A stretch of 28,585 bases of DNA from an uncultured Polaribacter sp. (GTDB lineage Bacteria > Bacteroidota > Bacteroidia > Flavobacteriales > Flavobacteriaceae), in assembly GCA_964595235.1 (NCBI GenBank), contig CAZQPD010000199.1, positions 1 through 28,585 of the forward strand, in the 5' to 3' direction. The notes below the pieces were generated by a model, which saw nothing but the letters and a program-made list of their open reading frames with translations, made no database searches and had not been told where the DNA came from. The position numbers and the translations under genes are program-made. Of the stretch, positions 1 to 28,585 are shown one piece after another. Position 1 is the first letter of the stretch, and every line of letters begins with the position of its first letter.

Positions 1-2
1 GT

Positions 3-131
3 TGTCATTTCGACCAAAGGGAGAAATCTTTCGCTTTGTTTGAACAGATTCCTCGTCGCTCCTTCGTCGCTCTGTCGGAATGACACGCACCCTGTCATTT
101 CGATACGCAGCGGTAGCGGAGTGAGAAATCT
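3..131. repeat. REP/BIME-like palindromic repeat cluster (one full unit 3-85 plus left half of a second unit 93-131)
   Basis: Unit bounded by TGTCATTTCG...CGGAATGACA with internal GAGAAATCT/AGATTCCTC complementarity. Both left arms recur at 8916 (25/27 identical) and 9020 (38/39 identical). Confidence 0.85.
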
Positions 132-155
132 TTTGTAGTTATGAGATATTTTTGT

Positions 156-197
156 AAAAAAAAACCGGGTGCTTCCCAATAAACGAAAAACACCCGG
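156..197 (-). terminator. Probable intrinsic terminator of the Cys-rich gene
   Basis: CCGGGTG (165-171) / CACCCGG (191-197) stem followed on the minus strand by a 9-T run (A156-A164), 21 nt past the stop codon. Confidence 0.7.
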
Positions 198-218
198 AAA
201 ATGAAAACAGCAAGCTAC

Positions 219-605
219 TTATTTGCTTTTTTCTCCTTTACAGGATTTCTTTTTTCCTTTGCAAGAAGACTTTTTGCCTTCACAACTTGTTTTTTTGGCG
301 CCTTCACAAGAGGATTTTTTGGTCTTACAACCGTCTTTCGACTTGCCTTTGCATTCAGCAGGGTTGCAGTTTTCTTTTTTGCAATCCTTTTTTTTGCAAT
401 CAGCCGGGTTGCAAGAGGCTTTTTCGATGGCTTTACCGGTGGTGCTTTCAGCTTCTCCTCCGGAGCCGCATTTGGATGTTTGGATTTGCGAAGATGCCGG
501 GACATATTTTGCAATTGTATTATCATTCCTTGAAAATGAGAATGATAAAATCACACCAAGGGTCAACAGTACAATTCCGGAATAAATGAAATTTCTTTTG
601 TTCAT
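219..605 (-). CDS. Small exported or membrane-anchored Cys/Lys-rich repeat protein (metallothionein-like, function unknown)
   Basis: N-terminal basic plus hydrophobic signal/anchor (MNKRNFIYSGIVLLTLGVILSFSFS). 11 Cys, in CNPA[D/E]C x2 and SC[E/K]G-type repeats. Has its own -7 box (632-639) and terminator. Confidence 0.75.
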   Translation of the reverse strand: MNKRNFIYSGIVLLTLGVILSFSFSRNDNTIAKYVPASSQIQTSKCGSGGEAESTTGKAIEKASCNPADCKKKDCKKENCNPAECKGKSKDGCKTKKSSCEGAKKTSCEGKKSSCKGKKKSCKGEKSK

Positions 606-620
606 GTCTCTAATGTTACA
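605..620. promoter_or_regulatory. Candidate operator, TGT-N10-ACA (minus strand TGTAACATTAGAGACA)
   Basis: 13/16 identical to the site at 11970-11985. Lies between the -7 box and the start codon. Confidence 0.45.
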
Positions 621-631
621 GTTATACGGGG

Positions 632-639
632 CAAATATA
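632..639 (-). promoter_or_regulatory. Bacteroidota sigma70 -7 element (TATATTTG)
   Basis: Exact TAnnTTTG match 26 nt upstream of the ATG at 605. Confidence 0.7.
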
Positions 640-646
640 ATAATTT

Positions 647-662
647 TGTAATATATGCTACA
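647..662. promoter_or_regulatory. Candidate operator TGTAATATATGCTACA
   Basis: Imperfect palindrome. 647-663 is 15/17 identical to 11970-11986. Lies just upstream of the -7 box. Confidence 0.6.
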
Positions 663-737
663 ATTAGCACTTTAGCCGGTAATCCGGTTCGCCGGAAACG
701 GGTGTATGTATGCTTGCCGATGTCTTTTCGTTCCGGA

Positions 738-1295
738 TTATAACAAAAACCACAAAAACAATAATGGAACCAGAAAACCGATAGCCGTATAAATACCTCC
801 CCTGCCCGAAATGCCTTTTTTGCCTTTCACCATGAAAAACGATGTAAGGGCGAGCAATATCAATGCCACGGCGAACAAATCGGAGAACCACATCCACCAT
901 TTGTGGGGGTTGTAGTGCAGGTAATTGACCTGGTAGAACAGGGGGCGTTTTCGTAGAAATTCCGCTCTGCCTTCTCCCGTTTTGGTATCGACCACCAGGG
1001 ATGACCCGCCTTTGAGAAATATTTTCAATATGTTTTCCTCCGGAAAATAGTACTTCTTATAGCCGCTGTACGGTGTTACTTCTGCTACTAACTTTCCTAC
1101 GGCTTCGCCGGAAATGTGCTCTTTGTCCAGTGGGATACCGGTGCGGAATTTTTTTATCTTGACGCTGTAATTCGGGTTCCAGTCGTTCAGGTGGTTCAGC
1201 GCAATGCCCGACAGGGCATATATCAAGGTGGTTCCTATGAAAAAATATCCGATATCGCGATGCAATATCCTGCTCCACTTTCGTAATGTTTTCAT
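738..1295 (-). CDS. PepSY-associated TM helix membrane protein
   Basis: Family-typical N-terminus (WSRILHRDIGYFFIGTTLIYALSGIALNH), a soluble loop, then YLHYNP and two C-terminal TM helices. Confidence 0.8.
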   Translation of the reverse strand: MKTLRKWSRILHRDIGYFFIGTTLIYALSGIALNHLNDWNPNYSVKIKKFRTGIPLDKEHISGEAVGKLVAEVTPYSGYKKYYFPEENILKIFLKGGSSLVVDTKTGEGRAEFLRKRPLFYQVNYLHYNPHKWWMWFSDLFAVALILLALTSFFMVKGKKGISGRGGIYTAIGFLVPLLFLWFLL

Positions 1296-1327
1296 GTGTT
1301 GGTTCGGTTTACAGTCCGAGTGGGGGA

Positions 1328-1843
1328 TTATCCTTTATCTTTACCGCTTATTACTTCATGGGAAATGTATTCCAACGAATAGAAAGACAGGTGGTCGGTC
1401 TTTGCTGTTTTCATGGAATCCCTGAAGAATTGCAATTGTTTCATCTTTTGGTCGTATATCTCCTGGCTGGTTTTCCCTTCTTTATGGTCGGTAATGTAGT
1501 CCTCCTCTTTCTGTAATATATAGGATTCATCTACTCGGAATTCCGCCACTTTACCCGTCAGTTCGAGTTCCTCACCTACGAGGGCTTCGTCGAAGCGGGT
1601 GCCGGAAGTTACGTGTACTTCACCGTGGTCGTCCACCAGCAGGATTTTCTTTCCGCCGTGCTTGCAGACATGATCGACTATTCCCCGTACCATGACGGGT
1701 TTTCCTACATAATCCCCGGCTTTGGCATCGAATTCCGCCAGGCTCAATAGCGGGACGGCGGATTCGCCGGTTTTGTCTTTCGGGCTGTCGTCACATGACC
1801 ACAAGGCGGTGAGCAAAACGAAAATGAGCAATGTTCTTTTCAT
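1328..1843 (-). CDS. Lipoprotein with probable OB-fold domain and HVCKH motif
   Basis: Lipobox LWS-C17. Beta-strand pattern YVGKPVMVRGIVDHVCKHGG...LELTGKV fits an OB fold. Starts 6 nt after the acyl-CoA dehydrogenase stop. Confidence 0.7.
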   Translation of the reverse strand: MKRTLLIFVLLTALWSCDDSPKDKTGESAVPLLSLAEFDAKAGDYVGKPVMVRGIVDHVCKHGGKKILLVDDHGEVHVTSGTRFDEALVGEELELTGKVAEFRVDESYILQKEEDYITDHKEGKTSQEIYDQKMKQLQFFRDSMKTAKTDHLSFYSLEYISHEVISGKDKG

Positions 1844-1849
1844 AGTATG

Positions 1850-3568
1850 CTATTCTTGAACGGTTATTTCCCTGTATTTTTCCATATCCTCGCAGGAAGA
1901 GTGTTCGATAAAATGAAACTTTGCGGCATTACGCGCTCCGGCGAAGGGGATGAATACCTGTGCCGGGCGGATGTAGTGTTCCTCCCGCATTCCGTCGATG
2001 AGTAAGATGTACCCCATCAGGATATTGCCGGCCATTTCCACGAGTCTGCGGGCGTGGAAGTCGAGATAGTCATCGCATCCGGCTTGCATTACCTTGTCTT
2101 TGGCTGTTTTGTAGCGGGTGGTCATTTCCCGGAGGGTAGCACGCAAATCGCCGTATGTATCCGGAATTTGAGCGTCGTAATGAGCTATTTGTTCGTCGAA
2201 CACATTCGTAGTCACCCCTTTGATGGCGGCGACTACTTGCAGCTGGGAAGTACCTTCGTAGATGGAGGTAATCCGTGCATCGCGGTAGATGCGTTCGATG
2301 GGGAAGTCTTTCATGAATCCTGTTCCACCGTGAATTTGCAGTGATTCGTAAGCGATTTCGTTACTGGCTTCGCTGCCCATGAGCTTGATGAGTGGGGTGA
2401 ATACATTGGCGAGTTTGTGGTAATGTTTCATCTCCATGCGTTCCTCGCGTTCGGGGCGTCTTTCGCGGAATATATCCTCGTAGGCTTTGACTATATCGAC
2501 GAATCTCGCCGTTTCGTAGAGTATCGACCGGAGGGCATCGATACGGGCTTTCATATTGGTCAGCATTTCATAGACGGGCGGAAATTCGATAATGGGTTTT
2601 TCGAATTGTTTGCGTTCGTGTGCATATTTCAGCGCTTCGCGAAATGCTGCTTCGGATATTCCCACCGATTGGGCGGCTACGCCGAGACGTGCCGAATTCA
2701 TCAGGGACATTACGTATTTGATGAGTCCGAATTTTTCACTTCCTACGAGTTCGGCGGGTGCGTTTTTGAATACCAACTCGGTGGTCGGGGAGCCTTTTAT
2801 TCCTAATTTTTTCTCCAAGTGTCTTATTTCTACTGCCTTGTTGTTCCTGTCGTAGATGAACATGGACAGTCCTCTTGCATCCTGGGTGCCTTCTACCGAC
2901 CGTGCGAGGACGAGGGAGATATGGGCGTCGCCGTTGGTAATGAAGCGTTTTACGCCGTTGAGACGCCATACGCCGGCTTTTTCATCGTAGTGTGCTTTGA
3001 GTTGGACGGCTTGCAGGTCGGAGCCGGCATCGGGTTCGGTCAGTACCATGGCAGCCGTGTCCCCGTCGCGGTTGAACCGGGGCAGGTATTTTTCTTTTTG
3101 TTCGTCGGAGCCGAATTCGTAGATGGTCTCCGCACAGTCTTGCAATCCCCAGATATTGGCAAATCCCGCATCGGCACGTGCTATCATTTCCCCCGCCATG
3201 ACATAGGGGACGATGGGAAAATTGAGCCCTTGGTATTTTCGTGGCAGCGTCATACCTATCAGCCCGGCGCGGTAGAGTTCGTCGTAGTTCTCACGGGTTC
3301 CGCGGGCATATACGACCTCGTTGTTCTCGATGCGCGGACCTTCGATATCGACGGATTCGGCGTTGGGGGCGATGGTACGTGCACAGATATCCCCGACGAT
3401 ATCCAGTACCCTGTCGTACGAATCGACGGCGTCGTCGAAATCGGCGGGGGCATGGTCACAAGTGTCCGCTTCGCTGAAATCGCGTTCGCGGAGTTGTACG
3501 ATTTTTTGCATCAGCGGGTGGGTGAGGTGGAATTTATATCCGGGTGTGTCTTTATAATAATTGCTCAT
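1850..3568 (-). CDS. Acyl-CoA dehydrogenase (Bacteroidales-type, with N- and C-terminal extensions)
   Basis: LTEPDAGSDL, NGVKRFIT, KLGIKGSPT, QIHGGTG and IYEGTSQ (catalytic Glu) motifs. Directly downstream of etfA. Confidence 0.95.
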   Translation of the reverse strand: MSNYYKDTPGYKFHLTHPLMQKIVQLRERDFSEADTCDHAPADFDDAVDSYDRVLDIVGDICARTIAPNAESVDIEGPRIENNEVVYARGTRENYDELYRAGLIGMTLPRKYQGLNFPIVPYVMAGEMIARADAGFANIWGLQDCAETIYEFGSDEQKEKYLPRFNRDGDTAAMVLTEPDAGSDLQAVQLKAHYDEKAGVWRLNGVKRFITNGDAHISLVLARSVEGTQDARGLSMFIYDRNNKAVEIRHLEKKLGIKGSPTTELVFKNAPAELVGSEKFGLIKYVMSLMNSARLGVAAQSVGISEAAFREALKYAHERKQFEKPIIEFPPVYEMLTNMKARIDALRSILYETARFVDIVKAYEDIFRERRPEREERMEMKHYHKLANVFTPLIKLMGSEASNEIAYESLQIHGGTGFMKDFPIERIYRDARITSIYEGTSQLQVVAAIKGVTTNVFDEQIAHYDAQIPDTYGDLRATLREMTTRYKTAKDKVMQAGCDDYLDFHARRLVEMAGNILMGYILLIDGMREEHYIRPAQVFIPFAGARNAAKFHFIEHSSCEDMEKYREITVQE

Positions 3569-3584
3569 TTGTGTTGCGTATTAT

Positions 3585-4604
3585 TTATTTGGTGTTGTTC
3601 TTATAAGCTTTTATCATTTCGGGGATGACCCTGTTCAGGTCACCGGTGATGACATAGTCCGCTATTTCGTTGATTGGGGCATGAGGGTCGGAATTGATGG
3701 AAATGATCAGCGAGGATTCTTGCATACCGGCAGTGTGCTGTACGGCTCCGGATATGCCGGCGGCGATGTACAGTTTGGGACGTACCGTTACGCCCGTCTG
3801 CCCTATCTGCCGGTCGTGGTCGATGAATCCCGCATCGACTGCTGCCCTGGACCCGCCGACCTCACCGCCGAGTAGTTCCGCCAGTTCGAACAATTGTTTG
3901 AAGTTCTCTTTGGATCCCACTCCATAGCCTCCGGCTATGATAATGGGGGCGTCTTTCAGGTTCACTTTACTCTCCTCTACGTGACGTTCGAGAATTTGAA
4001 CGGTGAAATGCGATTCGTCGAGTAGTGATTCGACGGGTAGAGCGATTATCTCACTAGTATAATTTTCGTCGAATATTTCGTTTTTCATTACGCCTTCCCT
4101 GACAGTCGCCATTTGGGGGTGCATTTCCCAATTGATGATATTGGCGATGATGCTTCCGCCGAAGGCGGGGCGGATGGCGTAGAGTAGGTTTTCGTAGGTT
4201 TTTTTCTCTTTCGACACATAGTGGTCACCGATATCGAGTATGGTGGTGTCCGCTGTAAGTCCGCAGCCCATAGCCGAGGCTACCCTCGGAGCCAAGTCCC
4301 TACCGGTGGCGGTGGCTCCGAACAGTACGATTTGCGGGTCGTGTTCGCGCAATACATGAATGGCGAGGGCGGCATGCGGAAGGGTGGTGTAGGGTTCCAG
4401 GCGCGGGTCGGTAGCGGTGAATATGGTGTCCACGCCGTATTTGGCGATTTGTTTTTCCACTCCTCCGGTCTTGGCACCGAATACCATGGCTTCGAGCTGT
4501 ACGCCCAATTTTTCAGCCAGCTTCTTGCCGGCGGATAACAGTTCGAGGCTGATGGATGCGACTTGTCCGTCTTGTATTTCACAATATACCGATACGTTTT
4601 TCAT
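3585..4604 (-). CDS. etfA: Electron transfer flavoprotein alpha subunit
   Basis: RPAFGG, GGSRAAVDAG, QIGQTGVTVRPKLYIAAGISGAVQH and INSDPHAPI FAD-binding motifs. Confidence 0.96.
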   Translation of the reverse strand: MKNVSVYCEIQDGQVASISLELLSAGKKLAEKLGVQLEAMVFGAKTGGVEKQIAKYGVDTIFTATDPRLEPYTTLPHAALAIHVLREHDPQIVLFGATATGRDLAPRVASAMGCGLTADTTILDIGDHYVSKEKKTYENLLYAIRPAFGGSIIANIINWEMHPQMATVREGVMKNEIFDENYTSEIIALPVESLLDESHFTVQILERHVEESKVNLKDAPIIIAGGYGVGSKENFKQLFELAELLGGEVGGSRAAVDAGFIDHDRQIGQTGVTVRPKLYIAAGISGAVQHTAGMQESSLIISINSDPHAPINEIADYVITGDLNRVIPEMIKAYKNNTK

Positions 4605-4622
4605 TACGAATGTTTTATGCGT

Positions 4623-5498
4623 TTATCCAATGGTGTGTTTTTCAATTAATTCCACGATGAGCCTGTCGATATCCTCTGCGGTGGCATCGAAGCGTTTGGA
4701 TTCGGCAGCGGTAAACGCCACGCTTTCGACGCTTTTTACCTTGGTGGGTGACCCGGCTAATCCGATGCGGGACGGGTCGGCGTCTATGGCTTCAACGTTC
4801 CATTCGTGGATAGTGAGTTCCGGATATAATTCGATACGGTGGCGTACCGTATCATTCGCTTTGGACATTTCGGAAGCTGACCGCGCATATTTGTATTTCA
4901 TCACCCTCTTTGCCACGGGTGGGCGGCATGCCGGGGCTTCCCCGTGAACGGTAAGCAAACAGGGTATAGGTGCGCGTACCAATTCGGTACCGTGGTCTAT
5001 CTTGCGGCGTACATCGATGTGGGACTCGCCGATATCTGTTATTTCCAGGGCATAAGTCACTTGTGGCAAGCCGAGTTTTTCGGCGGTTTGCGGACCTACT
5101 TGTGCCGTATCTCCGTCAATGGCTTGGCGTCCGCCGAATATCAAATCGTAATCTCCGATTTTCTTTATGGCTTGTGCCAAAGTATAACTGGTGGCGAGAG
5201 TATCGGCTCCACCGAAACGCCTGTCGGATACCAATATGGCTTTGTCGGCACCCCTGTACAGGGATTCTCTCATGATTTCGGCTGCTTTGGGAGGGCCCAT
5301 GGTCAGCACCGTCACATGGGAGCCCGGATGAGCGTCTTTGATTTTTAATGCCATTTCCAGTGCAGCCAGGTCATCGGGGTTGAATATGCTGGGCAACTTA
5401 CCGCGGTTTACCGTACCGTCGGGTTTCATCGCGCCGGGACCCACATTCCGCGTGTCGGGAACCTGCTTGACGAGGACAATGATGTTATAGGTTTTCAT
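4623..5498 (-). CDS. etfB: Electron transfer flavoprotein beta subunit
   Basis: KQVPDT, NPDD, DRRFGGADTLATS and GRQAIDGDTAQVGP motifs. Confidence 0.96.
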   Translation of the reverse strand: MKTYNIIVLVKQVPDTRNVGPGAMKPDGTVNRGKLPSIFNPDDLAALEMALKIKDAHPGSHVTVLTMGPPKAAEIMRESLYRGADKAILVSDRRFGGADTLATSYTLAQAIKKIGDYDLIFGGRQAIDGDTAQVGPQTAEKLGLPQVTYALEITDIGESHIDVRRKIDHGTELVRAPIPCLLTVHGEAPACRPPVAKRVMKYKYARSASEMSKANDTVRHRIELYPELTIHEWNVEAIDADPSRIGLAGSPTKVKSVESVAFTAAESKRFDATAEDIDRLIVELIEKHTIG

Positions 5499-5528
5499 AC
5501 CGGATTATGATTTCAAAAATTGGTGAGC

Positions 5529-5536
5529 CAAATTTA
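5529..5536 (-). promoter_or_regulatory. -7 element (TAAATTTG) for the etfB operon
   Basis: Exact TAnnTTTG match 30 nt upstream of the etfB ATG. Confidence 0.7.
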
Positions 5537-5709
5537 CTATTTGAATTTTTTTTTCGCCTGATATCGGTCAGGTTTTGGAAAAAATATATCCACATATTTT
5601 GTCCTTTTCCGGTATTTGTCTATGACACCGTCGAAAATTTCTGCCGGAATTTTCTGAACACACAGCCTTTGTAATTTCCGGCTGTTCCCGGATATTAAGG
5701 AAAATACCG

Positions 5710-5717
5710 TAACTTTG
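5710..5717 (+). promoter_or_regulatory. -7 element (TAACTTTG) for the helicase gene
   Basis: Exact TAnnTTTG match. It overlaps the ORF-track TTG at 5715, so the real start is probably downstream. Confidence 0.65.
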
Positions 5718-5747
5718 TTTGTCTTTCATTTCATAAAGAATTGTCAT

Positions 5748-8700
5748 TTGCCAGAAAACTCTTATTATACCGTTTATTCAGCTTCCGCCGGCAGTGGGAA
5801 GACTTTTTCGTTGGTGCGTGAATATTTGTATTTGTTGCTGAACCGTTCCGACCCGGGGTATTTCAGTCGCATCCTTGCTATAACTTTTACGAATAAAGCT
5901 GCACAGGAGATGAAAGACCGTATCATCGACAGCTTGCAGGAAATCGAAAGAGGGGAGCCTTCACCTATGCGGGAAGCAATAATGGGCATGACGGGGTTGG
6001 ATGCTCATACTTTGTCCCGGCGTGCAGGGAGGATATTGCAGAATATTTTTCTGAATTACGATGATTTACGTATTCATACCATTGATGCATTTACCCATGG
6101 GATTATCAGGACATTTGCCCGGGATTTTCATTTGCGTCAGGATTTCGAAGTTACTTTGGACGAAGAGGTGTACCGGAAAGAGGCTGTTATCCGTGTGTTG
6201 GATACTTTGAAAGAGGACAAAGCGCTTTCGGGTATTTTATTGGGATTTGTAGAGCATCTGATAGATGAGGACCGGTCATGGAATATACGGGGAGAACTCG
6301 AAAAATTCGCCAAGATGCTGGAATCCGGTTCTTACAAATATGAACTATCGAAGTATATCGACAAGGATACTTCCGGATTTTCCAGAATGCAAAAGGTATT
6401 ATTTTCGCGTATTAACCGTCTGAATAAAGAGATAAAGCGGATTGCTTCGGGTGCTTTGGAATATTTGATGGCACACAGTGATCCGGCATGGTATGACTAC
6501 AGGGCTTTGCCTATGTTTTTCGAGAAAGTTTCGGTTTCTGCCGATGTGACGGATGAATTGAAAAGACAATCCGTATCAAAAAGGATAGAACGGGGGAAAA
6601 TATTGAAAAAAGCGGGTCTCAAACACCTCGATCACGATGGGGAAATCCTCCGTAAACTTTATGACGACTACCACCGTATCATCGCTTTGGGCAGGGATAA
6701 GATATATTATTCATTATTGATAAAGGCGGTTCCCTTGACGGCTTCGCTTTCGTCGATATACCGGGAGATGTTACTATTGTTGGAAGAACGTAATGAAATG
6801 TTGCTCGGAGAATTCAACGGAATGATATCCCGCCATATCCGTTCGCACCCTGTACCTTATATTTATGAACGGTTGGGTGTGAAGTTGAGGAATTTTTTTA
6901 TCGACGAAATGCAAGATACCTCATTGGTGCAATGGGATAATATGAAATACCTTGCCGGCGAGGCTTTGTCAGCAGGTGGGAGCTTGATGTTGGTAGGGGA
7001 TGCCAAACAATCCATATACAGATGGCGCGGGGGAGAACCGGAACAGTTCATACACCTGTCCGACCCCGGATTGCCTTCTGATTTCGTACGGAAAAAAGAT
7101 GTCGTCGTTCTGTCGAATAATTACCGGAGCTTACGGGAAATCGTAGAATTTAACAACCGTTTTTTTAAATTTTGTGCCGGAGAAGTACTTACGAACGGGG
7201 AATACTACCAATTGTACGCCCGGACAGTGGAGCAAACACCTGTCCAACCGTCAGGCGGATATGTCCGCATAGATTTTATCGATACGGAATCCCAACCCGA
7301 TGATGCCCCCCCGCCGGTGCCTGATGCCGTACACCGGTTGGTTGAAGAATTGACGGATATGTACCAGCCCGGGGATATTTGTATATTGGTAAGAACCAAC
7401 AAGAAGGCTGCCGGATTGGCGGAATATCTTACCGGGAAAGGTGTCGAAGTGGCTTCCCCGGAGAGTTTGAAACTAAACAAGCACGCTGCCGTCCGGTTTA
7501 TCATCCATACTTTATATGCACTCCTTTATACCGGAGAACCTTTTTACCGTTTGCAAATGTTGTATTTCTTGCACGGACATACTGCACAGGAGATGCCCCT
7601 GCACGATTTTGTTTCCGGGCATTTGACCGGGGATGAGAATTCATTTTTTGACGGATTGAAAGAATTGGATTTGGATTTTGATGCGGGGATATTCAGAAGT
7701 TATACCCTGTATGAAGGTGTGGAATATATAATTCACGCTTTTCACCTCAATACCTCGGTTACGGCGAATGGTTATTTGCTGGGGTTCTCCAAAGAAGTAT
7801 TTTCTTACCAACAGAGATACGGCGGATCACTGTCAGGCTTCCTCGAATTCTGGGAAACCAAGAAAGATAAATTAGCCTTGCCACTGACCCGGAACAAGCA
7901 GGCGGTAAATATTATGACCATACACAAAGCCAAAGGATTGGAGTTTCCCGTGGTCATCATGGCATACAATGAAAGCTTATCGGGAAAAGGCGGGTATGTG
8001 TGGCTTCCGGTGCGCGAAGACCCGGAATGGGAAGGCTTCGATAGTTTTCTCGTTCCCCTTACCAAATCCTTTTCTTACCTTCCGGGCGAAGGGGAAGCCC
8101 TCTACCGTACAGGTGAAGAAAAAGCCGTTTTTGATAATTTGAACAATTTGTATGTTGCCTTTACACGGGCGGAAGAACGGCTGTATGCCGTTATGGATTA
8201 CAAGAGGAAGATAAGGTCCGGCACTTATGCGGACTTGTTGGAAAAATATTTGAAAAACATAGGTGTGTGGAATGCGGAAAGCCGTTCATATTCTTTCGGT
8301 GATGAGGTAGCGCTATTGTCTGTTGCCGGGGAGGAAACGCCCGGTGCTGACAAGGTTTTGTATTCGTATTCACTATCTTATCACGATAAGTACCTGATGC
8401 CGGAATTCGATGAAAAAACACCGGACACGGAGTTGCATCCCGCTCGAAAAGGAAAAGTTATTCATAAAATCTTATCATATATCCATACCCGTGAGGATAT
8501 AGATTTGGCATTGGAACATTACCGTTTCGACCCCGGTTTGCAGACGGATTTGGAATTTGGTCAAATGCGCGAAATATTGCACCATGTCACCGGACACCCC
8601 GGATTAGCCCCGTATTTTTCAGAAGGTGTTACTGTGTACAATGAGAGGGAAATCGTCGATTCCGGCGGGGAGTTACACATTCCCGACCGCCTTGTTTTAT

Positions 8701-8876
8701 TGCCTTCCGGCAAATGGGTAGTTATTGATTATAAAACCGGAGAACCCATAGAGTCCCACCGCAAGCAAGTGGACCATTATGCCCGCCTGCTCGAACAAAC
8801 CGGAAAACAGGTAGATAAAGCTCTGATAGTCTATATTGGGGATTCGGGAGTGCGACGTATTGTAGAGTCTGGTTGA
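5748..8876 (+). CDS. UvrD/REP-family helicase with C-terminal PD-(D/E)xK nuclease (AddA/RecB-like)
   Basis: ASAGSGKT, AITFTNKAAQEMKDR, IDEMQDTS, VGDAKQSIYRWRGG, MTIHKAKGLEF, LYVAFTRA and C-terminal PDRL...IDYKTG. Start moved from 5715 to TTG 5748 because the -7 box covers 5715; the start remains uncertain. Confidence 0.9.
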   Translation: MPENSYYTVYSASAGSGKTFSLVREYLYLLLNRSDPGYFSRILAITFTNKAAQEMKDRIIDSLQEIERGEPSPMREAIMGMTGLDAHTLSRRAGRILQNIFLNYDDLRIHTIDAFTHGIIRTFARDFHLRQDFEVTLDEEVYRKEAVIRVLDTLKEDKALSGILLGFVEHLIDEDRSWNIRGELEKFAKMLESGSYKYELSKYIDKDTSGFSRMQKVLFSRINRLNKEIKRIASGALEYLMAHSDPAWYDYRALPMFFEKVSVSADVTDELKRQSVSKRIERGKILKKAGLKHLDHDGEILRKLYDDYHRIIALGRDKIYYSLLIKAVPLTASLSSIYREMLLLLEERNEMLLGEFNGMISRHIRSHPVPYIYERLGVKLRNFFIDEMQDTSLVQWDNMKYLAGEALSAGGSLMLVGDAKQSIYRWRGGEPEQFIHLSDPGLPSDFVRKKDVVVLSNNYRSLREIVEFNNRFFKFCAGEVLTNGEYYQLYARTVEQTPVQPSGGYVRIDFIDTESQPDDAPPPVPDAVHRLVEELTDMYQPGDICILVRTNKKAAGLAEYLTGKGVEVASPESLKLNKHAAVRFIIHTLYALLYTGEPFYRLQMLYFLHGHTAQEMPLHDFVSGHLTGDENSFFDGLKELDLDFDAGIFRSYTLYEGVEYIIHAFHLNTSVTANGYLLGFSKEVFSYQQRYGGSLSGFLEFWETKKDKLALPLTRNKQAVNIMTIHKAKGLEFPVVIMAYNESLSGKGGYVWLPVREDPEWEGFDSFLVPLTKSFSYLPGEGEALYRTGEEKAVFDNLNNLYVAFTRAEERLYAVMDYKRKIRSGTYADLLEKYLKNIGVWNAESRSYSFGDEVALLSVAGEETPGADKVLYSYSLSYHDKYLMPEFDEKTPDTELHPARKGKVIHKILSYIHTREDIDLALEHYRFDPGLQTDLEFGQMREILHHVTGHPGLAPYFSEGVTVYNEREIVDSGGELHIPDRLVLLPSGKWVVIDYKTGEPIESHRKQVDHYARLLEQTGKQVDKALIVYIGDSGVRRIVESG

Positions 8877-8910
8877 TAGTTTTGAGTGGATAGTTATTAG
8901 TTGATAGTTG
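8873..8910 (+). repeat. Degenerate heptamer tandem repeat (TTGATAG-type, 5 units)
   Basis: In-phase units TTGATAG TTTTGAG TGGATAG TTATTAG TTGATAG TTG. The helicase TGA stop lies in the first unit. Confidence 0.7.
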
Positions 8911-8915
8911 GCGCA

Positions 8916-9133
8916 TGTCATTTCGACCGGAGGGAGAAATCTTTTGATTATTATTCCTGGGTTATTTGAAAAGATTCCTCCTCACTCGTGCCTCGCTCGT
9001 TCGGAATGACAGTCGCGCGTGTCATTTCGATACGGAGCGGTAGCGGAGTGAGAAATCTTTTGGTTTTTACTCTTGCTTTTATTGGAAAGGTTCCTCCTCA
9101 CTCCTCGTTCCTCGTCGCTCATCCGGAATGACA
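8916..9133. repeat. REP/BIME-like palindromic repeat cluster (two full units, 8916-9011 and 9020-9133)
   Basis: Each unit runs TGTCATTTCG...GAGAAATCT-spacer-AG(A/G)TTCCTC...CGGAATGACA. Lies between convergent genes and matches the cluster at 3-131. Confidence 0.88.
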
Positions 9134-9216
9134 AGGTGCTCCGGGAGTCGCTTTGCTGCAATGGCGGTGCTGACAACCAGGGTTTTACGGCAGAATCTTG
9201 ATTAGCATATGCCGGA

Positions 9217-10110
9217 TCAGGACTCATATCCGAACCGGCGTAGTTTGTCCTTGTCTTTGCGCCAATTTTTGTTCACTTTTACATGGAGTTCGAGAAAGAT
9301 TTTCTTTCCGAAGAACTTTTCCAAATCTTTCCGCGCCTCACTGCCGACGCGTTTGAGTCCTTTCCCTTTGTGTCCGATGAGGATGCCTTTCTGCGAATCC
9401 CGCTCCACCATGATGACGGCACGGATACGTATCAGCCGGTCGCTTTCTTTGAAGCTCTCGGTTTCCACCTCTACCGAATAGGGAATTTCTTTCCGGTAAT
9501 GCAGTAAGATTTTCTCCCGGATGCTTTCGTTGACGAAAAAACGTTCGGTTTTGTCCGTCAATTGGTCTTTCGGAAAATACGGTGGACCTTCGGGCAGTAG
9601 CTCTACGATACGGTCGAACACTTTGTCGATATTGAACCTTTCCAATGCGGATACCGGGATGACTTCGGCTTGCGGGAGTTTTTCCCGCCAATACGCCATT
9701 TCGCGCATGACCGTTTCTTGGCTGGATTTGTCTATTTTATTGAGCAAAACCAACACGGGGATATCCGTACGGTTGATGCGCCGGAAAAATTTCTCGTTGC
9801 GCAATTTTTTTTCACCGGTTTCCACCATATAAATCAGAATATCGGCGTCGTCCAGAGCGGATTGGACGAATTTCATCATGGCTTCTTGCAGTTCATAAGC
9901 GGGGCTGATGATGCCCGGGGTGTCGGAAAATACGATTTGATACGAATCCGTATTTACGATGCCGAGTATCCTGTGGCGGGTGGTTTGTGCTTTCTTGGTG
10001 ATGATGGAGAGCCGTTCTCCTACCATGGCGTTCATCAAAGTGGATTTTCCCACATTGGGGTTCCCGATGATATTGACGAATCCGGCTTTGTGTTTTTCCT
10101 GTTGTTTCAT
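9217..10110 (-). CDS. era: GTPase Era
   Basis: GNPNVGKS, QTTR, DTPG and NKID GTPase motifs, plus C-terminal KH domain (REKIL...EIPYS, GILIGHKG). Confidence 0.98.
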   Translation of the reverse strand: MKQQEKHKAGFVNIIGNPNVGKSTLMNAMVGERLSIITKKAQTTRHRILGIVNTDSYQIVFSDTPGIISPAYELQEAMMKFVQSALDDADILIYMVETGEKKLRNEKFFRRINRTDIPVLVLLNKIDKSSQETVMREMAYWREKLPQAEVIPVSALERFNIDKVFDRIVELLPEGPPYFPKDQLTDKTERFFVNESIREKILLHYRKEIPYSVEVETESFKESDRLIRIRAVIMVERDSQKGILIGHKGKGLKRVGSEARKDLEKFFGKKIFLELHVKVNKNWRKDKDKLRRFGYES

Positions 10111-10114
10111 ACGG

Positions 10115-10122
10115 CAAAAGTA
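10115..10122 (-). promoter_or_regulatory. -7 element (TACTTTTG) for era
   Basis: Exact TAnnTTTG match ending only 4 nt before the ATG. Confidence 0.6.
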
Positions 10123-10179
10123 AGGCTATTTTGCCTATTAGTCCCATGGATGTGAACAGGTTCCTTTCCGGCAATTTGC

Positions 10180-11541
10180 CTATTCATCCCTGCCGGACGG
10201 AATGACTTCTTTCAAAGTAGAGAAAAAATACTTTATCAATATTTTGCCGGCAGGCATAAGAATCCATGTAAGGGAAATGAATATTCCCCATCCAGAATAA
10301 AACATCGTTCGATACCACGGTATCAGCCCGTCTTGCAATACGGCAAACGGTACAGGCATATCCTCCGCCATCCAGCGGCTTTTTCCGATACCCGCCATAA
10401 ACAAGGATATGAGGAATACCGCCAATGAGATATTGAGCAGGGCAAAGGCGTATTGCAAACCCTTGCGTACCGAAAACCCGGGATGCAACCCGGAGCTGAT
10501 ATAGAGAATGGCCGATAGCAGAATCATCGTATTGATGCCTATCATGCTCCCCATGGTATGGGTGACCGTGATGTGTGTGCCGTGGGTGTGGTAATTGATA
10601 GCCGGGATGGAAATGAGCAAGGCGAGTATCAAATTGACAAATATCCAAAAGTCAGCTGCCAGCATGAACTTGTAAGCGATGAGATGATGACGGCGCTTCT
10701 CTCTTTTCATCGACTTGATAAAGGTGAAAATGATATTCAATAATATCACCCATTCGGTCATACTCATCAGATAAGATGTGATACGTACCCACGGGCGGGT
10801 AGGTAGAATGTATATATGGTGAGCCCAACCGAACATCAAATTGGCAAGCCCGAGAAAATAAAAGAAAAACACCTTCTTGCCTCGCGCCAATGAATCATCC
10901 CCCTTAATTTTACACATCAAATAGATGGAAAGTCCGTAAACCAGTTGATTCCATGAGCCAACGAACGAACCTACTGATTTCCATTGAATGGTAAAATCGC
11001 GGATAAAATTCTCCCTGAAATATGGCAATACCCAAAAGTGCGCCTCTATCAAATGATATATCATAAACACCATACCGGTTCCCCACATCCAGTAATATAC
11101 AGGCATGTCTTGTGCGCGTAATCTTGCATTTTTCAGATAATTGACAGCAAAAAATACCCAGCCGGCAAGTATTCCTATCATAATCACGGGTGCAAATACG
11201 AAAAATTCACGCCCACCTACCTTGCCGGTGATGATGGATAGGTAAATGGCAGCCCCCGATATCAGAAAGATATAGAAATGCCATTTAATCAACGACAACG
11301 ACAAGCCGCGTTTCCCCTCTTTTGCCATCAGAAAATAATAAATACTTCCCGTGGCGGAAAGCACTATCCATGATACCGACGATACCACATGAATGGGGCG
11401 GATCTTGGCAAAATGCCAAAAATCCTTGGTAAAATCAGGATGGAGATATTGATATGACGCCCAAAGCCCACCTGTAACGCTAATGAACAATGAAACAAGT
11501 GCGAGAAACAGGAACGATAAAATGTATTTTTTTCCTTTCAT
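10180..11541 (-). CDS. Divergent heme-copper oxidase superfamily subunit I, NorB (cNOR)-like, with non-canonical active site
   Basis: About 12 TM helices. RPIH, GGREF, GWAHH, SMTE and NYHTHGTHITVTH match NorB motifs, but the HLWVE motif is absent. Start set at ATG 11541 because it forms an ATGA overlap with the upstream stop (ORF track gives 11562). Confidence 0.85.
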   Translation of the reverse strand: MKGKKYILSFLFLALVSLFISVTGGLWASYQYLHPDFTKDFWHFAKIRPIHVVSSVSWIVLSATGSIYYFLMAKEGKRGLSLSLIKWHFYIFLISGAAIYLSIITGKVGGREFFVFAPVIMIGILAGWVFFAVNYLKNARLRAQDMPVYYWMWGTGMVFMIYHLIEAHFWVLPYFRENFIRDFTIQWKSVGSFVGSWNQLVYGLSIYLMCKIKGDDSLARGKKVFFFYFLGLANLMFGWAHHIYILPTRPWVRITSYLMSMTEWVILLNIIFTFIKSMKREKRRHHLIAYKFMLAADFWIFVNLILALLISIPAINYHTHGTHITVTHTMGSMIGINTMILLSAILYISSGLHPGFSVRKGLQYAFALLNISLAVFLISLFMAGIGKSRWMAEDMPVPFAVLQDGLIPWYRTMFYSGWGIFISLTWILMPAGKILIKYFFSTLKEVIPSGRDE

Positions 11542-11966
11542 TTGGTTTTGATTTCTACCCATCCGTTTTTTAGAAAACGGGCTTGTTTGTTAGGATAATA
11601 CCCTGTGGAATCCACTGCCCGGAGGAAAGCGGTAAGAGCTTCTTTCTCCCGTTCGCCGAATTGGTATTCCGGCATGTGACGTATCCCGCTGTTCAATATC
11701 CCGCGGATGTATTCCGGACCTTTGGAAGGATGTGAATGGATATTGGTCAAATCAGGACCCAAATATCCGCCCAATCCGTATATCTGATGGCATGCGCTGC
11801 AATTGTTCTTTTGCCAAATGTCCTGCCCGCGTATGGCTGCACGGGAGAGGCGGTGTGATACAATATGTGCATCACCCGTATAAACGGCATAGTTGTAAAA
11901 TACAAAAGCGATAACTAATATAACCAGTATCAGTTTGTTATAAAAAGTGCGCCGCATCGACTCCAT
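11538..11966 (-). CDS. NorC-like membrane-anchored monoheme cytochrome c
   Basis: N-terminal TM helix. GQDIWQKNNCSACHQIYGLGGYLGPDLTN (CxxCH in a NorC-like context) and distal Met in HMP. Confidence 0.88.
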   Translation of the reverse strand: MESMRRTFYNKLILVILVIAFVFYNYAVYTGDAHIVSHRLSRAAIRGQDIWQKNNCSACHQIYGLGGYLGPDLTNIHSHPSKGPEYIRGILNSGIRHMPEYQFGEREKEALTAFLRAVDSTGYYPNKQARFLKNGWVEIKTK

Positions 11967-11969
11967 TTG

Positions 11970-11985
11970 TGTAACATTTGCTACA
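11970..11985. promoter_or_regulatory. Candidate operator TGTAACATTTGCTACA
   Basis: 16-bp imperfect palindrome overlapping the -7 box and likely start site of the norC-like gene. Near-identical copies at 647-662 and 605-620. Confidence 0.6.
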
Positions 11986-11991
11986 AATATA
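11984..11991 (-). promoter_or_regulatory. -7 element (TATATTTG) for the norCB-like cassette
   Basis: Exact TAnnTTTG match 17 nt upstream of ATG 11966. Confidence 0.7.
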
Positions 11992-12033
11992 AGGTTTTTA
12001 TTTTCCCGTATGATGCGTTTCGGATAGCTTTAT

Positions 12034-12041
12034 TACCTTTG
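12034..12041 (+). promoter_or_regulatory. -7 element (TACCTTTG) for the decarboxylase operon
   Basis: Exact TAnnTTTG match 20 nt upstream of ATG 12062. Confidence 0.7.
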
Positions 12042-12061
12042 TAGAATCGTAAAACTATTTT

Positions 12062-13471
12062 ATGGATGAATTATTCAGAAAGGTAGAAGAGATTATCCGC
12101 AGGAAATATTCGGAAGAGCCCGGCGTACCGGTTTCGGATACGGAGTTGCTTTCACCGGAAGAATTAAGCGATGGCATTGCCTTGAAAGTAGGCGAACAGG
12201 GGCTGTCGGAACCGGAGCTGGTGGAGTTGTTGGAGAAAGTATATCACCACAGTATCCGGACAGGCAGTGTGTATTTTATGAACCAAATGTTCGGCAGTGT
12301 ACAGAAGGCGGCATGGCTTGCCGACATCTTACTGCCCGTATTCAACACATCCGTATATACGTATGAGGTGGCACCGGTGTTCACCCTGATGGAACGTGAG
12401 GTGATAGCCGCATTATCCGTCGAAATATGGGGGAAAGAAGGCGACGGGGTATTTACCGGTGGTGGGAGTTTGTCGAATATGTATGCCATGTATCTGTCGT
12501 TGATCCGGGCTTCGGAGCAGTGGAGAAAAACAGGGGTGGCGGGCGCACCGCCTTATGCAGTTTTCGTATCGGACCAAGCTCATTATTCATTTACCAAAGG
12601 GGTGTCGTTCCTCGGGCTGGGGGAGGATGCCTTGTATCCGGTACCGTCGGGAGGAGATTCCGTCATCACCGCAAAGGCTTTGGAAGAGACGATAGAACGC
12701 AGTATGGCGGATGGCAGGAAGCCCTTGATGGTCACCGCCATAGCCGGTACGACCAAGTCCGGAAGCATTGACCCGCTGGAAGAGATAGCGGAAGTGGCGG
12801 AACGTTTCGGCTTGTGGTATCACGTAGATGCTGCATTTGGCGGAGCCCAATTATTCCACCCGGAATACCGGAACAAGCTAAAAGGAATAGAGCGGGCTGA
12901 TTCGGTCATTTGGAATTTTCACAAAGTCATGGGTATGCCGCTTTCCACTTCGTCGTTTCTCGTACGCCGTCAGGGGCTTTTGAACGGGGCGTTTTCGGTA
13001 GAAGCGGATTACCTGTTTCACGACGAAGACAGCCGTTTTGATTTGGGGCAAAAATCCCTGCGCGGCGGCAGGCGCCCGGATGTGTTTAAGCTCTGGCTCA
13101 TGTGGAAATACGCCGGTAAGAAAGGCTTGTCGCAGCATGTGGAACGCCTGCAACGCTCGGCGGAGGATTTTTCCCGTATGATAGATTCACATCCCGAAAT
13201 GGAGCTCTATGCTACCCCCGCCACTTCGATAGTCTGCTTCCGGTACAAGCCCCCGCATATCCGTGACGGACGGGAGCTCGACAAACTCAATGTGGAAATC
13301 AGGACACAAATCGTAAGGAAGGGTAAAATGTTGTTCAATTACACCCGTATCCGGGGAAATATCTATTTGCGAACGGTGGTATTGAATCCGGAGATAGAGG
13401 AAAGACATTTCCGGCATATCATCGATACGGTAGTAGAGACTGCTCATAAAGTATTGAACCCCGTATCATGA
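12062..13471 (+). CDS. Group II PLP-dependent amino acid decarboxylase (GAD/CSAD/GADL1-like)
   Basis: FMNQMF, NTSVYTYEVAPVF, GGSLSN, AHYS, HVDAAFGG, WNFHK (PLP Lys288) and GRRPDVFKLW. Confidence 0.9.
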   Translation: MDELFRKVEEIIRRKYSEEPGVPVSDTELLSPEELSDGIALKVGEQGLSEPELVELLEKVYHHSIRTGSVYFMNQMFGSVQKAAWLADILLPVFNTSVYTYEVAPVFTLMEREVIAALSVEIWGKEGDGVFTGGGSLSNMYAMYLSLIRASEQWRKTGVAGAPPYAVFVSDQAHYSFTKGVSFLGLGEDALYPVPSGGDSVITAKALEETIERSMADGRKPLMVTAIAGTTKSGSIDPLEEIAEVAERFGLWYHVDAAFGGAQLFHPEYRNKLKGIERADSVIWNFHKVMGMPLSTSSFLVRRQGLLNGAFSVEADYLFHDEDSRFDLGQKSLRGGRRPDVFKLWLMWKYAGKKGLSQHVERLQRSAEDFSRMIDSHPEMELYATPATSIVCFRYKPPHIRDGRELDKLNVEIRTQIVRKGKMLFNYTRIRGNIYLRTVVLNPEIEERHFRHIIDTVVETAHKVLNPVS

Positions 13472-14514
13472 GACACCCGGTACTCTTACTGCTTGCCGTT
13501 CCGCTATTGTTCCTGTCCTGCCGTGATCATACGGAAGGGGAAATTTCGCACAAGGCGGAATGGATAAGGGAATTTTTCGATACCGTAGAGGAATACCCTG
13601 AAATATATGCCCTCTCATATTGGCATGAAGATTTCGACGATACGCATTTCCGTTTGGATTCCTCCACGGGTTCACTCGAAGCGTTCCGCGAAATGGCAAC
13701 CCGGGACTGTTGTCTCCACACGGCGGTTTTCGAAGACGGTAAGCTCGTCGCCGTAGAGGGGAAGAAATACCTGTCGGCATTTCCCGGTTTTTGCGGGGAA
13801 GAGGATTGTGTCGGCAACGGGGCTATCCAGGATTATGAGTCGTTGACAGGGGTGCCGCTGGCTTGGGTGTATTTCTCCGACAATTGGATGGACGAATTGG
13901 GTTTTCCTTACGGGCATGTTCAGACGATCGTACAGGCGGGGCGTACGCCGTTTATCCGGATGATGGCACGTAGTGATTTTGAAGAGCAAGGGATAGACCC
14001 CGTGTGGAATTTGGAGCAGATCATTTCCGGACAGTTCGATGAAGCGTTGTACCAGTGGTTTTCCGAAGCGCGGGATACCGGAGTGCCTTTGCTCGTGGAG
14101 TTCGGTACGGAGATGAACGGCAGCTGGTTCCCGTGGAACGGAAGTTATTACGGCGCCGGACAAACGGACGGATACGGAGACTCCGCTTATCCTGATGGTC
14201 CCGAGATATTCAGGGATGCATACCGGCATTTGATAGACATTTCGCGGCAAGCGGAAGCCAATAATATTACCTGGTTCTTTCATTTCGATGTCAGCGGTGA
14301 CCCGCCAGAGGCGTGGAACGACCCGGTATATTATTATCCCGGCGATGATTATATCGACTGTTTGGGGGTGATTACCTACGGGGCTTTTACCCCCGGAGAG
14401 GTATCGGAAGAGCTCATGCCCGGATATTTGCTCGATAAGGCATACACGGCATTTACTTCCATCAGTACGTCGAAGCCGTATGCCGTATTGGAATTTGCCG
14501 TGACGGAATATTAA
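13468..14514 (+). CDS. GH26-like glycoside hydrolase lipoprotein, apparently circularly permuted
   Basis: Lipobox FLS-C18. GTEMNGSWFPW (acid/base Glu), YYPGDDYID, and C-terminal KPYAVLEF (nucleophile Glu). ATGA overlap with the decarboxylase stop. Confidence 0.8.
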   Translation: MRHPVLLLLAVPLLFLSCRDHTEGEISHKAEWIREFFDTVEEYPEIYALSYWHEDFDDTHFRLDSSTGSLEAFREMATRDCCLHTAVFEDGKLVAVEGKKYLSAFPGFCGEEDCVGNGAIQDYESLTGVPLAWVYFSDNWMDELGFPYGHVQTIVQAGRTPFIRMMARSDFEEQGIDPVWNLEQIISGQFDEALYQWFSEARDTGVPLLVEFGTEMNGSWFPWNGSYYGAGQTDGYGDSAYPDGPEIFRDAYRHLIDISRQAEANNITWFFHFDVSGDPPEAWNDPVYYYPGDDYIDCLGVITYGAFTPGEVSEELMPGYLLDKAYTAFTSISTSKPYAVLEFAVTEY

Positions 14515-14521
14515 TGCGGAC

Positions 14522-15730
14522 TTATTCCACTTCGATGTCCGGATATAAAAAATCGTTGTAAGGGAATCGTGTGATGTGTATTTTGCGTACGTTGTCGTAT
14601 AGCAATTGCCGGAGTTCTTTCAGATTTTCCCGGGTATGGGCGGAGATGAACACGGTATTTTCCCCTTGACGGTTCAGGTAGGTTTTTTTCCAGTCGGAGA
14701 GGTCGTAATGTGCTTTGGTTTTTTCGTTTACCAGGTCGTCTGGGTCGTATTTTTCGAAGGTAAAAGCATCGATTTTATTAAAGACCATGATGACGGGTTT
14801 ATCCGCACTGTCTATTTCAGCCAGGATTTTGTTGACCGACCGGATATGATCTTCGAAACTCTTGTGAGAGATATCCACAACATGTAGCAGTAAATCGGCT
14901 TCCCTGACTTCGTCGAGGGTGGATTTGAAGGATTCTACCAGTTGATGCGGTAGTTTGCGGATAAAACCTACGGTATCGGTAAGTAAGAACGGCAGGTTGC
15001 CTATGACCACTTTTCGTACGGTGGTGTCCAAGGTGGCGAATAATTTGTTTTCGGCGAACACATTGGATTTGCTCAGGATATTCATCAGGGTGGATTTTCC
15101 TACATTGGTGTAACCCACCAATGCCACACGGACAAGCTTTCCGCGGTTTTTGCGTTGGACTGCCATTTGCTTGTCGATACTTTGTAATTTTTTACGTAGC
15201 AAGGCTATTTTATCCCTGACGATACGGCGGTCTGTTTCAATTTCCGTTTCCCCGGGTCCGCGGAGACCGATACCTCCTTTTTGCCTGCTCAGGTGCGTCC
15301 ACATACGTGTAAGTCTGGGTAGCAGGTATTGGTATTGGGCGAGTTCCACTTGTGTGACGGCGTAACTCGTCTGTGCACGGGCGGCGAAAATATCCAAAAT
15401 CAAGTTGGTACGGTCTAAGATTTTACAATTTAAGATTTTTTCGAGGTTTCTGATTTGCGAAGGATTGAGTTCGTCGTCGAAGATAGCCGTATCAATGCCG
15501 TGTCCGGCTATAAAACTACGCACTTGTTCCAATTTTCCCTTGCCGAGATAGGTTTTCGGGTCGGGATATTCGCGTTTTTGTACGAATCTTTTTACGGCGG
15601 TGCCCCCGGCAGTACGGGTCAGGAAGTCGAGTTCGTCGAGGTATTCCATTACTTTGCCGGCGTCTTGGTCGCGGGTAATGATGCCGATGAGTACAGCTTT
15701 TTCGGTGGATGAAGACGGGAGTTCTGTCAT
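14522..15730 (-). CDS. hflX: GTPase HflX
   Basis: FDDELNPSQIRNLE, ILDIFAARA, GLRGPGETEIE, GYTNVGKS, LFATLD, DTVGFI and NKID. Start set at ATG 15730, which overlaps the upstream TAA (TAATG). Confidence 0.97.
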   Translation of the reverse strand: MTELPSSSTEKAVLIGIITRDQDAGKVMEYLDELDFLTRTAGGTAVKRFVQKREYPDPKTYLGKGKLEQVRSFIAGHGIDTAIFDDELNPSQIRNLEKILNCKILDRTNLILDIFAARAQTSYAVTQVELAQYQYLLPRLTRMWTHLSRQKGGIGLRGPGETEIETDRRIVRDKIALLRKKLQSIDKQMAVQRKNRGKLVRVALVGYTNVGKSTLMNILSKSNVFAENKLFATLDTTVRKVVIGNLPFLLTDTVGFIRKLPHQLVESFKSTLDEVREADLLLHVVDISHKSFEDHIRSVNKILAEIDSADKPVIMVFNKIDAFTFEKYDPDDLVNEKTKAHYDLSDWKKTYLNRQGENTVFISAHTRENLKELRQLLYDNVRKIHITRFPYNDFLYPDIEVE

Positions 15731-16503
15731 TATTCCTTTTTCATTTTTTTTCTTTGTGCGAAAGCATTTATGCGTTTTTTCCATTCTACTGTTTGTGAGA
15801 GGAATGCGAAATTGTCGGCGGCGTATATTTTTGCCGATTCAATTTCTTTTTGTAAGCTGTAATTGACGGTTCTTTTTGTATAGTTTAGCGCCAAATGTCC
15901 TCCTTCGAGGATTTTTTCTGACAGGAGGAGGGTTTGTTCTTTTATCTCTTGCGGGGGGTAGATATAATTTACTAATCCGGCATCCAATGCTTCGTCTGCG
16001 GTGAGCATTTTTCCTGTAAGGAGCAAATCCATAGCTTTCCCCTTTCCTATTAGTGCATTGAGATATAAAGTGCAAGTGGCGGGCAGTATGGCGCCGAGTT
16101 TTACGGCGGGATAGCCTATTTTGGCTTCTGTACTCATGATACGAATATCGGCGGCAGTGGCAAAACCGAGCCCGCCTCCCAATGCGATTCCGTTGATAAG
16201 TGCCAGTGTCGGTTTGCTAAAACGGAAAATTTTTTCGGAAGTATCTTCCAATAACATGGCAAACTCTCTCGCTTTTTCCACACTGTCCAATTGCGTCAGT
16301 GCATTGAGGTCCACCCCCGAAGAGAAAGCTTTGTCACCGTAGCCTGTAATGACGAGTGAATGCAGCCCGGGGTTTTGGTTTTCGCGTTCCAATAGCCCGT
16401 TCAGTTCCAGCAGTAATTCCTTGTGAAATGCATTGTGTTTGCCGGGCCGGTTGAATTCGAGCCATCCCGTGTGGTTTTTTATTTGGTATCGTATGAATTT
16501 CAT
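15730..16503 (-). CDS. Enoyl-CoA hydratase/isomerase (crotonase) family protein, non-canonical catalytic residues
   Basis: NRPGKHNA, FSSGVDL, KPTLALING, GGG, ADIR, DLLLTG and ALDAGLVN. Start set at ATG 16503 because the -7 box covers the ORF-track TTG at 16527. Confidence 0.88.
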   Translation of the reverse strand: MKFIRYQIKNHTGWLEFNRPGKHNAFHKELLLELNGLLERENQNPGLHSLVITGYGDKAFSSGVDLNALTQLDSVEKAREFAMLLEDTSEKIFRFSKPTLALINGIALGGGLGFATAADIRIMSTEAKIGYPAVKLGAILPATCTLYLNALIGKGKAMDLLLTGKMLTADEALDAGLVNYIYPPQEIKEQTLLLSEKILEGGHLALNYTKRTVNYSLQKEIESAKIYAADNFAFLSQTVEWKKRINAFAQRKKMKKE

Positions 16504-16524
16504 TCCGGTTATTTTTTTATGATA

Positions 16525-16532
16525 CAAAGGTA
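16525..16532 (-). promoter_or_regulatory. -7 element (TACCTTTG) for the crotonase-hflX operon
   Basis: Exact TAnnTTTG match 21 nt upstream of ATG 16503. Confidence 0.7.
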
Positions 16533-16653
16533 ATGGATATTGTGTATATAAGGGTCAGCTGAAAATCACAGAATGGATGCTGTTCAAACTGTTCTTTCTC
16601 ACATGTTTAAATGTTTTACACCGGTAATTGTATTCTGGCAAGAATATTTTACT

Positions 16654-16661
16654 TACCTTTG
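16654..16661 (+). promoter_or_regulatory. -7 element (TACCTTTG) for the metK leader
   Basis: Exact TAnnTTTG match 10 nt upstream of the riboswitch aptamer. Confidence 0.75.
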
Positions 16662-16671
16662 CCTTGTCATT

Positions 16672-16723
16672 GTGAGGATAGATTTGAACCTGCTTGCAAC
16701 CTCGTGAAAAAATGCTAAAACGG
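16672..16723 (+). ncRNA. SAM-II-type riboswitch aptamer
   Basis: P1 GUGAGG/CCUCGU encloses GAUUUG...GCUUGC and is followed by an A-rich linker and GCUAAAA. This is the order of conserved SAM-II elements, and it lies in the 5' leader of metK. Confidence 0.82.
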
Positions 16724-16827
16724 TACCCCTGGCAGTACAGGAAATCCCGGAAGCATTTTTGAGTACGAAACGGCGCAAAGGTTCATCCTTCGCAGGGCAT
16801 TGTTGTATAATAAAAAGTGTAAAAGAT

Positions 16828-18087
16828 ATGTCCTATTTTTTTACTTCGGAATCCGTGTCGGAAGGGCATCCGGACAAGGTGGCGGATCAAATTTCCGACC
16901 GTCTGTTGGATGAATTTTTAGCTTTCGACCCCAAATCGAAAGTAGCGGTAGAGACCCTCGTGACCACCGGACAAGTGGTGGTGGCGGGAGAAGTGCGCAG
17001 CAAAACCTATGTCGATATTCAGCGTATCACCCGGGATACGATAAAAAGGATAGGCTATGTGAAGGACGATTATTTTTTCTCTTACAAATCCCTCGGGGTT
17101 TTGTCTGCTATTCACGAACAATCGGAAGATATCAACAGGGGAGTGGTCAGGGATACGGCGGAACAACAAGGAGCCGGTGACCAAGGCATGATGTTCGGAT
17201 ATGCCACTGCCGAAAGCGGCAACTACATGCCGTTGAGTTTGGATATAGCCCATAAGCTGGTATATACCTTGGCGGAGATACGTAAGTCGGGGCGGCAAAT
17301 GACCTATTTGCGTCCTGATGCCAAGAGCCAGGTGACAGTGGAATACGACGACACACACCGTCCCGTCAGGGTGGATACTTTGGTGCTATCTACCCAGCAC
17401 GACCCCTTTCATCCGGAGGATGAGGTTATGTTGGAGACCATTCGCAGGGATGTACGTGAGATACTTATTCCCGCTTTGTTGTCTGAAAATCCCGGATGGG
17501 AACCGCTGTTTTCCGGTTACCGTTTGTTGGTGAACCCTACCGGGAAATTCGTCATCGGCGGACCTCACGGCGATACGGGATTGACGGGGAGGAAAATCAT
17601 CGTGGATACCTACGGCGGACACGGTGCGCACGGCGGAGGGGCATTTTCGGGCAAAGACCCGAGCAAGGTGGACCGTTCCGGGGCGTATATAGCCCGGTAT
17701 ATCGCCAAGAATATGGTGGCTGCAGGCGTAGCCCGCAGAATGTTGATACAAATATCCTATGCCATCGGTGTGGCGGAACCCGTCAGTATATATGTCGATA
17801 CGTTCGGTACGGCTACCATAGAAGGCGGCGACCGGAATATAGCATTGCGTATTCCGGAATTGTTCGACCTGACACCTGCAGGTATAGAGCGCCGTCTGCA
17901 ATTGCGGAAACCCATATATGCCGAAACCGCCGCTTACGGGCATTTCGGACGGAGTCCGCGCAAAGTTACCAAGCATTTCGAACGTTTCGATTATACCGAA
18001 GGGCGTATCATAGCCGAGGATATCGAAGTGGAATTGTTCACGTGGGAACGGCTCGATATGGTAGAGGAAATCCGCAAAGCCTTCTGA
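16828..18087 (+). CDS. metK: S-adenosylmethionine synthetase
   Basis: [40 protein letters not shown] and [10 protein letters not shown]. Start at ATG 16828 (MSYFF), not the ORF-track start at 16759. Confidence 0.98.
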
Positions 18088-18159
18088 ATGAAGGAATAAA
18101 GCCGGACTGCTGAAAATTCCGGGACTATCTTTTTTTTTCGCGGGATATCCGGTTTGTGG

Positions 18160-19827
18160 TTACCCGTTCATGGAGATGAGGAACTCCTCGTTGTTTTGGG
18201 TGCGTTCTATTTTTTCTTTGATAAACTTCATCGCTTCCACCGGGTTCATATCGGACAGGTATTTTCGAAGTATCCACATACGTTGGATGGTAGTGGGGTT
18301 GTGGAGTAAGTCGTCGCGGCGTGTACTTGATTTGATCAGGTCTATGGCGGGGAAAATACGCCTGTTGGATATGTTTCTGTCCAATTGCAGTTCCATATTC
18401 CCGGTTCCTTTGAACTCTTCGAATATCACTTCGTCCATTTTAGACCCTGTTTCGGTAAGGGCGGTAGCGATAATGGTCAATGAGCCTCCGTTTTCGATGT
18501 TCCTGGCGGCGCCGAAGAATCTTTTTGGTTTTTGCAGTGCGTTGGCGTCGATACCACCCGACAGGATTTTCCCCGATGCGGGGGCTACGGTATTGTATGC
18601 GCGTGCCAGCCGTGTGATGGAGTCCAGCAGGATGACCACATCGTGACCGCTTTCTACCAGGCGTTTGGCTTTTTCGATGACGATATTAGCTACGCGTACG
18701 TGTTTGTCAGCCGGTTCGTCGAATGTGGAGGCGATGACTTCGGCTTTTACGCTTCGTTGCATATCGGTAACTTCCTCCGGACGTTCGTCTATGAGGAGGA
18801 TGATTTGATAGACTTCCGGGTGGTTGGCGGCGATGGAATTGGCGATATCTTTCAGCAGAATGGTTTTTCCCGTTTTGGGTTGTGCCACAATCATGGCGCG
18901 TTGTCCTTTGCCAATAGGGGCGAACAGGTCCACGATACGGCTCGAGATGCTTGGGTTGCCGCCGGTAAGGTTGAATTTTTCTTCGGGAAAAAGCGGGGTA
19001 AGGTTGTGAAATGCGACGCGGTCACGGACGATAGCCGGGTCTAATCCGTTTATTTTTACCAGTTTGATAAGTGGATAAAATTTTTCGTTCACCTTCGGTG
19101 GGCGTACGATTCCGCGGATGGTATCCCCGGTTTTCAGTCCGAACAGTTTGATTTGTGAAGAGGATACATAGACGTCGTCGGGGGAGCTGAGGTAGTTGTA
19201 GTCGGAAGAGCGCAGGTAGCCGAAGTTGTCTCCGGGGAGTATTTCCAATACGCCTTCTGTTTCAATAATTCCGTCGAACTCGTAGTCGATATCTTTCTTT
19301 TTGTTCGGTAGAGGCAGGTGGTTTCCTTTTTCCACCCGTTCGTATTTTTTGCCGTTTCCGTTGTTTCCGTTGCGGAATTGTTGTTTTGGGGGATTGTTTT
19401 GTTGTTTTACTTGGCTGGTTGGGGGTTTGCTTGGTGGTTGCGGTGTTTTGGCAAGTCCGCTGGCGGGGGATACAGCCGGTCCGGTGGTTTTGTCGTCGGG
19501 CATTTTGGTTTGTTTAGGTGCCGTAGGCGGGTATGTGTCCGGTTCCGGCTTGTTATAAGATTGTACAATTGATTTTTCGCGAACGGCATCCGTGTTTTCC
19601 ATACCGGTGGTATTAGTTTCGTTTTTTTTCGGACGCCCTCTTTTTTTGATGGGGATGGAGGGGATATTGATGCCGGTATCGGCGCCGGGATTTTCCGCCA
19701 AAAAGTCTAAAATCTTGTATATCAGCTCGGTTTTACGAAGTTGGCTGGTTTTTTTTATCTTTAATGCTTTGGCTAATAATTTCAATTCCGCAAGACTTTT
19801 GGTCTTGAGTTCGGTCAATTCCAACAT
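18160..19827 (-). CDS. rho: Transcription termination factor Rho with N-terminal low-complexity insertion
   Basis: Rho_N helix bundle, DNFGYLR...DVYVS RNA-binding domain, [27 protein letters not shown] and GTGNMEL. Confidence 0.98.
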
Positions 19828-19960
19828 ATCGAAAAAAATTTGTTATCGAAAAATAGGTCTTTCATTCAACAATTAATAAAAACTGGATTATCCCTGTTAG
19901 TTAAATCGATAAAATTCCGGGATTGTTTCGGCTCAATCGAGTATCTCTCATAAGCGGTTG

Positions 19961-19968
19961 CAAAGATA
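19961..19968 (-). promoter_or_regulatory. -7 element (TATCTTTG) for rho
   Basis: Exact TAnnTTTG match. Implies a leader of roughly 130 nt. Confidence 0.55.
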
Positions 19969-20191
19969 TAAAAAATATTTTATCCGGGAGATACACGTAA
20001 AAAACATGTATTGAGGGTAGATTCAATAGCCCGGAACACCTCTGTAATAACTGTTTTGATCGCCGGATAGTATTTTTATGTGGATTGATTGGCGGATTGA
20101 TAATGCATTTCACGGGGAGCGGGGGGATTGTATTTTTTACATTATTTCATGAAATTGACGTTAATCATGTTTGCTATTCATAACAATTCAT

Positions 20192-20199
20192 TAGATTTG
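20192..20199 (+). promoter_or_regulatory. -7 element (TAGATTTG) for the nqr operon
   Basis: Exact TAnnTTTG match 31 nt upstream of the nqrA ATG. Confidence 0.7.
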
Positions 20200-20230
20200 C
20201 AAAGAATTTTATAATAAAACCTATTGACGA

Positions 20231-21583
20231 ATGTCAGATATCATCATTAAGAAAGGCTTGGATATTCCGCTGAAAGGCTGTGCGGAAAAGCAACTGACCG
20301 TCATGCCGCGCAGTGATATATATGCGGTAAAGCCGCCTGATTTTCACGGTGTAACACCGAAATTAACCGTCCGGGTAGGGGACAGGGTGAAAGCAGGTGA
20401 TATTTTGTTTTTTTCCAAGGCGGACGAGAAGGTCAAATTCGCTTCGCCTGTCAGTGGAGTGGTACAGGATATTACCCGCGGGGAACGCCGCAGGATATTG
20501 GATATCCGTATTAAGGCGGACGATGAAGATGTGTATAAGGATTTCGGTATCCGCCGTCCGGAGGATATGACACCGGAGGAGGTAAAGCAGCATTTGTCGG
20601 AGGCGGGTTGTCTGCCGTATTTCATCCAGCGTCCGTATGATGTGGTGGCATATTCGGGCGATACGCCCAAATCCATTTTTGTTTCCACTTTCTCGTCGGC
20701 TCCGCTGGCTCCCGACCCGCTGTTTGCCATGCAAGGCATGGAAGAGGATTTTCAGACGGGGGTCAATGTGCTGGCAAAACTGACTCCCGGCAAGGTGCAT
20801 CTGGGGGTACGTGGCGAAAATCCGGGTTTTTTCGCTACTGTGAAGAATGCCGAGATACACAAAGTATTTGGTAAGCACCCTGCGGGAAATGTCGGTGTAC
20901 AGATAGAAAAGATAGACCCCGTGAATGCCGGGGAACGTGTCTGGACCGTACGTCCGCAGGATGTGGCATTGATAGGGCGGTTGTTCAATACGGGCAAGTA
21001 TATCGCTACGCGTGTAATAGCATTTGCCGGTAGCGAAGTGGAAGAGCCCAAATATCTGAAAACCATCCAAGGTGCCAAGATTCAGCATTTGTTCGACAAA
21101 TGTATCATCGGCGGAGCACAGGAAGTGCGTATCATCAACGGCGATGTGCTGACGGGCAAAACTGTTCATAAGAACAATTTCCTCGGTTTTTACAATACTC
21201 TGATCAGCGTCATTCCCGAAGGGAAATATTACACATTTTTCGGTTGGCTACCCTTTACCCAAAACCGGATATTCAGCATGTCCCGGACGTTCTTGTCATG
21301 GCTGGCGCCCAATAAGAAATACGTATTGGACACCAACTACAACGGGGAGGAGCGCGCTATGGTGATGACCGGGGAGATGGAAAAGGTCTTTCCCATGGAT
21401 ATTTACCCCATGCAATTGTTGAAAGCCTGTTTGGCTTCGGATATTGAGAAAATGGAGAAACTCGGGATATACGAAGTAGCCCCGGAAGATTTCGGGCTAA
21501 TAGATTATGTCAGTTCGTCTAAAATAGAGGCACAGACCATCATACGCGAAGGGCTGGACCTCATGATAAAAGAAGTAGGATAA
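20231..21583 (+). CDS. nqrA: Na+-translocating NADH:quinone reductase subunit A
   Basis: IIIKKGLDIPLKG, VRVGDRVKAG, SPVSG, HPAGNVGVQI and LGIYEVAPED. First gene of the six-gene operon. Confidence 0.96.
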   Translation: MSDIIIKKGLDIPLKGCAEKQLTVMPRSDIYAVKPPDFHGVTPKLTVRVGDRVKAGDILFFSKADEKVKFASPVSGVVQDITRGERRRILDIRIKADDEDVYKDFGIRRPEDMTPEEVKQHLSEAGCLPYFIQRPYDVVAYSGDTPKSIFVSTFSSAPLAPDPLFAMQGMEEDFQTGVNVLAKLTPGKVHLGVRGENPGFFATVKNAEIHKVFGKHPAGNVGVQIEKIDPVNAGERVWTVRPQDVALIGRLFNTGKYIATRVIAFAGSEVEEPKYLKTIQGAKIQHLFDKCIIGGAQEVRIINGDVLTGKTVHKNNFLGFYNTLISVIPEGKYYTFFGWLPFTQNRIFSMSRTFLSWLAPNKKYVLDTNYNGEERAMVMTGEMEKVFPMDIYPMQLLKACLASDIEKMEKLGIYEVAPEDFGLIDYVSSSKIEAQTIIREGLDLMIKEVG

Positions 21584-22728
21584 TGAGATTTCTAAACAAC
21601 CTCATGGAGCGGTACCGTCCGCATTTCCGCAAAGGCGGTAAATACGAAAAGTACGGACCAGCATTTAACGGTATCGATACCTTTTTGTTCGTGCCCAACC
21701 ATACTACAAAGACCGGGGCGCACATACGCGACGGTATCGACTTGAAGCGTGTGATGATTGTCGTGGTGTTCGCATTGATACCCGCTACCGTATTCGGTAT
21801 TTGGAACATCGGGTACCAGCATTTTCACCAGCTCGGTGCGGATACCGGGTTTTGGGAGAATTTTTGGTTTGGCGCCAAGCGTTTCATCCCGATGCTTGTC
21901 GTGTCGTATGTGGTGGGTTTGGGTATTGAATTTGCCTATGCCGTCATCAGGGGGCATGCCGTGAACGAAGGATACCTGGTCAGCGGTTTGCTCATCCCGT
22001 TGATTATGCCGGTGGACATACCTCTGTGGATGCTTGCCGTGTCAGTGGTATTTGCCGTGGTAATCGGTAAAGAGGCGTTCGGGGGTACAGGTATGAACAT
22101 CTTGAACCCTGCCTTGCTCGCCAGAGCATTTGCTTTTTTCTCTTACGCTCCGTATATGAGTGGGGATAAGGTGTGGGTGGCGGATGCTTCTACCGTCGAT
22201 GGCATTTCGGGTGAAACCCTGTTGGGAGCATTGGCTCACGGCAAAGAGTATGCGTACAGCGCTTGGGATATGTTTATGGGTTATTTGCCGGGGTCTATCG
22301 GTGAGACTTCGGTGTTGATGATATTGTTGGGCGCTGCGTTCTTGCTTTTTACCGGTATTGCGAGTTGGCGGATTATGTTGAGTACCCTTGCCGGAGGTGC
22401 TTTGATGGCGTTTTTGTTCAATCTATGGGGGCATAATGACATCATGCGTTTCCCGTGGTGGCAGCACCTGCTTGCCGGTGGCTTTATGTTCGGAGCGGTG
22501 TTTATGGCTACCGATCCGGTTACCGCTGCACAAACCCGTAAGGGAAAATGGATATACGGGTTTCTCGTGGGAATACTCGCCATATTGGTCAGGACGTTCA
22601 ACGGGGCATATCCCGAAGGGATGATGATGGCGATACTGTTAATGAATGTTTTCGCCCCGCTTATCGACCATTATGTGATAGAAGCCAATGTAAAAAAACG
22701 ATTAAAAAGAAGTAAAAAAGCCTCGTGA
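21583..22728 (+). CDS. nqrB: Na+-NQR subunit B
   Basis: HIRDGIDLKR, KEAFGGTGMNILNPAL, DGISGET (FMN-Thr site), PGSIGETS, FMATDPV and YPEGMMMAILLMN. Confidence 0.96.
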   Translation: MRFLNNLMERYRPHFRKGGKYEKYGPAFNGIDTFLFVPNHTTKTGAHIRDGIDLKRVMIVVVFALIPATVFGIWNIGYQHFHQLGADTGFWENFWFGAKRFIPMLVVSYVVGLGIEFAYAVIRGHAVNEGYLVSGLLIPLIMPVDIPLWMLAVSVVFAVVIGKEAFGGTGMNILNPALLARAFAFFSYAPYMSGDKVWVADASTVDGISGETLLGALAHGKEYAYSAWDMFMGYLPGSIGETSVLMILLGAAFLLFTGIASWRIMLSTLAGGALMAFLFNLWGHNDIMRFPWWQHLLAGGFMFGAVFMATDPVTAAQTRKGKWIYGFLVGILAILVRTFNGAYPEGMMMAILLMNVFAPLIDHYVIEANVKKRLKRSKKAS

Positions 22729-23441
22729 TGAATACCAATAGTAATTCTTATACTTTTCTCTTTGCATTTGTATTGGTGACGGTGATTGCCGGTTTGTTGG
22801 CATTTACCGCTACGGCACTTAAACCCAAGCAGATGGAGAACATCCGGAATGAAAAAATGCAAAGCATTCTCGCTTCGATGGGGGTCGAGACGGAGCGTTC
22901 GGAAGCCGGAAACGAATTCGGCAAATACATCAAAAAACAATGGGCGCTGTTGCCCGACGGCACGGTGGACGAAAAAGTAGATGCTTTCGAAATCAATTTG
23001 AAAAACGAAATAAAAAAGAAACCCGAAGACCAGCATTATCCCATTTACATAGGTGAAAAAGACGGTAAGACGGTCTATGTGATTCCCCTGTTCGGTAAGG
23101 GTTTGTGGGATGATATCTGGGGTTATATAGCATTGGCGGATGATAAGAATACCATCATCGGTGCGGTGTTCGACCACAAAGGAGAGACTCCGGGCTTGGG
23201 TGCTGAAATCAGGGAAGCCTGGTTCCAAGAACAGTACAGGGGGAAGAAGATTTTCGATAAGGAAGGCGATTATTCCAAGAACAATTTCGTATCGGTAAGA
23301 ACCGTAAAGGGCGGGGCTTCACCGGATGACGTACATGGAGTAGATGCCATATCCGGAGGTACGGTTACCTCGGACAAACTCACCCATATGGTGCGCGAGC
23401 GTCTCGAACATTACTTGCCGTTTTTCAACAAAACAAAATAA
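22728..23441 (+). CDS. nqrC: Na+-NQR subunit C
   Basis: N-terminal TM helix, [14 protein letters not shown] and DAISGGT (FMN-Thr site). ATG 22728 overlaps the nqrB TGA. Confidence 0.95.
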
Positions 23442-23452
23442 TTCCCTACGTC

Positions 23453-24124
23453 ATGGCAGAAGATAAATCTTTATTTTCCAAAAAGAATTTAAAACTCATC
23501 ACCGATCCTCTGAACGATAACAATCCCATTACCGTACAGGTACTCGGTATTTGTTCGGCATTGGCTATTACCGTTCAGTTGAAGCCCGCCATAGTGATGG
23601 CTATCGCCGTGACGGCGGTGTTGGTGTTCAGTAATTTGATTATTTCATTGCTTCGCAATCTCATCCCGAACCGGATACGTATTATCGTTCAGTTGGTCGT
23701 GGTAGCGGCATTGGTAATCATCGTGGATCAGATATTGAAGGCTTATGCTTTCGACGTGAGCAAACAGTTGTCGGTATTCGTGGGATTGATTATTACCAAT
23801 TGTATCATCATGGGGCGGTTGGAAGCTTTTGCCCTGGGTAATACCCCTTGGAAGTCGGTGCTCGATGCCTTGGGAAACGCCGGGGGATACGGTATCATTC
23901 TGATTATCGTCGCATTCTTGCGCGAATTGTTGGGTTCGGGAAAATTGTTCGGTTACGAGATACTCGGACACAAAGGCAAGACCCTGGCAGAGTCCACAGG
24001 ATTGTATGCCTTGGGGTATGAAAATAACGGTTTTATGCTGTTGTCACCCATGGCGCTTATCGTATTGGGAATCGTCATTTGGGTACAGCGTGCCAAGAAC
24101 CGTAAACTCATAGAACAACATTAA
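23453..24124 (+). CDS. nqrD: Na+-NQR subunit D
   Basis: [22 protein letters not shown] and [15 protein letters not shown]. Confidence 0.96.
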
Positions 24125-24141
24125 CCGGAAAAATATCAGTC

Positions 24142-24756
24142 ATGGATTATATCAATCTGTTCGTCAAAAGTATTTTTATAGACAACATGGTGTTCGCATA
24201 CTTTTTGGGTATGTGTTCGTATCTGGCGGTATCGAAGAAAGTATCGACAGCCGTGGGGTTGGGAGCGGCGGTAATATTCGTCATGCTCATCACCGTTCCG
24301 GTCAATTACCTGCTGGATAATTACCTGCTCAAACCGGGAGCTTTGGCATGGCTCGACCCATCGCTGAAAGACATAGATTTGAGTTTTTTGAGTTTTATCA
24401 TGTTCATAGCCGTGATAGCGTCTATGGTGCAATTGGTAGAGATGATCGTAGAGCGTTTTGCCCCGTCGTTGTATAATGCATTGGGGATTTTCCTGCCATT
24501 GATAGCGGTGAACTGTGCCATTTTGGGAGGTTCTCTTTTCATGCAACAGAAAGATTTCGCCAATGTAGCGGAGTCGGCGGTTTACGGTTTGGGTTCCGGT
24601 ATCGGATGGTTTCTCGCTATCGTCGCTATCGCCGCCATACGTGAGAAGATTACCTATTCCAATGTGCCGGCACCTCTGCGTGGTATCGGCATTACCTTCA
24701 TCATCACCGGGCTGATGGCAATCGGTTTTATGAGTTTTTCGGGTATCGAATTATAG
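24142..24756 (+). CDS. nqrE: Na+-NQR subunit E
   Basis: [27 protein letters not shown] and [13 protein letters not shown]. Confidence 0.96.
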
Positions 24757-24784
24757 GAAATTACAAAAAATAAAGAGGTAATAC

Positions 24785-26074
24785 ATGAATACAATATTTA
24801 TCAGCATAGTGGTTTTTCTGGTTGTCATCATGTTGTTGGTGGTCATCCTACTGGTAGCAAAAGCGAAGCTTTTGCCTTCGGGGAAGGTGAAGATAATAAT
24901 CAACGGAGAGCGGGAAATAGAAGTGAACACGGGTAATTCACTCCTGGCGACATTGGGGAACGAAAAGATCTTTTTGCCTTCTGCCTGTGGCGGGGGTGGT
25001 ACATGCCTTCAATGTGTGTGTACGGTCAAAGAGGGGGGTGGAGAGCCTTTGCCTACGGAGACCCCGCATTTCACCCGTAAGGAATTAGCCGAAGGCAAAC
25101 GGTTGGGCTGCCAGGTGAAGGTAAAAGGTGATATGAAAATCGAAATACCCGAGGAGATTTTCGGTATAAAAAAATGGGAGGCTACCGTGGTGTCGAATTA
25201 TAATGTAGCGTCGTTTATCAAGGAGTTCATAGTGGAAATTCCCGAGGATATGGATTATAAGCCGGGAGGATATATACAGATAGAAGTTCCGCCGGTAGAA
25301 GTGAAGTATAAAGACATAGATATCACGGCACATCCGGATGAACATCCCGGTGAACCGGACAAGTTCCACTTGGAATGGGATAAGTACAATCTATGGCCCT
25401 TGGTGATGAAGAACGACGAGGAAGTGGTCAGGGCATACTCCATGGCTTCATATCCTGCCGAAGGACGAAGGGTGATGCTGAATGTACGAATCGCTACTCC
25501 GCCTTGGGACAGAAATGCCAATACATGGATGAAAGTAAACCCCGGTGTGGCATCCTCATATATTTTCTCACGAAAACCCGGTGATAAGGTCGTGATATCA
25601 GGACCTTACGGAGAGTTCTTTATCAATGAAGACTCCGATGCCGAAATGCTTTACATAGGCGGTGGTGCCGGGATGGCACCCATGCGTTCGCATTTATACC
25701 ACCTGTTCAAGACATTGAGAACCGGTAGAAAAGTATCTTATTGGTACGGGGGCAGGAGTAAGCGTGAGTTGTTTTATATCGAACATTTCAGGGCATTGGA
25801 ACGGGAATTTCCGAATTTCAAGTTCTATATCGTATTGTCCGAACCGCTTCCGGAAGATAATTGGAAGGTCAAAGAGAGTATCGATGCCCCCGGTGACGGA
25901 TTTACCGGTTTCGTGCACCAAGCCGTTATAGACCATTACTTGAATCACCATGAGGCACCCGAAGATATTGAGTTCTATTTCTGCGGTCCGCCGTTGATGA
26001 ACAAAGCCGTGGTAAAAATGTGTTATGACTTCGGAGTTCCGGATGAGAATGTACGTTTTGACGATTTCGGGTGA
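24785..26074 (+). CDS. nqrF: Na+-NQR subunit F
   Basis: 2Fe-2S motif CGGGGTCxxC...[22 protein letters not shown] and terminal FDDFG. Confidence 0.97.
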
Positions 26075-26087
26075 TGTGGTAGATAAA

Positions 26088-26125
26088 GGCTTTGCTGAAA
26101 ATCATAGCAGTGCCAGATTTTTTTT
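26088..26125 (+). terminator. Possible intrinsic terminator after nqrF
   Basis: Imperfect GGCTTTGCT/AGCAGTGCC stem followed after 3 nt by an 8-T run. Confidence 0.45.
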
Positions 26126-26183
26126 AATTTGTAGGGCAGAGCGTTAAGAAAATGTCCGGTGGGGATTTTTAACCGGTCAGCCG

Positions 26184-27536
26184 TTATTGTTCAGATTTAT
26201 CACTTGACATATTTTCGAGAAAGATTTTGTTATTCTCGTAAATTGCTTCGGTCAACCTGTTCACGTTACGTATCATTGATATTACCAATACAATAACACT
26301 TAAGAAAAGTACCGTAATAAAAGATCCGAAAATACCTTTAATGCTCCAAAAACGGTATTTTTCACGAGTATCCAATTTTGATATGTATTCCATTTTCGCT
26401 TTTCTCAGTTCATCATTATAGTTTTTTTCCCATTTTTGAACAGCATGTTCATATGCTTTGTCAATTTCTCGGATTCGTTTGTTTCTCAATTGGTTGTTTT
26501 TTCTATATTCGTTATAGTAGATGCTCAATGCGTGAGCTTGTGTTCCATCAATAGGGAGCTTCGGCAATAGCTTAATAAAGCCATTTGTACTCTCGATAAG
26601 AGCATTCAAATTGTTGTTATAGTAATTATAATATTCTCTGTGCATTTTTTTGATAACCGCCTCCCGGGATGCATAGGAAAATTTAGGGATAATTTCACTC
26701 TGATAGTCAATCATGTTAAGGCCATCTTTTGGATTTTTATTAATAAATCTCCAAATGTAATAATATGCATTTAGCTGATTTTTTGAAGGCAAATTTTGAA
26801 GTACTTTTGCAATTTTGCTAAATCTCTCTTCTATTTGATTGACCTTATACCGATTTAATGGTATATAGAAAAAATAGTTTTCAATGAAATTAATTCTACT
26901 TTCGACATCGGCTAAACTTTCGAGTAAAGTATTTACAGATTTCAGTATTTTTTCTTTGTCTGCATAGTCTGTTCGTTTTTTTGCATCAGTAAAATCAATG
27001 AATCTTTCGGTAAAACCTTTTTTTGTCAGTTTAGCTTTTTTAAAGGACGGGTTTTTTGTTTTACGGAACAATTTTCTATCACTTTCCGAAGCAAAGTAAG
27101 TAATGTATTGATTATTCCAAAAGGATTGGTTTTCTGCGAATGGTATTAATTCTTTTGTTTTCGTAATTTGGTCATAAAAATTGGATAGTGCCAAACTGTC
27201 GATAATTTTAGGCTTATTATTTTCTTCGGCATTGAATTCAGGTTCAGGCATTATCATAGTATCTTCCGTCTTGTTGTTTTCCTGTTTGTTTTTTTCGACA
27301 GGCAGTTTTTTCAGTATATTTTCTATTTTCACTTCGGAAATTTCCGGGTAAGCTTCTTTTGTAGGTGGCTGAGGTTTTACGACTTTTCTTTCATGAGGGG
27401 GGACATATGACCATAGTAGCACTCCTATTCCGGCTAGGATAATTAGGATGCTTATGCCAATTAGTAAATGCCAAAAATAGCGGTTAATGGTATAGTAATA
27501 TTTGTTTTCGAGATTACTGAAATTAATTTTTTTCAT
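26184..27536 (-). CDS. Hypothetical membrane protein (TM helix near each terminus, large helical loop)
   Basis: 450-aa ORF in AT-rich DNA. Hydrophobic helices at about residues 21-43 and near the C-terminus, a Pro-rich linker and a coiled-coil-like segment. No family recognised. Confidence 0.75.
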   Translation of the reverse strand: MKKINFSNLENKYYYTINRYFWHLLIGISILIILAGIGVLLWSYVPPHERKVVKPQPPTKEAYPEISEVKIENILKKLPVEKNKQENNKTEDTMIMPEPEFNAEENNKPKIIDSLALSNFYDQITKTKELIPFAENQSFWNNQYITYFASESDRKLFRKTKNPSFKKAKLTKKGFTERFIDFTDAKKRTDYADKEKILKSVNTLLESLADVESRINFIENYFFYIPLNRYKVNQIEERFSKIAKVLQNLPSKNQLNAYYYIWRFINKNPKDGLNMIDYQSEIIPKFSYASREAVIKKMHREYYNYYNNNLNALIESTNGFIKLLPKLPIDGTQAHALSIYYNEYRKNNQLRNKRIREIDKAYEHAVQKWEKNYNDELRKAKMEYISKLDTREKYRFWSIKGIFGSFITVLFLSVIVLVISMIRNVNRLTEAIYENNKIFLENMSSDKSEQ

Positions 27537-27555
27537 ATTATTAATGTTATAATAA

Positions 27556-28585
27556 TTAATACTCTCTGAAAAGATAATGTGAAATAGATGAGCCGTGTTG
27601 TTTCAACCAGTTTTGTCCTTCCACAACGGCTGCAAGCGGAAAGGATTCAGAATTCTTAACTTTCAACACTACGACGGGGGATTGCTTGTTGATCTCGAAA
27701 TATCCAAAACGGGTTCCTTTCGGGAGGGGATTACCTTCGAGTTCTACAAGTTTTATCTTTGTATTGGTCTCCTTTACGATTTTATGAATATGTCTGTAAT
27801 ATGGGAAAACAATCTTAAGAGTTTTATTCACTGACACGTTTTTCATTGCCCGGCTGAAAGCTTCTTGTGGGTTTTTCGGGTAATTTTTTATTACTGATTG
27901 CAATAGGCTAGTCGAGAATTTATCGTCTGATGAAATCGAATAAGAATTGTTTGATAATGTGCTTCCCGAAGGATTTTTTATAGTTATGTCAAATTTAATA
28001 TTTGCTCTAAACCCAATTTTTTTTGTATGTACGGCTTTTCCATCGATTACTTTTGTAACCGTATATTCAAATGAATTGGCTTTTTGGCTGAAATTATTAA
28101 TAAGAATGATATTTTTTATAAAGTAGTCACTATACTCCTCATGGTCTTCAATTTCATCTGTTCTATTAGTTAGCTGTCTTTTTATGATGTTTATTACATG
28201 TCTTGTATTTTCGTTATTCATATCGAGATTTGAAGCTACTCTAATCACGTGGTAACTATTTTCCATTTTGTCTTGGTCGTAGTATTTTACCAGTACATCG
28301 TTATTTTGAAACTTGAAGTTTTTTATTTTGTTTTTCTCGTTGAATTTTTTTGTTGATATCTCTTCTCCGTCCATGTATTCGATTATCTCAATTGTCCCGT
28401 CCGGGTGATAACGTTTCCACGTACCGTCCGGAAGCCCGTTTGAAAAGCCCCCTTCTGCTACTTTTTCTCCTTTTTTATATTCTTCCATTTTTGTTTTTTC
28501 CCCTTTTTCGTCGAAATACTCCCATTGTCCCTCTTTCACATTATTGTTGAAGCGTTCTATCTTCGATATATTACCATTCTTTCCA
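27556..28585 (-). CDS. MORN-variant (YwqK-like) repeat protein with unknown C-terminal domain, 5'-truncated by the window edge
   Basis: Repeats EGQWEYFDEKG and DGTWKRYHPDG. The frame stays open upstream of the track GTG (28539) to the window end (...GKNGNISKIERFNNNVKEGQW). Confidence 0.75.
   Translation of the reverse strand, partial: GKNGNISKIERFNNNVKEGQWEYFDEKGEKTKMEEYKKGEKVAEGGFSNGLPDGTWKRYHPDGTIEIIEYMDGEEISTKKFNEKNKIKNFKFQNNDVLVKYYDQDKMENSYHVIRVASNLDMNNENTRHVINIIKRQLTNRTDEIEDHEEYSDYFIKNIILINNFSQKANSFEYTVTKVIDGKAVHTKKIGFRANIKFDITIKNPSGSTLSNNSYSISSDDKFSTSLLQSVIKNYPKNPQEAFSRAMKNVSVNKTLKIVFPYYRHIHKIVKETNTKIKLVELEGNPLPKGTRFGYFEINKQSPVVVLKVKNSESFPLAAVVEGQNWLKQHGSSISHYLFREY

Follow-up and report, generated by a model that had tools for sequence, protein, structure and literature searches.

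Operons for NO reductases (nor) and oxidases can be activated by Crp/Fnr-type regulators of the FNR/DNR/NnrR type through a TTGAT-N4-ATCAA site near -41.5. In the recognition helix of the HcpR2 type, E181 is replaced by Pro. The HcpR2 motif which the initial annotation of the locus had named is real: the consensus of HcpR2-type Crp/Fnr proteins is GTAACnnnnGTTAC, a 14-bp dyad GTAAC-N4-GTTAC (PMC1274295). HcpR2 proteins have been described as activators of hcp in anaerobes, and HcpR was also suggested to repress some targets (PMC1274295). A haem- and NO-sensing HcpR is known in Porphyromonas gingivalis (PMC12750200). The literature offered nothing usable on where HcpR sites lie with respect to Bacteroidetes promoters.

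The locus compared here with these systems belongs to an uncultured Flavobacteriaceae bacterium. The window, i.e. the whole stretch of DNA which was analyzed, is 28.6 kb long and lies on a contig of 32.8 kb, which includes an extra 4.2 kb; the relevant features are given in Table 1. The cytochrome c gene (cyt c) and the gene for the haem-copper oxidase (HCO) subunit form a NOR-like cassette. The ATG at 11957 is the likely start of cyt c rather than 11966; in orthologues, 52-53 residues separate the N-terminus from CxxCH. The nearest solved structures to the HCO subunit are NorB 4xyd (E 8.6e-8) and NorB 3o0r (E 7.9e-5), and no relatives with more than 65% identity were found in 5.8 billion clusters. 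This cNOR-related enzyme may belong to the proposed family of HCO-type N2O reductases. The Cys-rich protein is a near-orphan: an exhaustive search of 1.84 billion representatives revealed one homologue, P0122, with 45% identity, and a word-index search revealed none. The gene for P0122 is on a JGI/IMG contig of 3,031 bp. In 80 relatives, neither the 171-aa nor the PepSY nor the Cys-rich gene is present beside the acyl-CoA dehydrogenase, and other neighbours from the contig were looked for there and gave no hits; the Cys-rich block at 219-1843 is lineage-specific.

Table 1. Genes, predicted -7 boxes and palindromic sites at the two loci (positions in the window).
Feature	Position	Strand	Description
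Cys-rich gene	219..605	(-)	128-aa protein, N-terminal membrane anchor, Cys/Lys-rich tail; no Pfam or NCBIfam match
Weak copy C	605..620	(-)	TGTAACATTAGAGACA; single good half-site, in the 5' leader, overlaps the Cys-rich ATG
-7 box of the Cys-rich gene (predicted)	632..639	(-)	TATATTTG, starts 34 nt before the ATG
Dyad B	647..662	.	TGTAATATATGCTACA, halves GTAAT-ATAT-GCTAC
HCO superfamily subunit I	10180..11562	(-)	460 aa; Pfam PF00115; distant relative of cNOR NorB
Mono-haem cytochrome c (CxxCH)	11538..11957	(-)	membrane-anchored, NorC-like subunit; Pfam PF13442 and PF00034
Dyad A	11970..11985	.	TGTAACATTTGCTACA, halves GTAAC-ATTT-GCTAC
-7 box of the cyt c-HCO operon (predicted)	11984..11991	(-)	TATATTTG, starts 34 nt before the likely ATG
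-7 box of the divergent decarboxylase (predicted)	12034..12041	(+)	TACCTTTG
PLP-dependent decarboxylase gene	12062-13471	promoter on (+)	divergent from cyt c

The initial annotation had connected the two loci by three copies of a palindrome, the coordinates and sequences of which turned out to be exact. The 17-mers TGTAATATATGCTACAA (647-663) and TGTAACATTTGCTACAA (11970-11986) agree at 15/17 positions, and copy C on the minus strand agrees with the site at 11970 at 13/16; compared as 16-mers, dyads A and B are identical at 14/16. In favour of a shared operator, the 28.6-kb window contains exactly two TGTA-N8-TACA dyads, A and B, both located in promoters, and, as initially annotated, the motif is missing from the other promoters of the window. 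Against it, the asymmetric half GCTAC is common to both dyads in the same orientation, which is unexpected for symmetric sites evolving independently. The third copy had to be given up: it is an ordinary match with two mismatches, of which approximately nine are expected per window, and it adds nothing. We consider it a half-site at background frequency, probably not a site and outside the system. The flanks of the dyads do not align past the promoter elements, and a larger repeat or mobile element bearing the dyads was rejected on this ground.

The repressor-like placement of the dyads relative to Bacteroidetes-type -7 boxes was reproduced with the predicted boxes, which resemble the TAnnTTTG starting 28-39 nt before the ATG of other operon-leading genes in the window. 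Dyad A overlaps the final TG of the cyt c -7 box. Measured from the G of this box, the centre of the dyad is 6.5 nt downstream, approximately where transcription is predicted to start; measured from the G of the divergent decarboxylase box, it is 63.5 nt upstream. Dyad B ends 7 nt upstream of the Cys-rich -7 box and is centred 22.5 nt upstream of its G, which places it between the elements expected at -33 and -7. Copy C begins 11 nt downstream of the same box and reaches into the ATG. Relative to the -7 G the two centres are thus +6.5 and -22.5 nt, and neither dyad occupies an activator position upstream of the promoter like that from which HcpR activates hcp.

The Crp/Fnr geometry named in the initial annotation is present as 5-N4-5 within TGT-N10-ACA. 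Among nine tested motifs, HcpR2 was the best consensus, ahead of CRP, FNR, Rex, NsrR and CopY, with 9/10 positions matched by dyad A and 8/10 each by dyad B and copy C, although window-wide such matches occur in near-chance numbers. Reading GTAAC as the -35 element of an ECF-sigma promoter was rejected by eye, there being no suitable -10 at the right spacing. The window shares with HcpR2 systems the 14-bp 5-N4-5 dyad, a nitrogen-oxide-related enzyme as a target, and boxes of this class, which four nearest-clade loci have upstream of their orthologous cassettes. It differs from them in several respects: the described HcpR2 regulons contain hcp, which is activated, while no hcp was found in the window; the window sites lie on the core promoter in repressor position; and the host, a member of the Flavobacteriaceae with Na+-NQR and an HCO, is not a strict anaerobe. 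The activator role described for HcpR2 does not fit sites on a -7 box and a start site.

We put forward, tentatively and as a possibility short of probable, that dyads A and B are predicted operators for one dimeric helix-turn-helix regulator, which would be encoded elsewhere in the genome and repress both loci. It would probably be a Crp/Fnr-family protein with HcpR2-like specificity, the recognition helix of which would read the half-site GTAAC or GTAGC in a 5-N4-5 arrangement. At dyad A the regulator would cover the start site together with the last part of the -7 box, at dyad B it would fill the spacer between -33 and -7, and since the dyads are placed on the core promoters, a bound dimer would exclude RNA polymerase at both of them, so that the cyt c-HCO operon and the Cys-rich gene would be co-repressed. 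The candidate regulon would thus combine a cNOR-related HCO with a near-orphan Cys-rich protein. An effector would alter the DNA affinity of the regulator; because of the target enzyme and the regulator family, our guess for the signal is NO or redox state. As initially annotated, there is no regulator gene in the window; there is none on the extra 4.2 kb either, and no Crp/Fnr gene was found on the 32.8-kb contig. The proposal of one regulator for both loci stays plausible in view of two near-identical promoter dyads; the statistics are borderline, and related genomes gave no confirmation.

Chance resemblance is likewise a real possibility, which we rate somewhat below even: two AT-rich Bacteroidetes-type promoters, with TTG/TTTG followed by TA, could yield similar imperfect palindromes to which no common protein binds. 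The consensus of the initial annotation gives 4 strand matches versus 0.48 expected, a test which is circular. The literature consensus GTAACNNNNGTTAC is found in the whole window at expectation, once versus 0.67 with at most one mismatch and 8 times versus 9.0 with at most two; this lack of window-wide enrichment of the published HcpR2 motif argues for chance and against a shared operator, and the background status of the third copy points in the same direction. In the 2.1 kb of intergenic DNA, three matches with at most two mismatches stand against 0.6-0.9 expected (P 0.02-0.06) and one match with at most one mismatch against 0.04-0.07 expected, a modest enrichment (P 0.02-0.07 overall) which speaks against chance.

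So does the pair test, in which two 16-mers from intergenic DNA, both with a dyad symmetry of 6/8 or better, had to be identical at 14/16 positions or more. This test, defined post hoc after the pair had been seen, is satisfied by the A/B pair alone and by 1.15% of 2000 shuffles (P about 0.012); shuffling, however, removes the promoter elements that give dyad A its TG. We estimate that 16-mers with 14/16 identity are expected many times in 2 kb of AT-rich DNA, so the rarity of the pair is due to the added dyad requirement alone. The first TG of dyad A is part of the -7 box, and a -7-like box on the plus strand (TAATTTTG, 641-648) abuts dyad B. On the other hand, chance does not readily account for a motif which agrees with a Crp/Fnr specificity class from the literature and also with dyads upstream of nearest-clade cassettes. 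Altogether, the statistical support for the pair is borderline, and for the joint occurrence of the two sites, on which the claim of one regulator for both loci depends, P is about 0.01-0.05.

Orthologous promoters revealed a different and widespread box. TGAY-N4-RTCA was found in 51 of 115 non-redundant orthologous promoters versus none of 115 reversed controls, and in 43/75 promoters of a second set, with its centre 36.5 nt upstream of the -7 G of the cyt c-HCO promoters. In about 30 loci Crp/Fnr genes adjoin the cassette, and their own promoters contain this box too; the encoded proteins have the FNR-like helices GLRVETVIR and TTETxIR. These boxes and adjacent genes suggest FNR-type wiring of the cassette family as a whole, and across the approximately 190 orthologous promoters the cassette is typically under predicted Crp/Fnr-type control. 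Like the FNR/DNR/NnrR systems, about half of the orthologous promoters thus have TGAY-N4-RTCA. The window differs from this type by its half-site, which is GTAAC and not TGAT, and by the site position: 36.5 nt upstream of its -7 G the sequence is CTATCCGAAACGCA and no FNR-type box exists there, and near the dyads nothing matches better than 5/8.

Conservation of the dyads in orthologous cyt c-HCO promoters, a check proposed in the initial annotation, gave a divided answer. GTAAC-type dyads are present in four promoters with decarboxylase-cyt c divergent synteny or nearest-clade membership (L068, L074, L067 and L073), at a fixed distance of 56.5-57.5 nt upstream of the -7 G. The dyad of L068 is perfect (GTAACATCAGTTAC) and the other three are weaker; in 588 kb of loci only two perfect GTAACN4GTTAC exist, both in cassette-linked promoters. 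No GTAAC dyad at all was found in the nearest-clade loci L069, L235 and L238, and such dyads are absent from about 180 other orthologous promoters. None of the approximately 190 promoters carries a dyad over the -7 box or start site as in the window, and this lack of positional conservation favours chance. With at most one mismatch to TGTAAYNNNNGYTACA, the orthologous loci gave no promoter match except L007:427. Two further loci, L065 and L066, are other contigs of the same population; with only 3 differences in 10.6 kb they are near-identical and therefore uninformative for promoter conservation.

The four nearest-clade dyads bear also on an unlikely alternative, according to which only dyad A functions, as a Crp/Fnr-type box repressing the cyt c-HCO operon and/or acting on the divergent decarboxylase, and dyad B is fortuitous. 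In line with this, the centre of dyad A is about 70 nt upstream of the predicted decarboxylase start, a class-I-like position, and dyad A is the sole match with at most one mismatch (intergenic P 0.04-0.07). The perfect dyad in the corresponding intergenic region of L068, with the weaker ones in L074, L067 and L073, fits as well. Dyad B, in turn, has two mismatches, and about one site like this is to be expected within the intergenic DNA; it also lies in the lineage-specific block. However, the dyads of the relatives are fixed relative to the cyt c -7 box and variable relative to the decarboxylase, and dyad A, at +6.5 and -63.5, fits neither; furthermore, the 14/16 identity of A and B would be left unexplained.

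A very unlikely explanation is that the dyads are operators for a repressor from outside the Crp/Fnr family (Rrf2/NsrR-like, Rex, BlaI/CopY or metal-sensing) with a seat downstream of the promoter, which would link a haem-metal enzyme to a Cys-rich metal-binding protein. Core-promoter positions are typical of repressors. With the repression of nor, hmp and hcp promoters by NsrR (Rrf2) the window has in common a repressor-like placement, at the promoter of a NOR-like operon or downstream of it, and nor promoters with a downstream NsrR site were described (PMC1274295); an HCO and a Cys/Lys-rich protein would also suit a metal signal. The matches, however, are poor. The NsrR operator gATGyAT-N5-ATrCATc, with its different spacing of N5 between 6-mers, was not found at A, B or C (7/12, 8/12 and 6/12), nor was the Rex operator TTGTGAA-N6-TTCACAA (10/14, 9/14 and 7/14) or the CRP-type operator TGTGA-N6-TCACA (7/10 at all three sites), and a CopY box is present in the flanks only.

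That the dyads act as RNA hairpins in 5' leaders is hardly credible: the sense strand of dyad A can form a 6-bp stem including a G-U pair, but the fold energies of -4.8 and -5.2 kcal/mol (z-scores -0.8 and -1.3) do not differ from those of shuffles, which effectively refutes this reading, dyad B has another fold and is located upstream of the predicted start, and no Rfam family matches at the sites.

Coming back to the shared operator, it is a prediction from two sites and of an ordinary kind. If it is real, it would open a first way to the function of a near-orphan Cys/Lys-rich protein, by linking it to a cNOR-related haem-copper enzyme of Flavobacteriia that is itself poorly understood, and it would be an example of a Crp/Fnr box shifted from an activator to a repressor position. 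It is tempting to speculate further, although we regard this as quite unlikely, that an ancestral upstream activator box of the Crp/Fnr type was replaced in this lineage by core-promoter repression with an HcpR2-like regulator and that the lineage-specific, membrane-anchored Cys/Lys-rich protein was recruited to the same regulator. Such rewiring would imply a functional partnership, for example in metal or NO handling, between this protein and the cNOR-related enzyme. A more solid by-product is the putative Crp/Fnr-type control of the cassette family, often by an adjacent regulator, which could be useful for predicting the expression of putative NO/N2O-reducing enzymes in marine and freshwater Flavobacteriia.

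The initial annotation had described three copies of a palindromic motif at two promoters, and all three strings are found exactly at the positions it gave. The two better copies, dyad A at the promoter of a cytochrome c gene and dyad B at that of a gene for a Cys-rich protein, share 15 of 17 bases when compared as 17-mers, and they are the only two occurrences of TGTA-N8-TACA in the 28,585-base window. The HcpR2 motif cited there was also correct: this branch of the Crp/Fnr family was defined by Rodionov et al. with the consensus GTAACnnnnGTTAC, which was tied to the replacement of Glu181 of CRP by Pro (PMC1274295). Dyad A matches this consensus at 9/10 and dyad B at 8/10 positions, while the consensuses of CRP, FNR, delta-proteobacterial HcpR, NssR, NsrR, Rex and CopY/BlaI fit both dyads more poorly. 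The deviation is the same in both and in the same orientation, with GCTAC in place of GTTAC. It is not established that the dyads belong to the HcpR2 regulon class, which they resemble in sequence but not in position.

Coordinates of sites and genes (window positions unless an orthologous locus, L, is named)
Feature	Position	Strand	Sequence or description
Dyad B	647-662		TGTAATATATGCTACA; imperfect inverted repeat, 6/8 complementary pairs
Dyad A	11970-11985		TGTAACATTTGCTACA; imperfect inverted repeat, 6/8 complementary pairs
Copy C	605-620	minus	TGTAACATTAGAGACA; 13/16 versus dyad A
Cys-rich protein	219-605	minus	128 aa, N-terminal membrane anchor, Cys/Lys-rich tail; without family match
Haem-copper oxidase (HCO) superfamily subunit I	10180-11562	minus	Pfam PF00115
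Cytochrome c	11538-11966	minus	membrane-anchored, mono-haem; Pfam PF13442
Decarboxylase	12062-13471	plus	PLP-dependent, divergent
Other window genes			Era, HflX, EtfAB, acyl-CoA dehydrogenase, enoyl-CoA hydratase, MetK, Rho, Na+-NQR
L068 dyad	5477-5490		GTAACATCAGTTAC; perfect GTAAC-N4-GTTAC match
L074 dyad			GTAATAACAGTTAT; GTAAC-type
L067 dyad			GCAACTTATGTCAC; GTAAC-type
L073 dyad			GTTACATTAATTAC; GTAAC-type
196-199-aa Crp/Fnr regulator	L007 512-1108		orthologues in L011, L013, L019, L021, L024, L026, L027, L029, L030, L036, L039, L040, L043, L045, L060, L063

In the operon-leading genes of the window, a Bacteroidetes-type -7 box (TAnnTTTG) starts 28-39 nt before the ATG, and the cytochrome c and Cys-rich genes have an identical box, TATATTTG, which in each case starts 34 nt before it. 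The first bases of dyad A are the last TG of the cytochrome c box, and its centre lies 6.5 nt downstream of the G. In Bacteroides and Flavobacterium promoters transcription starts about 7 nt past the -7 box; with this spacing, dyad A would be centred about at the start site. At the Cys-rich gene, the centre of dyad B falls within the -33/-7 spacer, 22.5 nt upstream of the -7 box G, and the weak copy C lies in the leader of the same gene and runs into its ATG. Thus, the claim that the copies flank the one -7 box and overlap the other is correct. On the plus strand, a perfect -7-like box (TAATTTTG, 641-648) is located back to back with the -7 box of the Cys-rich gene; dyad B takes its first two bases from the TG of this plus-strand box, an arrangement as at the cytochrome c promoter, and the box is followed by no plus-strand gene.

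A protein bound at these positions would hinder RNA polymerase. As the most likely single account we tentatively propose that one dimeric regulator uses dyads A and B as a shared operator. The regulator would probably belong to the Crp/Fnr family, with HcpR2-like specificity, and, because of the locations of the dyads, would act as a repressor; we only infer that NO, redox state or metal might be its signal. At best, the dyads add to a known type of regulatory site. As initially annotated, no transcription factor is encoded in the window, and no regulator was found in the extra 4.2 kb of the ENA contig to which it belongs (ERZ27262694:k141_159926, 32.8 kb).

Almost as likely as the shared operator is a chance resemblance in AT-rich promoter DNA. 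The motif consensus of the initial annotation has 4 strand matches versus 0.48 expected, a count obtained with the very sites from which that consensus was derived, and the published HcpR2 consensus was used as an independent probe. In the whole window it is not enriched (1 match versus 0.67 expected with at most one mismatch, and 8 versus 9.0 with at most two). In the 2.1 kb of intergenic DNA, three matches with at most two mismatches were found versus 0.6-0.9 expected (P 0.02-0.06), and one with at most one mismatch versus 0.04-0.07. Further, we looked for pairs of intergenic 16-mers with a mutual identity of at least 14/16 in which each member reaches a dyad symmetry of 6/8 or better. Dyads A and B are the only such pair in the real sequence, and any such pair occurred in 1.15% of 2000 dinucleotide-preserving shuffles, which also destroy the promoter elements supplying the first TG of dyad A. 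The enrichment and pair tests are post hoc and mutually non-independent, and a realistic P for the dyads is 0.01-0.05. Copy C had been counted as a third operator copy; it is an ordinary two-mismatch match to the HcpR2 consensus.

According to a third explanation, which we consider unlikely, only dyad A is functional, as a Crp/Fnr box of the intergenic region between the decarboxylase and cytochrome c genes. The decarboxylase gene has its -7 box at 12034-12041 (TACCTTTG), and dyad A also lies 63.5 nt upstream of the G of this box. The same divergent gene order exists in L068, L069/70, L074, L235, L238 and L242, and probably in L073, where the upstream gene lies unannotated at a contig end. RNA hairpins at the dyads are unsupported, and a larger repeat carrying them was not seen in the flanks. 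The only Rfam match in the window, away from the dyads, is a SAM-II riboswitch (RF01726, 57.6 bits; 16668-16728, plus strand) immediately ahead of the S-adenosylmethionine synthetase gene (16759-18087).

For comparison, approximately 190 orthologous cytochrome c-HCO loci were gathered from genomes and metagenomes; identity is 57-65% for the best HCO homologues, and there is no close relative. On the -7 box or start site, no dyad occurs in any of these promoters. Four promoters of the nearest clade (L068, L074, L067 and L073) have a GTAAC-type dyad whose distance upstream of the -7 G is fixed at 56.5-57.5 nt, with an unconserved spacer between dyad and box. Only a GTAAC half-site is found in L072, L075 and L242, and no GTAAC-type dyad in the L069, L235 and L238 promoters. 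These comparisons show that some of the cassette's nearest relatives use GTAAC-type boxes. The window's cytochrome c promoter has no box at the -57.5 or -36.5 position. Immediately upstream of the cytochrome c -7 box, the nearest clade (L067-L075, L235-L242, L002) has a conserved extended region, (G/A)AAT(C/G)TATAGTA(C/T)xTTTG, which is absent from the window promoter.

A different, FNR-type box is common in the family. TGAY-N4-RTCA was found no more than 140 nt from the ATG of cytochrome c in 51/115 non-redundant promoters versus 0/115 reversed-sequence controls, and in 43/75 promoters of a second set. Among promoters with a strict -7 box, the centre of TGAY-N4-RTCA is 36.5 nt upstream of the -7 G in 17 cases, which is a class-II-like activator position. 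With its flanking bases the FNR-like box reads T-x-TGAY-N4-RTCA-T-A; by these counts, about half of the orthologous cytochrome c promoters (L004-L064, L075-L154, L243-L322) have it, for example L013 about 70 nt before the ATG. About 30 loci have Crp/Fnr genes no more than a few kb away from the cassette. One group comprises proteins of 196-199 aa with an FNR-like helix (GLRVETVIR) and without the N-terminal Cys cluster; in other loci the regulators are FNR-like and about 240 aa long (TTETxIR). The promoter of the 196-199-aa regulator contains the same TATGAY-N4-RTCATA box at the same distance as the cassette promoters, which suggests an autoregulated local activator. Taken together, these data show that Crp/Fnr-type control is normal for the cassette family, and for this cNOR-related cassette such family-wide control is a more robust result than the window's operator.

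The fetched loci, 588 kb in total, contain just two perfect GTAACN4GTTAC, at L068:5477 and at L007:428. The latter immediately precedes the FNR-type box of the regulator gene that heads a regulator...OsmC-cytochrome c-HCO cluster. In L007 (426-460), a perfect 18-bp palindrome, TTGTAACGAATGTTACAA, adjoins the FNR-type box TATGACAATTATCATA upstream of this gene, an arrangement unique among its orthologues.

A word-index search revealed no homologue of the Cys-rich protein; when 1.84 billion representatives were scanned exhaustively with HMMER, one was found (P0122; 124 aa, 45% identity), encoded on a 3-kb JGI contig. Since P0122 has the same anchor and Cys/Lys-rich tail, the gene is real. It belongs to a lineage-specific block of three genes (219-1843, minus strand) for a 171-aa lipoprotein-like, a PepSY_TM-like and the Cys/Lys-rich protein, which was absent beside the acyl-CoA dehydrogenase gene in 80 relatives. 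This dehydrogenase shares 72-79% identity with its counterparts in Flavobacteriaceae MAGs, which places the organism among the uncultured Flavobacteriaceae.

The start of the cytochrome c is probably the ATG at 11957, because CxxCH is 52-53 residues from the start in orthologues. The label NOR-like seems fair for the HCO, as the closest solved structures are cNOR NorB, though at weak E values (4xyd, 8.6e-8; 3o0r, 7.9e-5). In this weak match, HLWVEGTWE of NorB helix VI, which we take to be the FeB-ligand motif, is aligned with SFV-GSWNQ, a stretch invariant in the window's clade. By eye, the HCO sequence has no Tyr at the position of the cross-linked Tyr of cbb3, six residues ahead of the HH pair. 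The family may correspond to the putative cNOR-related 'N2O red' HCO family proposed from Flexibacter (Murali et al. 2024, PMC11214002). The divergent decarboxylase adjoining the cassette is kept in the nearest clade (window 9217-13471 versus L067-L074 and L235-L242) and is followed by GH26 in the window, L068 and L074. Downstream of the HCO gene, relatives harbour ApbE and an MGMT-like gene, and the window Era.

Follow-up and report, generated by a model that had tools for sequence, protein, structure and literature searches.

The stretch of DNA analysed here (28,585 nt, hereafter the window) carries on its minus strand a two-gene operon, in which the ORFs code for a NorC-like mono-haem cytochrome c and, downstream of it, a NorB-like protein. 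The enzyme is a member of a conserved family that is sister to cNOR and occurs mainly in the Bacteroidota; we named it QWK after its invariant TM6 motif. This family assignment and the architecture, a membrane haem enzyme of two subunits that depends on cytochrome c, are held with high confidence, and it appears reasonably probable that the enzyme acts on a nitrogen oxide, most likely one handled under low oxygen or NO stress.

Both ORFs of the coupled gene pair described in a previous sequence-only reading were confirmed, and an ATGA overlap through which the two genes are translationally coupled was found in addition (Table 1). The overlap between the long NorB-like ORF and the cytochrome c gene amounts to 25 nt; the second ATG of this ORF (Met8, 11541-11539) shares the ATGA with the cytochrome c TGA (11540-11538). 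Since the homologues are 438-453 aa long, Met8 at 11541 is the likelier start of the NorB-like protein, which would then consist of 453 aa; gene callers place the start of the cytochrome c at Met4, giving 139 aa. In 69 of 80 related loci, the NorB-like gene is immediately preceded by the cytochrome c gene. A candidate promoter element matching TAnnTTTG, the -7 consensus of Bacteroidetes, precedes the operon. A scan for sigma-70 promoters and terminators gave results no better than those of shuffled sequences, the sigma-70 model being unsuited to Bacteroidota.

The best PDB match of the cytochrome c partner was NorC (3o0r_C, 1.3e-10), and its scores with the NCBIfam CcoP and CcoO models were far under the cut-off. 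As in cNOR, the partner is a membrane-anchored mono-haem c protein with a CxxCH motif and a Met ligand, and its gene directly precedes the norB-like gene. Gly71 and Tyr73 of NorC are Ca2+ ligands in the cNOR of P. aeruginosa. The NorC-like GGY had been reported as retained, and G66 and Y68 do align with these two residues and are kept in all 68 partner cytochromes compared.

Profile searches with the NorB-like subunit ranked cNOR NorB first (1.6e-32 and 1.7e-25), followed by cbb3 CcoN (~1e-18) and qNOR (4.5e-16). The AF2 model (pLDDT 90.8, pTM 0.91) confirmed the 12-TM haem-copper oxidase (HCO) fold of NorB, the best Foldseek matches being the cNOR NorB structures 4xyd_A and 3o0r_B (TM 0.85 and 0.83; best NorB fold match at TM 0.85-0.88, rmsd 2.4-3.0 Å). 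The pair, with its best PDB matches in NorB and NorC and its best fold match in NorB, is thus rightly described as a cNOR-like two-subunit haem enzyme. Its residues were mapped onto cNOR by HMMER against the PDB and by hhalign against flavobacterial cNorB, and the two methods agree. All NorB-like residues listed in the sequence-only reading were present at the positions given there. H58 corresponds to His60, R118/E119 to Arg134/Glu135, H248/H249 to His258/His259, E270 to Glu280 and H335 to His347, the proximal ligand of haem b3 in cNOR. The Ca2+ site residues of cNOR (NorB Glu135, NorC Gly71/Tyr73) are present as E119 and G66/Y68, forming a predicted site in the alignment, and the Glu138 equivalent is Val122 in the window copy.

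The FeB set of cNOR (His207, His258, His259 and Glu211), on the other hand, is represented by H248/H249 only. TM6 is devoid of His and Glu, as had been noticed before, and both alignments place G198 rather than a His at the FeB His207 position and V201 or a one-residue gap at Glu211. The His and Glu lost here are treated as essential in cNOR biochemistry, which is a counterpoint to NO reduction. Of the Glu pair near the active site of cNOR, Glu280 is kept as E270 and Glu215 is replaced by the invariant N205. Similarly, the bis-His ligation of the low-spin haem b (His60/His349) would not be preserved, as M337 occupies the His349 position in 270 of 274 relatives; this is the Met of the HTM at 335-337, where NorB has HGH, and every cNorB and CcoN sequence compared carries a His there. 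By alignment, the low-spin haem b would be His/Met-ligated and the metal site remodelled. K195, G198, G202, N205 and Y209 form an invariant stripe along one face of the TM6 helix, K195, G198 and N205 each being found in 274/274 relatives, and K195 and N205 come in addition to the residues noted earlier. E173 opens a TM5-TM6 loop that is ~9 residues longer than its cNOR counterpart in the alignments.

Table 1. Position of the operon, its genes and the relevant residues in the window
Feature	Coordinates	Strand	Evidence
NorC-like membrane-anchored mono-haem cytochrome c subunit	11538..11966	(-)	142-aa ORF; Pfam Cytochrome_CBB3 4e-10
NorB-like 12-helix haem-copper-oxidase-fold subunit	10180..11562	(-)	460-aa ORF; Pfam COX1 3.6e-26
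ATGA start/stop overlap	11538..11541	(-)	Direct sequence reading
TAtaTTTG, candidate -7 promoter	11984..11991	(-)	Consensus match only; the cytochrome c ATG follows 17 nt further on
Haem c attachment motif C56-S-A-C59-H60	11787..11801	(-)	C56, C59 and H60 kept in 68/68 partner cytochromes
G66-G67-Y68, equivalent of NorC Gly71/Tyr73	11763..11771	(-)	3o0r_C alignment; kept in 68/68
Met98, presumed sixth haem c ligand	11673..11675	(-)	Aligned with the Met of NorC 'R-x-M-P'; kept in 68/68
R55-P-I-H58, conserved Arg and the first axial ligand (His) of low-spin haem b	11389..11400	(-)	R55 273/274, H58 274/274; aligned with P. aeruginosa NorB Arg57/His60
R118-E119 of the GGRE motif, equivalent of Glu135 (Ca2+ ligand)	11206..11211	(-)	E119 272/274
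E173, family-specific Glu, periplasmic end of TM5	11044..11046	(-)	274/274 QWK, 87/87 QWH; Ala in cNorB and CcoN
TM6, residues 188-210 (RDFTIQWKSVGSFVGSWNQLVYG)	10933..11001	(-)	Without His or Glu
H248-H249, two kept non-haem-metal ligands, TM7	10816..10821	(-)	272/274 each; His258/His259
E270 (S-M-T-E, TM8), Glu280 equivalent	10753..10755	(-)	272/274; aligned with the Glu of cNorB 'SALEP'
H335-T-M337, haem b3 proximal His kept, Met for second haem b His	10552..10560	(-)	H335 273/274, M337 270/274

Conservation was counted in 274 full-length relatives and, in addition, in 35 diverse family sequences, and the residues of the rebuilt site were conserved in both. H248/H249, E270, H335 and M337 were each found in at least 98.5% of the 274 relatives, and K195, G198, N205 and E173 were invariant. 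The homologues have not kept HLWVE and HGH; they have in common the loss of the TM6 ligands and the His-to-Met change. To judge from these alignments, the rebuilt site is a fixed family trait and not a decaying allele. The extra H170-x-x-E173-x-H175 that had been pointed out in TM5 is also present in the window copy, and its Glu is invariant, but the importance given to the two His is unsupported by conservation, as H170 was found in 203 and H175 in 193 of the 274 relatives, in which close relatives are over-represented, and few of the 50% representatives have H170.

QWK was found in at least 576 species genomes, mostly of Flavobacteriales and other Bacteroidota, and its relatives form more than 2,216 clusters at 90% and 365 representatives at 50%. 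A search for a specific Pfam or NCBIfam model of the family found none, and most relatives are named 'cbb3-type oxidase subunit I' in the databases, others 'NorB' or 'nitric oxide reductase subunit B'. The earlier suggestion that the protein may be known but uncharacterised was about right for this large family; to call it a new family was overstated and is unproven. In an NJ tree, QWK, its sister group QWH and cNorB were separate, with only 52% support for QWK and QWH as a monophyletic group. The tree shows the split of QWK and cNorB but does not settle the deeper order; cNOR is ranked closest by profile and fold. QWK and flavobacterial cNorB form separate clades with ~21% identity, and both occur within a few kb of each other in loci L002, L003, L009, L013, L020, L024 and L025. 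Where QWK co-occurs with canonical cNOR and NosZ, neither activity is obviously 'missing' from the genome. The cultured carriers include Flavobacterium aquatile, F. enshiense, F. croceum, Aequorivita lipolytica, Tenacibaculum caenipelagi and Xanthomarina spongicola.

No nir, nor accessory (norQ/norD) or nos gene was found in the 28,585-nt window, in agreement with the absence of nirS/nirK, norQ and norD noted previously. Some true cNORs are also without NorQ/NorD, according to a published study (PMC12067857), and in other loci of our set NorQD accompanies a canonical cNorB paralogue. Across 80 loci, the neighbours were RIC (28), Crp/Fnr (22), NrdD (22), Rrf2 (18), NorD (15), NorQ (14), NosY (13), truncated globin (10) and NirK (6), as well as NosZ and NosD, these counts being inflated by shared ancestry among the Flavobacterium and Aequorivita genomes. 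By function, it is NO-stress genes (RIC, Rrf2) that adjoin most often, not nos genes. RIC, Rrf2, Crp/Fnr, NrdDG, NorQD, NirK and Nos genes are enriched beside family members outside the subclade of the window, which has none of them; the window copy and its nearest relatives (~60% identity) are without NO or denitrification neighbours and are accompanied by a divergent PLP decarboxylase and a GH26-like gene, with Era or ApbE/thioredoxin downstream. Two other proteins that recur beside the family, one of 603 aa and a membrane protein of 409 aa, had no match in Pfam, NCBIfam or the PDB. A TGAT-N4-ATCA palindrome was detected upstream of the cytochrome c gene in 25/68 loci, with ~0.03 expected per region from all locus DNA. 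When up to one mismatch was allowed, the FNR box TTGAT-N4-ATCAA turned up in only 4/68 loci, the looser core being the recurrent form. Neither of them was found upstream of the window operon, and the nearest relatives are likewise without the TGAT-N4-ATCA box.

The analysis shows the genes with their neighbourhoods, the fold, the pattern of residues and its conservation, and the distribution of the family; from these we infer cofactor ligation, metal content, proton route and substrate as follows. Electrons would enter at the haem c of the NorC-like subunit, pass to the low-spin haem b, presumably ligated by His58 and Met337, and from there to the high-spin haem b3 on His335. Because of its His/Met ligation, the low-spin haem b is probably raised in potential; a precedent is nNOR, an HCO NO reductase with a His/Met low-spin haem, for which a rise of ~150 mV has been estimated (PMC11214002). 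As the putative cNOR-type Ca2+ bridge (E119, G66/Y68) and the periplasm-side D189, E270 and H327 are kept, a periplasmic origin of the protons and a non-electrogenic reaction are probable. In the distal pocket, the 3-His+Glu FeB site would be replaced by H248, H249 and E270 together with the new invariant K195, N205 and E173, whose placement relative to haem b3 is suggested by the alignment and helix periodicity. These residues could make up a metal site of the 2-His-1-carboxylate type, or else a cationic pocket free of metal. That QWK has dispensed with the second (FeB/CuB) metal altogether, the Lys195 ammonium, Asn205, Glu270, Glu173 and the two free His forming the distal pocket of haem b3 for a nitrogen-oxide chemistry new to the superfamily, seems rather doubtful; if true, it could mean, for example, the long-sought membrane-bound, acetylene-insensitive N2O reductase or an enzyme that reduces an anionic N-oxide.

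The reading as an ordinary cNOR, intact or in decay, would agree with cNOR being the closest structurally characterised family and with the 'nitric oxide reductase subunit B' label that some databases give to relatives. It is nevertheless most improbable, as the FeB site is short of one His and its Glu, and Asn stands in place of Glu215 and Met in place of one haem b His, these changes being fixed in 270-274 of the 274 relatives, and as the canonical cNorB, with HLWVE and HGH, is a separate adjoining gene in seven loci. Intact ORFs and a confident model also speak against decay, and both a pseudogene and a canonical cNOR were rejected on the fixed residue changes. Even less credible is an O2-reducing cbb3-type cytochrome c oxidase subunit I, in spite of the NCBI names of the relatives, the Pfam COX1 match and the alignment of Tyr209 with a Tyr of flavobacterial CcoN. 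The TM6 CuB His is absent, which makes the His-Tyr cross-link impossible and led to the rejection of this candidate. In addition, the partner is NorC-like and not CcoO or CcoP, profile and fold are nearer to cNOR than to CcoN, and a true CcoN is present elsewhere in loci L001 and L012.

More serious is the 'N2O red' HCO clade of Murali et al. 2024 (PNAS 121:e2316422121). That source describes a clade 'closely related to cNOR', proposed without residue detail as an N2O reductase, that is without the active-site Tyr and has active-site features seen nowhere before. Its size is given as 25 NCBI genomes, 597 IMG hits and 293 GTDB genomes, or ~11% of that of cNOR, and it is invoked for the N2O reductase of Flexibacter (Solitalea) canadensis, a membrane-bound enzyme insensitive to acetylene and sulfide (PMC11214002). 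QWK and this clade may be the same, and haem b3 in its rebuilt pocket would then turn N2O into N2, which we regard as unlikely. The relatedness to cNOR, ranked first by profile and fold, and the rough size of the family are in favour of it, as is the location of the pair between nor/nirK genes and the nosZ cluster in Flavobacterium loci. The phylum would fit as well, F. canadensis being a member of the Bacteroidota. However, the same source states that only gNOR has replaced an active-site His (PMC11214002), which conflicts with a clade lacking the TM6 His, and what Murali et al. describe might correspond to QWH rather than QWK, or to both. No Solitalea name was present among the matches listed (best 80-120), including those for a QWK query from Chitinophagaceae and for a QWH query. 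Clade II NosZ lies within 8 kb of QWK in several loci, the prevailing neighbours are related to NO stress, and no haem enzyme is known to reduce N2O physiologically. Slightly less likely again is another chemistry or a non-catalytic role, such as nitrite reduction, NO dismutation or oxidation in a cationic metal-free pocket (Lys195 and two free His), or a module for electron transfer or NO sensing. The invariant Lys in place of the metal-binding stripe, the Gly at the His position, the supposedly raised potential of the His/Met haem b and the housekeeping gene contexts of the window subclade point in this direction, but the complete cNOR architecture for electron and proton input suits a reductase better than a sensor, NirK already adjoins in several loci, and there is no positive evidence for any such activity. 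We prefer, with moderate confidence, an enzyme acting on a nitrogen oxide. The conversion of NO to N2O by a scavenging or detoxifying isoenzyme is tentatively proposed as its reaction and appears likelier than N2O reduction to N2, which is improbable.

NO reductases make N2O and, to our knowledge, NosZ is the only proven biological sink of N2O. Gene-based inventories of NO reductase and N2O sinks depend on recognising the right HCO families, and QWK occurs in hundreds of genomes of the Bacteroidota, which are abundant in oceans, soils and wastewater. Since the labels 'cbb3 oxidase' and 'NorB' are contradicted by the active-site residues, QWK is probably miscounted in denitrification surveys. 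It breaks what otherwise passes for a rule of the superfamily, three invariant His around the second metal, and has an invariant Lys/Gly/Asn stripe in their place, which makes it a natural test of why a second metal is required. As several carriers are cultured, the proposed alternative N2O reductase is directly testable.

Compared with known systems, QWK resembles cNOR in its norC-norB-like operon, in the TM-anchored mono-haem c with CxxCH, Met ligand and Gly/Tyr Ca2+ ligands, in the 12-helix fold and in the equivalents of His60, His347, His258/259, Glu135, Asp198, Glu280 and His339. It differs by the changes of His207 to Gly198, Glu215 to Asn205 and His349 to Met337, by the loss of Glu211 through a one-residue deletion, by the new invariant Lys195 and Glu173 and the longer TM5-TM6 loop, by its ~20% identity and own clade beside canonical cNorB, and in the window by the absence of norQ/norD. 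CcoN, from the same superfamily branch (15-16% identity, TM ~0.8), has the TM6 CuB His, the cross-link arrangement and CcoO/CcoP, which QWK lacks. The NO dismutase candidates (NOD) and gNOR are also HCO-superfamily members with a substituted canonical metal ligand, but both lack the K195/G198/N205 pattern and a NorC partner; gNOR is B-family-related with a His replaced by Asp, and NOD is a qNOR-type fusion of ~800 aa (NOD/qNOR being single chains of ~750-800 aa with a fused NorC-like N-terminal domain without haem c), whereas the QWK subunit has 453-460 aa and a separate haem c protein. nNOR has the His/Met-ligated low-spin haem in common with QWK but possesses full cNOR-type FeB ligands, a B-family origin and a CuA-type subunit II (PMC11214002), whereas QWK, with its cytochrome c partner and incomplete ligand set, is on the cNOR/C-family side. 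By its published description, the 'N2O red' family is compatible with QWK in being cNOR-related, without active-site Tyr, Bacteroidota-motivated and about one-tenth as common as cNOR, and the statement that only gNOR replaced a His is its point of disagreement with QWK. The QWH sister subgroup, known from MAGs of Saprospirales, Opitutales and Parvularculaceae, has ~25% identity with QWK and the same E173, N205, H248/H249, H335, M337 and NorB-like fold, but carries His for Lys195, Asp for Gly198, a third His at 250 and Ala for Glu270; with His/Asp/His/His available, QWH may still bind a metal.

The NorC-like cytochrome c gene and the NorB-like gene of the window overlap by an ATGA, in which the Met8 codon of the NorB-like ORF (11541-11539, its second ATG) lies on the cytochrome c stop codon. 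As homologues are 438-453 aa long, Met8 is probably the true start, and the two genes are translationally coupled whichever start is used. A TAtaTTTG sequence 17 nt before the cytochrome c ATG fits the Bacteroidetes -7 promoter consensus and is, by this consensus match only, a putative promoter. Outside the pair, the window has the content of an ordinary Bacteroidota chromosome. The absence of nirS/nirK, norQ and norD reported in the sequence-only reading was confirmed, no nir, norQD or nos gene being present in the window. The window end (~26000-28585) has a G+C content of 0.33-0.34, against ~0.46 elsewhere, and may be recently acquired DNA.

Coordinates of the gene pair, of its surroundings and of features in other genomes (L-numbers, loci carrying related genes)
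Feature	Location	Coordinates	Strand	Remarks
Cytochrome c ORF	window	11966-11538	(-)	142 aa; N-terminal hydrophobic helix, single CSACH motif
NorB-like ORF	window	11562-10180	(-)	460-aa polytopic membrane protein
Era	window			directly downstream of pair, same strand
PLP-dependent decarboxylase (Pyridoxal_deC)	window	12062-13471	(+)	divergent from pair
GH26-like gene	window	13468-14514	(+)	beside decarboxylase, divergent side of pair
ETF, acyl-CoA dehydrogenase; AddA-like helicase; HflX, enoyl-CoA hydratase, SAM synthetase, Rho, NqrA-F	window			elsewhere in window
Two ORFs	window	26184-27536, 27556-28539	(-)	no significant Pfam match
603-aa protein	L011	3433-5244	(+)	no Pfam, NCBIfam or PDB sequence match; no copy in window
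409-aa polytopic membrane protein	L046	5135-6364	(+)	no family match
Canonical cNorB	L002	406-1755		W-E-G-R-K-F-L-E
Canonical cNorB	L003	2519-3853		W-E-G-R-K-F-L-E

The large subunit matched Pfam COX1 (3.6e-26) and none of the NCBIfam models, and a single-sequence search of the PDB retrieved only cNOR NorB chains (4xyd_A, 8.6e-8; 3o0r_B, 7.9e-5). A profile of 35 sequences of the family, named QWK after its invariant TM6 motif, retrieved NorB first (1.6e-32, 1.7e-25), followed by cbb3 CcoN (~1e-18 to 1e-12) and qNOR (4.5e-16). The AlphaFold2 model built on the 35-sequence alignment (pLDDT 90.8, pTM 0.91) shows the helices expected for a 12-TM heme-copper oxidase subunit; in Foldseek, two cNOR NorB structures ranked top (TM 0.85-0.88, rmsd 2.4-3.0 Å, 19-20% identity), before cbb3 and then qNOR. 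The small subunit matched NorC best (3o0r_C, 1.3e-10; 4xyd_B, 8.4e-7), with C56/C59/H60, G66/Y68 (NorC Gly71/Tyr73) and Met98 paired in the alignment. The window copy belongs to a large conserved family that is a variant of cNOR with a rebuilt active site. The cNOR-like enzyme with an altered site noted from the sequence alone is a real feature, accurately described overall.

The roles of the P. aeruginosa cNOR residues are established from its structure papers. Mapping by HMMER alignment to the P. aeruginosa and Roseobacter NorB and, independently, by hhalign against six flavobacterial canonical NorB gave the same result. Kept with respect to P. aeruginosa NorB are H58 (His60, haem b), R118/E119 (Arg134/Glu135, Ca2+), D189 (Asp198), W194 (a conserved Trp), H248/H249 (His258/259), E270 (Glu280), H327 (His339) and H335 (His347, haem b3). 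In contrast, the FeB ligand His207 is replaced by G198, Glu211 by a one-residue deletion or Val201, Glu215 by N205 and the haem b ligand His349 by M337, and the TM5-TM6 loop, with E173 at its start, is ~9 residues longer than that of cNOR. From their i, i+3, i+7, i+10, i+14 spacing, K195, G198, G202, N205 and Y209 should lie on one helix face, which by helix periodicity would be the stripe bearing His207, Glu211 and Glu215 in cNOR. The flavobacterial canonical cNorB (L002, L003, L013, L024, L025 and L009) carry W-E-G-R-K-F-L-E where P. aeruginosa NorB has G-R-E135-F-L-E138; with Lys at the Ca2+-ligand Glu and an extra Glu before the Gly, their Ca2+ site may differ from that of the model enzymes.

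Among 274 full-length proteins bearing the TM6 motif, K195, G198, N205, E173 and H58 are invariant, R55, H327 and H335 are kept in 273, H248, H249, E270 and Y209 in 272 each and M337 in 270, so that the TM6 change and the His-to-Met change picked out earlier both hold across the family. A decaying cNOR allele is ruled out, as the altered site residues are fixed across these relatives. Within the extra H170-x-x-E173-x-H175 highlighted by the sequence-only reading, only E173 is invariant; H170 (203/274, and rare among diverse representatives) and H175 (193/274) are not. The partner cytochrome keeps C56, C59, H60, Y63, G64, G66, G67, Y68, D72, M98 and P99 in 68/68 sequences. A word-indexed search gave over 2,216 clusters at 90% identity, and a GTDB scan with one genome per species gave at least 576 confirmed loci. 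When 1.84 billion 50% representatives were searched exhaustively with HMMER, 365 matched (108 below 1e-30), and QWK was the only large non-canonical cNOR relative returned. The window copy is not a unique oddity. Outside Bacteroidota, QWK-type genes were also seen in a few gammaproteobacterial or proteobacterial MAGs, namely on a Woeseiaceae MAG chromosome (L075) and in a MAG labelled Proteobacteria (L072); these carriers suggest horizontal transfer or mis-binning.

QWK is a distinct clade that is found alongside true cNOR. In seven loci, from Aequorivita lipolytica, A. vitellina, Tenacibaculum caenipelagi, Xanthomarina spongicola and MAGs, the cytochrome c-QWK pair comes within a few kb after a canonical norC-norB (HLWVE, HGH) with norQ, norD and COX3-/COX4-like genes, the QWK proteins being ~21% identical to the cNorB of these loci. 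An NJ tree was bootstrapped with flavobacterial CcoN as root. In it, cNorB was monophyletic in 100% of replicates, the QWH sister group in 97%, and QWK in the point estimate with 47% bootstrap; QWK and QWH joined in only 52%, leaving the deeper branching order unresolved. QWH comprises ~110 clusters, all MAGs among the matches listed (Saprospirales, Opitutales, Parvularculaceae, Oceanipulchritudo). It has E173, N205 and M337 in common with QWK and carries His195, Asp198, HHH at 248-250 and Ala270 (P0212-P0268, P0355-P0438); it seems to be a different, though related, solution and may still bind a metal.

ORFs of 80 QWK loci were called and clustered, and recurrent clusters within ~8 kb were named using Pfam and NCBIfam; the following counts are not phylogenetically independent. 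The cytochrome c gene is directly upstream of QWK in 69 loci. The other neighbours are NadA/NadB (39), a RIC/YtfE-type di-iron protein (28), a Crp/Fnr regulator (22), NrdD (22) and NrdG (18), a 603-aa protein (21), an Rrf2 regulator (18), a 409-aa membrane protein (18), NorD (15) and NorQ (14), NosY (13), a truncated globin (10), Hemerythrin-PAS (6) and NirK-cytochrome c with an FGE/NirV-like gene (6); Sec-type NosZ and NosD are further neighbours. Several Flavobacterium genomes have the arrangement norB - nirK - nirV-like - x - porin - norQ - norD - COX3 - COX4 - OsmC - cytc - QWK - (603 aa) - nrdG< nrdD< RIC< nadA nadB ... globin< nosY< nosF< nosD< ... nosZ<, and in non-denitrifier-like Aequorivita loci the pair occurs with Rrf2, a hemerythrin-like gene and RIC. 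As the associations recur in differing gene orders and several families, they are not one inherited block. NadA/NadB adjoin the pair in several orientations (e.g. L001, L004, L023, L044), and co-regulation of NadA, an Fe-S enzyme, with NO-stress or anaerobic genes is conceivable. The 603-aa protein, often immediately downstream of QWK on the same strand (L036, L042, L044, L046, L049, L053), may work with QWK as a partner or serve in its maturation. The 409-aa protein occurs in Flavobacterium in the order Crp/Fnr > membrane protein > fasciclin > cytochrome c > QWK.

In 25/68 loci the 200 nt preceding the cytochrome c ORF contain an exact Crp/Fnr-like palindrome, TGAT-N4-ATCA, typically at ~-65 from the ORF start. 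In the same loci the palindrome also precedes OsmC (8/9), which heads that form of the operon, Crp (8/27), NadA (7/40) and RIC (5/29), compared with 29/505 among other genes; this suggests that these genes share a Crp/Fnr-type regulon. The palindrome is absent upstream of the window's own pair.

A QWK protein identical to that of the window was found on one 32.8-kb ENA contig and one Logan contig. The nearest relatives, one of them a Lutibacter MAG, are ~60% identical and keep the order GH26-like< PLP-decarboxylase< >cytc-QWK; in the window as in each of the four nearest relatives examined (L083-L090), the first two genes adjoin the pair divergently. At the downstream position, taken by Era in the window, these relatives carry ApbE< and a TlpA-like thioredoxin<. 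L046 and L049 have a shorter member of the same decarboxylase cluster just downstream of the pair. NO or denitrification neighbours are absent from the nearest relatives as from the window, and the function of the window copy is therefore inferred by homology to the family.

By their residues, the electron-input side of cNOR (the NorC-like haem c), its Ca2+ bridge and its periplasm-side polar residues are intact, as is the haem b3 His. The pair is therefore probably a working reductase that depends on cytochrome c, reacts at haem b3 and draws its protons from the periplasm as in cNOR. Haem b would be His/Met-ligated; Murali et al. 2024 (PMC11214002) describe the same substitution in nNOR, with an estimated ~+150 mV. 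The distal site has lost the 3-His+Glu cage: either H248, H249 and E270 could bind iron as a 2-His-1-carboxylate site, or the site could be metal-free, with the positive charge supplied by the Lys195 ammonium.

From the gene neighbourhood, a role in nitrogen-oxide and low-oxygen physiology is indicated. Genes of NO stress (RIC, Rrf2, globin, hemerythrin) occur near the pair more often than nos genes do, and the pair comes after nor genes; NO reduction or scavenging is therefore ranked above N2O reduction. The former is put forward tentatively, as a possible activity, and the latter is considered unlikely. The remaining probability falls to other chemistry or a non-catalytic role.

We found no biochemically characterised QWK member in the literature and no published description of the K195/G198/N205/E173/M337 pattern, the accessible text of Murali et al. 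giving neither residues nor members of their clade. The family is currently mis-annotated and may already bear a provisional name. It is a tractable system in which to examine an alternative N2O or NO enzyme and what the second metal does in the superfamily. Murali et al. count their proposed N2O-reductase clade, which they describe as close to cNOR, in 25 NCBI genomes, 597 IMG hits and 293 GTDB genomes (PMC11214002) and cite Jones et al. (1990, 1992) on Flexibacter canadensis; no Solitalea sequence was among the matches listed in our homologue searches. QWK fits the clade in relatedness, phylum and rough abundance, and the two are rather probably the same. According to the same paper, however, gNOR was the first family in which an active-site His is replaced (PMC11214002), which is at odds with QWK and its lack of a TM6 His.
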